Below are positions 1-64,000 of a stretch of 64,000 nt of DNA, piece after piece. Each line of letters begins with the position of its first letter. Positions within the stretch are counted from its first letter, which is position 1. The position numbers were made by a program, and so were the translations under genes. This stretch comes from a virus. The notes below the pieces were generated by a model. It did no database searches. It worked only from the letters and a program-made list of their open reading frames with translations, and had not been told where the DNA came from. The DNA is taken from the IMG/VR virus record IMGVR_UViG_3300008113_000012, positions 44,456-108,455 of that record, one strand, 5' to 3'.

Positions 1-824
1 CATTCAAGATTGCAGAAAGCTATTCTGGTGCTGCTGGCACTGGTAAGGCAGCTTCTACAGCCGCTCTAGAAGGTGCAGCTGGTAAGCGTCTAAGCATTCA
101 AATCTTGAAGCAAACTGTAGAAGCTAAGACTCGTAAGTTATCAGCTCGCTGGACTTTCGAATCTGCACAAGATGCACAAGCCCAACAAGGTATTGACATC
201 GAAGCAGAAATCATGGCTGCTCTTGCACAAGAAATCACAGCAGAAATTGATCAAGAAATTATTTCTTCATTAACAACTCTAGCTGGTACACAGAACCAAC
301 AGGCTTATAACCAAGCTGCTGTTTCTGGTACTGCTACTTTCGTTGGTGACGAACATGCTGCTTTAGCAGTTATGATCAACCGTGTTGCTAACACAATCGC
401 CCAACGTACACGTCGTGGCGCTGGTAACTGGGCAGTTGTAAGCCCAACAGCATTGACAATTCTACAATCTGCTACTACAAGCGCATTTGCTCGTACAACA
501 GAAGGTACATTCGAAGCACCTACAAACACTAAGTTTGTTGGTACATTGAACAATGCTATGAAAGTTTATGTTAACACATATGCATCCAACGATACAATTC
601 TTGTTGGTTACAAAGGTGCTAACGAGAGCGATGCAGCAGCATTCTATTGCCCATACATTCCATTGATGAGCAGTGGTGTTGTTCTTGACCCATCAACATT
701 CGAGCCAGTCGTATCATTCATGACACGTTATGGTTATGTTGAGTTGTCAAACACAGCTAGTTCTCTAGGTAACGCAGCTGATTACCTAGGTACAGTTACT
801 ATCAGTAACGCTGTATTCAGCTAA
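1..824 (+). CDS. gp23: Major capsid protein (T4 gp23-like), 5'-truncated by window edge
   Basis: Frame open from position 3; motifs QTVEAKTRKLSARWT, EITAEIDQE, TRRGAGN, AFYCPYIPL, FMTRYG typical of gp23. Confidence 0.96.
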   Translation, partial: FKIAESYSGAAGTGKAASTAALEGAAGKRLSIQILKQTVEAKTRKLSARWTFESAQDAQAQQGIDIEAEIMAALAQEITAEIDQEIISSLTTLAGTQNQQAYNQAAVSGTATFVGDEHAALAVMINRVANTIAQRTRRGAGNWAVVSPTALTILQSATTSAFARTTEGTFEAPTNTKFVGTLNNAMKVYVNTYASNDTILVGYKGANESDAAAFYCPYIPLMSSGVVLDPSTFEPVVSFMTRYGYVELSNTASSLGNAADYLGTVTISNAVFS

Positions 825-852
825 TCAACTTACCGCAAGGTACGTTAATTAT

Positions 853-877
853 AAAGGGCTCTTCGGAGCCCTTTCTT
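853..877 (+). terminator. Rho-independent terminator with cUUCGg tetraloop
   Basis: aaagggctc-ttcg-gagcccttt directly after the capsid stop; T4-type UUCG hairpin. Confidence 0.85.
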
Positions 878-886
878 ACGAACGGA

Positions 887-892
887 TAAATA
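887..892 (+). promoter_or_regulatory. T4-like late promoter core (TAAATA)
   Basis: aacggaTAAATA after the terminator; motif recurs upstream of most structural genes (T4 late consensus TATAAATA). Confidence 0.65.
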
Positions 893-901
893 TATTGTAT
901 G

Positions 902-958
902 ATTCACACAGGGTGAATTTTATGCGGAAATCCAACCGCGTATGGCCTAGAACGCCAT
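902..958 (+). ncRNA. Putative structured 5' leader (three tandem hairpins)
   Basis: attcac/gtgaat, tatgcgg/ccgcgta and atggc/gccat stems between the late promoter and the RBS. Confidence 0.35.
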
Positions 959-979
959 GTTTCTTAAGGAGAAAATAAA

Positions 980-1690
980 ATGGGACGTCCTTTACATAAA
1001 AAATATTTTGGTAATACAATTACCCCGTTCAACAACTATGCACAAGGTGGCAACACTGGTGTAGGCGGAGAAGGCGTTGCTAGTGTAACAATCGCAGCAC
1101 CAATCACGGCAGATCTAACAGGAACAATTACTGTTACATTTTCAGCTCCTCAAATTTCAGGCGGCATTACTGCAACAGGTACTGCACAAGTTAACGGCAG
1201 CAATGACCTAACAGGTATTTTGATTACTAATGCTGGTTCTGGTTATACTTCAGTTCCAACATTCACAGTTGCCGACGGTAACGAGACTGCAACTTATACT
1301 AGTGGTTCAGGCGGCGTTACAGTTGCATTGACTAGCGGTGCAAGTGCTCGTCAAAACGCAATTAAATTTGAAGCACAAATTGGTTCAGGTACTGAAGTTA
1401 CTACAGGTGACATTATCAAACAAGTTGGAAATCACAGATTTAGAGTTAGAACAAGTGATGGTACAGAAACATGTAAACTAGTTGCTAGTGCAAATCTTGG
1501 TGTAAACGAAATGAGCATTACTGCTACTGACTCAGCAACTAACACTTATTTTGTAACTAAAATAACTGCCCGCCGTGTACAGCTAACTCAGATTGCAGGC
1601 GGTTCAAACTATGTATACGCAACCGGTGAAAGTGCTCCTTGGAAGTTTGATGCAGCCGCTGGTATCTACGTACAGATTGAAAATCAGTAA
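980..1690 (+). CDS. Putative virion structural/decoration protein
   Basis: AAGGAG RBS; follows capsid gene; Gly/Thr-rich with ITNAGSGYTSVPT module common in T4-like virion proteins. Confidence 0.7.
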   Translation: MGRPLHKKYFGNTITPFNNYAQGGNTGVGGEGVASVTIAAPITADLTGTITVTFSAPQISGGITATGTAQVNGSNDLTGILITNAGSGYTSVPTFTVADGNETATYTSGSGGVTVALTSGASARQNAIKFEAQIGSGTEVTTGDIIKQVGNHRFRVRTSDGTETCKLVASANLGVNEMSITATDSATNTYFVTKITARRVQLTQIAGGSNYVYATGESAPWKFDAAAGIYVQIENQ

Positions 1691-1695
1691 TTAAC

Positions 1696-1717
1696 ATAGG
1701 GACTACGGTCTCTATTT
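1696..1717 (+). terminator. Hairpin with cUACGg loop, possible weak terminator
   Basis: atagggac-tacg-gtctctat followed by a short U run. Confidence 0.45.
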
Positions 1718-1727
1718 AGGAAAATAA

Positions 1728-2777
1728 ATGAAAGTAGTTAATGTATCCAATGGCGATTATAAACTGATTGTGCAAAGCGGTGGCGAGATCACTTTTAACA
1801 CTGGCAGTCAAACGGGTTTAGTTCGCATCACTGGTGACTTGCTAGTTGAAGGTAATACTACGACTGTACAGTCAGAAACAATGACTGTTAGAGACAACAT
1901 TATTGTTGTCAACGCAGGCGAAACTGGTAACGGTGTTTCATTAACTACTTCTGGTATTACTGTTGACAGAGGAAATTTTTCTGATGCATCATTATTGTTC
2001 GACGAAAGTGTGTCGCACCGCAATGCAGCAGGTAGTGCAACAAATGGTACATTTACATTTGTAAATGATTTAAACGCACTAGTTGGAATTCAGACCTGTA
2101 GTATTAATACCAGAGGTGACAACTTATATTTGATTAATGCGCCAGGATCAGGTTATGTGACTGTTACTGGTACAACAAATTACGAAACTAATATGTTAAG
2201 TTATGCTGCATATTGGCCTACATACCCAACAGGTTCTCCAACTTACAGTGGTCCTATTACTATCGTAGAGGATGATACTATTCCAAACATGAAGGCAGTG
2301 GCAGATTACTTAACTTCTGGATTATACTTCTTTGACGACTGGAGAATTATTGAAGCTAACACTAGTGTGTCAGTTTATGATAGTGCTGGTGGAAATACAT
2401 ACAGACCAACAGGTTACACACCACCTGTTACTAGTAACATTAGTTTTACTGTTGACGGAAATGAAAGAGGAAAATTTACTCCTTTAGGATTAGATGTTGA
2501 TAATATTAACGTTTATACAAATACTATCAATAACGCAACTGCTAATTTAGTACTAACATCAACTGCAACTGATAATATTGTTCAAGTTGATGCAGTCTTA
2601 CAATTAGACGACACTGGGTTAAGTCCAACTGCTGTTACAGGATCAACAAAGATTTATACAGTGAATTCAAATACAACTCCTGCTCCGGGAAAAACCGGTA
2701 TATATTTTACCAACCAAGGTAACTCAGACGAACTAGTTGCTAAGAATAGAGCACTATTGTTTAGCGTACTATTTTAA
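1728..2777 (+). CDS. Putative virion structural (fibre/baseplate-associated) protein
   Basis: 349-aa ORF; GDLLVEGNTTTV...DNIIVVN...GITVDRG fibre-type motif. Confidence 0.65.
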   Translation: MKVVNVSNGDYKLIVQSGGEITFNTGSQTGLVRITGDLLVEGNTTTVQSETMTVRDNIIVVNAGETGNGVSLTTSGITVDRGNFSDASLLFDESVSHRNAAGSATNGTFTFVNDLNALVGIQTCSINTRGDNLYLINAPGSGYVTVTGTTNYETNMLSYAAYWPTYPTGSPTYSGPITIVEDDTIPNMKAVADYLTSGLYFFDDWRIIEANTSVSVYDSAGGNTYRPTGYTPPVTSNISFTVDGNERGKFTPLGLDVDNINVYTNTINNATANLVLTSTATDNIVQVDAVLQLDDTGLSPTAVTGSTKIYTVNSNTTPAPGKTGIYFTNQGNSDELVAKNRALLFSVLF

Positions 2778-2786
2778 GGAAAGAAC

Positions 2787-3119
2787 ATGGCAATTAAGAA
2801 TACAGCAATTCCAGCAACAACAGATACATCAATTTATACTAGTAGTGGTGTTAACGCTATTACAACTATTATTGTATGCAACACTAATACAACTCCTAGT
2901 ACTGGAGATAGAACACTAACTTTATATGCAGTAGAAAACAATGCAGGTGCTGTAGGTACTCCTGCTACTGGAAATATGATTGTACAAACACTAACAATTC
3001 CTGCCGGAGATACAATTAGTTTTGATCAAGAAAAAATGGTGTTAATTAATAACGATGCTATTTTTGCCTATACTAGCGGAACCGGATTAACAGCAACAGT
3101 AAGCACATTACCGGTATAA
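2787..3119 (+). CDS. Small beta-rich structural/adaptor protein (paralog family, copy 1)
   Basis: AAGGA RBS; similar length and pattern to 13087-13416 and 32510-32836. Confidence 0.65.
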   Translation: MAIKNTAIPATTDTSIYTSSGVNAITTIIVCNTNTTPSTGDRTLTLYAVENNAGAVGTPATGNMIVQTLTIPAGDTISFDQEKMVLINNDAIFAYTSGTGLTATVSTLPV

Positions 3120-3124
3120 TACAC

Positions 3125-3856
3125 ATGAGATTTCTAAAAACACTAACGCTTAATCGTAGAGCAATTTATGATGACAGACTTGCAATTGATACTGCAAGTG
3201 GTGTTATAATGAATACTCCTAATAATCTTTTAATTCCTAAAGGATCTACTGCTGACAGACCAGTTAGTCCTGTTAACGGGATGATTCGTTACAATACTAC
3301 ATTAAACGAGATACCCGGATCACCAGGAACGTATTACGGCGATTTTGAAGTATACCAAGGAAGTTCTTGGAGAGTCGTTAGATTTAAAGAATCTAACGGA
3401 GTTACTCTTCAGGACGCTGGCACCGGAAATGATGTATGGACAACGTTTGGTCCTCTAACTCCTGATCCTTTTGATAATAATTATCAAGCTGAAGTTACAT
3501 GGAACGCAGCTCAGATTGCAAAAAATATAACAGTTATTGTAGAAAACGTTTATCAAATAGGTACAGTAAACTTTGAAATTGTACAAAACCCAACCACTAC
3601 TGGCACAGGTGCTGAGATTACAACAGGTGCATTTGTAGAAGGAACTCAGTATATAATTACCAACGTAGGCGATACTGATTTTACAACATTAGGTGCAAGT
3701 GCCAATACTGTTGGAGTTGTGTTTACTATTCCTGTAGCAGGAGGCACTGGCAACGGCACTACAGGTAAAGTAAGAAAAACAGGAACTTATCTAGAGTTTT
3801 ACACTTTTGTTCCTGACACAAAGAAAGTATACGTTCTCCAAAAGTTTGATCAGTAA
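3125..3856 (+). CDS. Putative virion structural protein
   Basis: IPKGSTADRP...GMIRYNT module shared with the C-termini of the downstream giant proteins. Confidence 0.65.
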   Translation: MRFLKTLTLNRRAIYDDRLAIDTASGVIMNTPNNLLIPKGSTADRPVSPVNGMIRYNTTLNEIPGSPGTYYGDFEVYQGSSWRVVRFKESNGVTLQDAGTGNDVWTTFGPLTPDPFDNNYQAEVTWNAAQIAKNITVIVENVYQIGTVNFEIVQNPTTTGTGAEITTGAFVEGTQYIITNVGDTDFTTLGASANTVGVVFTIPVAGGTGNGTTGKVRKTGTYLEFYTFVPDTKKVYVLQKFDQ

Positions 3857-3864
3857 AACCTCGC

Positions 3865-3870
3865 TAAATA
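3865..3870 (+). promoter_or_regulatory. Late promoter core (TAAATA)
   Basis: gcTAAATA in the short intergenic region upstream of 3888. Confidence 0.6.
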
Positions 3871-3887
3871 GTGTAATGGAGCACTAA

Positions 3888-6800
3888 ATGGCAAATGCAT
3901 TAGGTAGAATTTCTGGTCAACTTTTAAAAGATAATCTAACCCGCAGCGGCAATGATTTAAAGTTTGACGAGTTTGGATCAACTGATCCGTTACTAAACCT
4001 TAATGTTACTGGACGTTATATTAGTGTCAACTCAGACACTACATTTAGACCGCTGTTTGTTAACGGCAAAACATTTACATCTAATTTAATATCTTTAGAC
4101 GGACTGCAAGGCTCTTCAAATTTAAAATTAAGTGTCAACGGAAATACAATTGTATCAATACAAGATTTAAATCTTTTTGCAGCTACGCAAGTAAATGCAA
4201 ACATTATTGATACTGATAACATTCGTATCGACGGCAATGTTATATCAACTAAGACTCTTAATACAGTATTAGATATCACCCCAGCTGGCTCATTAGACAT
4301 TTACAACAAGCTAAATGTTACAGGTAATCTATGGGCAAAAGAAACAGCTCCAGGTAACGGTACAGGTAGAATTACTCTAGATGGTAATATTACTTTTGGA
4401 AGTGATGGCGCAGATACTATAAGTTTTGCCGCTGATATTAATACAGATATTAATCCAAATGTAGACGAATTATATAGTATAGGATCTACATCTCAAAAAT
4501 GGGAAGGACTATATACAGCATTAATCAACGGCCAGCAAGTTTCATCTACTAGCATTGCATCTGGCGGAATTGATTTAGCATCTAGACAAGGTAAAATTTG
4601 GTACGTAGCTTCCAATGGATTAGACACTAATGTTGGCGATCATCAGAACGGTGCATTTGCCACCATCAGAGAAGCACTATTAAACGCAACTGCTGGCGAT
4701 ACCGTTTATATCTATCCAGGCACTTATACTGAGATAACCCCGTTAACTATTCCTGTAGGAGTTACAGTTAAAGGTACAGGCATTAGATCAGTCACAGTAG
4801 TTCCAGATGCAACAACTGACACTGAAACAGTATTTTTAATAAACGGTGAGTCAACTATTAGCGACTTAACTGTTAAAGATTTTTATGCACCAGGTTATGC
4901 ATTTGCATTTGCTCCGGGATTTACAGTAACAAGTCGCAGCCCGTATGTACAAAACATAACTGTAATTACCAAAGGTAGTGTAATATCACCAAGTGATCCA
5001 AGAGGTTTTGATGAAGGAGATGCTGGTGGCGGTGCCCGTGTTGATGGTAGTCTAGCAACAGCATCTAGCAAAGAAGCTAGTATGTTATTCCACAGCGTGA
5101 CATTTATTACACCAGGTGTAGATGCGCTGGTAATGACTAACGGTGTACGTGTTGAATGGCTTAACTCTTTTAGTTACTTTGCTAACAGAGGAATATATGC
5201 TACACAAGGCACACTTGGACTTGCAAGTTTAGGTGTTAGATTTGGTGCTGAAATTCGAAGCATTGGATCTGCTAACGTATATGGTAACTACGGAGCCGAA
5301 GCTAACGGCGCAAGTACATTAATGTATTTGATACAGCACAACTTTGCCTATATTGGTGCAGGCAAAGATGTTACTAATGATCCAAGTTTAAATATTGCTG
5401 CTAATGAAACAGTTGAACTTGCAGCAGGTAAAATCTATTATCAAAGTTTAGACAACAAGGGTAATTTTAAAGTTGGAGATGCTTTTGGAGTTAGTTTTGA
5501 TACTGGGCGTGTTACTATTAGCGGAGTGTCTGTCTCAGCTGGCGGAGTAACATCAATTAATTTTGCCGCAGGAACTGACGAAACTGTTATCGACGCTACA
5601 CAAGTAACTGTTAACAATGTTACATTTAGCGATAATCTTATATCAACACTATCAGGTCCTGTTAATTTAGATAGCGGTACTGGTGAAATTAAATTAAATG
5701 CCAATACAGATGTAACAGACAATTTAATTATTGATGGTAATTTTAATATAGATGGACAATTAACAATCGGTAATGCGTACATTGATATCGTTAGATTTGA
5801 AGCACCTGTTGAATTTGATCTACGCCCAGTAACAGATGATGACTACACACTCGGCGGTCCTACAAACAAAAGTTGGGATTTTGTTTATCTTGATACATCG
5901 TATATTGGCAGCTACAAGTTAGAAAATGCAACTATTTCTACACTGCCTACTAATGCAGATGTTGAACTAAGAGCAGATACTACTGGTAAGATTTATGTTC
6001 CTACTAATAATGTAGAGTTCGATAATGACTTAACAGTTGATACTACTACTGCTTTAAAACTTACAATAGTTACAGGCGAGATAACGCAATACGGCGACTA
6101 CTACCAAACTGGAAATACTCTACAAACCGGCAATCGTGAAATAACTAACACTCTAGATGTAACAAATAACATTTATTTTGACAATATAAACATTGTTGAT
6201 AATAGAATTTTTACAACTAATTTAAATGATAGTCTAGAGCTAAGAGCGGCTGGCACAACTGGCAAAGTTATCTTCAATGAAATAACAGAGTTTAGCCAAA
6301 ATGCACTATTTGGAACATTAGAATCTAATGGTTTAGGCAACTCTGGTACTATTACTTCTGATATATTCTCAGACAGTGATATAGAAATTAACGACAACTA
6401 TATTACCACTACAGTTGGTAATAACGATCTTAGACTAGTTCCTAACGGCATTGGAAAATTATTGTTGCCTTTAGATCCTTTAGCAATTGATCAAGCATTA
6501 ACAGTAGAAGATACATCTACGCTAAAGAGCGTTAACATGAACGGGAATTTAGTGCATGTTGGCACTACTAGTCAAACAGGAAATGTAACACAGACTGGTA
6601 ATTTTGATTTATCTAATGACCTAACAGTAACAGGTACTAATGCGTTCTTTACTGATGTTCGTATAATTAACAATAGTATTGCTACTTCAACAGGTAATAA
6701 TAATTTAGAGTTACGTGCTAACGGAACTGGTATTATTAACATTACAGATTTTGCTGCATTTGGTCAAACATTAACAGTTAACGGTATAACTTCTACTACT

Positions 6801-7694
6801 ACTCTTAGTACAGTAACTGGTACTATTACTTCAGATATTTTTACCGACAGCGATATTGAAATTAATGACAACTATATTACCACTACAGTTGGTAATAATA
6901 ATTTAATACTAACTGCAAACGGAACAGGCGGCCTAAGGTTAGAAAAACTTAAATTCAATGCAGGAACACTCAGTACAGAAAGCAATAATGACAGTATTAT
7001 TTTATCAATACCTGCAGGCAATTTACTAATTGACAGTGCAACTGCATTAAAAATTCCTGTTGGAACTACTGTAAATCGTCCTACGCTAACACAAGGTGAA
7101 TTGAGATTTGACACGACTGATAATTTGTTTAGAGGATACAGTGCATCTACAGTTACCTTTGCAGGTGTGTATTCTGCAGATAGATTAACAAAAGTTTTGG
7201 CTCATCCAACTAATAACACTATAGGATTTACTACTAATAATAGTACATCAATGACTGTTAGCTCTACTGGATTTAATATTAATGCCTTAGCTGTAGATAA
7301 CTTGTTATTTAACAACAGTACAATTTCTTCAACAGCTACAAACACAAACATTACTTTAAATTCAAACGGCACTGGCTATGTTAAAATTGGAGATATAGCA
7401 TTAGAAACAAACGAGTTTCTAAACTTAAATGCAACTAATCCATTAATATTACAAAATACTGGAGCAGGTTATATCAAATTTGCTGGCACATATGGACTAG
7501 CAATTCCTTCAGGTGATATTAATTCTAGACCACTATCACCTGAAACAGGAGACTTACGTTGGAACACTGAACTAAGTGAAGCAGAAGTGTTTAACGGAGT
7601 AAACTATCAAGCTCTGTCAGGTAGTGGTGGAGATCTTCTTAGCGCAGAAGAAGTACAAGAAGCAACTAATCTTTGGGCCCTTGTACTAGGCTAA
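3888..7694 (+). CDS. Large virion fibre-like protein A1 (1268 aa) with pectin-lyase-like beta-helix and repeats
   Basis: YVASNG.D...AFATIREAL...GDTVYIYPGTYTE beta-helix cap; repeated I.I.DN.I.T...N.DL.L...G.G units; C-terminal P.G....RP modules. Confidence 0.75.
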   Translation: MANALGRISGQLLKDNLTRSGNDLKFDEFGSTDPLLNLNVTGRYISVNSDTTFRPLFVNGKTFTSNLISLDGLQGSSNLKLSVNGNTIVSIQDLNLFAATQVNANIIDTDNIRIDGNVISTKTLNTVLDITPAGSLDIYNKLNVTGNLWAKETAPGNGTGRITLDGNITFGSDGADTISFAADINTDINPNVDELYSIGSTSQKWEGLYTALINGQQVSSTSIASGGIDLASRQGKIWYVASNGLDTNVGDHQNGAFATIREALLNATAGDTVYIYPGTYTEITPLTIPVGVTVKGTGIRSVTVVPDATTDTETVFLINGESTISDLTVKDFYAPGYAFAFAPGFTVTSRSPYVQNITVITKGSVISPSDPRGFDEGDAGGGARVDGSLATASSKEASMLFHSVTFITPGVDALVMTNGVRVEWLNSFSYFANRGIYATQGTLGLASLGVRFGAEIRSIGSANVYGNYGAEANGASTLMYLIQHNFAYIGAGKDVTNDPSLNIAANETVELAAGKIYYQSLDNKGNFKVGDAFGVSFDTGRVTISGVSVSAGGVTSINFAAGTDETVIDATQVTVNNVTFSDNLISTLSGPVNLDSGTGEIKLNANTDVTDNLIIDGNFNIDGQLTIGNAYIDIVRFEAPVEFDLRPVTDDDYTLGGPTNKSWDFVYLDTSYIGSYKLENATISTLPTNADVELRADTTGKIYVPTNNVEFDNDLTVDTTTALKLTIVTGEITQYGDYYQTGNTLQTGNREITNTLDVTNNIYFDNINIVDNRIFTTNLNDSLELRAAGTTGKVIFNEITEFSQNALFGTLESNGLGNSGTITSDIFSDSDIEINDNYITTTVGNNDLRLVPNGIGKLLLPLDPLAIDQALTVEDTSTLKSVNMNGNLVHVGTTSQTGNVTQTGNFDLSNDLTVTGTNAFFTDVRIINNSIATSTGNNNLELRANGTGIINITDFAAFGQTLTVNGITSTTTLSTVTGTITSDIFTDSDIEINDNYITTTVGNNNLILTANGTGGLRLEKLKFNAGTLSTESNNDSIILSIPAGNLLIDSATALKIPVGTTVNRPTLTQGELRFDTTDNLFRGYSASTVTFAGVYSADRLTKVLAHPTNNTIGFTTNNSTSMTVSSTGFNINALAVDNLLFNNSTISSTATNTNITLNSNGTGYVKIGDIALETNEFLNLNATNPLILQNTGAGYIKFAGTYGLAIPSGDINSRPLSPETGDLRWNTELSEAEVFNGVNYQALSGSGGDLLSAEEVQEATNLWALVLG
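6393..6898 (+). repeat. 32-nt exact direct repeat (6393-6424 and 6867-6898)
   Basis: gacaactatattaccactacagttggtaataa occurs twice, 474 nt apart and in frame. Confidence 0.9.
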
Positions 7695-7707
7695 AACTCA
7701 AAACGGC

Positions 7708-7713
7708 TAAATA
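7708..7713 (+). promoter_or_regulatory. Late promoter core (TAAATA)
   Basis: aacggcTAAATA, near-identical context to 881-892. Confidence 0.65.
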
Positions 7714-7721
7714 CTACTGAT

Positions 7722-7835
7722 TACAAGAAATGGCATTTCTTGTATGGTTAAACTGTGGTAAACCAGCAAAGAGCCCTCAGGGATGCAGACTCAAGTCTAA
7801 ACTAGGTTAACCGTGAAACACGGGGTCTAAAGGAG
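7722..7835 (+). ncRNA. Candidate cis-regulatory structured RNA in 5' leader
   Basis: 10-bp perfect hairpin 7722-7744; ggttaa/ttaacc enclosing helix; tgg/cca, ccc/ggg and agac/gtct stems; ccgtg-aaa-cacgg just before the AAGGAG RBS. Confidence 0.5.
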
Positions 7836-7840
7836 CGCAC

Positions 7841-10800
7841 ATGAGCCAGCTTGGTCGAATTTCCGGTCAACTTTTAAAAGATAACCTAACCCGCAACGGC
7901 CATGACTTAACGTTTGATGCAACTGATGCACACCCAGAAGGCTTACTCCATTTAGACGTTAATAATCGTAGAGTTGGTATTAAAACACTTACTCCTGATC
8001 ACGAACTAGACGTAAACGGTACAACAAGAACAACAGATTTAGAAGTTACAAATCAAGCAGTGCTTGATGACTTAACATTTTCTACAGACACTATTACTAG
8101 CGGTACAGGCACGTTAAATTTAACCAACGGTACAGGCGATCAAATTAACTATCAAGCAAAACTAGTAGTTGACAATGTTGAACTTGAAAACAACGTAATT
8201 AGAACTAATAGTGCTGCAAATTTAGAACTCCGTCCAAACGGCACAGGAACTGTTGATGTCTACGCAGATACAAACATCTACGGTGATGTTTACGTATCTG
8301 GTAATATTCGTGCGGATGGTAATATTACAGTTGGTGATGCTAATACAGACAATATTACAATTAATGCAGATGTTGCAAGTGATATTATTCCAAATACCGA
8401 TATTACATACAAGCTAGGTAACGGCGGAACTAGTTATATAGAAGGTGTAGAATTTACACTAGGTGATGTTACTTTAACTGTTAGCGGAACAGGAACAACT
8501 GTTGTGTTGTCTATACCAGCAGCTGGTCCAACTTGGATTAATACATTAGTTGCACATACTACCGGTAAATCATATCAAATAGTTTTAGACAACGAGCCAG
8601 GCAGCTATTCTCTAGTTACATTAGGATCGTGGACTGGAACTAATCCACAAACAGTATCAACTAGTAACGACGGATTAATAGATGGCGTTTACAATGTTGC
8701 GTCAATTAGATTTGATCAAAAACGTTGGTTAGACTTATGGGTTAAAAATGTTTATACAGATGCAGTAGTATCTGGAGACATTACCATTGACGGAATCAAT
8801 TTAAATTCTACACAGGGTAAAATTTATTATGTTGCTACAAACGGTTCAGATTCTAATGCAGGCGAACATCAAAATGATCCGTTTGCCACAGTTAAGAAAG
8901 CTCTAAGTGTAGCAACTAGTGACGATGCTGTTTACATTTATCCAGGAACCTATACCGAAATATTTCCGTTAACTGTTCCTGTAGGAGTAGATCTTAGAGG
9001 CGCTGGAATACGTTCAGTAAAGATTACTCCAACTACTGCAACTCGCTATAACGATGCGTTTTTAATTAATGGCGAATCAACAGTTGAAGACATTACCATT
9101 GCTGATTTCTTCAGCGGCGGAAATTATTTTACAGTAACAGCAGCTAGTCTAAACTCAACAACAGTTAATGTTGGAACAGCACCATACGCTCACACATATG
9201 TAAGTGGCGGAACTATTAACATTGGCGGAACAGATTACACAATTACAAATGCTGTTTACACACATACAACTGGAGTTTTAGTACTAACTCATACTGGCGG
9301 TACAGCAACTCCGACTACTACAGTATTTTTATCTAATCTAACATTCAGCTGCAATGGTGGCGAAAGAGTATTTCCAGACAACGGATATGCATTCCGCTTT
9401 GCAACAGACTTTGCAGTTACAAGTCGTAGTCCATACATTAGAAACATAACTGTATTAACTAAGGGTAGTGTTACTAGCTTATCAGATCCATTAGGCTACA
9501 ACGAAGGTGATGCTGGTAAAGGTGCGTACATTGACGGTGCTTATGCAACTGCATTGAGTAAAGAAGCGTCAATGCTATTCCACAGTGTGACATTCATCTG
9601 TCCGGGTGTTGATGTAATTGTTGCTACTAACGGCACTCGAGTAGAATGGCTAAACTCGTTCACTTACTATGCAAATCGCAGTATGTATTTGTACAGCAGC
9701 AACGATGGATTTGCTGGCGCAGGTTTAACTAGATTAAAACTACCAGTAGCTACTCGAACAGGCACCTGGGCAGTAGGCAATACTGTTAGCTATTATGATA
9801 CCAATGGAACTACCGTATTAACTTCAGGTACTGTTACTAGCGTTGACGGTGACTGGGTTAACTTAACAGGAAGAGTACAAGGATTTTTAATTCCAGATGA
9901 TCGTGCTCCTAAGACTGTAACACTAAACGGTGATGCAAAATTAAGCACTGCACAGAAAAAGTTTGGTACAGCAAGTCTTGTATTAGATGGCACTGGTGAT
10001 TTTATCACATTAAGCAGTCAAGTTGACTTCGGCTACGGAACTGGTGATTTTACTATTGAGTTTTTCTGGAGACCTACTGCCATTGGAGTAGCTCAAGTTT
10101 TATTAGATTGTAGAACAGCAACTAACGATACTGCATTGTACTTGGAAATGAATGCTGCTGGCAATGTTAGATTATTTGTTAGCAATGCATATCGAATAAC
10201 ATCATCTGTAGTTTGTACAGCAGGAACATTTAATCACATAGCGTTATTCAGAACTGGAGGCACTACTAAGTTAGCAGTTAACGGAACTATCACTCCAACA
10301 ACATTTGCTGATGCTACAGACTATCCAGCAAGACCATTTAGACTAGGAGCCACTTGGGTAGGAACTGCTCCATGCACAGGATATTTTGACGAACTGCGTG
10401 TAGTAAAAGGTGTAACCAAATATACTACTACCGTTACTGTTCCTACAATACCATTCTTAGCTGACACATCAACAGTTCTATTATTGCACTTTAACGGATT
10501 AAACAACAGTACAAACGTTGTTGACGACGGTGTTACGTTTGTTGATATCCGCAGTTCAGCAGGCGGCGCAACTACAGACCTAGCTGTCGCAGACTATTCA
10601 GACTTTGGTGTTGAACTACGCTCAATTGGTTCAGCTGCTGTCTACGGTAACTACGGTATCTACGGTGACGGTGCTGGTGTTATTGCTTACCTAATTGGAC
10701 AAAACTTAGCCTACATTGGTAACGGCAAAGAGACTACAAACGATCCTACTACTGTTATACAAGCTAACGAAGTTGTTGAACTTGATAATGCCAAGATTTT

Positions 10801-13081
10801 CTATAACAGTGTGGACCACAAAGGTGATTTCCGTATCGGAGATTTATTCTACGTTAATCAAGCTACAGGTGAAGTTAGCTTTACAAACTCGGCAGTTAGT
10901 ATTGGCACAAGCCTGACATTTGACGACGGCGGCGGCAACATTACTTACATCGATGCTACTAAAATTGAAACCGGTGATTTTAGAATCAGCGATAACACAA
11001 TTGAAACATTAAGTTTAGATTTCAATGTTGATTCTGCGACTAATCAAATTAACCTACAGAGTAATGTTACTGTAACTGGCAACTTAGATGTTACAGGCGA
11101 TGTTACCGTTGGCGGCAATGTTACAATTGGTAACGAGTCAACTGACACTGTGCAATTTGTTGCCGGAGTTGACAGTGATATTTTACCTGCATTACCTAGT
11201 ACATATGATTTAGGTACCCCTACAGAACGTTGGAGTACATTATATTCTACAACGTTAATTAATGCTAACATTCAAATTAGCACTAATGTTATTACAACTA
11301 CTGATTCTAATTTAGATTTAACTTTACAAGCTAACGGCACAGGACGCATCTATGTACCTGCTAACAATGTTGAAATTACTAACAATCTAACAGTCAACGG
11401 AACTACAAATCTAGCAACAACCAACATTGGTGTAGTTGGTACCCCTGCGACTGTTACACACGTAGGCGGAGTAACTCAAACTGGAGACTTGTTCCAAACT
11501 GGTAACACTGAAATTACTGGAACATTAACTGTTGGGTCAACTGCACAGTTTGAAGACATACAAATAGATAATAATATTATTACTACTACAATTGGTAATA
11601 ATAATTTAGTATTAGAAGCTGCTGGTACAGGTAAGATTATTGTTCCTTTAGATAATGCTGAGGTAACAGGCACACTTACAGTAACAGGAACAACTAGTAC
11701 TACTACAATTAACAACTCTGGTACTGTTACTTCTACTATTTTTACTACTGGTAATTTAAGAATTACCACAAATAATATTACCACAACTGTAGCTGATACT
11801 GATCTAGTTTTAGAAGCAAGTGGTACCGGACGTATATATGTTCCAAGTAATGATGTTACACTAGGTAAAACACTAACTGTCACAGGCTTAACAACTCTAG
11901 TTGATACTGGTATTACTGGAACACTAACACATATTGGTGCAACTACACGAACAGGCGACGTTAATCAAACTGGCAACTATGTATTAACTGGAAACTTAAC
12001 AGTATCAAACATTGCACAGTTCAAAGATGTTAACATTACCAACAATGTAATCACAACAACTTTAACTAACAGCAATTTATTATTAGGTGCAGCCGGAACT
12101 GGAATTATTTCTGTACCTACTAACAACGTTACAATTGATAACAATCTAACCGTTACAGGAACAACATTCACAGCCAATATTAATAACAGCGGAACAGTTA
12201 CAGCTGGAACATTCAGCACTGGCAATATTAGTATAAATGGTAATACTATCCAGACTACTTCTACTAATAGTAATTTACAATTGCAAGCCGCTGGCACTGG
12301 ATTTATTGAACTTGAACAATTTGATGTACAAGAAAATGAATTAAGAATTAACAGCGGCACTGATATGACTATTGCGCCAAACGGCACAGGTATAGTTAAT
12401 ATCAATTCTACACAGAGTATTAAGTTACCAGTTGGTGCTACAGGAGATCGCCCTACACCAGTAACTGGTATGATTCGTTTCAATAATTCATTGAATAGAT
12501 ACGAAGGATACGATGGTGCTAATTGGATTAGACTAGACGGTGTTAGTGACAGTGACGGTAATACCTATATTACAGCTGAACTAACACCTGGTGCAAACGA
12601 TAACACTATTAGATTCGTCATCGATGGAACACAGGTTGCAGATTTAACATCAACAAGATTAGATGTTATTAACGTAGATGTTGATAGTATTAACATTAAT
12701 AATAATACTATTTCTACAACTACTACAAACACTGATTTGATCATAGCACCTAACGGTACCGGTGCACTAAGAATTGGGAACTTTGCCTTTCGTAGTAACT
12801 TGATCACAAATACTGTAAATAACAGTATCACATCATTTAATCAGACCGGTGACGGTTACGTTAAAATTAACAGCACTGGTGGATTTGTTATTCCTGTTGG
12901 TGAAACAGGACAACGCCCTGCACTATTTGAAGTTGGTATGATGCGCTACAACACAACAGATCAACGTGTTGAAATTTGGGACGGCGCTTTATGGGTAGGC
13001 GCAGGACAAGGCGCAGGCGGCGGAGTAACAGCTAACGAAGCACAAGACATTGGTATTGTTAGTGCAATTATATTTGGATAA
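7841..13081 (+). CDS. Giant virion fibre-like protein A2 (1746 aa), paralog of A1, with a LamG/concanavalin-A-like lectin domain
   Basis: N-terminus LGRISGQLLKDNLTR identical to A1; beta-helix cap; KFGTASLVLDGTGD...GDFTIEFFW...HIALFR...GYFDELRV LamG-like domain at ~9958-10500. Confidence 0.78.
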   Translation: MSQLGRISGQLLKDNLTRNGHDLTFDATDAHPEGLLHLDVNNRRVGIKTLTPDHELDVNGTTRTTDLEVTNQAVLDDLTFSTDTITSGTGTLNLTNGTGDQINYQAKLVVDNVELENNVIRTNSAANLELRPNGTGTVDVYADTNIYGDVYVSGNIRADGNITVGDANTDNITINADVASDIIPNTDITYKLGNGGTSYIEGVEFTLGDVTLTVSGTGTTVVLSIPAAGPTWINTLVAHTTGKSYQIVLDNEPGSYSLVTLGSWTGTNPQTVSTSNDGLIDGVYNVASIRFDQKRWLDLWVKNVYTDAVVSGDITIDGINLNSTQGKIYYVATNGSDSNAGEHQNDPFATVKKALSVATSDDAVYIYPGTYTEIFPLTVPVGVDLRGAGIRSVKITPTTATRYNDAFLINGESTVEDITIADFFSGGNYFTVTAASLNSTTVNVGTAPYAHTYVSGGTINIGGTDYTITNAVYTHTTGVLVLTHTGGTATPTTTVFLSNLTFSCNGGERVFPDNGYAFRFATDFAVTSRSPYIRNITVLTKGSVTSLSDPLGYNEGDAGKGAYIDGAYATALSKEASMLFHSVTFICPGVDVIVATNGTRVEWLNSFTYYANRSMYLYSSNDGFAGAGLTRLKLPVATRTGTWAVGNTVSYYDTNGTTVLTSGTVTSVDGDWVNLTGRVQGFLIPDDRAPKTVTLNGDAKLSTAQKKFGTASLVLDGTGDFITLSSQVDFGYGTGDFTIEFFWRPTAIGVAQVLLDCRTATNDTALYLEMNAAGNVRLFVSNAYRITSSVVCTAGTFNHIALFRTGGTTKLAVNGTITPTTFADATDYPARPFRLGATWVGTAPCTGYFDELRVVKGVTKYTTTVTVPTIPFLADTSTVLLLHFNGLNNSTNVVDDGVTFVDIRSSAGGATTDLAVADYSDFGVELRSIGSAAVYGNYGIYGDGAGVIAYLIGQNLAYIGNGKETTNDPTTVIQANEVVELDNAKIFYNSVDHKGDFRIGDLFYVNQATGEVSFTNSAVSIGTSLTFDDGGGNITYIDATKIETGDFRISDNTIETLSLDFNVDSATNQINLQSNVTVTGNLDVTGDVTVGGNVTIGNESTDTVQFVAGVDSDILPALPSTYDLGTPTERWSTLYSTTLINANIQISTNVITTTDSNLDLTLQANGTGRIYVPANNVEITNNLTVNGTTNLATTNIGVVGTPATVTHVGGVTQTGDLFQTGNTEITGTLTVGSTAQFEDIQIDNNIITTTIGNNNLVLEAAGTGKIIVPLDNAEVTGTLTVTGTTSTTTINNSGTVTSTIFTTGNLRITTNNITTTVADTDLVLEASGTGRIYVPSNDVTLGKTLTVTGLTTLVDTGITGTLTHIGATTRTGDVNQTGNYVLTGNLTVSNIAQFKDVNITNNVITTTLTNSNLLLGAAGTGIISVPTNNVTIDNNLTVTGTTFTANINNSGTVTAGTFSTGNISINGNTIQTTSTNSNLQLQAAGTGFIELEQFDVQENELRINSGTDMTIAPNGTGIVNINSTQSIKLPVGATGDRPTPVTGMIRFNNSLNRYEGYDGANWIRLDGVSDSDGNTYITAELTPGANDNTIRFVIDGTQVADLTSTRLDVINVDVDSININNNTISTTTTNTDLIIAPNGTGALRIGNFAFRSNLITNTVNNSITSFNQTGDGYVKINSTGGFVIPVGETGQRPALFEVGMMRYNTTDQRVEIWDGALWVGAGQGAGGGVTANEAQDIGIVSAIIFG

Positions 13082-13086
13082 AGAAC

Positions 13087-13416
13087 ATGGCATCATTTTT
13101 TAGAAATAAGGTATTGAAGGATGTGGGCGTGACCCCAGTAACTGCACTAACAACGGCAGCAAATACTCGTATGACTATCATCGGTATGAGTTTTGCTAAC
13201 TTAACAGAAAGTATTGTACTGCTTGATGTAAAACTTACAGATGCTACACCTACTACAGGTTACTATGCTAAACAAGTTTTAATACCTCCTAACTCTAGTT
13301 TAAGATTAGTAAATGGTGGTGAGAAATTAATTCTTGCAGAAAGTAATTCATTAATTGTTAATGCAAATGTAGCAGCAGGATTAGATGTTATTATCAGCTA
13401 CGTTGAATTAGTATAA
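13087..13416 (+). CDS. Small structural/adaptor protein (paralog family, copy 2)
   Basis: 109 aa; IPPNSSL...EKLIL pattern matches IPAGDTI...EKMVL of copy 1. Confidence 0.65.
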   Translation: MASFFRNKVLKDVGVTPVTALTTAANTRMTIIGMSFANLTESIVLLDVKLTDATPTTGYYAKQVLIPPNSSLRLVNGGEKLILAESNSLIVNANVAAGLDVIISYVELV

Positions 13417-13426
13417 GGAACATATC

Positions 13427-13801
13427 ATGGCATATTACGTTGGACAAAATAACAATTTAAATGAGATATTAGGGGAAGGAAATGCAAGATATTTTTATGC
13501 TTTGCGTAGAGACGACGATGGATTACTTTTCTTTGCAAAAATTGATCAATTAATTGATGAAGATACTATTACTATTAACAATTCTGGACTAACAGAAGAT
13601 GATTATACTGAATTTGAATACGGTGTTGACTTTTTTGACGGACGATTAGAAGAAGACCACAGCAGACCCTATGCAAATTTGCAATGGGATCAATTTAGAT
13701 GGGACAGCAAGAATGTGTATTATTATATAAACACTTCTGGAGAACTAATTGTAAGAATAAATCAAGCGTACACTTATCCACCTGAATTAATTGTAAGCTA
13801 A
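13427..13801 (+). CDS. Hypothetical acidic virion-associated protein
   Basis: AAGGA RBS; 124-aa ORF within the structural operon. Confidence 0.65.
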   Translation: MAYYVGQNNNLNEILGEGNARYFYALRRDDDGLLFFAKIDQLIDEDTITINNSGLTEDDYTEFEYGVDFFDGRLEEDHSRPYANLQWDQFRWDSKNVYYYINTSGELIVRINQAYTYPPELIVS

Positions 13802-13822
13802 AAGACATAAGGAAAATTTAAA

Positions 13823-16800
13823 ATGGCAGCAGAATTTAAAATTGGCAGATTGCGTTACACATGGAAAGGCGCTTGGGGAACAGCAACTTTTTATAATAGA
13901 GATGCGGTTGCATCATTTGACGGTAAAACTTATGTTTGTTTAGTACCTCACACATCTAGTCAGTTTTACAGCGATTACAATTACGTCGATCCAGTAAACG
14001 GTAGTGCTCCTCGCTGGACATTAATGTTAGATGGAACTTCTTGGAAGGGTGAATGGCAACCTCTTACATCATATACACTAGGTGCTATTGTTCTTTATGG
14101 CGGAAGTTTATATAAGCGTATTGTTAATGCACCTAGCGGCCCAACATTTAATACTGCTAATTGGGAAATTTACATCGATGTAAACAGTAATTGGGCAGGA
14201 GAGTGGATCACAGCTACGCTATACAAATTAGGTGATATTGTAAAATATGGCGCAACTACTTACAGATGTATAGTTCAACATACTTCTGCACTCCTTCTTG
14301 AAACTAATTTAGCAAATTGGGAAATTGTAGAAGCTGGTATCGAATTTAAAGGCACATGGAATCCTAGCGCAGTGCGCTATAAAGTTAACGACATAGTTAA
14401 ATACGGCCCAGACTTGTGGATTGCTAACGTAGGCCATACTTCAGCACTGCCATTTAATGCCAGCACTGACATTGAGAATACATTACTGTCATGGCGCCTA
14501 TGGCTTCCAGGCGCAGAGTATACAACATCGTGGAGTTCGACTACAATTTATCAACCGGGCGAAGTTGTAATGTATGGAGGTTATTCATACGTTAACTTAA
14601 CTATTAATAATCAAAACATTTTACCAACTGCTCCGGGTAGTGATTGGGAAGTAGTCACTACTGGATATAGTTTTCAAAATGATTGGTTAGTAGGAACAGC
14701 ATATAAAATTGGTTCAGTTGTTAGACGCGGCGGCAATTTGTTCGAAGCAATAATAGATACTCAAGGTGAAGATCCTACAGAGGCCACTGTTACCGTAAAT
14801 TATACCGCTGCCGGCAGTAGCGGAACTACATTAGTAGTTAATGATACAACTGGAATATACCCAGGCATGATAATTTCTGGAGACGGATTCGGATTAGGAC
14901 AATTTGTTACGGAAGTAGTCGACGGAACTACACTAGCTATTAGCCTCGCACCAGACAATACAATTATTGACAATTACCCATTATCGCTAACAGGAGTTAA
15001 CGGAACAGACTGGAAATTAATTACACCTGGAATTAGATGGAGAAATAGATGGCTAGCTGGCAGCACTTACGTAGTTGGTGATATTGCAATATGGAATAAT
15101 GCAACATATAAGTGTGTTAAGACAAATGTAGCAAGTACACCTAATAGACCAGATAATAATATAACAAATGATATTTGGATTCTACATCTCCCACATGACC
15201 AGTACAACGTTTTAAATCTACCTGGAGATATGGTTGTTAATACAGATGGTACTAATGAAGCATTGTCTATCGGCCCTGAAGGTTTCTTATTAAAATCAAT
15301 CAACGGTATTCCAACATGGTCAAACGTATTCCAAACCCCAGCAGTATATTATGTCACTCCAGACGGAACTGATTTACCAGGCAGTGGCAGGACTTGGGAC
15401 AACCCGTACAAGTCTATAAAATATGCATGTGATCAGATTAATACAGGTATTTTTAATCTTTTTGCTAAAACTAGATTATTAAATAACAAAGAATTTTTAG
15501 TAGAAGAAGTAGTGCAATGGCAAATCTATCAAGTTGCTCAAGGTAATGCACCCTTTACTATTAATGTATTTCCAGACGAATTTAAAACTAGACGAGATAC
15601 TGGGTATCTAATTGATGCAATTATATTTGATTTATCTCGCGGAGGTAATAGTCAAACTGTTGCATTTGTTTTATCATTTTTTGATAGAGAATCAGATAAC
15701 AAGTTTGTCACTGACGAAGTAGCAGACGAAATTGATACATTTATTGCAACTTTAAATCATTTATTTGATATTATTCTTGATGTATTAAACGGGGTAACAG
15801 TCACTCCTTCATACATTGATCTTAACAACGTTGTTACAGATCTAGTACAAGTTATTGGCGCTCCAGTCGAAGTATTAGTCATTAATCTTGTAAATGATTA
15901 TAGATCAATAATCATTACACCACTAGTTGATGCTAACACTAATAACGTTCCTCCTGAAAATCAAGGATTAACATCAACCGTTATGGTTAAAACTGGCGCT
16001 TTCTTTGAAGACCTTCCTATTGTTGTTCCATCAAATACTGCATTAGTTGGCGATGAGTTACGAGGAACAGTAGTTTCTCCAAAAGTAACAATTAACACAA
16101 TTATTACTAGAACTTTGGCCAGCACTAACGTTTTTGTAACAGTATCTACAGTAGGAATGGTTGAAGGAATGGGAGTACAATTTGTATCATCAAATCCTGT
16201 AGACGACAAAACTACAATTTTTGGCGGAGTGACTGCAGGACAGACATATTATATTGTTGGAGAAATTACAGCTACTCAATTTCAAGTTAGTGAAACAGTA
16301 GGCGGTTCTCCAATAACAGTTACAAATAATATAGGTGTTATGAAAATTTACGGAGGCGATGCACTAAAAGATATGTTTTATGTGCAAAACGCTACAGGTA
16401 TTCGCAATATGACACTTACAGGATTGTTAGGTACGTTGACAGATGTAAATGATTTTAATACACGTAGACCAACAGGCGGCGCATATGTTAGTTTAGATCC
16501 AGGTTCTGGACCAGATGATACTAGTGCATGGATTATTAAACGAAGTCCTTATATACAGAACGTAACAACATTTGGCATTGGCTGTGTTGGGTTGAAAGTA
16601 GATGGAACACTTCACTTAGGTGGAAATAAATCAGTAGTTGCTAACGATTTTACGCAAATTTTAAGCGACGGCATAGGTGCGTGGATCACTGGACCAGATG
16701 CGTTATCAGAACTTGTTTCAGTATTCAGTTACTATAACTATGCTGGATATTTTGCTGAAGATGGAGGACGTATCCGTGCTACTAACGGTAACAGCTCATA

Positions 16801-19800
16801 TGGAACATTTGGTGTTATTGCTGAAGGATTTAATGAAGACGAAGACCCTATTTTGGGAAATATTTTCAATAGGTACTTTGAAGCAACAGCTGAACCGTTT
16901 AGCTCATTAGGTTCAAACGCAGAAATTTTAAAATTACAATATAGTCACGCAGGAGAAATGTATGTAGTTCCCACTACTAATCTGTTAAACTATAGTAATT
17001 TATTTACTAACTGGTCGAGTGACGGTGGTGTTACATTAATCCAATCTATAGTTTCACCGTTTGGAATATCTAACGCATGGTTATCTATCGGAAATACGTC
17101 AGCAGCAGATGCTAATTTATTTTATCAAGATATTACGATAACTCCATCTGGGGCACAATACACAGAAGTTGAAGGTACAAACGTACCTGGTGAAGGTTCA
17201 GGATCAGGCGCTAAATTTAATATTACAGTAACTAGTACTGAATATCTTATTGCCGTATTTGATGGAGGTACTGGTTATGTTGCTACTAACAAGATTAGAA
17301 TCCTTGGCTCACAGTTAGGAGGAGTTGACGGAGAAAATGATCTAGTCATTACTGTTACTGGACTTCTTGGTACTGCCATTTCAACCGTAAGCATTACGCC
17401 AACGGGCGAATATCCAAACACTGTGCAAGTAGGAAGCATACAACCTTACACATTTAGTATCTACTGTAAAAAGGGTACTGCGACATTATTTGAAGTAATA
17501 GCAACCTTTAGCGGATATTCTACAGCATCAAGTGGAATTACTTTTAATTTTAATACATTAGAAGTAACGCCTTTTGCATTAACAGGCGGCCTTACACCTA
17601 CAGTGTATTCTGCTATTCCTGTATCTGGAGCCGAAGGATGGTATAGATTGTCTTTTAGATTCAACGATGTATCTGCACTTAACAGCTCGTTAAGAATAAC
17701 CATATATCCAAGATCAAGAAATGGTAGTAGTAGCTATACATTATTATATGGATCACAATTAGAACTTGGAAATACTATAGGATTCTATCTAGATACTACT
17801 ACAAATAAATTTACTTCATATGCAAATTTTGAAATTACAGGCGCAGGCACTGGAGTTAGTGTAGTAGGAGACGAAATTAGAACTAAGAGTGTATATCAGA
17901 CTCGATTGTTAGAAGTTAACTCAGTTACTGGCGGTCAAAACTATTTGGTATCTACTAACAATGGACAAGCTGGTACTTTTGCTACCTTCACTATTGCGGC
18001 TTCTGACCAAGCTGGAGAAAAAGAATACTTAGGAATGCGACTATTCATTAATAGCGGAACAGGAGCAGGACAATACGGTACTATTTCATTCTTTGACACA
18101 CTACTTAAAACAGCGTCGATAGTAAAAGAATCTTTTATTCCAGTTGAAATCACATCAACAGAGACTACAACAGATACGTTTACACTAAGCGGTCCAAGTG
18201 ATGTAAATTCTCTATATGTTGGACAAATAGTTCAATTTGTTCCTACTACATACAATGTATCTGTAGGTATTGTTTCTCAAAGTAGTGTTAGCGCAACAGC
18301 AACAACAGGTGGCACTGTAAATACTATCACAGTTACTAGTACTTCAAGCCTAACAGTAGATATGCCTATAGTATTTACAGGAGTAACTTTTGGTGGAGTA
18401 ACTTCAAATTTTACATACTATGTGTTGACAATTATTGACGATACTAACATTCAAGTGTCTACTTTAATAGGCGGCGCAGTAGTATTATTAACAACAGTTT
18501 CACCTGGGTTAATGCAATTAAATTATCCTAATAACACCAGTTACCTGCAAGGTATTACTACAAATATGCAAGTAAATTTACCAATTTACTTTACAGGAAA
18601 TCCGTTATCATCTATAGTTGCAGGAACTACTTATTTTATTAATGAGATTTATGACGGAACTAATTTTACGATCTCTCCCTCATTAATTACACTAACTGCA
18701 ACCAATACTACAACAGTTAGCAATACAATAACAGTGAATGACACTACTGGGTTAAAGTCATTAACTCCAGTAATATTTACAGGAACTTCATTTGGAGGAG
18801 TGTTAGCTAATACCAAGTATTATATTAATCATGTAGTTGATGCAAGTAAAATTACTATCTCTGCATCTGTAACAACAACTACAATTACTTCTACAAAGAT
18901 AACAAGTAATTTAATCACAGCAACATCTACAACAGGATTTATAATTGGAAACCCAATTGTATTTACAGGTACAACATTTGGAGGTATTGTCAATGATCAA
19001 ACTTATTTTATATTGTATGTTGCAAACAGCACAAAGTTTACCGTAAGTAATACCTCAGTTGCATTGAATATTGCAGTATCTGAAACAACAGTATCTACAG
19101 ATCCAACACGACCAAATGAACTTACTGTAGCATCGTCTAACAACCTAACGCCGCTAAATCCAATTGTATTTACAGGTACAACATTTGGAGGTATAACTGC
19201 AAACATAACATATTTTGTAAACAGAATTATTGATGCACAACATATAACTGTTTCACCTAGTATTATTAGTGCAACGGCAACAGAAACTGAAGCAGTTTCT
19301 AATCTTATTACAGTAAATGATACCACTGGCTTTGTTCCTAATAATCCTGTAATATTTTCAGGTGATACTTTTGGTGGTCTTGTATCTGGAACCGTGTATT
19401 ATGTTTCGGCTGTAAACTCCATAACATCATTTACTGTTAGTACAGTTCCTTCAGGTTCGGCAGTTACATTAACTGATGGATTTGGTATTATAACAGTAAG
19501 AACTACTTCTGCAAATGTAACATTAACTTCAGCAACAGGTTCTTTTGCAGGTACTACCCGTTTAGGTGGAGCACCAGTATCTTTGACAACTGCAACAGGT
19601 AATTGTATTACTAGAACAACTGGTGCATCTGTAGCACTAACAACTGCAACTGGAACATTAACAGCTACTACTACATCTGCAAAAGAAGTATTGTCTAATG
19701 ATTTTGGATCTATGAATGGTATTTTTGAAGTTCCGTTGATTGGAGGTGTTGTACGCGGAGACCATTATTATGTAAAATCAATTCTACCTGGATCAACAAA

Positions 19801-21994
19801 CACATTTACTATTAGTGCAATTAGTCCAACTGGTACTACATTTAATTTGACAAATAATTCAGGGTCAATGCAAATGGTTGAAGAAGGATGGGATCATGTC
19901 AATCCAGGAACTGAGCTTGTTCCGGCATTCGATGCATCGACTATCTATAGTATTGAACCAAGAATTACATATAGTGCTCCACCGTTTTCTACAGGCGGCG
20001 CCACAATTATTTCTCAACCACCAGGTGCAGCATATGCAGACATTGCATACGGTAATGGTAGATACGCTGCTATTCCTAATACTGGTAATGTTTTAGTTAA
20101 CTCAGTAAACGGATTAGATTGGGATCAAATTATTTTGCCTGCTTCTAGAGTATGGTCGAGTATTGCATACGGTAACAAGTATTGGGTAATTATATCTAGC
20201 AACAGCTCGGTAACTGGGTCAACAGTATTATATTCTAATAGCAATCTAGCAACTTGGAAATCAACTAGTTTACCAGCAGCGGGTACTATAGAGAGTCCCG
20301 TAACATGGAGTAAAGTAGTATACGGCAATGGAAGATTTATTGCCATTACTTCAAACAGCAATGTTACTGCATATAGTACAAACTACGGTGCTAACTGGAC
20401 TAACGGCGGAGTATTAGCTGCCGCTTTATGGAGCGATATAGCCTACGGCGATAATAAATTTGTTGTAATTACTTCAAACGGAACAGCAGCAGCGTATAGC
20501 ACAAATGGAATCTCATGGACTCCTACAGTTCTACCTACTAATACTACTTGGGCTAGTGTTTCATACGGCAATGGTAGATTTGTTGCGGTTGCATCAGCGC
20601 CTGGTAAAGCCGCTTACAGCTTAGACGGAATTAATTGGGTAAGTTCTTTATATGACATATTTGCAACTAACATTGCATACGGCAACGGAGTCTTTGTTGC
20701 AACAGGGCACGAACCTTCACCGTCATCTGCTCTAGCATATATTAGCGAAGACGGCAATCGCTGGACTACTAGAGATTCTCAACTTAATATGGGGCATGTA
20801 ACGTTTGGATTAACTGACACGTATGACGGGTTGTTTGTTAGTGTAAAAGGACAAAGTTTTGCTAATATAATAGAAGCAGGCTCGGTAACTAAATCAAGGC
20901 CTGTTATTAATAGTGGAGTTATTATTGGTATTAACGAATGGGAACCAGGCGGCAATTACAGTACAGCTCCAACAGTTACAATCACAGATTCTAATGCAAC
21001 ACTAGTAGCATCAGTTCTTCCACTACTGGGTAACGGTGTATTAGCAAGCCCTACATTTATAAACAACGGTGTAGGTTATAATACCAATACAACTGTAATT
21101 AATATTACTGGACTAGGTTACGCAGATAGTTTTCAAATTGGTAGTAGTTTAATTATAATAGACTTGGATAGATTGCCGAGTTCTGGAGACAACTTAGCCA
21201 TTGCAGATAATTCTACTATCTATAAGGTAACTAGTGCAGAATTATTAGACGGCACACTAGCACCAAATATTACAGCACGAGTAAATATTGATCCTCCTAT
21301 GACTGTAGGATTGTCCCCTACTAACGGAAGACTTGTAAGTGTTCGTACAAAATATAGTCAGGTTCGATTGACAAATCACGATCTATTAAACATAGGCTTT
21401 GGTAACTTTGAGCAATCTAACTATCCAAGATTACCTGAAACAACTGTATTATCTCCGCAAAACGAAGCAATTGAAAGCAATTTTGGTCGAGTGTTTTACA
21501 GTTCAACAGATCAAGACGGTAACTTCCGTGTAGGTAAATTGTTTGCCGTAGAGCAAGCTACTGGTATTGTTACACTAAGTGCTAGTCAATTTGGATTAAG
21601 CGGACTAAGCGAGTTAAAACTTGGAGGTATTGCTGTTGGAGGCAACAGTGTTATTATTACACAATTTAGCACAGACAGTACATTCGTAGCAAATAGTAAC
21701 AATATTATTGCAACACAAAAAGCAATTAAAGCATACTTAGGTGCAAGATTAAGTCAAGGTGGATCTAATACATTTACTGGCGAATTAACTGCTGGAACAG
21801 TCAAGGTTGGTGGTCCAGACAAAATTCAAAGTACTGTTTCTGAAGGCAATGACGGGTCTGTAGTTAATATGACAAGTTTAACAAATATTCGCGGTGTAGG
21901 TGACGGAGTCGATGCTGCGTACGGTGCATGGGACGGTGATGGTATGGCAATGTTCTTCTTCCAGAAGAGTTTTGCCTCAGGAACAGCAATATAA
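13823..21994 (+). CDS. Giant virion protein B1 (2723 aa): CBM5/12-like repeats, beta-helix, ~69-aa P.IVFTG..FGG repeats, YGNG beta-propeller
   Basis: W...Y..GD.VKYG..Y.C repeats at N-terminus; PYKSIKYA/GDELR/SPYIQNVT beta-helix; W..IAYGNG.FVA blades. Confidence 0.78.
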   Translation: MAAEFKIGRLRYTWKGAWGTATFYNRDAVASFDGKTYVCLVPHTSSQFYSDYNYVDPVNGSAPRWTLMLDGTSWKGEWQPLTSYTLGAIVLYGGSLYKRIVNAPSGPTFNTANWEIYIDVNSNWAGEWITATLYKLGDIVKYGATTYRCIVQHTSALLLETNLANWEIVEAGIEFKGTWNPSAVRYKVNDIVKYGPDLWIANVGHTSALPFNASTDIENTLLSWRLWLPGAEYTTSWSSTTIYQPGEVVMYGGYSYVNLTINNQNILPTAPGSDWEVVTTGYSFQNDWLVGTAYKIGSVVRRGGNLFEAIIDTQGEDPTEATVTVNYTAAGSSGTTLVVNDTTGIYPGMIISGDGFGLGQFVTEVVDGTTLAISLAPDNTIIDNYPLSLTGVNGTDWKLITPGIRWRNRWLAGSTYVVGDIAIWNNATYKCVKTNVASTPNRPDNNITNDIWILHLPHDQYNVLNLPGDMVVNTDGTNEALSIGPEGFLLKSINGIPTWSNVFQTPAVYYVTPDGTDLPGSGRTWDNPYKSIKYACDQINTGIFNLFAKTRLLNNKEFLVEEVVQWQIYQVAQGNAPFTINVFPDEFKTRRDTGYLIDAIIFDLSRGGNSQTVAFVLSFFDRESDNKFVTDEVADEIDTFIATLNHLFDIILDVLNGVTVTPSYIDLNNVVTDLVQVIGAPVEVLVINLVNDYRSIIITPLVDANTNNVPPENQGLTSTVMVKTGAFFEDLPIVVPSNTALVGDELRGTVVSPKVTINTIITRTLASTNVFVTVSTVGMVEGMGVQFVSSNPVDDKTTIFGGVTAGQTYYIVGEITATQFQVSETVGGSPITVTNNIGVMKIYGGDALKDMFYVQNATGIRNMTLTGLLGTLTDVNDFNTRRPTGGAYVSLDPGSGPDDTSAWIIKRSPYIQNVTTFGIGCVGLKVDGTLHLGGNKSVVANDFTQILSDGIGAWITGPDALSELVSVFSYYNYAGYFAEDGGRIRATNGNSSYGTFGVIAEGFNEDEDPILGNIFNRYFEATAEPFSSLGSNAEILKLQYSHAGEMYVVPTTNLLNYSNLFTNWSSDGGVTLIQSIVSPFGISNAWLSIGNTSAADANLFYQDITITPSGAQYTEVEGTNVPGEGSGSGAKFNITVTSTEYLIAVFDGGTGYVATNKIRILGSQLGGVDGENDLVITVTGLLGTAISTVSITPTGEYPNTVQVGSIQPYTFSIYCKKGTATLFEVIATFSGYSTASSGITFNFNTLEVTPFALTGGLTPTVYSAIPVSGAEGWYRLSFRFNDVSALNSSLRITIYPRSRNGSSSYTLLYGSQLELGNTIGFYLDTTTNKFTSYANFEITGAGTGVSVVGDEIRTKSVYQTRLLEVNSVTGGQNYLVSTNNGQAGTFATFTIAASDQAGEKEYLGMRLFINSGTGAGQYGTISFFDTLLKTASIVKESFIPVEITSTETTTDTFTLSGPSDVNSLYVGQIVQFVPTTYNVSVGIVSQSSVSATATTGGTVNTITVTSTSSLTVDMPIVFTGVTFGGVTSNFTYYVLTIIDDTNIQVSTLIGGAVVLLTTVSPGLMQLNYPNNTSYLQGITTNMQVNLPIYFTGNPLSSIVAGTTYFINEIYDGTNFTISPSLITLTATNTTTVSNTITVNDTTGLKSLTPVIFTGTSFGGVLANTKYYINHVVDASKITISASVTTTTITSTKITSNLITATSTTGFIIGNPIVFTGTTFGGIVNDQTYFILYVANSTKFTVSNTSVALNIAVSETTVSTDPTRPNELTVASSNNLTPLNPIVFTGTTFGGITANITYFVNRIIDAQHITVSPSIISATATETEAVSNLITVNDTTGFVPNNPVIFSGDTFGGLVSGTVYYVSAVNSITSFTVSTVPSGSAVTLTDGFGIITVRTTSANVTLTSATGSFAGTTRLGGAPVSLTTATGNCITRTTGASVALTTATGTLTATTTSAKEVLSNDFGSMNGIFEVPLIGGVVRGDHYYVKSILPGSTNTFTISAISPTGTTFNLTNNSGSMQMVEEGWDHVNPGTELVPAFDASTIYSIEPRITYSAPPFSTGGATIISQPPGAAYADIAYGNGRYAAIPNTGNVLVNSVNGLDWDQIILPASRVWSSIAYGNKYWVIISSNSSVTGSTVLYSNSNLATWKSTSLPAAGTIESPVTWSKVVYGNGRFIAITSNSNVTAYSTNYGANWTNGGVLAAALWSDIAYGDNKFVVITSNGTAAAYSTNGISWTPTVLPTNTTWASVSYGNGRFVAVASAPGKAAYSLDGINWVSSLYDIFATNIAYGNGVFVATGHEPSPSSALAYISEDGNRWTTRDSQLNMGHVTFGLTDTYDGLFVSVKGQSFANIIEAGSVTKSRPVINSGVIIGINEWEPGGNYSTAPTVTITDSNATLVASVLPLLGNGVLASPTFINNGVGYNTNTTVINITGLGYADSFQIGSSLIIIDLDRLPSSGDNLAIADNSTIYKVTSAELLDGTLAPNITARVNIDPPMTVGLSPTNGRLVSVRTKYSQVRLTNHDLLNIGFGNFEQSNYPRLPETTVLSPQNEAIESNFGRVFYSSTDQDGNFRVGKLFAVEQATGIVTLSASQFGLSGLSELKLGGIAVGGNSVIITQFSTDSTFVANSNNIIATQKAIKAYLGARLSQGGSNTFTGELTAGTVKVGGPDKIQSTVSEGNDGSVVNMTSLTNIRGVGDGVDAAYGAWDGDGMAMFFFQKSFASGTAI
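18953..19194 (+). repeat. 35-nt exact direct repeat (18953-18987 and 19160-19194)
   Basis: ccaattgtatttacaggtacaacatttggaggtat occurs twice, 207 nt (69 codons) apart. Confidence 0.9.
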
Positions 21995-22044
21995 TGATGT
22001 TCTTACAGAGAAAGGTAATAGAAAGTGTAAGATTTACACTTAGA

Positions 22045-22050
22045 TAAATA
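22045..22050 (+). promoter_or_regulatory. Late promoter core (TAAATA) preceded by a hairpin
   Basis: aagtgtaa-gat-ttacactt then agaTAAATA upstream of 22073. Confidence 0.6.
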
Positions 22051-22072
22051 TAATGTAAAAGGATGAAAGCAA

Positions 22073-25000
22073 ATGGCTGAATTTAAACTAGGTAGAATTA
22101 GATTTGTATGGAAAGGTCAATGGACTGTAGGAACGCCATATCTAATTGATGACGTCGTGAGTAACGGCGGAAAAAGTTATATTTGTGTTGTAAATCATAC
22201 AGCATCTAGTTTATTCGATACAGACTTAGATTTTACACCAACAAAGTGGAATATTGTAGCTGACGGAACACAATGGAATGGTGACTGGGCTTCAGGAACA
22301 TATTATAATCCAGGTGCCGTTGTTAAGTATGGTGCAGTAGTTTATATTTGTGCAACAGGACATACTTCAGCCACCTATATTGCCCCAACATATTTAGGTT
22401 TAGAAGACGACTTAGAAAAGTGGGAAGTATTTGCAACATCATTCGAATGGAAAAGCAACTGGGCAACTTCTACAAGATATAAGCTAAATGATTTTGTAGT
22501 ATATGGCGGGACTACTTATGTTTGCACAGAAGGCCACGTTAGTGCTGCTACTGCAACACTAGGATTAGAGGATGATTCCGACAAGTGGGATATTTTTAAT
22601 CAAGGTGTTACCTATCTTGGTGACTGGAATGATGCAAGTATACGCTATAAGGAAAATGACGTAGTTAAATACGGAGCAAATTTATGGATTTGCGTCGATT
22701 ATCATACAAGTGAAGACCCGTTCGATGAAACAAAGTGGGATATATTTGTAAACGGTTTTGAATTTGAAAGCTCATGGAATAATAGTACAGAGTACCAACA
22801 AGGAGATGTTGTAACATATGGCGGTTATTCATATATTGCTAAAACAATTAACATTAATAAACAACCTACAAGTAATCTAGCAGACTGGAGTGTTTACACT
22901 ACAGGATTTAGTTTTACAGGAGAGTGGGATGTTGCTACAAATTATAAAATTGGATCAGTTATTAGGTATGGTGCATACACTTACGTATCAAAAGTTGATA
23001 ATCTAGGACAGACTCCAACCAACACTACCTATTGGGATTTATTAAACAACGGTTTTAGATGGACATCGACACCTGAGACATATCTAGCAGTAGCATCTGT
23101 TGGTGCAACTGGTTTAGGACAAGGTGCAAAATTTGATGTTACTCGTTCAAATACAGTATACACTGTAACAATTGCAAGTGGATTCCCAGGAACTGATTAT
23201 GCAGTCGGTGATAAAGTTAAAATATTAGGATCACTAGTCGGTGGCACTACACAAGCTAATGATATTACACTTACAGTTACTGGCATTACTGGCGGCGGTT
23301 CTACAGGACCGTTATCAACATTTACATGGACTGGCGCAGCAATTTCTTGGGCAGTTGATGTTAGTTATTTGTTAGGCGACATTGTATCGTTTAGTGCTAA
23401 TTCATACATATGTATTGACCCCCACCTTTCAAGTTTATTAAACAGACCTGACGCGGACACAGTTGGAGACTATTGGAATTTATTAACTGCTGGAGCAGAA
23501 TATAACGTTCTATTAGAAACTGGTGATTTGGTATACTACGGTGCAAACGGTCCGACTAGACTACCAGTCGGTATTAACGGTCAAGTTTTGCGAAGCCAAG
23601 ACGGATTCCCAATTTGGGCAAATTACGGTCTTATCAACAACTTAGTATACGTTGGACCACTAGGACGAGATGTAGCGTATCCAGCCGCTGGTGCAACAAT
23701 CGATCAGCCATGGAAAACTGTAAAATTTGCAACAAAACAAATTGAGGAAGGATACTTATATCCTAATGCAAGAACACTGTTGGCAAAAAATAAACAGTTT
23801 ATTATGAAAGAAATTACCAATTGGGTAATCTATACATATACAGTTGATATTACTGAGTCAACTGCTCTTACTGATGTGTTTACTTGTGCAAGCACTGCTA
23901 ACCTAACAGCAAATATGCCAATTGAGTTCTCTGGAACACTTGGCGGAGTTACAGCAGGACAAAAATATTATGTAAAAACTGTTGTAAGCAGTACAACATT
24001 TACAATTTCAGAAGCATTAGGTGGAACATTAAAACAATTAACTGATGCTACAGGTTCAATGACCGGTACACTATCATACGATAGTGATTTCTGTGAACGT
24101 GATGTTGGATTAATTGTTGAAGCATTAAAACACGATATTGCACATGGAGGAAATAGTAAGATTACTCTTGCCGCCAAGGCATATTACACACCGGCAGGCA
24201 ATGCATATATTAACAGTAATTTTGGAACACAAAAAATTCAAACTATTGCTGCATATAACTACTTAACTACTCTAGTAGTTAACGTTCTTAATAACGAGCC
24301 GTGGAGAAATTATCAAGCATTCAACGGTATTACTAATGGTATAACACAAGTTGTTGACGAATCATTACCTGTTGAAGCAGGAGTAACTACTACAGTTGGT
24401 GCACTGATGTCTATTATCACAACAGGTATCAATGTAGGTAATGCAACAGCAATCCCTGCACCAATTTATCCCAACACAACTATATCTGTCAAGACAGGTA
24501 CTTTTGCAGAAGTGTTGCCAATGGTTATTTCTCCATTTACTGCGGTGGTAGGAGACGAATTAAGAAGTACCGTAATTCAACCAGCACTAGCAAACGACTT
24601 GCTAGTGAACGACAAACCAAAAGCTACATCAGCACTAACTCGTATTAGTAATATTGTTAGCGATGTAATTCAAAATGTTGAGATAACCCCAACATCTGGC
24701 AACACTGAAACACAACTATATGTTGGCGGATACGCAGGCAACAGTACAACTACTACCGCAGTTGGAACCAAGACTGCAATTGTTTCAGCTATCTTATCAG
24801 GTGGACTTGGATCTGTTCCAAGTACAGTCTTAATAGACCCAACAGGGTATGATGCTGGATTTGAAAATGCTCGTAGACTAATTGTTTTAAACAAGGCATT
24901 CTTACAAGCTGAAATCGCTGCATACATGACAGTGAACTATAACACATTATGGAACACTACACTAACTGCTCCACAACGTGCAGCATGGTCTACTGAAGTT

Positions 25001-28000
25001 GGTTATCTTGTTGATGCACTAGCATATGATTTAACTTATGGCGGAAACTTAGAGAGTATAGTTACTGCACGTTTATATTATCCTTCAGGAGTATTTGCTG
25101 CACACTTAGGTGTAAAAGCCGCAGCAATTGCAATCTACTCACGTTTAGTAGCAATTATAAACTTCATTGCTGTAGGTGATAATAGTCCTAGCAGCTGGAC
25201 TAAGTCTGTAGGTAATGCACTTAACCAAGACGACTCTCTGCCACACGGTTCTGTAAATGCAGGAGTATTTGCAGAAGATAGGGTTCAAGAAATTTATACT
25301 TCAATTGATACAGAAGATCTTCCATTAACTGTTGAGCCTAGTATTACTTGGGTAACTGGTGGTCTAGTTGATGCTAAGAATGCAATTCAATCGTTAAAGG
25401 CAGGTATACAAGCGGGCGCCATTGAATATATTAACACAAATTATCCAACTTTAGTTTACGATACTGCCGCACATGCTATTGACGTTGGTTATCTAGTTGA
25501 TGCAGTTGCGTATGATATAATGTTTGGTGCTAACTTCCGCTCTATTAGAGTAGGTATGTTGTATTTCAGAGGAACTGCAAGTACTGAATTAAGTGTATCC
25601 ACAGATTTACCAGAATTACTAGATACTGTCACGTATGTTGACATTGCTATCAAACAAATTACCAACGGACAAGTAGGTTCAGTAGGTAGCGAACTAGCAG
25701 TATCAAGAGCCATAGCTAGTGCAGATGTAATTTATGATATTGTTGCTAGCGGATTAGGTGCAGTACCGTCATTAGTATTACCAGACCCAGTAGGTTATGA
25801 TATTAATTATTCAAGAGCAAGAGCACAGATTGTACAAAATTATGCTTTTATTAAAGCTGAGATTGCAGCATTCTTAAATCTAAACTACAACGCAGTTTGG
25901 GTTAGCCTTGGAGCAACAGGACAAGCAGGATGTGCTAGAGATATTGGTTACATCTTAGACGGTGTACGTTATGATATTACCTATGGTGGCAATACACAAT
26001 CATTAATTGTAGGCAGTGCTTACTATTCGAATTATGATTCAACTATTGATCTTGGTGAGATTGCAGCAACAGTTGCAGCCTACGCTAGAATTAAAACAAT
26101 TATTGGACAAATTGCACAAGCACAGGCAGTGACAATTACTCCCGGTAATGCAGTTTCTCAAGTTGGTGTAGGTGTTAGTGGCGGCAACGCTGCATCTGCG
26201 ACATTTGCACAAGATCGTGTACAAGATGTTATTGACTGGATCAATAATGGCGACGCTAATGCAACCATTGCACCTGATACTACATGGGCAACTTCGGCAA
26301 TAGAAACAGCATTTGCTGCCTTGCAAGATAAGAAAACAGAAATTGTTGCAGATGTAACATGGTGGGTCTACAAGAACTATCAAGATGTAAACTTTAACGA
26401 AGAACTATGTGCTAGAGATACTGGCTATATGGTTGATGCAATAAGCTATGATGTAGCATTTGGCAGTAACTTTGCTGCTATTACAGCAGGTAGAGCACTA
26501 CAACGTGCTACTGTTTCTGCTACGGTTGTTACAACAACTCAACGTCAAGCTGAACTAGGTGCTATTAATTTCTTAAAATACAAAGCTAAGACAGTGGCAG
26601 CTACAGGTGCAGTTGCACAGACTAAAGCTATTATATCTGATGTAATTGCAACTATTAATGGTGGATCAATTCCTCGACTACAGTGGAACAATCCTTCAAC
26701 AATCACTAGTGCGTATGCTGCCGCAACAGTATTGCTAAGAGATAATAAGGCATTTATTCAAGCAGAAATCACCGCATGGATTGATGTACAAATTGGTTTA
26801 GGTACTAGTGGATTTGTTGGTTTAGAATTCAGCAGAGCAGCATGTGAACGAGATGTTGGCTTAATTGTTGAAGCACTGGTATATGACTTAACATACGGCT
26901 ACGGTGTTGGTAACATTGGTAAAATTGCTACACTGATTGCAGGTAAAGCATATTATTCTGCATTAACTGGCGCCCTTGAAATTGACTCAGGTGACACAAC
27001 TGCTACTGTTGCAGCTTACAATAGATTAAAATCTGTTGCACAAAGTGTAGTACAAGATAATGCAGTAACACCAAGTGCAGGCAACACAGTTTCTCAAGTA
27101 AGAGCAGCATCTGGACAAACAGTTGGGTCAGGTGCAACAGCTACCTCAGTCGGAACTTTAGTTGATGTTATTACTAATATAATCACAAACGGATTAACAA
27201 CAGGTGTTCCTACTATAACAATTACCGCAGTAGCCGGAGGCACTACATTTACTAGCGGAACACATAATCTTGCAGTAGGAGATGTTGTTATTCCACAAGC
27301 GACAGGTAACGGTTTAGTTAGTGGAACAAGATATTATGTTGCATCTACTCCTTTAGGCACAACATTTACGTTGGCTGCATATCAAGGTGGCGCAGCAATT
27401 ACTACATTTACTAACGGTACTGGTTTAACTATTCTTGCTGAAATCAACAATTTGCCAAGTACAAGTTGGGTTATTGCAGGTCTAGTAACACAAAGAAATA
27501 ATCTACAAGCAACTAAAGCCACAATTAAAAATCAGATTACAGCGTATATTGAAACTAATTTTCCAACATTGTCATATGACTCAGCAACTTGCGAAAGAGA
27601 CATTGGGCTAATTATTGATTACATTGCCTATGATATGATGTTTGACAGCAACTATCTAACAATAACATCAGCTAGAAGTTATTTTAGAGCACAGGCTGAA
27701 CTAGTGTTAGGCGGGCAAAAAGAAGCAACAGTTGCATCGTTTAGATATCTTAAAACTCTATTGTTAACAGCAGTAGACGGTGATACTACTGCCACTCGTA
27801 GATTAAAAGTATTAATGGATATTATTATTGATACAATGGTTAACGGAACAGGATCAACTGCTGAAGTAGTAGGTACTGTTACTTACAAAAATGATGTAGG
27901 AATGTTTACTGGAGCAGAAGTTTTAAGATTAAATAAAAACTTCCTTGCAGAAGAAGCAACAGCATGGATTAAGCAAAACTTCAGCGGTACTGTAACTAGT

Positions 28001-31000
28001 GTAACTGCGTCATCTGACTTATACACTTCAAGTGCAGCACACAACTTAAAAGTTGGCGACCCCGTTGTATTCTCAGGAACAGCAATTGCCGGTAGCGGAA
28101 TTACTGTTGGAACAACGTACTTTGTATTGACTACTCCAAGTGCTACTACTTTAACAATTACTAATGCGCAAAACGGCACAACTCCCGTTAATGTAACAGC
28201 TGACGGTACCGGCTCAATGATTGTTAGATACTCATTTGATGAAGTATTGTTTGCCAAAGATATAGAAGAATACATTGAAGGTATTGTATATGATTTAGGG
28301 TATACTGGAAATTACAAAACTTTACGTGTTGCTGAATTATATAATAACACAGTATCTGGATCACAAACAGCTAACATGTTCTATGTTAGTAACGGTACTG
28401 GTTTAAGAAACTGCACACTAGCGGGCTTAAGCGGAACATTAACCGAAAGTAACGACTTTGGAACTAAGCGTCCAACTGCTGGTGCTTACGTAGCTTTAAA
28501 TCCAGGCTTTGGTCCTAACGACTCGAACGTATGGGTACAACAACGTTCACATTATTCTCAGAACGTTACTATGTTCGGCGTTGGCTGTTCTGGTGCCAAG
28601 ATTGATGGCGCTATACATGCTGGCGGTAATCGCTCAATGGTTAAGAACGACTTTACAACTATTATCAGCGATGGTTTTGGTGTATGGTGTACAGGCGCTA
28701 ACTCATTAACAGAACTTGTTTCAGTGTTTAACTACTATGGTTATGCGGGTTACATGGCAGAACTAGGCGGACGTATACGTGCTACTAACGGTAACAGCTC
28801 TTACGGTTCATTCGGTGTTATTGCTGAAGGTACTGATACATACGAGCAACCAATTTTTGCAGTAGTTGACAACGCAGGACAGCAGGCAGTTATTACTGAA
28901 ACAGTCGTTAACAGTATTGCAGGAACTGTTTCACGCCTTGAATTCAGCAATGCAGGTACTAACTACACTAACGTAGATATTGGTGTTAGTGGTGACGGTA
29001 TTAATGCAACTGCCATTGGGGATGAATTCCGTGACGGGGCTATCTTTGAAACAAGAATTATCGACTTAGATGACGGACAAGGTTTTGGCGGTACTAACTA
29101 TATCAATGCAATTAACGCTGCTCAAAGTGGCGATACTGCAAGTATTACAATTGCCAACTCTGATGTTGCATTATCAACTGCGTACCCTTCAATGCGTATT
29201 CAAATTACAGGCGGCTCTGGTATTGGACAATATGCAAATATTTTAACATATAATAACGGTACTAAAGTTGCACAGGTTATTAAAGATAGTTTTACAGCAT
29301 TAACTGTGACCACTACTACAATTACCAATAACTTGTTAACTGTAGCAAGCACAGCAACTATAACTCCTGGACAACAGATTTATCTAGGCGGAACTGCTAA
29401 CGGAGTTACGGCAAATGTATTGTACTATGTAAGAACTGCTAACTTCTCAGCTACACAGTTCTCTGTAAGTCTAACAGGCGCAGCCGGTACAGCAGTAACT
29501 ATTTCAGCGAACGGGGCAGTAAGTATTCCGTTGTATGCTGCTGGGTGGGATCATGTAATTCCAGGAACTACTATTGTTGCTGGTTTAGATTTAACATCTT
29601 CATATATTATTGAACCTAGAATTAGTTATACAGCTCCAGGTTATACTGCTACATCACGTACTATCCCAAGTGCTGCTTACAAAGCTGTTGCATATGGTAC
29701 AGGTAGATATGTTGCAGTAGGATCAAGTGGAACAACTACTGCATACAGCTTAAATGGAAAAGCATGGACAGCAGGCGGTGCACTTGGTGCTAGTGCATCA
29801 TGGACTGACATAGTGTTTGGTGGTGGACAAGGTGCAGTAGCCACTGCTCAAGTAGGTGGCTTAGGTGGCGCTGGCGCAGTGTTATCTGTAACAATGGGCG
29901 CCGTTAACAGTGTTGGAGATCCTGGTATAGATCAAGTAGTATCAGTCCAAATTGTCGATGGTGGTTATAACTATACAACACCACCGTCAATTATATTTAC
30001 AGGTACTGGTCTAGGTGCTGCTGCTACGTGTACTGTACTGAATGGAAAAATTGATTCTGTAACTATTGTTACTAACGGCTCAGGATATACTGTTGCACCA
30101 ACAGCAACAGCAGTATCGTCTAGAATTACCAAAATGGATATTAGCACATGGGGTCGTGGCTATACTGCTGCTCCAAGCGTGTCTCTAACTGCACCGTTTA
30201 CAGCAACAGCTTGGACGTCAGGCGGCGCTGCTACAGCAGGCACATACTATTCGTATGTAAACACAGTTGGTTTAGATAATATTACAAATTTCTATCTTGC
30301 TGGTGCAAGCGGAACCTTTAGTGCAGCCGCCCCAACATTCCAAACTGGAACTGGTGCAAGCGGAATATATGGTGTTGCATTAACTTATGTAGGAACACAG
30401 GCTAGAGGTACAGCAGTTTTAAGCAATACTGGTGTAAGCAGTATTACTATTAACGATCCAGGATTTGGTTATACAACAACGCCAACAATTACCATTATTG
30501 ATCCTTTGGCCAAGTTTGTTGCTATTGCAACCGGATCAACAACTAGTTCTTACTTACCAGCTAGCTCAGCAGTTGGCGCAGCCTGGATTGCAGGCGGCGC
30601 ACTACCAACTAGTACTATGGTTAGCCTAGCCTACGGCAATGGCTTCTACGTTACAGTTGGTGGAACATCAAGCGCATCATCGAGTACTACAGGAACAAGT
30701 TGGGTACCAAGAACATTACCTACACTAGGAGCAGGCACTTATTCATCTGTAGCCTACGGTAACGGATATTTTGTTGCAATCAGTACTGGCAGCAATGCAA
30801 CAGCAGTCAGTTCTAGTGGCACAACATGGGCAGCAGGCGGCAATTTACCTTCTAGTACAACATGGACAAGTGTTGCCTACGGTAACGGACGTTTTGTTGC
30901 TATTGCAAACGGACCAAGTAGAACAGTTGCCTACAGCATAAACAACGGTACAACATGGGCAGCAGCAAGTCCAGGACTACCGTCAAGCCAAGCATGGAGC

Positions 31001-32494
31001 AAAATTAGCTATGCTCAAGGATTATTTGTAGCAGTTGCTACAGGTAGTACAGTGTGTGCAACCAGCCAAGATGGTATCAATTGGGTAGAAAGAACAATGC
31101 CTGGCGCATCTTCTAATTGGAGTGGACTAGCATTTGGTAACACTAGCAGCAATCCGTTGTGGGTAGCAGTAACTACAACTTCAGGAACAGTGGCAGCTTC
31201 TCTAAATACTGGAGCAAGAGCACTGGCTCGTATGAGAGTAGTTAACGGTACAATTTTCGAAGTTAGAATGGTTGAACCGGGTAGTGCATATCCAAAAGGA
31301 ACTGTGACTGCTACTACGGCTACTACTAACATTATCAGTGTTGATAACACAGAAAATCTAGTGGCTAATCAACCAGTTATCTTCTCAAGTTGCGACACTG
31401 GCGGGCTAGTAACTGAAAAACTATATTACGTGATTGGTGCTAGTATTGTAACTAATACCAGCTTTCAAGTCAGCCTTGTTGCTGGCAGCGGAACTCCAGT
31501 TGTGCTAGTAACTACTACGGGACTAACTGGCAAGTATAGAGCAGGTGCAATAACTACACAATTTGATCCTAACAAGGTTGTTACAGCAGCATTGAATCCA
31601 AGAGCAGGTGACGGCGCCCTAGCTAATCCAAGTTTTAGCAGTAGAGGTACTGCGTACACTGTTGGTACAACAGTTGCTAACGGTGATGGCTCTGCTAACT
31701 TATATCAACCAAGTACATTTATTGCAGTCAGAAACTTATATGCAGTTCCTCAAGCAGGATCAAACGTGGTGTTTGGATCAATTCCAGGTGTATGGTATAA
31801 GCTAGTAGCTGTTACTAATGTGCTCGGTGATCCAGGTGACTATACCGGTACATTCCAGATTAGTCCTGCAATCAGTGTGCTACAAGCACCTATTGACGGA
31901 GACAGTATAACTACTACAATCAAGTACAGTCAAGTTCGTTTAACTGGACACGATTTCTTGTATATAGGTACTGGTAATCAAGCAGACACTAACTACCCAT
32001 TTGTTAATCCAGCAAACGCTGATATTAACAAGCAAACAGTTGCTAGTGGTGGCGGACGAGTGTTCTTTACATCAACTGACCAAGACGGTAACTTTAACGT
32101 TGGCGGATTGTTTGGAGTACAACAGTCAACTGGTACTGCTACACTAAACGCTGATGCGTTTAACTTGTCAGGATTGCAGAGCTTGCAGTTAGGATCGTTA
32201 AATATTGGTACAGGAAGTGCAATTATTAATCAGTTTAGTACAGACCCGTTCTTTACTGCTGATAGCGATAACATTGTTCCTACACAAAGGGCAATTAAAG
32301 CATATATTACAGCACAAATTGGTGGCGGTCAGAGCTCATTAAACGTAAATACACTAACGGCAGGTGTTGTGTATATTGCGAATAACTCAATCTCAACTAC
32401 ATCAGGCGGACAGTTAAATATAAAGTCAAAGATGAATTTCACAGGTGGTATTGACGGGGCACCCGTTGCACTTGGATTCTTCTTCCAAAGATAA
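22073..32494 (+). CDS. Giant virion protein B2 (3473 aa), paralog of B1, with tandem phycobiliprotein-like helical repeats
   Basis: MAEFKLGRIRFVWKG vs B1 MAAEFKIGRLRYTWKG; shared GGRIRATNGNSSYG, YSQVRLT.HD and STDQDGNF; eight C/x-x-R/x-D-x-G...YD...G.N repeats. Confidence 0.8.
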   Translation: MAEFKLGRIRFVWKGQWTVGTPYLIDDVVSNGGKSYICVVNHTASSLFDTDLDFTPTKWNIVADGTQWNGDWASGTYYNPGAVVKYGAVVYICATGHTSATYIAPTYLGLEDDLEKWEVFATSFEWKSNWATSTRYKLNDFVVYGGTTYVCTEGHVSAATATLGLEDDSDKWDIFNQGVTYLGDWNDASIRYKENDVVKYGANLWICVDYHTSEDPFDETKWDIFVNGFEFESSWNNSTEYQQGDVVTYGGYSYIAKTININKQPTSNLADWSVYTTGFSFTGEWDVATNYKIGSVIRYGAYTYVSKVDNLGQTPTNTTYWDLLNNGFRWTSTPETYLAVASVGATGLGQGAKFDVTRSNTVYTVTIASGFPGTDYAVGDKVKILGSLVGGTTQANDITLTVTGITGGGSTGPLSTFTWTGAAISWAVDVSYLLGDIVSFSANSYICIDPHLSSLLNRPDADTVGDYWNLLTAGAEYNVLLETGDLVYYGANGPTRLPVGINGQVLRSQDGFPIWANYGLINNLVYVGPLGRDVAYPAAGATIDQPWKTVKFATKQIEEGYLYPNARTLLAKNKQFIMKEITNWVIYTYTVDITESTALTDVFTCASTANLTANMPIEFSGTLGGVTAGQKYYVKTVVSSTTFTISEALGGTLKQLTDATGSMTGTLSYDSDFCERDVGLIVEALKHDIAHGGNSKITLAAKAYYTPAGNAYINSNFGTQKIQTIAAYNYLTTLVVNVLNNEPWRNYQAFNGITNGITQVVDESLPVEAGVTTTVGALMSIITTGINVGNATAIPAPIYPNTTISVKTGTFAEVLPMVISPFTAVVGDELRSTVIQPALANDLLVNDKPKATSALTRISNIVSDVIQNVEITPTSGNTETQLYVGGYAGNSTTTTAVGTKTAIVSAILSGGLGSVPSTVLIDPTGYDAGFENARRLIVLNKAFLQAEIAAYMTVNYNTLWNTTLTAPQRAAWSTEVGYLVDALAYDLTYGGNLESIVTARLYYPSGVFAAHLGVKAAAIAIYSRLVAIINFIAVGDNSPSSWTKSVGNALNQDDSLPHGSVNAGVFAEDRVQEIYTSIDTEDLPLTVEPSITWVTGGLVDAKNAIQSLKAGIQAGAIEYINTNYPTLVYDTAAHAIDVGYLVDAVAYDIMFGANFRSIRVGMLYFRGTASTELSVSTDLPELLDTVTYVDIAIKQITNGQVGSVGSELAVSRAIASADVIYDIVASGLGAVPSLVLPDPVGYDINYSRARAQIVQNYAFIKAEIAAFLNLNYNAVWVSLGATGQAGCARDIGYILDGVRYDITYGGNTQSLIVGSAYYSNYDSTIDLGEIAATVAAYARIKTIIGQIAQAQAVTITPGNAVSQVGVGVSGGNAASATFAQDRVQDVIDWINNGDANATIAPDTTWATSAIETAFAALQDKKTEIVADVTWWVYKNYQDVNFNEELCARDTGYMVDAISYDVAFGSNFAAITAGRALQRATVSATVVTTTQRQAELGAINFLKYKAKTVAATGAVAQTKAIISDVIATINGGSIPRLQWNNPSTITSAYAAATVLLRDNKAFIQAEITAWIDVQIGLGTSGFVGLEFSRAACERDVGLIVEALVYDLTYGYGVGNIGKIATLIAGKAYYSALTGALEIDSGDTTATVAAYNRLKSVAQSVVQDNAVTPSAGNTVSQVRAASGQTVGSGATATSVGTLVDVITNIITNGLTTGVPTITITAVAGGTTFTSGTHNLAVGDVVIPQATGNGLVSGTRYYVASTPLGTTFTLAAYQGGAAITTFTNGTGLTILAEINNLPSTSWVIAGLVTQRNNLQATKATIKNQITAYIETNFPTLSYDSATCERDIGLIIDYIAYDMMFDSNYLTITSARSYFRAQAELVLGGQKEATVASFRYLKTLLLTAVDGDTTATRRLKVLMDIIIDTMVNGTGSTAEVVGTVTYKNDVGMFTGAEVLRLNKNFLAEEATAWIKQNFSGTVTSVTASSDLYTSSAAHNLKVGDPVVFSGTAIAGSGITVGTTYFVLTTPSATTLTITNAQNGTTPVNVTADGTGSMIVRYSFDEVLFAKDIEEYIEGIVYDLGYTGNYKTLRVAELYNNTVSGSQTANMFYVSNGTGLRNCTLAGLSGTLTESNDFGTKRPTAGAYVALNPGFGPNDSNVWVQQRSHYSQNVTMFGVGCSGAKIDGAIHAGGNRSMVKNDFTTIISDGFGVWCTGANSLTELVSVFNYYGYAGYMAELGGRIRATNGNSSYGSFGVIAEGTDTYEQPIFAVVDNAGQQAVITETVVNSIAGTVSRLEFSNAGTNYTNVDIGVSGDGINATAIGDEFRDGAIFETRIIDLDDGQGFGGTNYINAINAAQSGDTASITIANSDVALSTAYPSMRIQITGGSGIGQYANILTYNNGTKVAQVIKDSFTALTVTTTTITNNLLTVASTATITPGQQIYLGGTANGVTANVLYYVRTANFSATQFSVSLTGAAGTAVTISANGAVSIPLYAAGWDHVIPGTTIVAGLDLTSSYIIEPRISYTAPGYTATSRTIPSAAYKAVAYGTGRYVAVGSSGTTTAYSLNGKAWTAGGALGASASWTDIVFGGGQGAVATAQVGGLGGAGAVLSVTMGAVNSVGDPGIDQVVSVQIVDGGYNYTTPPSIIFTGTGLGAAATCTVLNGKIDSVTIVTNGSGYTVAPTATAVSSRITKMDISTWGRGYTAAPSVSLTAPFTATAWTSGGAATAGTYYSYVNTVGLDNITNFYLAGASGTFSAAAPTFQTGTGASGIYGVALTYVGTQARGTAVLSNTGVSSITINDPGFGYTTTPTITIIDPLAKFVAIATGSTTSSYLPASSAVGAAWIAGGALPTSTMVSLAYGNGFYVTVGGTSSASSSTTGTSWVPRTLPTLGAGTYSSVAYGNGYFVAISTGSNATAVSSSGTTWAAGGNLPSSTTWTSVAYGNGRFVAIANGPSRTVAYSINNGTTWAAASPGLPSSQAWSKISYAQGLFVAVATGSTVCATSQDGINWVERTMPGASSNWSGLAFGNTSSNPLWVAVTTTSGTVAASLNTGARALARMRVVNGTIFEVRMVEPGSAYPKGTVTATTATTNIISVDNTENLVANQPVIFSSCDTGGLVTEKLYYVIGASIVTNTSFQVSLVAGSGTPVVLVTTTGLTGKYRAGAITTQFDPNKVVTAALNPRAGDGALANPSFSSRGTAYTVGTTVANGDGSANLYQPSTFIAVRNLYAVPQAGSNVVFGSIPGVWYKLVAVTNVLGDPGDYTGTFQISPAISVLQAPIDGDSITTTIKYSQVRLTGHDFLYIGTGNQADTNYPFVNPANADINKQTVASGGGRVFFTSTDQDGNFNVGGLFGVQQSTGTATLNADAFNLSGLQSLQLGSLNIGTGSAIINQFSTDPFFTADSDNIVPTQRAIKAYITAQIGGGQSSLNVNTLTAGVVYIANNSISTTSGGQLNIKSKMNFTGGIDGAPVALGFFFQR

Positions 32495-32509
32495 TTCGGA
32501 GAAATAAAA

Positions 32510-32836
32510 ATGGCATCAGGAAGATTAGGAAACGTAGCAATTTTAGCGGTACAAAGTCCGCCACAAACAGTGTATACTACTCCAACAGGATTTTACACAG
32601 TATGTAATGTGACTATTGTCAATAGAAATACCACTGCTGTGAGAATTCGATTGGCAATGGCGTCGGCAGGCACACCAACTGTGCAGGAGTGGATAGAATA
32701 CGATACAATTATCATCCCAAACGGTGTATTTGAGCGTACTGGACTTGTACTACAAGCCGGACTAAATATAGTAGTATATTCGGACACAGCCAACTTAGGT
32801 TGCACAGTGTACGGAATTGAAACTTCAACAACCTAA
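32510..32836 (+). CDS. Small structural/adaptor protein (paralog family, copy 3)
   Basis: GGAG RBS; 108 aa, similar to copies 1 and 2. Confidence 0.65.
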   Translation: MASGRLGNVAILAVQSPPQTVYTTPTGFYTVCNVTIVNRNTTAVRIRLAMASAGTPTVQEWIEYDTIIIPNGVFERTGLVLQAGLNIVVYSDTANLGCTVYGIETSTT

Positions 32837-32852
32837 TTAGTAGAGATAACAG

Positions 32853-33548
32853 ATGGCACGTTTTAATAGTAAACAATCGATTATATCAGTAACCGGCACA
32901 ACTACGTTAACCTACGTTCTTGACGGGGCAGCAATAGTGATGACAGGAAGTTCTGGTTATGCGTTAACCTTAGCAGGTCCTGCCGCGTTTTCAGGCACAA
33001 CACAAACTATCTGGAACAACACTGCCAGCGGCGATGTTACTATAACTACCGCATCCGGCCAATTTGTCGGATACGGAGCAAGTGCTTCATTATCAATAAC
33101 ACTGCCGTTGAATAATGTTATTAGAATAATTTCAGACGGTACAAATTATTTTATTGCTAAAAGTTCATATGTTGACGACATACAGACATTAAAAACTACC
33201 TTTAACTTGGCTAACGCAACTGCTACTACTATTAACTTTGGTGGCGCAGCAACTTCTGTTCGTATTGGTGCAAGCACTGGTACTTCAGTTGTTAAAAATC
33301 AATTGATTGTTGTAGGAAGACAAACAAACATAACTGCTACAAGAGCATCGGGCGATTACACGTATGACGGTACTGGCAAGATAACTAATTTTGTATTTGG
33401 TAACAAAACAACCAGTGCTATTACCTATGACGGACTGGGTAGAATTAGCGGATTTACAGAAACAATCGTAGACGCAAATGGTAGTGGTACATATACTGTA
33501 ACAAGAACTGTTACATATACTGCTCGTAATGATCCTATCATAGCTTAA
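32853..33548 (+). CDS. Putative tail-fibre protein with C-terminal YD-like repeats
   Basis: IISDGTNYF fibre motif; YTYDGTGKIT and ITYDGLGRIS repeats. Confidence 0.55.
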   Translation: MARFNSKQSIISVTGTTTLTYVLDGAAIVMTGSSGYALTLAGPAAFSGTTQTIWNNTASGDVTITTASGQFVGYGASASLSITLPLNNVIRIISDGTNYFIAKSSYVDDIQTLKTTFNLANATATTINFGGAATSVRIGASTGTSVVKNQLIVVGRQTNITATRASGDYTYDGTGKITNFVFGNKTTSAITYDGLGRISGFTETIVDANGSGTYTVTRTVTYTARNDPIIA

Positions 33549-33567
33549 TGAATAAAGAGGAAGATAA

Positions 33568-34470
33568 ATGGATGTCTTAACAAATAATCGAATACAAGTT
33601 GCAAACTGTAATATTGCAGGACTAACAACGTGTATAGGAAATACAAATACATGTGTAGGTAACGTACTTACATGTGTACAAGGTACTAACACCAGTCTTA
33701 GTAATACTAACACCTGTGTTGGTAACGTGCTAGGTTGCGTACAAAGTGCTAACAGTAATATTGGCGGATTGCAAACATGTATTCAAAATACCAACACTTG
33801 CAATAGTAATCAGCAAACATGTTTAACTAACATTTGGACCTGCGCCAACTCTCTGTGCGCATGTTTAGCAGGTAAATCAACAGGTACACTAGGCTACGAA
33901 CTAATTTCTGGTTGCTCTGGTAACTATGGTTGTATGTGTGTTGCAAGGCCAGGCAAATTCCAGCACTATGTAATTATGGGATCAGCATGTTGCTGGACAC
34001 ATTATTGCTCGCACATGACTATTGGATTTTACGGAGCCTGCAGTCAAGGCTGTTCAGCTAATAACGCAGGTAGTTGGTGCTGTAATCAGTGCTCATGCGG
34101 TATTATTTACAATTCAAAATGTAACAACGGTTCATATCAATACGGTTGTGCAGGAAACTTAGCATGGATTTTTGGATGTACTGGCGGATGTTATACTGCC
34201 TGTTCAGGCTGTAACTTTACATGGGTTATGGAAGTGATGCCTAATAATATTTGTGCATATGATAGAGCATTTAGATACCACATGAAAAGATCACAAGGCG
34301 GCGGGAACTATATGTGCTGTACTGGTATTGAAAATGCAGGACATTCACAGAACTGTTGCGGTGCTGACCCAACTTGTATGCAATACATATGCTTCTCTAA
34401 CCCAAGTGCTGTATGTTCTTTGGGATGTGCAAATATTGCTATATTTGGTGTACATCGTCTTGCTTGTTAA
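33568..34470 (+). CDS. Cysteine-rich protein (40 Cys/300 aa), putative fibre tip
   Basis: GAGG RBS; N-terminal heptad Cys repeats; C-terminal ...I.F.......G..IAIFGV pattern. Confidence 0.7.
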   Translation: MDVLTNNRIQVANCNIAGLTTCIGNTNTCVGNVLTCVQGTNTSLSNTNTCVGNVLGCVQSANSNIGGLQTCIQNTNTCNSNQQTCLTNIWTCANSLCACLAGKSTGTLGYELISGCSGNYGCMCVARPGKFQHYVIMGSACCWTHYCSHMTIGFYGACSQGCSANNAGSWCCNQCSCGIIYNSKCNNGSYQYGCAGNLAWIFGCTGGCYTACSGCNFTWVMEVMPNNICAYDRAFRYHMKRSQGGGNYMCCTGIENAGHSQNCCGADPTCMQYICFSNPSAVCSLGCANIAIFGVHRLAC

Positions 34471-34488
34471 TTAATATCGGAAATTAAA

Positions 34489-34962
34489 ATGGATAAATCA
34501 GAATTTTATAAACTTTGGCACACTAGGCAAGAAGGTGCCGTGCTTAACGAGTACGGGTTCCCTCCAGTGTTATGGCTAGCACAACCAATAACAACTGAAG
34601 AACAATGGACTGATTTTCTCAATCTAGAAATGGAGCCAGTAGAGTTTGCAAAGTTAGATAAAGATGCTGCTGACATGCTTGGAATACCGTTTGTTCTTCC
34701 TCACGTGTTAGTAAGAAAATATCCTGAACCAACAGATCAACTTGACGGGATTTACAAAGCATTATTAGCAATTAAAGAATCTGGAATTGATATAGGCACA
34801 GCTGGAACTGAATATTTAGATAGCATAACTGCTGTTAAAACGTCAGTTCCTAAAACTTATGCACTTCCAGAGGCACCAGATCCTACTATGGGGGTTGAAA
34901 CTGAAGTACTTCCAGAAGAGACTTTACCAGAATTTCCACCGGACTATGAGCCACCAGCATAA
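34489..34962 (+). CDS. Putative tail-fibre assembly chaperone-like protein
   Basis: R.YP...DQLD.IYK...ITAVK...PK pattern seen in small ORFs that follow phage fibres. Confidence 0.5.
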   Translation: MDKSEFYKLWHTRQEGAVLNEYGFPPVLWLAQPITTEEQWTDFLNLEMEPVEFAKLDKDAADMLGIPFVLPHVLVRKYPEPTDQLDGIYKALLAIKESGIDIGTAGTEYLDSITAVKTSVPKTYALPEAPDPTMGVETEVLPEETLPEFPPDYEPPA

Positions 34963-34987
34963 TATCACAATTATATTAGACTAATTT

Positions 34988-35027
34988 GTACCCACATAAA
35001 TAGAAGCAAGAACTATTATGTGGGTAC
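34988..35027 (+). promoter_or_regulatory. 12-bp perfect inverted repeat overlapping a late promoter core (TAAATA 34997-35002)
   Basis: gtacccacataa ... ttatgtgggtac, ending just before ATG 35031. Confidence 0.7.
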
Positions 35028-35030
35028 TTT

Positions 35031-36119
35031 ATGAATAAACCAACCAAAAAAGCATTTGTTATAAACGGAGGAGTCGGCCGCGTTCTTTGCGCTATTCCTG
35101 CATTAGAACACTATGCAAAGCTAAACAATAATGAATTAATTGTTGTAGCAGAAGCCTGGTCAGAGTTATTTCTATCAAGTAAAATTTTAAGAGACAAAGT
35201 TTATCTATTAACTGATAAAAATCTTTTTAATATTTTAAAAGATTACGAAATTATTTCTCCCGAACCGTATCGACTTAACGCATACTTTACTCAGAAAGTA
35301 AATTTAATACAAGCATTTGACATGCTAATTAATTACGATACTCCTCCTGAAAAAATTCCTGAAACTAAAAAATTCGATTTAGACATTGGAAAGTCAGATC
35401 AAATATTCGGATATACTTCAGTAGAAGAAGTAAAGAAATTATACAAAAAAGACAAAGTTATTGTATTTCAGCCTTTTGGTAGCGGAATAAAACAAAATGG
35501 ATCATTTCTATATGATGAAACTGGCAGGTCATTTGAGCCAAATGACGTTTACCAAATAATTAAAGAATTATCTAAAAATTATGCTATAATAATGTTTAGT
35601 AATTTTAATCCCTTTCCTGAAGGAGAACTTCCAGTAGTTGTACCTACTACTGTAAATCTTTTGCAATGGATGGGAGTTGTTAATGCAGCAGACTATTTTC
35701 TAGGTTGTGACTCAGTGGGACAACATTATGCCAATGCGCTAAACAAACCATCAACTGTTGTTATTGGATCTACTTATCCAGAGAATATTTCATATCCAGA
35801 TAATTCAAGATTTAAAATATTTGATCTAGGTAAAGATAGACGAAAGTATTCTCCTCTTAGAATAACTAATGATTTTGCAGTAGAACGCAATAATGAATCT
35901 TTAATGGTTTTAGATAAAGATCAGTTAAAATCAATTATTAAAAGTATTCAACATGTACTAGGTACAAAAAATAATTTTGTAGCAACACCGGAAACTAACA
36001 TATCTATACCTAATAATGCCTGCTGCCCGCCAAATACTCCAGAGTTCATGAAACCATCATTGCCAGCAACACCGGCACCATTAATAACAAATAATACACT
36101 AACTGAAATAAAAAAATAA
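35031..36119 (+). CDS. Glycosyltransferase family 9-like (heptosyltransferase-like, GT-B fold)
   Basis: GGVGRVLCAIPAL N-terminal motif; QPFGSG; FLGCDSVGQHYANALNKPSTVVIGST matches the GT9 DS..H.A.A...P....G.T signature. Confidence 0.75.
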   Translation: MNKPTKKAFVINGGVGRVLCAIPALEHYAKLNNNELIVVAEAWSELFLSSKILRDKVYLLTDKNLFNILKDYEIISPEPYRLNAYFTQKVNLIQAFDMLINYDTPPEKIPETKKFDLDIGKSDQIFGYTSVEEVKKLYKKDKVIVFQPFGSGIKQNGSFLYDETGRSFEPNDVYQIIKELSKNYAIIMFSNFNPFPEGELPVVVPTTVNLLQWMGVVNAADYFLGCDSVGQHYANALNKPSTVVIGSTYPENISYPDNSRFKIFDLGKDRRKYSPLRITNDFAVERNNESLMVLDKDQLKSIIKSIQHVLGTKNNFVATPETNISIPNNACCPPNTPEFMKPSLPATPAPLITNNTLTEIKK

Positions 36120-36129
36120 AGGAAGTACA

Positions 36130-37932
36130 ATGAATCAAACAAAAACAGGTTATATTTTAGGTATTTCTCGAGGACACAATGCTGGTGTTTGTCTTTTGAA
36201 AGACGGCGAAATAGTGTTCAGTATCGAGGAAGAAAGACTTAGTAGATTTAAGTATGACGGAAGTCCTCTAGCTAGTATGAGGAAAGTTTTAGATTATACT
36301 GATAAAATTGACTACTTAGTAGTTGCACATACTCAGCCACTTAAAGGATGTCCGCAAATTGAATATTCAGGCGACGATATGTATACCGGCATGGCAAGAA
36401 AGTTAGGATTAATCGACAGAAAAGAAAATATTTGGAATCATCCTCAAGTAATTGATGTAAGTAATCAACATCATAAAATTCATGCAGCTTGTGCATTTTA
36501 TAATTCAGGATTTAAAAATGCAGTTGCAGTAGTAGTTGACGGCGCTGGCTCTGAATTTACATATAAAGGTAAAGAAAAAGAACACGCTTTATGGGAAGTA
36601 GAATCAATTTTTAACTGTTCTTACGATACTGGAATAACTACAAAATTTAAACATTTCGGTTGTAGAGACCCTATTCCAAATTCATATAGCACTACTATGA
36701 ATTTTGAGTATTTTGATGAGCCTGAGTCTCAATTTGAATGCATTATTACTGACCATGCAGGCATAGTAAAATGTTATGAAGCAGTTACAGAATATTGCGG
36801 ATTCGATGCTATCGAAGCAGGAAAGACTATGGGATTATTCCCTTACGGTAAACCAATCGATAACTTGCCTCCCTTGTTTCAGCAAGATATGAAATTTCCA
36901 ATTTCTAATAGAAACATTGTTATTCCTACATATCCAAATAGTGCAATACTCAACTCTGCAATGTACGGAGCTTTAGAACAATGGTTTTCTGAAGGAGTTG
37001 ATCCTACTACACTAGATAATAGAAGAGATGCTGCATATTGGGTTCAAACTCAAACTCAACAAGCAGTTCTTAATTTTATTATTAAAGCTGCTACACAGAC
37101 TGGAAATAACAACGTTGTTCTTAGTGGAGGTTACGGTTTAAATTGTGTTGCTAACTATTTTTATCTTACTAAATTAAATGAATTAGGTATTAATTTATAT
37201 GTTGAACCCGTATCAAATGATAGCGGAACCGCAGTTGGAGCAGCATTATTCTGGTACTATATTTCATCGGGTGATACTGCTCTTAGAAATAAAGCTAATA
37301 CATTATATCTTGGACCTCATTATAATTACACCGCAGAATATATTACAAATGCAGCAGCAAAAGTTGAAGCTGAGATTACAGATTGCACAGAAGACGATAT
37401 TGTAGATTTATTATCTCGCAAACACATTGTAGCCATGTTTCAAGGTCGCAGTGAAAATGGTCCTCGTGCATTAGGAAATCGTTCAATTTTATTCGATCCA
37501 AGATATAAAGACGGAAAGGCATATGTAAATCGTGTTAAAAATAGAGAATATTTTAGACCTTTTGCAGGTAGCATTTTAGCAGAACATGCACACGAATGGT
37601 TTGATTTGCGAGGTATGGAAGATAGTCCGCATATGATGTATGCTGTAAACTGTCAAGAAGGTGTAGCTGAAAAAATACCATCAGTTATTCATGAAGACGG
37701 AACTTGCAGAATTCAAACAGTAACAAAAGAGAATAACGAAAATTTTTATGCGCTAATTAATGCTTTCTACAAAAAAACTGGCATGCCAATTTTGTTTAAT
37801 ACAAGTTTCAACTTAGGCGGAGAACCTTTAGTAGAAACTCTTGAAGATGCATTATGGACTCTAGAAAATTCGTTAATTGAATACTTATACTTGCCTGAAT
37901 GCAAAAAACTTATTATATTAAAAAATGGCTAA
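36130..37932 (+). CDS. Carbamoyltransferase, NodU/CmcH/TobZ family
   Basis: EEERLSRFK, HH..HA, VVDGAG, GKTMGL, LSGG..LNCVAN, GPRALGNRSIL, KNRE.FRPFA, H.DGTCRIQTV, NTSFN..GEPLVE. Confidence 0.93.
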   Translation: MNQTKTGYILGISRGHNAGVCLLKDGEIVFSIEEERLSRFKYDGSPLASMRKVLDYTDKIDYLVVAHTQPLKGCPQIEYSGDDMYTGMARKLGLIDRKENIWNHPQVIDVSNQHHKIHAACAFYNSGFKNAVAVVVDGAGSEFTYKGKEKEHALWEVESIFNCSYDTGITTKFKHFGCRDPIPNSYSTTMNFEYFDEPESQFECIITDHAGIVKCYEAVTEYCGFDAIEAGKTMGLFPYGKPIDNLPPLFQQDMKFPISNRNIVIPTYPNSAILNSAMYGALEQWFSEGVDPTTLDNRRDAAYWVQTQTQQAVLNFIIKAATQTGNNNVVLSGGYGLNCVANYFYLTKLNELGINLYVEPVSNDSGTAVGAALFWYYISSGDTALRNKANTLYLGPHYNYTAEYITNAAAKVEAEITDCTEDDIVDLLSRKHIVAMFQGRSENGPRALGNRSILFDPRYKDGKAYVNRVKNREYFRPFAGSILAEHAHEWFDLRGMEDSPHMMYAVNCQEGVAEKIPSVIHEDGTCRIQTVTKENNENFYALINAFYKKTGMPILFNTSFNLGGEPLVETLEDALWTLENSLIEYLYLPECKKLIILKNG

Positions 37933-38674
37933 TATAAAGCAATTTGTTTGTCTTGGCGGTTTGCCTAGGACAGGATCCACTTTACTTTCTGCGATTCTTT
38001 CGCAAAATCCTGAGATACATGCAGAGGGCAATTCTGCTGTTTGTCAAATAATGTCCGATATATTGGTTACTTGCGAAACTCTTGCAAAAGAACAACTCAC
38101 GGCAAATAATAGAGAACATACTAAAATAGATTTAATTAAAGAAATTCCTAACATCTATTATAAAGATGTAACTGCTTCTGTTATTGTTGACAAGTGTAGA
38201 TCTTGGCCAACTAAGGATAATCAACTTTTATATAGACAACTCACTGCAAATCCTAAAACAATAATATTAACAAGACCTCTAGAAGAAATTGTTAAATCAT
38301 TTATAAATCTATTTGAAGAAAACGGATACACTGGCAATCTTGAAAAACGTTTTTCAGAGATATGGTCCGCAGCTATTACACATGCAATCGAAGGTATTAA
38401 ATGGGCTAAACAGAATAATACTGGAGAGTTTTTGTTTGTGTCGTACGATGAACTAACAACTGATACAGAAGCAACTATTAAAAAAATATATTCGTTTTGC
38501 GAATGGAAGAGTTTTAATCATAACTTTAATTCTATAGTAAACATGCATCCGGAAAATGACGATGTATATCAATTAAAAGGCATGCATGACATTAGAAGTA
38601 GTGTATCAAAAAGAAAATTAACTACACAACTATCTCCTGCAATGTTAAAACAATGCAGAGCATTAGACATTTAA
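37925..38674 (+). CDS. Sulfotransferase family protein
   Basis: GLPRTGSTLL 5'-phosphosulfate-binding loop; DK; R...E...S 3'-phosphate-binding motif; VSYDEL. Confidence 0.85.
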   Translation: MANIKQFVCLGGLPRTGSTLLSAILSQNPEIHAEGNSAVCQIMSDILVTCETLAKEQLTANNREHTKIDLIKEIPNIYYKDVTASVIVDKCRSWPTKDNQLLYRQLTANPKTIILTRPLEEIVKSFINLFEENGYTGNLEKRFSEIWSAAITHAIEGIKWAKQNNTGEFLFVSYDELTTDTEATIKKIYSFCEWKSFNHNFNSIVNMHPENDDVYQLKGMHDIRSSVSKRKLTTQLSPAMLKQCRALDI

Positions 38675-39120
38675 ATTAAATCAATAATTTCAAATACTGT
38701 TTGTAATTTAGTCTTAATAGTCTTATTAGAAAAACTTACTCTTAGTCCTTGATGTAAAGGTTTAGGAGGATTTTCAATCGTTGCCCAAGCCCATCCAATA
38801 TGCTCTTCACTTAATATTGGAACAAATTCATTATCTACTAGGCATAGATATGTATGAAAATTAAATCCAGCATCATTACTAACAAACGTTTCGATAGGAA
38901 TTGTTTTTAAGATAGTAAAATTACTACCAACTTCTTCAGCAATTTCTCTCTGTAGTCCTTGCCAAGGATTTTCACCTTCGTTGTTAGTGCCTCCAACAAG
39001 CCCCCATGTACCGGAATGCTTGCCTTCTGCTTTTTGTAACAATAAAAATCTGCGAGTATTTTTGGCGTAAATTAATGCACCACTGCATACTATCTTGTCA
39101 GTTATAGAGCTATTCTCCAT
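38671..39120 (-). CDS. Nudix hydrolase
   Basis: Nudix box GGTNNEGENPWQGLQREIAEEVG. Confidence 0.88.
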   Translation of the reverse strand: MENSSITDKIVCSGALIYAKNTRRFLLLQKAEGKHSGTWGLVGGTNNEGENPWQGLQREIAEEVGSNFTILKTIPIETFVSNDAGFNFHTYLCLVDNEFVPILSEEHIGWAWATIENPPKPLHQGLRVSFSNKTIKTKLQTVFEIIDLI

Positions 39121-40982
39121 TGTCCTTTCTTATACTCGCCTTCAAATGTTTTTGCCCACTCAACTCCGTTCCATCTATATTGAGTCTCAGTATAGAAATT
39201 TGTTTGATGAACTAAAGTCTCTGTATTTTCTTGTGCTGAAAATACTGTTATCCAATTGTCTCCGTCCCACTCAATAATATCATTTACTTCTGCAACAGTA
39301 TCAGTACCGTCACTGTTCTTCCATGCATCAGGACCGTCGTAGTTTAGATTTAATTCATATGTGACTTCATCATCTGTTTGTATTTCTATATTTGAAACAA
39401 TTACAAATTCTTTATCAGCACTTTGACCACCAACTCTAAACGTACTAATACTACCTTGCGGACTATTTACACCAGTAACAGTTATGATGCAATCGTTTGT
39501 GACATTTATTCCGCCTAGCTTGTTACCTCTAACTCTAATTCTGTCACCTTCTGCGTATCCTGTTCCTGCACTATTCCCAATAACGGCAGAATACATACCA
39601 GTTGACAATAATTGTGTAACATTAAAAGTTGCACCACTACCGCTTCCTGAAATAGTTGTACTTATAGTATTATAAAAAACAGGATTAGCCAAAGGCGATG
39701 ACACTACTTCTACCCCATTAACTAATAATTTATGATCGTTAACTTTTTTATGTAGTATATTAGTATAAACATAATAAGATTTAGCAGCAGCAATAAATGT
39801 ATCTCTAATGGTGCCACCTATACTATCAACAATTAAATATCTAACGCCAGTTTCAATTAGTTGATCTGTCCTTTCTTTATTAGGACGTTTAGGGTTGAAA
39901 GAAGTCGGGTCAACGATAGCGTCAAAGTAGCCCCATCGTCCTTCTATCCTAGCAGGTCCTTCTATAAGTGTATTAGAAGGAAATGTATCACTATCCCATG
40001 ATGTAACTAACAGTGTAAAATCGGTTGGATGAACACTAATAGTACCAACTACTTCGGTGCCATCAGGCTGTCTTAGAAAGATTTTACTTAACCCTGAAGT
40101 TATTTTGCCCGGAAACTGACGTAGTGCCATGTCCCAAGATAACCAAGTACCGGGACTAACTTCGTTGCTACGCATACGAATAATATTAGATTCTACAACA
40201 ATGTCAAAATTACCTATTGTAACTCTAGTTTCAAATAATGCTCCGACTGGGTCAACTTGTCCAGTTGCAGTATCAACTCCTAGTCCTTCGATATAGTCTT
40301 GGACAGCATCGCTTTTACCGCCATATATGTTATTAACAATGCTAGTAACAATACCTAATTTCTTAACTTTAACTGGCGGGCTTAGCCATACTGGAGTTTT
40401 TAAAGTTAATGTAGCAATATCAATTGCACTGTTTGTTCCTACAGGAACACTTCGTGAACTAAACACTACATCGCCTAATTCAACAACGCTTAAACTAGTC
40501 CAGTCAATGTAATTATCTGTAGTTTGTATTTCTAAACTTGGGTTAAACAATGTTAGTAGTTGTTCAAGTATTTGTAATTTTTGATCAGTACTTGTACTCC
40601 ATATGTCAACTTTAAGACTAAGATCAAACGGAGTTGGCATTAAACGCTCAACAGTATATTGACCGCCTTGTGTATATTCATATGCACCAGTTTCTTCATT
40701 AATTGCACGTTCTCGTATGTGTAACTTACCTACATAAGTAGAGTCACCCATCCTGTCTCTGGCTAGATCTAAATCGCTAACATATACCGCAATACGAGGA
40801 GCACTAGCTACAGCATTTTCGCTGTTTTGATTAATGATACTGGCAGCTTGTCTATCTTGATCTCCATACATAACAGGAACACGAACTAAGGTTCCGTCAC
40901 TATACTTGACTACAAAGTTAGATACTAGTCTAACTACCTGTGTAATATATCGTCTTAATTGGCCGTCATAAAAATGTTGCAT
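39102..40982 (-). CDS. gp15: Tail terminator/sheath stabilizer (T4 gp15-like) with C-terminal extension
   Basis: HFYD...RRY, VPVMYG, PRIAV, MPTPFDL...IW, QILEQLL.LFNP motifs; adjacent to gp14 and gp13. Confidence 0.8.
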   Translation of the reverse strand: MQHFYDGQLRRYITQVVRLVSNFVVKYSDGTLVRVPVMYGDQDRQAASIINQNSENAVASAPRIAVYVSDLDLARDRMGDSTYVGKLHIRERAINEETGAYEYTQGGQYTVERLMPTPFDLSLKVDIWSTSTDQKLQILEQLLTLFNPSLEIQTTDNYIDWTSLSVVELGDVVFSSRSVPVGTNSAIDIATLTLKTPVWLSPPVKVKKLGIVTSIVNNIYGGKSDAVQDYIEGLGVDTATGQVDPVGALFETRVTIGNFDIVVESNIIRMRSNEVSPGTWLSWDMALRQFPGKITSGLSKIFLRQPDGTEVVGTISVHPTDFTLLVTSWDSDTFPSNTLIEGPARIEGRWGYFDAIVDPTSFNPKRPNKERTDQLIETGVRYLIVDSIGGTIRDTFIAAAKSYYVYTNILHKKVNDHKLLVNGVEVVSSPLANPVFYNTISTTISGSGSGATFNVTQLLSTGMYSAVIGNSAGTGYAEGDRIRVRGNKLGGINVTNDCIITVTGVNSPQGSISTFRVGGQSADKEFVIVSNIEIQTDDEVTYELNLNYDGPDAWKNSDGTDTVAEVNDIIEWDGDNWITVFSAQENTETLVHQTNFYTETQYRWNGVEWAKTFEGEYKKGQWRIAL

Positions 40983-42565
40983 TAGAAATCTGCCTTAGGT
41001 CTAAGAGCTTTACTGATACTCTGTCTTTCTGATTCTCGCTTATTGTATAATGTAACAGTCCATTGTCCAGGCAACGGTAATTTAACTCCATCAGGTAAAG
41101 TAATTCTAATAAAATTAGTTGTATTACCTACTACATTATACGATGTGATTATATTTTCATTCTCACTAACAACATAATCAAACTCTATAACAGACTGTTC
41201 AATTACAACATACAACGCTGTGTTGTACAAATCATAATCTATTAATGTATTGATAGTGTTACCTGTATTAGGCTGATTATCAATAAACGTCTGCCCAAAT
41301 GTAACAACATCATCAGCAACTGACATAGTGTAAGTATATTTTTTATTGTTAATAAATCCAAGTCTGTGAGTTTTTCTACTATCAGTGTTAGTCATAGTAT
41401 GACGTACAGCATCTTCTATCTTAATCCAACGTTGCCCGTCATATCTAAACAGTCTATTTGGCATCATATCGTTGCGCAAAAAGTAGTCATCAGCTTGTGC
41501 TCCTGCAGGGAAAGCAATACCAAACCCAAAATCTGCACCATTCGGTGGAACACCATCTCCGATCAAATATCCTGCATATCCAGCACGTTTAGGTTTTGCT
41601 GCCATTGCATCTGCACTAAGAGTAGTAGTGCTTGCATCTGGCGGAGTTGATGAATCATCTGCTGTATATAACTTAGGTTGTCCTTTTTCATCAACTGCTA
41701 ATGTATATAAATGTCTAGTTTCATATCCACTGTTCGGAGCATCTGCCTCAGCTTGTGCAATAATTGCATCATTAATTTGTAAATTTTTACTATTAGTACT
41801 GAGAATATCTTGTAGACTCTGACCACCATATGCACTAAAGAAACTAGAATTTGGAGGCGGAGTGTTGACAGGCGTGCTAGCTGTAACAGTATACAATGTA
41901 CCTTGATAGCGAACAATTTGTCCTGTAGTATATGTTTGTGTAGGATCATAATCTCCTACAAAGTTAGCATTGGTGTCTACTGGTTTAGTTAGAATATCAG
42001 CAAACTGTTGACTATCAACTATCTTTTTAAGTTTTAATCTGTATAAATGCGGATACCAAGTTTTACTAAATCCTTCAGCAGCACGACCTATATCATCAAT
42101 TACAAAATAACGAGGCATCGCAACGTCAAACTCATTAAGTGCAAATTCGTCACGTAGATGAGGTAGTTCTAATACGTCTCCGCTTAGTGGTTTACGCCCT
42201 ACTGTACTAACAAAATCATTAATATGCACAGTCATAAAAACTGTATCTTGATCAATAAACAATCCAAACTGACTTAAATTAAAATCAATATCTTGTACAT
42301 TATAAATGCCACGTAGTGTAAAGATAGAACTATCATATTTTCTATCACGATTTTCTAAAAATAGCAAGTCTTGTATGTTTGTTTCTTTAACTGCATCATA
42401 CATAGGTTGATCTGCTGTAGATTCTCCTTCGAGTGGATTTTTAGGTCCTAAGTATTTGTGCAAGTATATATCAGTACCGCCCACCTGAAACATTTCAGAT
42501 ATGTTGCGATCTAGGAACTTGTAATCGTTGCCCTTTTCGGGTTTGTAAAGTGATAAACGTGGCAT
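40982..42565 (-). CDS. gp14: Neck protein (T4 gp14-like), extended; probable start MPRLSLY at 42565
   Basis: GGTDIYLHKY, LSQFGL, GRKPLSGDVLELP motifs; TAATG coupling to gp15. Confidence 0.7.
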   Translation of the reverse strand: MPRLSLYKPEKGNDYKFLDRNISEMFQVGGTDIYLHKYLGPKNPLEGESTADQPMYDAVKETNIQDLLFLENRDRKYDSSIFTLRGIYNVQDIDFNLSQFGLFIDQDTVFMTVHINDFVSTVGRKPLSGDVLELPHLRDEFALNEFDVAMPRYFVIDDIGRAAEGFSKTWYPHLYRLKLKKIVDSQQFADILTKPVDTNANFVGDYDPTQTYTTGQIVRYQGTLYTVTASTPVNTPPPNSSFFSAYGGQSLQDILSTNSKNLQINDAIIAQAEADAPNSGYETRHLYTLAVDEKGQPKLYTADDSSTPPDASTTTLSADAMAAKPKRAGYAGYLIGDGVPPNGADFGFGIAFPAGAQADDYFLRNDMMPNRLFRYDGQRWIKIEDAVRHTMTNTDSRKTHRLGFINNKKYTYTMSVADDVVTFGQTFIDNQPNTGNTINTLIDYDLYNTALYVVIEQSVIEFDYVVSENENIITSYNVVGNTTNFIRITLPDGVKLPLPGQWTVTLYNKRESERQSISKALRPKADF

Positions 42566-42572
42566 AGTAGTA

Positions 42573-42589
42573 TATTTAGCGCATAAATA
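42573..42589. promoter_or_regulatory. Back-to-back divergent late promoters
   Basis: TATTTA-gcgca-TAAATA between the divergent gp14 and gp13 starts. Confidence 0.7.
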
Positions 42590-42604
42590 ATACGGGAGAT
42601 ACAA

Positions 42605-43366
42605 ATGTCAGACAATCCACAAGCAGTTAAACAACAAGTTTTTGATTATTGCCGCACTATGCTAGGTGACGGTATGATTGACGTTGAACTCGATCCAATT
42701 CACTATGAAACAGCACTGGACAAGGCTCTAGTACGTTTTAGACAACGAAGCCCTAATGCAGTAGAAGAAAGCTACATGTTTTTAGAATTAAAAAAGGATC
42801 AAAATGATTACATATTGCCTAGAGAAGTTATTAATGTGCAATCAGTATTTCGTAGAACTTTGGGATCAAGAACTGGTGGAGGAACTGGTACAAACTTTGA
42901 ACCTTTCAATCTTGCGTACACTAATACGTATTTGTTAAACAGCACCATGCTGGGCGGCATAGCTACCTACTATATGTTTGCCAGTTATCAAGAAATGATT
43001 GGTAAAATTTTTGGTAGTTTTATTGAATTTCAATGGATTCCTACAAGCCGCATACTAAGAATATTACAACGTCCATTTAGTGAAGGCGAAACACTATTAC
43101 TACGCTGCCAGAACTTTAGACCAGATTACACAATTATTGAAGACATTTATGCTAAACAGTGGATACGTGACTATAGTCTAGCTAACTGTAAAATTATGTT
43201 AGGTGAAGCCCGTAGCAAGTTTGCTAGTATTGCTGGCCCGCAAGGTGGCGGCAGTCTAAATGGTGGGGATCTAAAGAGTGACGGTAAAGCAGATTTAGAA
43301 AAGTTAGATAAAGAATTAGAAACACTTGTTAGTGGTGGTACAGGTTATACATTTATCATAGGTTAA
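42605..43366 (+). CDS. gp13: Neck/head-tail adaptor (T4 gp13-like)
   Basis: YC..MLG..MIDVEL; WIRDY..A..K..LG..RSKF..I.GP.GG.SLNG. Confidence 0.85.
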   Translation: MSDNPQAVKQQVFDYCRTMLGDGMIDVELDPIHYETALDKALVRFRQRSPNAVEESYMFLELKKDQNDYILPREVINVQSVFRRTLGSRTGGGTGTNFEPFNLAYTNTYLLNSTMLGGIATYYMFASYQEMIGKIFGSFIEFQWIPTSRILRILQRPFSEGETLLLRCQNFRPDYTIIEDIYAKQWIRDYSLANCKIMLGEARSKFASIAGPQGGGSLNGGDLKSDGKADLEKLDKELETLVSGGTGYTFIIG

Positions 43367-43368
43367 AG

Positions 43369-43746
43369 ATGAAAGTTTACGATATTATTACAGAAGTTCG
43401 ACAGCCCAAGCCAACTAAAAGACAAGCACAGTCTACTAAGGGCATGGATATCTACGGTGATAAAGAAAGATCCGACAGCACCTATGTAGCGTTTAAGCTA
43501 GGGCAAGCTATGGCCTGTACAGACGGCAAATCAAAACCAGATATGGATGGGAAAAGCTGGTATGGTAAAAAGAAAACTATCCATCCTTATACTAAAGAAG
43601 AACACGACATGTTTGTTCAAGCTGCTAAAGTAGTAGGCGCAGATTACGAAGATTTAAATCACGGTGACATGCGTAGTTTAGAACTAGACACTACTAATAA
43701 AACAAGTCCAGTAGCTAAACCAAAGCGCAACAAATACGGTATATAA
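43369..43746 (+). CDS. Putative internal head protein
   Basis: N-terminus MKVYDIITE resembles the T4 capsid-targeting sequence. Confidence 0.55.
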   Translation: MKVYDIITEVRQPKPTKRQAQSTKGMDIYGDKERSDSTYVAFKLGQAMACTDGKSKPDMDGKSWYGKKKTIHPYTKEEHDMFVQAAKVVGADYEDLNHGDMRSLELDTTNKTSPVAKPKRNKYGI

Positions 43747-43799
43747 ATTTTTAACTAGTTAGGAGAAGTACTATATAATAGTAAATCTCTACACTGGAT

Positions 43800-44642
43800 A
43801 TGAAAAATAAAATATCAACTCTATACATTACCGGCGACAGTTTTAGTCAAATAATTCCCGACGATGTAAACGACCAACTTTGGCCGATACAGTTAGCTAG
43901 GGTTATCAATGCTAAACTACAAAACACTAGTTGTTACGGAGTTTCACAAGACTGGAATTGGTCTATTTTAGAAGAATGGTCAGATAAAATAACTTCAGAC
44001 GATCAGCTAATTGTAGTACTCACTGATCCGGGAAGATTTTGGTTCATTGAAGATAAACCTGAACTTTCAAATTCATGGATAGTAGAATCAGAATTTGAAA
44101 AATTAATAGGTAATAGTGAAATCAAAAAAGCAATCGAGTATTATATCCAATATATACAGCGACCTAAGATAGATTGTAGATTTTTAATGCATCGATTAGG
44201 CTGGCTTAATAATCTTGTAAGAATAAACAATTGGAAGAAGCCGTTAATACTACTAGCATTTGATCAATTCGTACCAAATCCTCAGCACTATCCTGATCTA
44301 ACAATTGTGCCCGGCAATTTAATGCATGTTTCCCATGCTGAAACAGATATCAATGATCCCATTGATTATAAATTTGTTGACACCCGACATAATCATTTTA
44401 CATTATCTAACCATACTATTTTAGCTACTAAAATAGGAAAGTTTCTAACAACTGGCGAAGAGATTGACTTAAAATCAGGTTTTATCAAAAACGTGTATAC
44501 GCAGACAGCAATTAATAATCCTGACTTTGTCAAGAATGAGTTGTCATTGGCAAATTTTGAAAGATATAAATTATACAAGTCAACACAGCCTGGAGACCAT
44601 ATTTCAATTATGAATCGCATTCGTGCTATGCAAAGAAAATAA
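43800..44642 (+). CDS. Hypothetical protein, SGNH/GDSL hydrolase-like
   Basis: N-terminal TGDSFS block and late NHFT motif; TATAAGTA upstream at 43776-43783. Confidence 0.5.
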   Translation: MKNKISTLYITGDSFSQIIPDDVNDQLWPIQLARVINAKLQNTSCYGVSQDWNWSILEEWSDKITSDDQLIVVLTDPGRFWFIEDKPELSNSWIVESEFEKLIGNSEIKKAIEYYIQYIQRPKIDCRFLMHRLGWLNNLVRINNWKKPLILLAFDQFVPNPQHYPDLTIVPGNLMHVSHAETDINDPIDYKFVDTRHNHFTLSNHTILATKIGKFLTTGEEIDLKSGFIKNVYTQTAINNPDFVKNELSLANFERYKLYKSTQPGDHISIMNRIRAMQRK

Positions 44643-44662
44643 TCAATCGGCAAAAAAATTTA

Positions 44663-44691
44663 TTGACAATTATATCTAATTATAGTACATT
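44663..44691 (+). promoter_or_regulatory. Sigma70-type promoter
   Basis: TTGACA-17 nt-TACATT with an upstream A-tract. Confidence 0.65.
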
Positions 44692-44712
44692 ATACTATTA
44701 CATGGGGGCAAT

Positions 44713-45408
44713 ATGATTATAGGTGTATGCGGGTTTATTGGTTCTGGCAAAGATACTGTTGCTGACTATCTTACAAATTTTCACGGATTTAGACGAGAAT
44801 CATTTGCCAATAGTTTGAAAGATGCAGTAGCACATGTATTTGGTTGGGACAGAACAATGCTCGAAGGGCGTACAAAACAGGCCCGTGAATGGCGTGAACA
44901 AGTAGATCCTTGGTGGGCAGACCGACTCGGCATTCCAACTCTTACTCCTCGTTGGGTCTTACAATATTGGGGAACAGAAGTGTGCCGTCGAGCATTTCAC
45001 GATGACATTTGGATTGCCAGCCTTGAAAATAAACTCCGAAACAGCCGAGACGACATTGTTATTAGTGACTGTCGCTTCCCTAACGAAATTAAATCAATTA
45101 AAGATGCAGGTGGCATTGTAGTACGTGTAGTTCGAGGACCTGAGCCAGACTGGTATCAAGATGCTATAGATATGAATGCAGGTGACCGTTGTATAACTTA
45201 TATGACTGCTAAAGTACGTATGCAAAAATTGGGAATACATGCTAGTGAAACTGCATGGGTTGGAACTAAGTTTGACTTAGTTCTAGATAACAATGCCACT
45301 ATTGATGACTTGTTTGCACAAGTTAAAAGTCTGGTTTTAGAGACCCCTGCTTCCATTGAAAACCCTCCTTATGGAGAGTCCTTTGGCAGTTTGCACACAC
45401 TGTCTTAA
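44713..45408 (+). CDS. gp1: Deoxynucleoside monophosphate kinase (T4 gp1-like)
   Basis: GFIGSGKDT P-loop, FA..LK, PR.VLQ..GTE, ISDCRFPNE, HASE. Confidence 0.92.
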   Translation: MIIGVCGFIGSGKDTVADYLTNFHGFRRESFANSLKDAVAHVFGWDRTMLEGRTKQAREWREQVDPWWADRLGIPTLTPRWVLQYWGTEVCRRAFHDDIWIASLENKLRNSRDDIVISDCRFPNEIKSIKDAGGIVVRVVRGPEPDWYQDAIDMNAGDRCITYMTAKVRMQKLGIHASETAWVGTKFDLVLDNNATIDDLFAQVKSLVLETPASIENPPYGESFGSLHTLS

Positions 45409-45664
45409 GATTTGCAGGACGGGAGTTATTTAGATTCCCGTCTACGTGGAACACATTAAACTGTTCCTTATACTTGCTTTTATAGCCACACTTATCGCAT
45501 TCTGACTTCATGCGATATCCATCTTGATACCACTTGGGCATACCTTTGCCTATTCCCCCATATCGAGCGCACACTTCGCATTTAGAGCGATAGAATACTC
45601 TACCTTCTTTACGATAGTTAATAGCAGCTGGTCTTAGCCCGCATCCGCATAGTGGTCTTATCAT
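45323..45664 (-). CDS. Small Zn-finger/HNH-like protein
   Basis: CGC, CEVC, CDKC, HVDGNLNN...NL..VCANC. Confidence 0.75.
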   Translation of the reverse strand: MIRPLCGCGLRPAAINYRKEGRVFYRSKCEVCARYGGIGKGMPKWYQDGYRMKSECDKCGYKSKYKEQFNVFHVDGNLNNSRPANLKTVCANCQRTLHKEGFQWKQGSLKPDF

Positions 45665-45668
45665 AGTG

Positions 45669-45739
45669 TATTTAGCTGCCCTTTTCGACGCCTTTTTGGT
45701 GGGTTATAACAAGCCAATTTTTGTTTTTATCAATAAATA
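45669..45739. promoter_or_regulatory. Divergent late promoter cores (minus 45669-45674; plus 45734-45739)
   Basis: TAAATA on each strand, upstream of the HNH gene and the sheath gene. Confidence 0.6.
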
Positions 45740-45772
45740 CTAGTAGAACAAAAACCTTAGGAGATTCCAAAG

Positions 45773-48700
45773 ATGGCATTAAGTTCACCAGGCGTAGAAG
45801 TCAAAGTAATTGACGAATCATTTTATACACCAGCAGCACCAGGTACAGTACCTTTAATTATTGTAGCTTCTGCTGAAAATAAAGCAAACAGCGGAGCTAC
45901 CGGAACCGCCCCGGGTACACTTAAAGCTAACGCTGGAGAAGTTTATCTTCTAACAAGTCAGAGAGATCTCGGAGACACATTTGGTGATCCAATCTTCAAA
46001 ACTGATGCAAGCAATAATCCAGTTCATGCCGGTGAGCAAAACGAATACGGTCTACAAGCCGCATACAGTTTACTAGGTGTTAGCAATCGTGCATTTGTTG
46101 TACGTGCTGACTTAGATCTAGCACAATTAGATGCCCAAGCAACTGAACCAGATGCAACACCTGCAAATGGTACGCACTGGTTAGATACACAAATTACAGC
46201 ATTTGGTATCTTTGAATGGAATGGAGCAAGTGCTATTACTAGAGGTGGACAAAAGTTTACTAATAAAATTCCACGTGTAATTACAGATCCAACTCAAGTA
46301 GTTGACACAGATTATGGTCTAGCACCATTATCTTCAATTGGTTCAATCGGTGATTATGCCGTTGTTATGACTGATGCAGACTCAAATACTCCAGCACTAA
46401 CAACATCAGTTCCAGGTACAGTATGGTATAAGAGCCGCGGTGTAGCTCCTGGTCAAACTCCAGGACAGTGGGTTAAAGTGGGAACTGATGAATGGTTTAA
46501 AGCATGGCCAACTATTACTGGTTCTGCTGTAAATCCTACAGCAACAGCAGGTAATACATTAACAATTACTGCTGACGGTGTTACTAGTGCAGGCATCGCA
46601 TTTGGTGCATCTTTACAAGAATTAGTTGATAACATTAACGATGTCATGGACGGAACTGGCATTACTGCTGCTCGTGTTAACGGTAAACTAGAAATTTACT
46701 GCGACGGAACAGTTGGTGGAGATCCGACAGACAGTGCAACTAGTAATGCAATTACTATTGCAGCCGGAACAACTGCTGCAGAAACTGCTCCTCTAGTTGG
46801 AGCATCGGCTTCAGTTAGTGCGTTAGGTATTAAAACAGGAACATACTATGCTCCAAGATTGCAAATTACTCCGCACACACAACCACCACAATACAAGAGT
46901 ACTGCTGCTGGACCTCGTCCAACAGGTAGTATATGGTTAAAAACAACTGAGCCTAATCTAGGTGCTCGTTTCCGTGTTAAGCGTTGGAACGAAACTACCC
47001 TAGCATGGGAAACAGTTAATTCTCCTGTTTATCTAACTGGCCAGGAAGCAATTTATAATCTTGATAAATCCGGTGGCGGCAAGAACTTAGCAGTTGGCCA
47101 ACTATATGTTCAGGCTAATTACACTGAACAAAACGGTACAGATGATACTCCAAGAATTGCAGAATGGAAAGTTTGGAGACGAAGCGGAACTAGTGCAATG
47201 ACACAGATTAGATCAGTAGCTAATCCAGCAGGTGTTGGAACTGGTACTGTTTCTAGAACAATTAAAATTGCAGAAAGCGTATTAGATAGTACAGTACTTG
47301 GTGACTACGATGGCGATGGCACTTACAGCAACAAGACTGTTACATGGACTACTACAGGCACACAAGGTGATGCAGCAGCTTTAGCTACTGCAATTAACGC
47401 AGCAAATTTTAGTAATATCGAAGCATCTGTTGATAGCCAATTCCGAATTACTATTAGTCATCGTTTAGGTGGCGAATTTAGAATTATTAACGGTTCTGCA
47501 AAAGGCGATGTTGCTAATCCTTTAACCTTATACGGATTTGCTGCATACAACTACGAACCGGGCGCCTCGAATGCAGGCGCTACTGAATATTTGCAAAATG
47601 CACCAAGTGGCGATTTAGTTCATGACTTAATTGCTAGTAACTGGGTGCCGTTAGTTTATTCTGCAAGCAATGATGCTCCAAGTCGTATCCCAGCAGAAGG
47701 TAGACTATGGTATAGTTCAGTAATCGACGAAGTCGATCTTATGGTACATGATGGCGATAACTGGGTAGGTTATCAAAACTTTGATGAGTATACTGGTACA
47801 GATCCAGAAGGTCCAATTGTTAGTGCAACTGCTCCAGAAACACAAAGTGATGGTACAGCATTAGTTACAGGTGACTTATGGGTTAGCACAGCTGACATAG
47901 AGAACTTCCCACAAATTTACAAGTTCAATTTTGATCTAGAAAATGTACCTATTGCAAAAAGATGGATTTTATTAGACACAACAGATCAAACATCTGAAGA
48001 TGGTGTTTTATTTGCTGATGCACGATATAACACTAGTGGTATAAACAGCTACGAAGCTGGTTCTATTGTATCATTATTGACTAGCGATTACCTAGACCCA
48101 GACGCTCCGGACCCAGCATTATATCCACGTGGTATGTTGCTATGGAACCTACGTCGAAGCGGGTTCAATGTAAAAGAATTCAAACGTGACTATATTGACA
48201 CAGCTGAAGACAACGTTCGTTATGACCCATCAAATACTGGTGGCGAGTCGCAAGCCGATTACTGGCCACACCGTTGGGTGACTGCATCTGGCAATCAAGC
48301 CGATGGCTCAGGTAGTTTTGGTCGTAAGTCACAACGTGCAGTAGTTGTTAAAGCTCTACAGGCTACAGCTAATAGCAATCAACAAATCCGTGACGAAGAC
48401 GGACGTATTTTTAACTTGATCGCTTGCCCAGGATATCCTGAACTAATTGGCGAAATGGTTAACTTAAACTATGATCGTGGATTAACAGCGTTTGTAGTTG
48501 GTGATACTCCAGCTCGTCTAACTCCAGATGCAACTTCATTGCTTGCATGGGGTAATAACGCAGACGGTGCATTAGAAGACAACGATATTGGCGCAGCTAG
48601 TTTCGATGAATATATGGCTATGTTCTATCCATGGGGCTTCACAAGTGATAACGCTGGCAATAACATTGCAGTTCCTCCAAGTCACATGATTTTAAGAACT

Positions 48701-49261
48701 ATTGCTCTAAGCGACCAAGTTAGCTATCCATGGTTTGCGCCAGCTGGTGTACGTCGTGGTGGTATTACTAACGCAACAGCAGTTGGTTATATCAGTTCAG
48801 AAGGTGAATTCAAGTCAGTTGCATTGAACAACGGACAACGTGATACACTATATGAAACAAAAGTTAACCCGATCACATTCTTTACTGGAACAGGATTAGT
48901 TAACTACGGACAAAAGACACGTGCTCGCGCAGCCAGTGCTTTAGATCGTATTAACGTAGCACGTTTAGTAATTTACTTACGTAGACAACTAAGCATCCTA
49001 GCTAAGCCATACATTTTTGAACCTAATGATAAAATCACTAGAGACGAAGTTAAAGGCGCAGTCGAAAGTCTGTTGTTAGAGCTAGTCGGACAACGTGCTC
49101 TATATGACTATTTGGTAGTTTGTGATGAAAGTAACAATACTCCAAACAGAATCGATAGAAACGAGCTATGGATTGACATTGCAATTGAACCAGTCAAAGC
49201 AGTTGAATTTATCTACATTCCACTACGTTTGAAGAATACTGGCGAAATCGCAGGTCTATAA
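45773..49261 (+). CDS. gp18: Tail sheath protein (T4 gp18-like, 1162 aa)
   Basis: SPGVEV..ID.S; YPWFAPAG..RG; RINVARL; FEPND..TR; VVCDESNNTP; P.KAVEFI. Confidence 0.95.
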   Translation: MALSSPGVEVKVIDESFYTPAAPGTVPLIIVASAENKANSGATGTAPGTLKANAGEVYLLTSQRDLGDTFGDPIFKTDASNNPVHAGEQNEYGLQAAYSLLGVSNRAFVVRADLDLAQLDAQATEPDATPANGTHWLDTQITAFGIFEWNGASAITRGGQKFTNKIPRVITDPTQVVDTDYGLAPLSSIGSIGDYAVVMTDADSNTPALTTSVPGTVWYKSRGVAPGQTPGQWVKVGTDEWFKAWPTITGSAVNPTATAGNTLTITADGVTSAGIAFGASLQELVDNINDVMDGTGITAARVNGKLEIYCDGTVGGDPTDSATSNAITIAAGTTAAETAPLVGASASVSALGIKTGTYYAPRLQITPHTQPPQYKSTAAGPRPTGSIWLKTTEPNLGARFRVKRWNETTLAWETVNSPVYLTGQEAIYNLDKSGGGKNLAVGQLYVQANYTEQNGTDDTPRIAEWKVWRRSGTSAMTQIRSVANPAGVGTGTVSRTIKIAESVLDSTVLGDYDGDGTYSNKTVTWTTTGTQGDAAALATAINAANFSNIEASVDSQFRITISHRLGGEFRIINGSAKGDVANPLTLYGFAAYNYEPGASNAGATEYLQNAPSGDLVHDLIASNWVPLVYSASNDAPSRIPAEGRLWYSSVIDEVDLMVHDGDNWVGYQNFDEYTGTDPEGPIVSATAPETQSDGTALVTGDLWVSTADIENFPQIYKFNFDLENVPIAKRWILLDTTDQTSEDGVLFADARYNTSGINSYEAGSIVSLLTSDYLDPDAPDPALYPRGMLLWNLRRSGFNVKEFKRDYIDTAEDNVRYDPSNTGGESQADYWPHRWVTASGNQADGSGSFGRKSQRAVVVKALQATANSNQQIRDEDGRIFNLIACPGYPELIGEMVNLNYDRGLTAFVVGDTPARLTPDATSLLAWGNNADGALEDNDIGAASFDEYMAMFYPWGFTSDNAGNNIAVPPSHMILRTIALSDQVSYPWFAPAGVRRGGITNATAVGYISSEGEFKSVALNNGQRDTLYETKVNPITFFTGTGLVNYGQKTRARAASALDRINVARLVIYLRRQLSILAKPYIFEPNDKITRDEVKGAVESLLLELVGQRALYDYLVVCDESNNTPNRIDRNELWIDIAIEPVKAVEFIYIPLRLKNTGEIAGL

Positions 49262-49278
49262 TATAAAGGAAGAATAAC

Positions 49279-49905
49279 ATGGCAATCGCAACATTATCAA
49301 GATTTACAGTGCCCCTAGCTAGCGATCAATCTGCTAGCACACAAGGCATGTTGATGCCAAAGTTGAAATATCGCTTTAGAGTGATGTTTGAAAACTTTGG
49401 TGTATCAACACCGACTACAGAACTTACTAAACAGGTCATTACTGCTGTTAAGCCAAACGTACAGTTTGCAAACCAAGTAATTGAAATTTACAACAGTAAA
49501 ATCAACTATGCTGGTAAGCACACATGGCAACCGATGGCAATCAGTTTACGTGATGACGTAACCGGTCAAGTTAGTAAACTAGTAGGCGAACAGATGCAAA
49601 AGCAGTTTGACTTCTTTGAACAAGCATCAGCAGCTAGTGCAGTTGACTATAAGTTTACATTACGTATTGAAGTACTTGACGGCGGCAACGGCGCAAGCAC
49701 ACCAAACGTTTTAGAAACATGGGAATGCTACGGATGCTACATTGTAACTGCTAACTACCAGAACTTGAGTTATGCTGAACAAGGTCCAATGCAAATTGAC
49801 TTGTCAATTCAGCCAGATAACTGTTTACAAATTCCGACTGGTGCAGGTATTGGTGCTACTGTAGCACGTACTACTGGCACAAACGCAACAGGCGGCGGTG
49901 TTTAA
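49279..49905 (+). CDS. gp19: Tail tube protein (T4 gp19-like)
   Basis: Follows the sheath gene; YRFRV, INYAGKHTW.P..I..RDD tube motifs. Confidence 0.88.
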   Translation: MAIATLSRFTVPLASDQSASTQGMLMPKLKYRFRVMFENFGVSTPTTELTKQVITAVKPNVQFANQVIEIYNSKINYAGKHTWQPMAISLRDDVTGQVSKLVGEQMQKQFDFFEQASAASAVDYKFTLRIEVLDGGNGASTPNVLETWECYGCYIVTANYQNLSYAEQGPMQIDLSIQPDNCLQIPTGAGIGATVARTTGTNATGGGV

Positions 49906-49916
49906 ATAACTTCAAG

Positions 49917-49941
49917 AAAAGCAGCTTAGGCTGCTTTTTTT
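49917..49941 (+). terminator. Rho-independent terminator
   Basis: aaaagcagc-ttag-gctgc-ttttttt. Confidence 0.85.
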
Positions 49942-49988
49942 GTGATTTTTATTATCTACCCAGTTAATAGGGATGGATAAATATTACT

Positions 49989-51032
49989 ATGCCAAGTTAC
50001 GCTAATAGACAATTCATCAGTTCAGGTCCTGCATTACGCGACTTTCAACATGCCGCACGAGCATTTGTTGACGGCGATTTTGCACTAGCTCCGAGGCTAA
50101 AGTTTCAACACCATGTTGTATTCAGTACACTTGGAGGTTCAAATGCTCAACTAAGTTTGTTAGCAAAAACTGCTGACACTCCTAAGTTTGCAGTAACAAC
50201 TGAAACTGCTAATCAGTATAATAAAAAAAATGTCATTATGACCGGTATTACATACAGTCCTATAACATTTAAATTGTATGATGACAACTCAGGCGTTGCT
50301 AGAAAATTGTGGGAAAGTTACTATGCTTACACATTTGGCGACCACGGTGCAGCAAAAGCAGGGTTGTATGGAAAAAGTTTAGGACCTAATTTTACTAGTT
50401 ATGGTTTAGAAAATCAACCTATAGTACCGTTTTTAAATTACATTAAAGTGCATACCTTTGCAAAACGCAGTTGGTCCGGTTATACATTAATTAATCCAGT
50501 TATTACTGCATGGTCAAGTGATAACTTTGATTGGACAAGTTCATCACCTGCAGAGCACACGTTAACGGTGGCGTATGATGCTGTAACATTTGACGGTGGC
50601 AGCGCAGGTGCTGGCAGTCCTCCTAACTTTGGTAACCAGGGATATGACTCAACACCTAGTCCTTTGCGTACAGCAGGTGGAGGCTCATCACCTGTTTCTG
50701 GAGTTCCTAACGGACAAAAGAACGGTGCAGCACAAGTGTTTGGTACTGAGACTAGAAAAACTGACCCGTCATCTACCTTTAAAACATTACCAGCTAATAA
50801 CGCATCAATTAATACATACAACAATGTAGTAGGATTAACACCTCAAGGTTCCGCAAATTCTACAAAAAACATTGTGCTTGGAGCGGCAATAGGAGCGGCA
50901 ATAGGAGCGGCTGTCGGCGCAGCAATAGGAGCAGCAGCCGGCAACGGCGCATTTAATAATACATCATTTCCATTAAGCGATAGAGATAATAAAACATCTG
51001 CTACTGCAAGACGAGTAGTAAATAAGGCATAA
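49989..51032 (+). CDS. Tube-like baseplate protein (gp54/gp48-like tail tube initiator)
   Basis: LAKTADTPKF...NQYN...ITYSPITF..YDD...YTLINP.IT tube-fold pattern; TAAATA 49978-49983 lies 5 nt upstream. Confidence 0.6.
   Translation: MPSYANRQFISSGPALRDFQHAARAFVDGDFALAPRLKFQHHVVFSTLGGSNAQLSLLAKTADTPKFAVTTETANQYNKKNVIMTGITYSPITFKLYDDNSGVARKLWESYYAYTFGDHGAAKAGLYGKSLGPNFTSYGLENQPIVPFLNYIKVHTFAKRSWSGYTLINPVITAWSSDNFDWTSSSPAEHTLTVAYDAVTFDGGSAGAGSPPNFGNQGYDSTPSPLRTAGGGSSPVSGVPNGQKNGAAQVFGTETRKTDPSSTFKTLPANNASINTYNNVVGLTPQGSANSTKNIVLGAAIGAAIGAAVGAAIGAAAGNGAFNNTSFPLSDRDNKTSATARRVVNKA
50880..50942 (+). repeat. 12-nt tandem repeat encoding (GAAI)n glycine zipper
   Basis: ggagcggcaata x2 plus three degenerate copies. 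Confidence 0.85.
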
Positions 51033-51033
51033 A

Positions 51034-51414
51034 ATGGCAGTTGAACAAACAAGTAATTTACCTAAACGTACTTCAGCAGATAGTAGTGATGAAGTTAGAA
51101 ATTTCTTTGACAAATATTTCTTACATCAAATTACATTTCCAACAAATCAAATTGATGCAATTGTTGGATTCTTTTTAAAAAGAGGATTTGACGACAGTGC
51201 TGCTCGAAGCACATCAATTGTATTGTTAAATCAATCTAGATTAGAAAATGTAAATCCTTTTGAATTGCTTGACACATTAAAAGGGTTAAGCGAAGCGCAA
51301 TTAAGTAAGGTAGTAACAGAAGTACTTAACGTTTATAGAGACAGGCGATCTGCTCTAGGATATAAATTAACTAGTGTTGAAGAAACTGTTGAGAGTCGAA
51401 ATATTATACAGTAA
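51034..51414 (+). CDS. Hypothetical protein
   Basis: 126-aa ORF coupled to the flanking genes. Confidence 0.65.
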   Translation: MAVEQTSNLPKRTSADSSDEVRNFFDKYFLHQITFPTNQIDAIVGFFLKRGFDDSAARSTSIVLLNQSRLENVNPFELLDTLKGLSEAQLSKVVTEVLNVYRDRRSALGYKLTSVEETVESRNIIQ

Positions 51415-51851
51415 TGGCTCGCTTTGCACAAGGAAAATACACACTAGTTAACCCAGACAAGTATGTAGGAAACAAAACTCCAACATATCGTAGCTCTTGG
51501 GAATGGCACTTTATGCGATTCTGTGACTCAGATGCTCGCATACTAAAGTGGGCTAGTGAAGCAATTAAAATACCCTATAAAGATCCATTCACTGGTAAAG
51601 GAACAGTATATGTTCCTGATTTTTTTATACAATATGCAGATGCTCAGGGCAAAATGCAAGTTGAATTAATAGAAGTTAAACCACAAAATCAAACACTACA
51701 AGAAAAAGTTGGCAAGAATCGCAACAACCAACTTCAATATGCAAAGAATCAAATAAAATGGCGAGCAGCCTACGAGTGGTGTTCTAGGCAAGGTATTAAA
51801 TTTAGAATACTAACTGAGCAAGAGTTATTTCATCAAGGCAAAAAAAGATAA
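51414..51851 (+). CDS. gp4: Head completion nuclease (T4 gp4-like, TnsA-like PD-(D/E)xK)
   Basis: NPDKYVG, YRSSWE, W.SE...IPY, YVPDF, IEVKP, KW.AA..WC...F.ILTE. Confidence 0.9.
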   Translation: MARFAQGKYTLVNPDKYVGNKTPTYRSSWEWHFMRFCDSDARILKWASEAIKIPYKDPFTGKGTVYVPDFFIQYADAQGKMQVELIEVKPQNQTLQEKVGKNRNNQLQYAKNQIKWRAAYEWCSRQGIKFRILTEQELFHQGKKR

Positions 51852-51859
51852 GTAGTATT

Positions 51860-52336
51860 ATGAAAAATCTTGAAGAAATCTTAAACTTGCCTGAAAGCAA
51901 AAAGACTATTAAAAAAGCAGAAAAACAAAAAGCTGATGAAGTAGCCCAGCCGTTTCTTCGTGACATGTCAGAGTTTGACAAAATTGCCGCTAGTTTACCT
52001 GCGGTAAAAGGTTTAGGCGACGCAGCTGATGCAGAGTTTGATGCACTGGCACAACGAGCTACAGATGCCTATGACGACCTTATGGATCTAGGCATGAATG
52101 TAGAAGCACGTTACAGTGGGCGTATTTTTGAGGTAGCGGGCGGCATGCTAAAAAATGCAATTGATGCCAAAGCTGCCAAAATTGACAAAAAACTCAAGAT
52201 GATTGAGTTACAACTTAAGAAACAAAAATTAGATCAAGATGCCGGACAAGATGACGGCGGAATTGATGTTACAGGATCCGGTGTTATTGTATCTGATCGT
52301 AATAGCTTAATTGAAAAACTTAAGAATATGAAATAA
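51860..52336 (+). CDS. Probable terminase small subunit (gp16-like)
   Basis: Helical protein with R.FEVA..ML...coiled coil...DRNSL; lies upstream of terL. Confidence 0.55.
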   Translation: MKNLEEILNLPESKKTIKKAEKQKADEVAQPFLRDMSEFDKIAASLPAVKGLGDAADAEFDALAQRATDAYDDLMDLGMNVEARYSGRIFEVAGGMLKNAIDAKAAKIDKKLKMIELQLKKQKLDQDAGQDDGGIDVTGSGVIVSDRNSLIEKLKNMK

Positions 52337-52358
52337 ATATAATATCAGGATCTTACCT

Positions 52359-52970
52359 ATGAAATCGTTTATTGAATACTTAACAGAAAGTAAAGAAGAG
52401 AAGAAATACTCTTTTAAAATTAAAATCGCCGGCGACCTTCCAGAGAACTGCGAAGATGTTATGGAAACCGCCTTGCAAAAATATCAAATAGCTAAGTTTG
52501 CAAAAACTAAGACTACTCCTATACAAGCTAAGTTGCGTGACTTTCCTACTATGGAAAACGCACAAGTAACTGTATTTGATGTCGATCTAGAATACCCTAC
52601 TACTAGTCAAGTATTAGTAAATTATATGGCAGAACAAACTGGCCTTACTGCTGATCGTATTCGAGTTCGTAGTCCTTTAGAAGAAGCAGAGTCTGAATTA
52701 AATTTAGAACATGCCGACGAGAAAGATGCTAAAGCTATGTTAACACAAGACTATGCTAAAGAAAATAATCAAGGTATTGTAGGCGATAAAGGTGTTAGTA
52801 ATTTCTTAAAAGAACTTGCCAAAGCACGTAAAGATACAGAACCTACACAGTACAAAGGTGTGAATGATGCTATCCTAGCAAAGAAAGCCCCTAAAGAAAA
52901 ATCACAAGAACAAGCTAAACCTGTTGCCGGCAAAAGTCCAATTGGTTCTGCTAAAGGAAAAACAAAATGA
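52359..52970 (+). CDS. Putative internal head protein
   Basis: N-terminus MKSFIEYLTE closely resembles the T4 CTS MKTYQEFIAE; TAAATA at 52334-52339. Confidence 0.6.
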   Translation: MKSFIEYLTESKEEKKYSFKIKIAGDLPENCEDVMETALQKYQIAKFAKTKTTPIQAKLRDFPTMENAQVTVFDVDLEYPTTSQVLVNYMAEQTGLTADRIRVRSPLEEAESELNLEHADEKDAKAMLTQDYAKENNQGIVGDKGVSNFLKELAKARKDTEPTQYKGVNDAILAKKAPKEKSQEQAKPVAGKSPIGSAKGKTK

Positions 52971-53557
52971 ACTTTAATGAACTATTCCAGAAAATGAGAG
53001 AGTTGGATGCACCGGTTAGTGAAGAACTAAAAGGCGGCCAAAAAGAACTAGATACTGACAAAGATGGCGACATCGAAGCTGATGATCTAAAAGACTTACG
53101 TGATAAAAAAGTTGATGAAGAACTCGTTGATGAGTGTGGTATGGGATCAATGTCAGGAATGAGTCAAGGGCAACAAGACAATGTTAATATGAGTATTAAC
53201 ATGAACGGTAGTGGCGCTGGCGGCATCCGTGACTTGATGAATATACTACGAGATCTTGAAGATGGTAGCAACGATCCAGATAGCGGAGAATTAGGTGACT
53301 TAATTGGAGCTATGGGAGATGAACCACGAGGTAAGGTTGCAGTAATTGATAATGATATGGAAATGCCTGTTGGCGAGTTTGCTAACAGCCCAGATGAAAT
53401 GTATGCAGACGTTAGTGATGTAACTCCCACAGGAAATGACTTGCACAGTAAGGGTGCTGAAGCTGAAAAAGTAAATGGCGGCGGCAATCCAATGGGAGTT
53501 GACGAAGAACTAATGAGCAGATTGACTAGTATGTATGAGTCAATCAAAAATAGATAA
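52967..53557 (+). CDS. Acidic hypothetical protein with EF-hand-like loop
   Basis: DTDKDGDIEADD DxDxDG loop; ATGA overlap with the upstream gene. Confidence 0.6.
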   Translation: MNFNELFQKMRELDAPVSEELKGGQKELDTDKDGDIEADDLKDLRDKKVDEELVDECGMGSMSGMSQGQQDNVNMSINMNGSGAGGIRDLMNILRDLEDGSNDPDSGELGDLIGAMGDEPRGKVAVIDNDMEMPVGEFANSPDEMYADVSDVTPTGNDLHSKGAEAEKVNGGGNPMGVDEELMSRLTSMYESIKNR

Positions 53558-53591
53558 CCAGTGCAGTACTAGGGTGATTAAGACCCTACTC

Positions 53592-53617
53592 AAAGCGACC
53601 CATAGGGTCGCTTTTTT
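53592..53617 (+). terminator. Rho-independent terminator
   Basis: aaagcgaccc-ata-gggtcgc-tttttt. Confidence 0.82.
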
Positions 53618-53632
53618 ATTGTAAATAGTATT

Positions 53633-55228
53633 ATGGCAAGTAAATCATTAGATGGCGTTTTAACTAAAAAAGCTCACACAAGAGAAACATTCACTGAGTC
53701 CCATATTCAGGACTTGATTGCGTGTTCTAATCCTGAGGACGGTTATCATTATTTTTGTAAAAATTATTTTTACATACAACATCCTGTTAAAGGTAAAATG
53801 TTATTCCAACCATTTGATTTCCAAACTAGACTGTTAGATGCATATCATAATCATCGATTTAATGTAAACATGCTACCACGTCAGATGGGCAAGACTACCT
53901 GTGCTGCTGGCTATCTACTCTGGTTTGCAATGTTTCATCCAGACCAGACTATTCTTATTTCAGCGCATAAATTTACTGGCTCGCAAGAAATTATGCAGCG
54001 TATTCGATACGCATATGAACTATGTCCTGATCATATTCGTTCTGGAGTAGTAAACTATAACAAGGGCTCTATTGAGTTTGATAATGGATCACGTATTGTC
54101 TCTACAACTACTACTGGCAACACAGGTCGTGGTATGTCTATTTCCTTACTATACTGTGACGAGTTTGCTTTTGTACCTCCAAACATCGCAGATGAATTTT
54201 GGACTTCAATTTCCCCGACACTAGCAACTGGTGGACGAGCAATTCTAACATCAACACCTAACAGTGACGAAGATACATTTGCTATCATATGGAAAGAAGC
54301 TAACAAGAAGTTTGACGAGTTTGGTAACGAACAAGAGATAGGCGTTAACGGATTCTTTCCTTTTACTTGCTCATGGAGTGAACACCCAGATCGTGACGAT
54401 GCTTGGGCAACAACTGAGCGTGGACGTATTGGCGAAGAACGATTCCGCCGTGAATATAACTGCGAATTCTTAGTCTACGATGAAACACTGATTAACAGTA
54501 TTCACCTAGCTGGAATGGAAGGCGCCAAACCTCTGATGCAGATGGGACAAACACGTTGGTATAAAGAACCAAGCAAAGATAATATCTATGCAGTTAGTTT
54601 AGATCCAAGCCTAGGAACAGGGGGAAACTCTGCAGGTATACAAGTGTTTGAGTTACCTAGTTTTACTCAGGTAGCAGAGTGGCATCATAATTTAACACCT
54701 ATACAGGGACAAATTAGAATCTTAAAAGAAATACTAAATTATATTAAAGATACGATCGGCGAAGACAGTGTTAGTAATATATACTGGTCAATTGAAAATA
54801 ACAATATTGGCGAAGCAGGGTTAGTCTGCATTAGAGATATCGGTGAAGATCAATTTCCTGGACTGTTTGTAAGCGAGCCAATGCGTAAAGGGCACGTTCG
54901 TAAATTCCGTAAAGGATTTAATACCACACACAAAACAAAAATATCTGCTGCTGCTCGTTTAAAATATCTAATAGAATCTAATAAAATGAAGATTAACAGC
55001 AAGCCTTTAATAACTGAGCTTAAGGCATTTATTGCATCAGGCGTTACATTTAAGGCTAAAGTAGGAGAAGAAGACGATTTAGTAAGTGCATTGTTATTAA
55101 TTGTACGTATGAGCCAAGTGCTAGCAGACTGGGATTCTAGAGTATTTGAATCCTTCAGCAGTAATGATGGATACGACGAAGACGATTTTGACTTGCCAAT
55201 GCCTATATTTGTTTCGTCTAGTTTATGA
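53633..55228 (+). CDS. gp17: Terminase large subunit (T4 gp17-like)
   Basis: Walker A PRQMGKTT, Walker B LLYCDEFAF, TSTPN, nuclease SLDPS, IENN, DDLV. Confidence 0.96.
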   Translation: MASKSLDGVLTKKAHTRETFTESHIQDLIACSNPEDGYHYFCKNYFYIQHPVKGKMLFQPFDFQTRLLDAYHNHRFNVNMLPRQMGKTTCAAGYLLWFAMFHPDQTILISAHKFTGSQEIMQRIRYAYELCPDHIRSGVVNYNKGSIEFDNGSRIVSTTTTGNTGRGMSISLLYCDEFAFVPPNIADEFWTSISPTLATGGRAILTSTPNSDEDTFAIIWKEANKKFDEFGNEQEIGVNGFFPFTCSWSEHPDRDDAWATTERGRIGEERFRREYNCEFLVYDETLINSIHLAGMEGAKPLMQMGQTRWYKEPSKDNIYAVSLDPSLGTGGNSAGIQVFELPSFTQVAEWHHNLTPIQGQIRILKEILNYIKDTIGEDSVSNIYWSIENNNIGEAGLVCIRDIGEDQFPGLFVSEPMRKGHVRKFRKGFNTTHKTKISAAARLKYLIESNKMKINSKPLITELKAFIASGVTFKAKVGEEDDLVSALLLIVRMSQVLADWDSRVFESFSSNDGYDEDDFDLPMPIFVSSSL

Positions 55229-55239
55229 TAAATATCAAT

Positions 55240-57759
55240 ATGGACAAAAACCTCAACCCTATTGCCGCTGAATTATTTGGGAAAATTCGCACACAATTTC
55301 CTAAGATTCAACTTGGTGATGCTAACAGTGCAGTTACTGATCGCCCTGAAGACGCACGTTTCTTTGAATTTGACTTTGTTAAAAAAGGAGCCAGTCTTGG
55401 TACAGTTTCAGTAGACATATCTGAAGATGACGGAATGGTTGTGATTTATAGCAATGAAATTACAGACGGGCAACCTGCCGGTGTAGCAAAACAGTGGTTT
55501 AATTTTCTAAGAGAATTACGAGAATTTGCCAAACAAAACATGATGAAGTTCTCTATTAGAGATACTACAAAAAGCAATTTAGATAAAAGAGATTATCAAC
55601 ACTTAGCCAATAAACACGGAGAAGCGGCAATGAATGAAAGTAAATTATGGGGAACTAACAAGACAAGTTTCCAAAATATAGGTGAAGCTAAACTAATTGT
55701 TAGACACAATCAGCCTGTTAATCTTGACCTTGCCGCAGGACGTACTATGCACATCGAAAGCATTTATGTTGAAAGTGCAGAGGGTGAAAGATTTAAGTAT
55801 CCATTTAAACATTTAAACGGTGCTCGTGCATTAGCTAATCACGTATCACATGGTGGTAATAGTTATGATCCTATTGGACAACATATTATTGGCCTAAGTG
55901 AAGAAATGAACAAGCTACGTATGTTCAAAGGTTATGTAAGTCGTAATCCAGTTGTTAGTGAAGCAATGGGTGCAATTAACAATAAAGTGTTTGAACGTAT
56001 TGATCAAGTTAAAAAAGAAATTCATCAATTACAAAGCCCTAACTATTACGCATCATTTGCAGAATCTTTTGCCAGTGTAGAAGAACAGATGATCCCAGAA
56101 GATGTAGTTAATGATTGGATTGATCGCTTAACTATCCGTAGTTTTAATGAAGAACTAAAAAATGTATTCCCATACATTTATAAACTAGTTGGAGAAGAAG
56201 TTGATGTTATTAAAGAATTATCTGCAGATGATTTGCTAGCCGAAAATCCTAATGATTCAACACCACACGTTCCAAAAGACTACCAAACAAGAGAGCCTTT
56301 AAAGAAAGGTCCAGATGGTAAGTGGCGCAATAGCAAAGGCGAAGAGCGCGATAGTATGCACGGTGGCCCACTCAGACCAGACGGTAGTGCAACAATGCGT
56401 AGCATGACTTCACGCAAAGAAGAATCTTTAGAAGATGCATATGAATCTTTCTTAAACAATCTAGTCAGTGAAGAAAGCGATCTGTTTAACAACGACGAAA
56501 CATCAAGTGTGGCGCTACAAAAACTAAATGCACTAATGGGACAAGAGTTCCCAGGCGGCGCTGACGGTACTAATGCTATTCAAAGTCTTGCTGGAATTAT
56601 TGACGATGAAGAATTAAACAACGCATTAAAAGTTGTTGCTAATTTAGATCCAGAAAGCGATCTACGTGACATTGTTAAACAATATCTCGAAAAGAAAGAT
56701 GAAGAAAATGGAACTGACATTGCTACAAAGGTAAACTTTGGAGAACCAAGTGCTACACCTGCTCCAGCTGAACCGGTGGCAGCAGCTCCTGCTCCAGAAG
56801 CTCCTCCAGCTGAACCGGTGGCACCTGCTCCTGCTGCTCCGGTAGCTGAAGAAAAAGAAGATCCTCCGTTTGACGGTCCTTACAAAAAGCCAGGCGACAA
56901 CAAAGACCAGTTTGGAAACACTGTTAAGAATCCTGCTCGTCATGCCGCTAAGAAAGGTATGGCAGCAGCCATTGCTAAAGCCAAGAAAGCTGGTGCTACT
57001 GCTGAGACTATGGTTAACTTTGGGTCCGGCGAAATGTCATTAGGTGAAGCAATTACTAAAGCCGGAATGGATGTTGAAGAATTTTTTGAAAGTAGCGGTA
57101 AGCAAAACGAAGTAGTTGAGTTTGTTAAATCAATGTATGATGAGACAACTGGTAATTTTCCTAAAGGTGAAACTGGAGTATTGCTAGCAGTTGAAAAACA
57201 ATTTGGCGAAGATGCTGCTCACATAGCACATAAAGTTATCAGCGAATTGTCACACGTTTATGAGTCAAATCGTCTGCGTCAGTTAGCCGGTTTGGAAGAA
57301 GGGTATTACGATCTTAACAGTGACTTACCCGGAATGGAACCAATTGACTTTTCATCTAAACCCAGTTTCAAAGAGTTGATTACTCGTTATACACAACTTG
57401 TTTATCAAGGTCACGCTAGCGAAACAAGTCCTGAAGAAGATCGAGAATACGACGAGATCGAGCAGTACGTTGCAAAACGCTTCGGCGAAAAAGGTTCTGC
57501 ACATTTACAAAAAGCTGGCGAAGTCAGTTATTGGGGTAGAGATGACAAGCCGTTTGGTCGTGACTCTCGTAGCAGCAACCTAGGTCGTCCAAATCAACCT
57601 AGCGGAGATTTCCGTACAACCAAGGCAGGCAAGATGCATGGTCAAGATGCTAAGATGATGAAAAATAAAGTTGCTGATAGATTAGGTCGTCATCCCGAAC
57701 CTAACTTGCCAGAATCTTCAGAATTGGCTGCAATGTTAAGAATTGCCGGTTTAAGATGA
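55240..57759 (+). CDS. Large acidic hypothetical protein (putative internal head/core protein)
   Basis: Start probably ATG 55240, 5 nt after TAAATA; PAEPVA repeats; LRQLAGL and MLRIAGL motifs; many [LFM]xE sites. Confidence 0.6.
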   Translation: MDKNLNPIAAELFGKIRTQFPKIQLGDANSAVTDRPEDARFFEFDFVKKGASLGTVSVDISEDDGMVVIYSNEITDGQPAGVAKQWFNFLRELREFAKQNMMKFSIRDTTKSNLDKRDYQHLANKHGEAAMNESKLWGTNKTSFQNIGEAKLIVRHNQPVNLDLAAGRTMHIESIYVESAEGERFKYPFKHLNGARALANHVSHGGNSYDPIGQHIIGLSEEMNKLRMFKGYVSRNPVVSEAMGAINNKVFERIDQVKKEIHQLQSPNYYASFAESFASVEEQMIPEDVVNDWIDRLTIRSFNEELKNVFPYIYKLVGEEVDVIKELSADDLLAENPNDSTPHVPKDYQTREPLKKGPDGKWRNSKGEERDSMHGGPLRPDGSATMRSMTSRKEESLEDAYESFLNNLVSEESDLFNNDETSSVALQKLNALMGQEFPGGADGTNAIQSLAGIIDDEELNNALKVVANLDPESDLRDIVKQYLEKKDEENGTDIATKVNFGEPSATPAPAEPVAAAPAPEAPPAEPVAPAPAAPVAEEKEDPPFDGPYKKPGDNKDQFGNTVKNPARHAAKKGMAAAIAKAKKAGATAETMVNFGSGEMSLGEAITKAGMDVEEFFESSGKQNEVVEFVKSMYDETTGNFPKGETGVLLAVEKQFGEDAAHIAHKVISELSHVYESNRLRQLAGLEEGYYDLNSDLPGMEPIDFSSKPSFKELITRYTQLVYQGHASETSPEEDREYDEIEQYVAKRFGEKGSAHLQKAGEVSYWGRDDKPFGRDSRSSNLGRPNQPSGDFRTTKAGKMHGQDAKMMKNKVADRLGRHPEPNLPESSELAAMLRIAGLR

Positions 57760-57795
57760 TTGGTAAAAATAAATCATAATTAAGCAAGATTTCTC

Positions 57796-57824
57796 TTGCA
57801 ATGATAAATAAAAGTGCGTACAAT
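57796..57824 (+). promoter_or_regulatory. Sigma70-type promoter with a nested late core
   Basis: TTGCAA-17 nt-TACAAT; TAAATA at 57805-57810 lies in the spacer. Confidence 0.65.
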
Positions 57825-57923
57825 ACAATGTATGCACTTTTTTACTTTACAATGGTGTAAAGTAGATATAGGCAAAACTAGCAGAAATGCAAAACAAACT
57901 TAGGCTAACAATAGGAGATAATC

Positions 57924-58813
57924 ATGGCATCATTAGCTGAAACGGAAATCCTGACAATACATTTTTCTGGGTCGAGAGGGCAATGATTAAACTGCCATTC
58001 GCCGGAGTAAAGGGTTCTACTGACAGTAAGCCAGTGACCGTTAATGTCCCTTGTATGGAAATGTACAACGACGGCACAGCCTGCCCAATCTTGTCCGAAG
58101 TACGTGGTTGGTTCAAAGATCCAGCATTAGAAGATATGGGTCGTAAGTACTGGAAGAAACGTAGTTACATCTTCCAAGGATATGTTGTTGAAGATGGTTT
58201 GAAAGAAGAAAATCGTCCAGAAAATGCAATCCGTAGATTCATCATCGGACCACAGATCTTCCAATTAATCCGTGGCGCATTGCTCGATCCAGAAATGGAC
58301 GACTTGCCAACTGACGCAGTAAACGGCGTTGACTTTAAGTTGATCAAGACTTCAAAAGGTGGTTATGCTGACTACTCTACATCAAAGTGGAGCCGTCGTA
58401 CACGCCCACTAGACAGTGCAGAGGTTGCTAATTTAGAACAACACGGCTTGTTCAAACTAAGCGATTATTTGCCTAAGAAGCCAACTGATGTTGAGTTGAA
58501 AGTTATCAAAGAGATGTTTGAGGCATCAGTTGACGGCGAGCCATACGACATGGATCGTTGGGGTCAATACTTCAAACCAGCAGGCATGGGCCAGGCAACT
58601 GGTGATCCTAACTCTGCTCCTAAGGCAACTCCTGTTGCTCGTACTGCACCAGTGGCAGCACCTGCCGCAGAAGATGCAGCTCCTTGGGAAGAAGAAGTTG
58701 CTACAGCTGAGAAATCATTCTCAGCACCTAAGCAAGAAACAGCACCAGCTGCCGCAGGCGGTGGTCGTGCAGAAGACATTCTTGCTATGATTCGCAATCG
58801 TAACAAGCAGTAA
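57924..58813 (+). CDS. gp32: Single-stranded DNA-binding protein (T4 gp32-like), frame-disrupted near the N-terminus
   Basis: AGGAG RBS then MASLAE at 57924; the body GNPDNTFFW...CMEMY...CPIL...YWKKRSY...GVDFKL.K..GGYADYSTSKW is in another frame (57941-58813). Confidence 0.85.
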
Positions 58814-58875
58814 GTAATACGCTACGGGCCTCTACAATTTAATTGTATGCCCGTGCCGTGTCACCTAACAGCACT

Positions 58876-59520
58876 ATGCAAACACCATTTTCTTTAAATC
58901 GACCAATTATCTATCCGTTGTTTTCAACGCCGATATACTATGTGCCCGATACAAAAATTCAAATAGATAGTACCTTGTTGAACAGGTTGCTAGATAGAAC
59001 AGAATTTCCGGATTTTGTAGAAACTGCTGGATTAAGTAAAAATCAATTTATATTAGATAATCCAGATTTTAAAGATATTCGTAAACTCTGCGAATTACAC
59101 TTACAAGAGTACACAACACAAGTATGTGGTCTCGATAATGAATTTTACATTACTAATTCATGGTTGAGTCGTAATGACCCAAATATAGATCACCCGCCTC
59201 ATGCACATATAAACAGTATTTTTAGTGGGTGTCTGTATCTTAAAAGTTCGCAAAACAGCGAACTATCTTTTGGATCATTAGATCAATTAAGTAAAACGTG
59301 GCCATTAGCATTTAATAGAAAACGAACTAACATATATAATGCCACTAGTTGGTCAGTGCCAGTAGATACTGGTGCAATAGTAATATGGCCTAGCAATGTG
59401 TTTCATAGTAGCAATCCGAATCCGTTAAAAGACACTAGAGTAGTAATGTGCTTCAATACATTTATACAAGGTGATCTAACTGATCCCAAAAAATACGTAA
59501 CTAATTTGGTATTAAAATAA
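58876..59520 (+). CDS. Putative 2OG-Fe(II) oxygenase (TIGR02466-like)
   Basis: LFSTPI; SW; H.H.NS.FSG.LY; G..VIWPS..FH; R....FN. Confidence 0.8.
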   Translation: MQTPFSLNRPIIYPLFSTPIYYVPDTKIQIDSTLLNRLLDRTEFPDFVETAGLSKNQFILDNPDFKDIRKLCELHLQEYTTQVCGLDNEFYITNSWLSRNDPNIDHPPHAHINSIFSGCLYLKSSQNSELSFGSLDQLSKTWPLAFNRKRTNIYNATSWSVPVDTGAIVIWPSNVFHSSNPNPLKDTRVVMCFNTFIQGDLTDPKKYVTNLVLK

Positions 59521-59532
59521 TAGGAGATTAAT

Positions 59533-59727
59533 ATGTCTAAAAAATTAAACAAACTTACAAAAGTAAATGAATCATTTACAATTAATCGTTATGACAACGG
59601 CTTCATGATCGAAGTTAGTGGTCGTGATAAAGATAACGAATGGAAAAACTGCAAAGTAATGTGCAGTACAGAAGCTGAACTATTTGAAGTAGTCAAAGAA
59701 GCGTTAGCAATGGAAATGGATAGTTAA
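59533..59727 (+). CDS. Hypothetical protein
   Basis: AGGAG RBS; 64-aa ORF. Confidence 0.7.
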   Translation: MSKKLNKLTKVNESFTINRYDNGFMIEVSGRDKDNEWKNCKVMCSTEAELFEVVKEALAMEMDS

Positions 59728-59729
59728 TC

Positions 59730-60809
59730 ATGGCAACAAAAGCATTTGACTTATCGAAATTCCGTAAAACCCTAACCAAGAGCATTGATGGTTTAGGTGT
59801 TGGCTTTAATGATCCTACAGATTGGATCTCAACAGGCAACTATGCTCTAAACTATTTGATTAGTTCAGATTTTAACAAAGGTGTGCCACTTGGTAAAGTG
59901 ACAGTCCTTGCAGGTGAATCAGGTGCTGGCAAGAGCTACATCTGTTCAGGCAACCTTATCAAAGCCGCTCAACAACAAGGCATTTATGTAGTGTTAGTTG
60001 ACAGCGAAAACGCTCTTGATGAGAAATGGCTTCATGCACTTGGCGTAGATACAAGTGAACAAAAGCTATTAAAACTTAACATGGCTATGATTGACGACGT
60101 GGCAAAAACCATTAGTGAATTCATGAAAGAGTATAAAACAATGGATGAAGCAACTCGTCCTAAAGTATTGTTTGTAATTGACTCATTGGGTATGTTGTTA
60201 ACTCCTACTGACGTTAATCAGTTCGAAGCAGGTGAAATGAAAGGTGACATGGGTCGTAAGCCTAAGGCACTTACAAGTCTTGTTCGTAACTGTGTAAACA
60301 TGTTTGGTAGTTATAATGTTGGATTAGTTTGTACTAATCACACATACGCAAGCCAGGATATGTTTGATCCAGATGACAAAATCTCAGGCGGTCAAGGCTT
60401 TATCTATGCGTCTAGCATTGTTATTGCTATGCGTAAATTGAAATTAAAAACTGATGCTGATGGTAATAAAACTACAACTGTCAACGGTATCCGTGCAGCC
60501 TGTAAGATTATGAAAACACGCTATGCTAAGCCGTTTGAATCTGTTCAAGTTGAGATTCCGTATGCAACAGGTATGAGTCCTTATAGCGGCTTAACAGACC
60601 TGTGTGAGGCAAAAGGTTTTCTTACAAAAGATGGCAACAGACTTAAATACGTTTCTACAGATGGTACAGAGATTAAAATGTATCGTAAGGAATGGGAACG
60701 TAATGAAGAAGGATGCCTTGACAAAGTTATGTCAGAGTTTAATGATGTTCGCTCAGTTCCTACAGTACAACTTGCCATTGATGAAGAAACTGGAGAAATT
60801 ATAGAATGA
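59730..60809 (+). CDS. uvsX: RecA-like recombinase UvsX
   Basis: ISTGNYALN, GESGAGKS, DSENA, VIDSLG, TNHTY, SGG.G..YASS. Confidence 0.93.
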   Translation: MATKAFDLSKFRKTLTKSIDGLGVGFNDPTDWISTGNYALNYLISSDFNKGVPLGKVTVLAGESGAGKSYICSGNLIKAAQQQGIYVVLVDSENALDEKWLHALGVDTSEQKLLKLNMAMIDDVAKTISEFMKEYKTMDEATRPKVLFVIDSLGMLLTPTDVNQFEAGEMKGDMGRKPKALTSLVRNCVNMFGSYNVGLVCTNHTYASQDMFDPDDKISGGQGFIYASSIVIAMRKLKLKTDADGNKTTTVNGIRAACKIMKTRYAKPFESVQVEIPYATGMSPYSGLTDLCEAKGFLTKDGNRLKYVSTDGTEIKMYRKEWERNEEGCLDKVMSEFNDVRSVPTVQLAIDEETGEIIE

Positions 60810-61054
60810 ACGAAAATCATATTGGTGATATTTGGATGTTGTTTAAAGAGTACGTTGATAAAAAAGTACTTGATGTATTAGCAGAAAGATACGTTGATTT
60901 GTTAGCAGATCACGGTGTCAGCGATAAGGTTATGGCCGGCGCCTCTGGTGTTGACGATGACCTTGACAATGCTATTGACTTTTATCTAGATGAAACAAGT
61001 GACGAAGAAGAACTCGACGAAGAAGATTTAGATTCTTATGAAGATGATGAATAA
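60806..61054 (+). CDS. Small acidic hypothetical protein
   Basis: ATGA overlap with uvsX; D/E-rich tail. Confidence 0.65.
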   Translation: MNENHIGDIWMLFKEYVDKKVLDVLAERYVDLLADHGVSDKVMAGASGVDDDLDNAIDFYLDETSDEEELDEEDLDSYEDDE

Positions 61055-61057
61055 TCT

Positions 61058-61513
61058 ATGACTTGGTATACAAAAGTTTCAAAAGACATCTCGTATATTC
61101 CCGATGCCGTGGCGCACTATGAGCTTGAATTACAGGCAGCAAAGACAGATGCTCGCATAGCGGGGAACATTGAAAAAGCCGCTGCCAGGATGCCTGGCAT
61201 TGTGGAAGAACGATTTGGTCAGCTACAAGAAATTGAAGCAATTTTGGAATATTTGAATATTGAGTTACGTCGACTTAAGAGTCAACACTTCAGAAAATAT
61301 TTAGAAAACTATCAAAGGGCTTTATCTTCGAGAGACTGTGAAAAGTTTGTTGAAGGTGAGTCTGATGTAGTAGATTTTGAAAAAATTATCAACGAATTTG
61401 CCTTGCTACGTAACAAGTGGCTTGGCATTACTAAAGCTCTTGACCAGAAACAATGGCAAATAACAAATATTGTTAAGTTGCGAGTTGCTGGTATGGAAGA
61501 CGCTACCCTATAA
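61058..61513 (+). CDS. uvsY: Recombination mediator UvsY-like
   Basis: Helical ~150 aa between uvsX and uvsW; K.LD.K.WQI.NIVKLR..G ending. Confidence 0.75.
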   Translation: MTWYTKVSKDISYIPDAVAHYELELQAAKTDARIAGNIEKAAARMPGIVEERFGQLQEIEAILEYLNIELRRLKSQHFRKYLENYQRALSSRDCEKFVEGESDVVDFEKIINEFALLRNKWLGITKALDQKQWQITNIVKLRVAGMEDATL

Positions 61514-61552
61514 ATCAATAACACCAAAATTTAGGTATTTTTCTGTAAACTC

Positions 61553-61581
61553 TTGACTTTCTGTCAACAGTAGTATACAAT
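61553..61581 (+). promoter_or_regulatory. Sigma70-type promoter
   Basis: TTGACT-17 nt-TACAAT; -35 lies within the ttgac-tttct-gtcaa inverted repeat. Confidence 0.7.
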
Positions 61582-61587
61582 TTACTT

Positions 61588-62766
61588 ATGATAACAACTG
61601 ACTCATTGCTCATAGAGCTGTTCCAACAAGGAATCGAAAGACTGGAAATTACTATCCCAACTAGAGATAAGAAAATTTTAATCAGCCTTTCAAAACAAAT
61701 TATATCGGGTCACTTTTTAACCGAAAATCAGGCAAAATTGCTGGGGAAAATTCTCAAAGAAAATTCCAAGCATTTGCCTCAGTTGACTGAAGAGCATCGT
61801 GCTGTAGTTGAGTTTCCAACATGGAGCCAACCTTTTAGAGTCATCGAACAGCTGAGAAAAATATTCATTGTCAAAGACAATGATAGTCGAATAATTGTCG
61901 AATTTACCTATAATAAGCGACTGCGACAGGTCATTGCAGACCTTAATAAATCCATTGAAGGTCAGATGCTATCAATTAATGGGAAGCAGTACAGCATCCC
62001 ACTAACTGAACAGAATGTACATACCGTAGTCAATACCTTCAAATCACAAGGCTTTGACATTGACCCAATTTTGATGAGATTTTATGAAGAAATTTTAGAA
62101 ATTTTGTTAGGTACTGCTGACCAGTTTGAAATATTCAAAATTACAAATGACAAGATGTTGTCGTTAATAAAGAAAGATGTAACAGACATCGATGAAAATA
62201 ATTTAAAACTTCTTAATGATCGAAGTCATCGATTTCAATACTCGATTTATCCTAAAAATTCAGAAATTTCACTGTCAAATTCACTAGCAAACAGGCCTGG
62301 CACAAAGGTCTGGATTGACAGCAACACTACTCCTATTACAGATATTATTCAGGCACTACAGACATTAAATCGACTTCCAGTACTATTAGTATTTAATGGC
62401 CACGACTCAAAGGAATCATTGCAAAATCTGAAAAAATTAGCAGGTGCTTTAGAAAATAACAACATTAAGACTAGTGCCGGAATTTACTTTAGATTTGACA
62501 ATGTCACAGACAATAACAAAGAATTTAATCAACTCATCTCTCATCTAGGATATAACACACCCCTAGATGACACAATTTTAGTAGCAGGAATTGCTAACAA
62601 TAAATTGCCAAAATTCATGTTAAAAAATGGATGGTATCCTAGCAGTGTTATTAGTTTTTCAAATAATTTTAAAAGTAATAAAACCAGTGTCTATTGCGAT
62701 GCAGTTGATTTGATAGTATACTACAATGACAAACGTCCCTTAGGAGGGGTAGATGCCATCGTGTAA
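61588..62766 (+). CDS. Hypothetical protein
   Basis: 392-aa ORF overlapping the uvsW start. Confidence 0.7.
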   Translation: MITTDSLLIELFQQGIERLEITIPTRDKKILISLSKQIISGHFLTENQAKLLGKILKENSKHLPQLTEEHRAVVEFPTWSQPFRVIEQLRKIFIVKDNDSRIIVEFTYNKRLRQVIADLNKSIEGQMLSINGKQYSIPLTEQNVHTVVNTFKSQGFDIDPILMRFYEEILEILLGTADQFEIFKITNDKMLSLIKKDVTDIDENNLKLLNDRSHRFQYSIYPKNSEISLSNSLANRPGTKVWIDSNTTPITDIIQALQTLNRLPVLLVFNGHDSKESLQNLKKLAGALENNNIKTSAGIYFRFDNVTDNNKEFNQLISHLGYNTPLDDTILVAGIANNKLPKFMLKNGWYPSSVISFSNNFKSNKTSVYCDAVDLIVYYNDKRPLGGVDAIV

Positions 62767-64000
62767 ATTAATTATCCAAGATGAGGTAAATCTTAAGGTA
62801 GAAGGGCTTCCTGTTGAAATTCGACGCAAGTTAGCAAATACTTTTAAGTATGAGGATCCAACTGCCCGATATCGTCCAGCATACAAGTTAGGACGATGGG
62901 ATGGCGCAATTACCTTATTCGGATTAGGTGGCAATGGCTATCTTAGTCAGTTGCCTAAAATCTTAGAAGTTCTGGAAAAAAGTGGTGTTGAGATAACAGA
63001 AATTGTCGACAACCGTGCGCCTATTAATTTACAATTTCCTCGTGTTGAAACAGACTTCTGGGGAGATCAGACATGGCCTGTAGGACATCGTTTTGCAGGC
63101 GAGCCAATTAGACTACGAGAAGATCAAGTAGAAGTAGTTAACAAATTTCTCGAAAATCCTCAGTGTCTACAGGAAATTGCCACTGGCTTTGGTAAGACAA
63201 TTACCACTGCAACATTGGCAAAGATTTGTGAACCTTATGGCAGAACTTTTACTATTGTGCCTAATAAGAGTCTTGTTGAACAAACAGAAGAAGACTTTAT
63301 CAACTGTGGATTAGATGTCGGTGTCTACTATGGTGATCGTAAAGATCTATACAAAACACACACTATTGCTACATGGCAAAGTCTTAACATCCTTGACAAG
63401 AAAAGCAAGAATCACGAGCAAGATATTCTAACCCTTGCTGAATTTCTCGACGGCGTTCAAACAATTATGGTTGATGAAGTACACATGGCTAAGGCTACTG
63501 TGCTGAGAAATTTGTTAACACAAAACTTTAATAATGCCGCAATCCGATGGGGATTAACAGGCACAGTACCTAAAGAAGACTTTGAAGCAGAACAGATTTT
63601 TGCAAGTCTTGGTCCAGTAGTACACGAAGTTCATGCACACGAATTACAAGCACAAGGTGTATTGTCAGCTTGTCACGTAAACATTACACAACTTATTGAC
63701 TTACCAGAATTTAAGTCATATGCCGAAGAATACAAGTATCTTGTCACTGATGAAGACAGGATGATTTTTATATCAAAACTAGTAAATGGTATTTCTAATA
63801 GTGGCAATACTCTTGTACTAGTAAATCGAATAGAGACAGGTAAATTTATTGTCAACGAAATTCCAGACAGTGTCTTTATTTCAGGTGAAGTAAAAACTAA
63901 AGATAGAAAGAGTGAATACGATGAAGTTAAAACTGTTGATAACAAGATTATTGTGGCGACTTACGGTGTGGCCGCTGTGGGTATTAATATCCCCCGTATT
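62753..64000 (+). CDS. uvsW: SF2 DNA helicase UvsW-like, 3'-truncated by window edge (missing from the ORF track)
   Basis: AGGAGG RBS, ATG 62753; GRWDG, LREDQ, ATGFGKT, MVDEVH, WGLTGT, FISGE, ATYGVAAVGINIP. Confidence 0.93.
   Translation, partial: MPSCKLIIQDEVNLKVEGLPVEIRRKLANTFKYEDPTARYRPAYKLGRWDGAITLFGLGGNGYLSQLPKILEVLEKSGVEITEIVDNRAPINLQFPRVETDFWGDQTWPVGHRFAGEPIRLREDQVEVVNKFLENPQCLQEIATGFGKTITTATLAKICEPYGRTFTIVPNKSLVEQTEEDFINCGLDVGVYYGDRKDLYKTHTIATWQSLNILDKKSKNHEQDILTLAEFLDGVQTIMVDEVHMAKATVLRNLLTQNFNNAAIRWGLTGTVPKEDFEAEQIFASLGPVVHEVHAHELQAQGVLSACHVNITQLIDLPEFKSYAEEYKYLVTDEDRMIFISKLVNGISNSGNTLVLVNRIETGKFIVNEIPDSVFISGEVKTKDRKSEYDEVKTVDNKIIVATYGVAAVGINIPRI

Follow-up and report, generated by a model that had tools for sequence, protein, structure and literature searches.

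The tips of tail fibres determine which picocyanobacteria are infected, and those of marine T4-like cyanophages are barely characterised. The locus described here raises the question of what a protein with 40 cysteines among its 300 residues might be doing in the middle of a tail-fibre operon. Its open reading frame (33568-34470, on the plus strand like every feature given below) lies in a window of 64,000 nucleotides, positions 44,456 to 108,455 of the IMG/VR record IMGVR_UViG_3300008113_000012. Our recount agrees with the sequence-only reading that drew attention to it: 40 Cys (13.3%), together with 36 Gly and 35 Asn. The mean Cys content of the other 36 gene-sized ORFs of the window is 0.54%, and at this background the binomial probability of at least 40 Cys in 300 residues is about 5e-42; in the whole 108-kb record this is the sole ORF with such a Cys-rich make-up. 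It is a real gene, with a Shine-Dalgarno sequence (GAGGA, 33557..33561) 6 nt before the ATG and an N-terminus, MDVLTNNRIQ, that is common to its full-length homologues (P0001-P0006, 285-303 aa). Conservation of the Cys enrichment had been set beforehand as the point on which the initial interpretation could fail, and the homologues do contain 8.5-13.7% Cys. Scans of the protein against Pfam and PHROG gave no match, the ESM Atlas gave no usable match, and no cultured phage carrying its family was found among 50,697 phage records.

The window encodes baseplate-wedge and tail-fibre proteins of 1268-3473 aa, as well as sheath, tube and terminase; the nearest isolates are cyanomyoviruses, and a related locus (L002) is classed as Kyanoviridae. 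Judged from its sequence, the source is a T4-like cyanophage of the Kyanoviridae, with the 40-Cys gene inside the tail-fibre operon. Giant fibre genes are followed by p108, p231, the 40-Cys gene, p157, a GT9-like glycosyltransferase gene (35031-36119) and a NodU/CmcH-type carbamoyltransferase gene (36130-37932). The gaps around the 40-Cys gene are 19 nt upstream and 18 nt downstream, and the closeness of the upstream stop codon makes co-transcription with the fibre genes probable. This arrangement, from the fibre genes through to the carbamoyltransferase gene but with variable genes between p108 and the Cys protein, is seen again in 22 loci in which the identity of the Cys protein falls as low as 35%.

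The small neighbours are informative as well. The first, p108 (32510..32836), resembles small tail-fibre proteins (phrog_11338 'tail fiber protein', E 1.7e-9), and 15 of the 22 loci have a homologue of it ahead of the Cys gene, with none in L020 and L021 despite their upstream DNA. Next comes p231 (32853..33548), a Cys-free protein of virion-structural type (phrog_6002, E 3.7e-6) that starts with MARF; elsewhere the Cys-rich head is found joined directly, in one protein, to a MARF[KL]G N-terminus, and p231 is thus a possible proximal adaptor. The downstream partner p157 (34489..34962; phrog_2504) is acidic and Cys-free, and follows the Cys protein in all 21 related loci having downstream DNA. 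It is 46% identical to its L002 counterpart (36% for the Cys proteins of the same pair) and is a candidate assembly chaperone; its profile detected no sequence relative among the solved chains of the PDB, and no homology to PSSM2_305 was found.

The protein itself appears to be built as a stalk plus a tip, as had been suggested from its letters, and this architecture is now supported by the fibre context, by synteny and by the occurrence of the head family at the C-termini of fibre proteins. The stalk covers residues 9-103 (33592..33876), that is 13 heptads, whose register is kept by the homologues. Ten Cys (22, 29, 36, 50, 57, 71, 78, 85, 92 and 99) are all congruent to 1 modulo 7, which bears out the seven-residue period claimed earlier (P about 1e-6 for at least 10 of the 12 N-terminal Cys falling in one heptad class); two heptads carry S43 and N64 at this position instead. 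All six homologue clusters (57-97% identity) keep the Cys register while differing in the heptads occupied: P0004-6 have register Cys at 22, 43, 50, 57, 64, 71 and 85, and T29, N36 and N78 at non-Cys positions.

We think that the stalk is probably a parallel alpha-helical coiled coil, as first proposed. A 3-4 hydrophobic stripe runs uninterrupted from I9 to L100, hydropathy peaks at a period of 3.5 and has almost no power at 2.0, and Pro is absent from residues 1-127. The AlphaFold2 (AF2) monomer places helices at 3-73 and 82-99 at a pLDDT of about 33, and modelling of the whole protein from 7 sequences reached a pLDDT of 42; a PDB sequence search with the stalk returned nothing meaningful. 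The trimeric state is suggested by the fibre context and by look-alike structures bearing collagen repeats. Read in the canonical register, the stalk has a = IIIVVLVVIINLAL, d = ALTVTTVALTQIL and g = RNCCCSCCNCCCCC, so that the Cys would stand at g, flanking the core and off the axis; an alternative register with Cys at the core position d is also allowed. Since the canonical register has I/V/L at a and T/V/A/L at d, the metal ladder along the three-fold axis offered in the sequence-only reading becomes the less likely geometry. The same reading supposed that Cys replaces the usual Ser/Thr, and this stands only loosely: the composition of the position across the family is C 68, N 20, T 5 and S 3, with Asn leading the alternatives, and Cys-free fibre heptads aligned by profile hold D, E, K, V or A in the Cys column, with I/V in the next. 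Most of the N-terminal profile matches (P0025-P0063) were set aside as compositional, consisting of perfect seven-residue tandem repeats in unrelated or spurious ORFs.

A 63-nt internal duplication had also been reported. A three-heptad unit does recur at a 63-nt offset (33634..33750), aa 23-40 (33634-33687) matching aa 44-61 (33697-33750) at 14 of 18 residues, but the nucleotide identity is just 70-76% (38 of 54 nt between these copies), and Tandem Repeats Finder reports a 21-nt period alone (33684-33725); the duplication is, by this divergence, an old one. In front of the stalk, the motif MDVLTNNR (33568..33591) is invariant in a seven-sequence clade and is possibly a docking peptide; a similar M(S)DV[IL] start, of weak similarity, is found on short-stalk family members and on Cys-rich neighbours of the Gly_rich_2 type. 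At the other end, the stalk-head junction (33841..33864) has the form C92-x4-C97-x-C99, in which the i to i+5 spacing of C92(g) and C97(e') could allow an interchain disulfide; C97 is confined to the three closest sequences.

The remaining residues, 104-300 (33877..34467), form a head with 28 Cys. The CC (141/142, 171/172, 250/251, 263/264) and CxC (97/99, 122/124, 175/177) pairs noticed at the outset are indeed there, most of them in a region predicted to be an all-beta sandwich (AF2 with the 25-sequence alignment A3; pLDDT 82.2, pTM 0.83). An exhaustive profile search shows that the C-terminal 200 aa define a family of about 20 clusters at 50% identity, to which no Pfam or PHROG model could be assigned. 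This newly defined and confidently modelled family comes from uncultured phages only, its one member among phage records being an unannotated sequence from a single-cell amplified genome; the other sources are metagenomes, marine and otherwise aquatic. In loci with enough downstream DNA, it is always accompanied by one small partner gene and two sugar-tailoring enzymes. In P0008 and P0015 the head sits at the end of a fibre protein whose N-terminus resembles those of the giant fibres of the window and includes CBM5/12-type repeats.

The best structural matches of the head in the PDB are galectin and GH32 C-terminal sandwiches (Z 6-7.3), and the PDB matches as a whole comprise galectins, lectins and phage baseplate carbohydrate-binding modules (Z 5-7.3). 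The sandwiches align over 110-125 residues at an rmsd of 3.0-3.7 A, with best Z scores of 6.2-7.3 that are common for unrelated beta-sandwiches. Foldseek gave no match against the PDB at E<=0.001 (TM at most 0.36), and a PDB sequence search with the head profile found nothing meaningful, whereas BFVD yielded 99 matches at E<=1e-3 to phage proteins, those at TM 0.5-0.59 having labels that include tail fiber, collagen repeat and lambda Stf repeat. With a fold match of this middling quality, the head is best described as probably of the galectin/ConA-like class. Lectins of this class, among them the baseplate modules and the galectin domain of a porcine adenovirus fibre, share the two-sheet sandwich predicted here (Z 5.3-7.3) but only 5-8% sequence identity, and their folds are not Cys-rich.

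The head Cys are unequally conserved. C177, C194, C263, C264 and C270 are invariant, and C147, C171, C172, C212 and C275 are present in at least 22 of 25 sequences; totals vary from 14 to 29 between members. Accessory Cys seem to be gained and lost in pairs (124/283, 185/208, 158/287, 122/141), a pattern confounded by phylogeny, 124/283 belonging to a single clade. Several members have an odd number of Cys (37 in P0003), so that at least one of their thiols must lack a disulfide partner. P0018 retains the head behind an N-terminus of only 13 aa and is almost stalkless; in the distant member P0019, the stalk is built on an 11-residue repeat, ACSxLCTYVNT, and contains five CxxxC pairs.

Taken together, these observations lead us to favour, at a probability of about one half, a trimeric fibre-tip adhesin whose head is braced by disulfides and whose partner chaperone is p157, the phage being a T4-like member of the Kyanoviridae. 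The 40-Cys protein would recognise the host as the distal subunit of a small fibre, or as the tip of a fibre, and its short N-terminal peptide would attach it to the fibre or adaptor proteins of the genes directly upstream. Its stalk would be a parallel coiled coil of 13 heptads, most likely a trimer, its core formed by I/V/L (a) and T/V/A/L (d), with one Cys per heptad at g, facing Asn/Gln/Leu at e' of the adjacent helix. The head of about 200 aa would bear the receptor-binding surface on its galectin/ConA-like sandwich. Ten near-invariant Cys, and as many as 18 accessory ones, would cross-brace this sandwich, most likely through disulfides formed after the particle has reached oxygenated water, and p157 would serve as dedicated folding and assembly partner. 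With Cys at g, each chain contributes a single stalk thiol to a heptad, and thiols separated by about 10 A could not bond to one another. Only C92 and C97 might do so, closing an interchain disulfide ring beneath the head, and the others would be half-buried residues used for packing or hydrogen bonding. Packing by itself does not explain a 25-fold Cys enrichment, and this counts against the reading that we favour. A search for an Erv1/ALR sulfhydryl oxidase found no match in the record, which is 29% complete, and control genomes gave none either.

Should the Cys stand at d instead, the trimer would offer up to ten stacked Cys3 sites on the three-fold axis for soft metals (Cu(I), Cd, Zn, Hg), and the CC, CxC and CxxC pairs of the head could hold metal clusters. 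Such metal-thiolate chemistry would enable a Cys-rich protein to fold despite the reducing cytoplasm. Metal sites of comparable layout are known: a ladder of His-bound Fe runs along the axis of T4 gp37, and Hg, Cd, As and Pb are bound by designed Cys3 coiled coils. Geometrically, a register with Cys at d, T/V/A/L at a and I/V/L at e is sound; the conserved helix face (positions 7, 4, 1, 5 and 2) is centred on the Cys; and alignment without gaps from the MDV start places N15, C22 and C29 on the d positions of relatives whose N-terminal helices are clearly amphipathic. N, T and S are the sole alternatives to Cys at the position, Asn layers being known from the cores of trimeric coiled coils, and the independent occupation of heptads (S43, N64) is expected if the same residue of the other chains completes each layer. 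However, this register would place at e, outside the core, the I/V/L position, which has the highest hydropathy (mean Kyte-Doolittle 3.5) and is the best conserved of the aliphatic ones, and the hydrophobic moment (the vector sum of per-position hydropathies) points between positions 5 and 2, away from the Cys. D, E and K are tolerated at the equivalent position of Cys-free fibre heptads, the predicted fold of the head is kept with just 14 Cys, and paired Cys variation suits disulfides better than fixed metal sites. Trace metals are moreover scarce in the open ocean. We consider a metal-thiolate protein unlikely.

Somewhat more doubtful still is the idea that the protein is a scaffold for modification, either the stalk (with Thr/Ser mostly ahead of the Cys) or the head being a substrate of the downstream GT9-like transferase and carbamoyltransferase, which would produce a tip with O- or S-linked, carbamoylated heptose-type sugars. 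Heptosyltransferases related to GT9 (TibC, AAH) are known to O-heptosylate repeats in bacterial adhesins. Wherever a locus extends far enough, both enzyme genes come after the pair formed by the Cys protein and p157, and the same enzymes follow unrelated Gly_rich_2-type Cys-rich proteins in P-SSM2, S-SSM7 and S-CAM3. In S-RIM32, a p157-like gene comes after a tip protein with 3 Cys, without the GT9/carbamoyltransferase pair; no homology of the 40-Cys protein to S-RIM32 gp147 was found. Thr/Ser at heptad position 7, directly before the Cys, reaches 90%, beyond what is usual for an exposed position. On the other hand, the enzymes could act on host envelope glycans instead, and nothing points to Cys over Ser/Thr as acceptor. 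A perfect 12-bp inverted repeat, GTACCCACATAA ... TTATGTGGGTAC (34988..35027), lies between p157 and the GT9-like gene, ending 3 nt before the ATG of the latter; this hairpin, with its TAAATA, suggests a separate transcription unit. A consensus scan found no terminator there. The nearly stalkless members keep the head, so that stalk heptads cannot be a general modification target, and the synteny covers the fetched loci.

A bolder proposal, to which we would give little credence, joins the two: a Cys-lined trimeric coiled coil with 30 functional thiols, acting either as a stacked Cys3 soft-metal/redox switch of the fibre tip on cell exit or host arrival, or as acceptors or sequon partners for heptosyl-carbamoyl modification. 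If true, this would be a virion chemistry undescribed for phage fibres, and the stalk of about 100 residues is a simple, expressible object with which to probe a column of Cys in a natural coiled coil.

It is very unlikely, in our opinion, that the repeat is a narrow beta-solenoid with an internal Cys-Cys ladder, as in the insect antifreeze protein TmAFP, where Cys occurs every 6 residues. Thr, Asn, Gly, Ser, Val and Cys are plentiful in the stalk, charged residues are absent from 9 to 102, a turn-like Gly/Asn/Ser stands at position 4 in 95% of heptads, and the AF2 confidence for a helix is very low; against this, the hydropathy period and the Pro-free N-terminal part speak for a helix, and the equivalent N-termini of relatives are plain amphipathic helices. 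A TmAFP-like disulfide ladder was rejected, since S43 and N64 (T29, N36 and N78 in P0004-6) break any i/i+7 scheme and would leave unpaired Cys in either phase. Also dropped was a lanthipeptide-like Thr/Cys crosslink, there being no resemblance to a leader peptide and no synthetase among the annotated neighbours. Least credible of all is a non-virion protein (a metal or redox buffer or a host-takeover factor, intracellular or released) merely sited in the fibre operon: the empty Pfam and PHROG scans agree with it, but the head occurs at the C-terminus of long fibre proteins, its structural look-alikes are phage fibre and baseplate proteins, and the gene is tightly packed among the fibre genes.

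Both the heptad-Cys stalk and this head family are new here, and the fibre-tip protein that we favour is an unusual form of an established host-recognition class. The T4 gp37 needle (His-Fe) and the designed TRI and CoilSer peptides are trimeric fibres or coiled coils in which a ligand residue likewise repeats at a single position; there it is on the axis at a or d, whereas the canonical register here puts Cys at g. In fibrinogen-type disulfide rings, each chain of a three-stranded coiled coil contributes a CxxxC; the CxxxC pairs of P0019 and the g-e' spacing of C92/C97 are similar, but the ten main stalk Cys are single in each heptad, with no partner within reach.

The fibre of cyanophage Pam3, gp24, combines a helical domain at its N-terminus with binding domains at its distal end and is served by a chaperone, gp25; Pam3 virions contain structural disulfides, and a Cys exposed on the outside of the helical domain takes part in a covalent link (PMC9942802, PMC9608196). 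Like gp24, the 40-Cys protein is small, with a helical domain for docking or as a stalk at the N-terminus (here predicted) and distal receptor-binding domains (here putative), and each has a dedicated gene immediately downstream, here that of the candidate chaperone p157. The differences are substantial: the Pam3 head consists of a TNF-like and a polyglycine-II glycine-rich domain instead of a galectin-like sandwich without Gly_rich_2 match, and gp24 was not among the galectin-like sandwiches listed by structural searches with our head model. Pam3 has one helix Cys (Cys28) compared with 10-12 in register here, and the window has no Cys-rich partner comparable to the Pam3 wedge loops, its wedge proteins having 0-5 Cys.

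Finally, the slot occupied by the 40-Cys gene is filled in some isolates by Cys-rich proteins of the Gly_rich_2 type (PF21722), namely PSSM2_304/306 in P-SSM2, SSSM7_114-116 in S-SSM7 and gp156-158 in S-CAM3, with long fibre genes (and p108 in P-SSM2 and S-CAM3) on one side and the GT9-like and carbamoyltransferase genes on the other. These proteins are of 260-360 aa with 8-12% Cys, and several have a similar M(S)DV short-helix start; they differ by their glycine-rich WGAGGG motifs, 4 of 8 matching PF21722, and unlike the 40-Cys protein none has a heptad-Cys stalk. Neither BLASTP nor hhalign detected homology between them and the 40-Cys protein (hhalign probability 0.2 for A3 against A5), and none of the 25 head-family members matched the PF21722 Gly_rich_2 profile at E<=1 in Pfam. 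No PSSM2_304/306 entry was found in supplements of one virion proteomics study (Sullivan et al. 2010, PMC3037559; S-SM1, S-PM2, Syn9). Extreme Cys enrichment thus occurs in the same genomic slot in at least two sequence families without detectable homology, which suggests a shared selective reason, be it stability in oxic water, redox control or modification. The two types even coexist: in L007, L008 and L015 one Gly_rich_2-type and one head-family protein stand in tandem, each with its own small partner gene.

The best-supported reading of the product of the ORF at 33568-34470(+) is a small trimeric fibre-tip adhesin, a kind of phage protein that is already known. A docking peptide at its N-terminus would be followed by a coiled-coil stalk and then by a lectin-like head, which would bind the receptor and be braced by disulfides, with the product of the downstream gene, p157, as putative assembly partner. 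Among solved structures, the tail fibre of cyanophage Pam3 with its chaperone (gp24/gp25) comes closest in architecture, and Pam3 virions likewise contain structural disulfides, one of them on the outer face of the fibre's helical domain. What we consider new is the heptad-Cys stalk, with its conserved register and the register analysis, the strict pairing of the Cys-domain gene with p157, and what appears to be a head family without detectable homology to Gly_rich_2 (PF21722) tips.

The sequence-only reading had counted 40 Cys in 300 residues, and this is exactly what the ORF encodes, together with 36 Gly and 35 Asn. The mean Cys content of the remaining 36 gene-sized ORFs of the window is 0.54%, the neighbouring genes p231 and p157 encode no Cys at all, and a scan of the 108-kb record returned no second ORF of such size near a comparable Cys content. 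One public gene call (P0064, 151 aa) begins at the internal Met150 (34015-34470(+)), and this truncation may be due to an antisense ORF of 142 aa, 33285-33713(-), which overlaps the stalk; the stalk may thus be absent from the existing annotation of the record. The 300-aa reading is the correct one, as full-length homologues show; a GAGGA lies 6 nt 5' of the ATG, and the preceding stop is 19 nt away. A word-indexed search recovered six clusters of such homologues (57-97% identity), which contain 11.8-13.7% Cys; a lack of such enrichment in homologues would have counted against the sequence-only reading.

Cys occur in the first 105 residues at positions 14, 22, 29, 36, 50, 57, 71, 78, 85, 92, 97 and 99, and ten of these twelve share the residue class 1 mod 7, which has a probability of about 1e-6 by chance; the 7-residue period proposed earlier is real. 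S43 and N64 stand in the two heptads that the series skips. The proposed 63-nt duplication does correspond to a repeated three-heptad unit, but one that has diverged (14/18 residues, 70-76% nucleotide identity), and Tandem Repeats Finder reports no more than a 21-nt period in the stalk DNA. The Cys register is identical in all six clusters and the occupied heptads differ (one group, P0004-6, has Cys 22, 43, 50, 57, 64, 71 and 85). Over all stalk heptads the Cys position holds C 68 times, N 20, T 5 and S 3; the following residue is I, V or L in 87%, position 4 is G, N or S in 95% and position 7 is T or S in 90%.

Which way these Cys point depends on the register. Read as a coiled coil, the stalk has an unbroken 3-4 stripe, with a strongest hydropathy period of 3.5, in which a is I9, I16, I23, V30, V37, L44, V51, V58, I65, I72, N79, L86, A93 and L100, and d is A12, L19, T26, V33, T40, T47, V54, A61, L68, T75, Q82, I89 and L96. 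This places the Cys at g, opposite e' residues, chiefly Asn, Gln or Leu. Profile-aligned, Cys-free fibre-like heptad proteins carry D, E, K, V or A where the stalk has Cys, and I or V in the next column, which supports core-flanking, partly exposed Cys. With g geometry, lone Cys of successive heptads cannot bond each other, and C92(g)/C97(e') is the only stalk pair with the i to i+5 inter-helix spacing. Two observations favour d: the conserved helix face (positions 7, 4, 1, 5 and 2) is centred on the Cys, and in an ungapped alignment from the common MDV start with relatives that have plain amphipathic N-terminal helices, the d positions of the latter fall on N15, C22 and C29. We regard g as the somewhat likelier placement and d, within the core, as a real but lesser possibility. 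One less likely rival reading would have the Cys bind metal, in Cys3 sites on the axis and in clusters.

In all 21 loci having any downstream DNA, among the twenty metagenome loci and two further ones (L001 and L002) compared, the Cys-domain gene is followed by a p157 homologue; a GT9-like gene and a carbamoyltransferase come next wherever there is enough room, and a long fibre gene and p108 lie upstream. Between the window and L002, p157 is 46% identical and the Cys proteins only 36%. The cultured cyanomyoviruses P-SSM2 (L003, 1976-3046 and 3775-4842), S-SSM7 (L025, 1214-3607) and S-CAM3 (L026, 1133-3951), the first two being the closest isolates to the window phage, have two or three tandem Cys-rich proteins in this same slot, before the enzyme pair; each contains 24-36 Cys (8-12%). 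Glycine-rich WGAGGG motifs occur in these proteins, PF21722 matches four of the eight, and they have no detectable homology to the head family. Three loci (L007, L008 and L015) have both Cys-rich kinds in tandem, with a small Cys-poor gene after each; in L008 (1868-4926) a 94-aa MGRY protein comes first, then a 329-aa protein of Gly_rich_2 type with 32 Cys, a partner of 213 aa, a 232-aa protein (24 Cys) with the head studied here and finally a p157 homologue, an arrangement that looks like two adhesin-plus-partner cassettes. In S-RIM32 (L027, 2947-4243), the giant fibre gene is directly followed by one for a 304-aa tip protein, which is glycine-rich and has just 3 Cys, and then by a 118-aa p157-like gene, with no GT9/carbamoyltransferase pair after it; the p157 family therefore accompanies tip proteins whether Cys-rich or not. 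A second rival would make the Cys protein a modification scaffold for the adjoining GT9-like enzyme and carbamoyltransferase. Between p157 and the GT9-like gene lies a perfect 12-bp inverted repeat (34988-35027; 16-nt loop, TAAATA inside), whose end is 3 nt short of the latter's start codon (ATG); the GT9-like gene has no Shine-Dalgarno. This hairpin could terminate the fibre operon or control translation of the enzyme genes.

As for the head of the proposed adhesin, the C-terminal two thirds contain 28 Cys, four CC pairs among them. The whole-protein model (7 sequences) is poor, with a pLDDT of 42 and a stalk drawn as a long helix at only about 33; the head alone (aa 100-300, 25 sequences) reaches pLDDT 82.2 and pTM 0.83, as an all-beta domain of about 11 strands. 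A third, unlikely rival would have the stalk repeat form a disulfide-laddered beta-solenoid. The head model has 99 BFVD matches at E<=1e-3 (TM 0.5-0.59), phage proteins throughout, several of which bear fibre, collagen-repeat or lambda Stf-repeat labels. Foldseek against PDB gives weak matches, and VIA-align retrieves galectins, GH32 C-terminal sandwiches, legume lectins and phage baseplate carbohydrate-binding modules (Z 5-7.3), so that a galectin/lectin-like fold class is plausible on a match that falls short of decisive. C177, C194, C263, C264 and C270 are invariant, and each of C147, C171, C172, C212 and C275 occurs in 22 or more of the 25 sequences. Members have 14 to 29 Cys, and accessory ones co-occur in pairs (124/283, 185/208, 158/287 and 122/141), a pattern that fits disulfide staples added to a stable sandwich, although shared ancestry could also produce it.

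An exhaustive profile search of 1.84 billion representatives found this C-terminal domain (residues ~103-299) in roughly 20 clusters with very different N-termini: long fibre-type ones with CBM5/12-like repeats, as in the giant fibres of the window (P0008 and P0015), a MARF[LK]G start, a Big_2 domain, or next to none. Among 50,697 phage records the family occurs in one only, an unannotated record from a single-cell amplified genome, classed as Kyanoviridae. N-terminal profile matches were mostly perfect 7-residue tandem repeats and were treated as compositional. In a distant member of the head family, the metagenome protein P0019, residues 21-76 form a stalk in which the 11-residue unit ACSxLCTYVNT recurs; its five CxxxC pairs have a spacing reminiscent of the disulfide rings that join the chains of three-stranded coiled coils. 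Given this different repeat, Cys beside the stalk core would have arisen at least twice in the family. Two unrelated profile matches look like further natural Cys-bearing coiled coils. P0062 has, after an N-terminal hydrophobic stretch resembling a membrane anchor, about 12 heptads in which an L/V position is followed three residues later by Cys (a Cys-at-d pattern); P0057 has 21-residue repeats with one CC pair each, then a further C-terminal region.

In the last and least likely rival the product would be a non-virion protein. The window corresponds to the structural region of a T4-like cyanophage, where genes for baseplate wedge, sheath, tube and terminase accompany those for fibres of 2723 and 3473 aa. 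Among these structural genes, on the opposite strand and just upstream of the tail sheath gene, there is also a 113-aa ORF, 45323-45664(-), with 8 Cys (7.1%).
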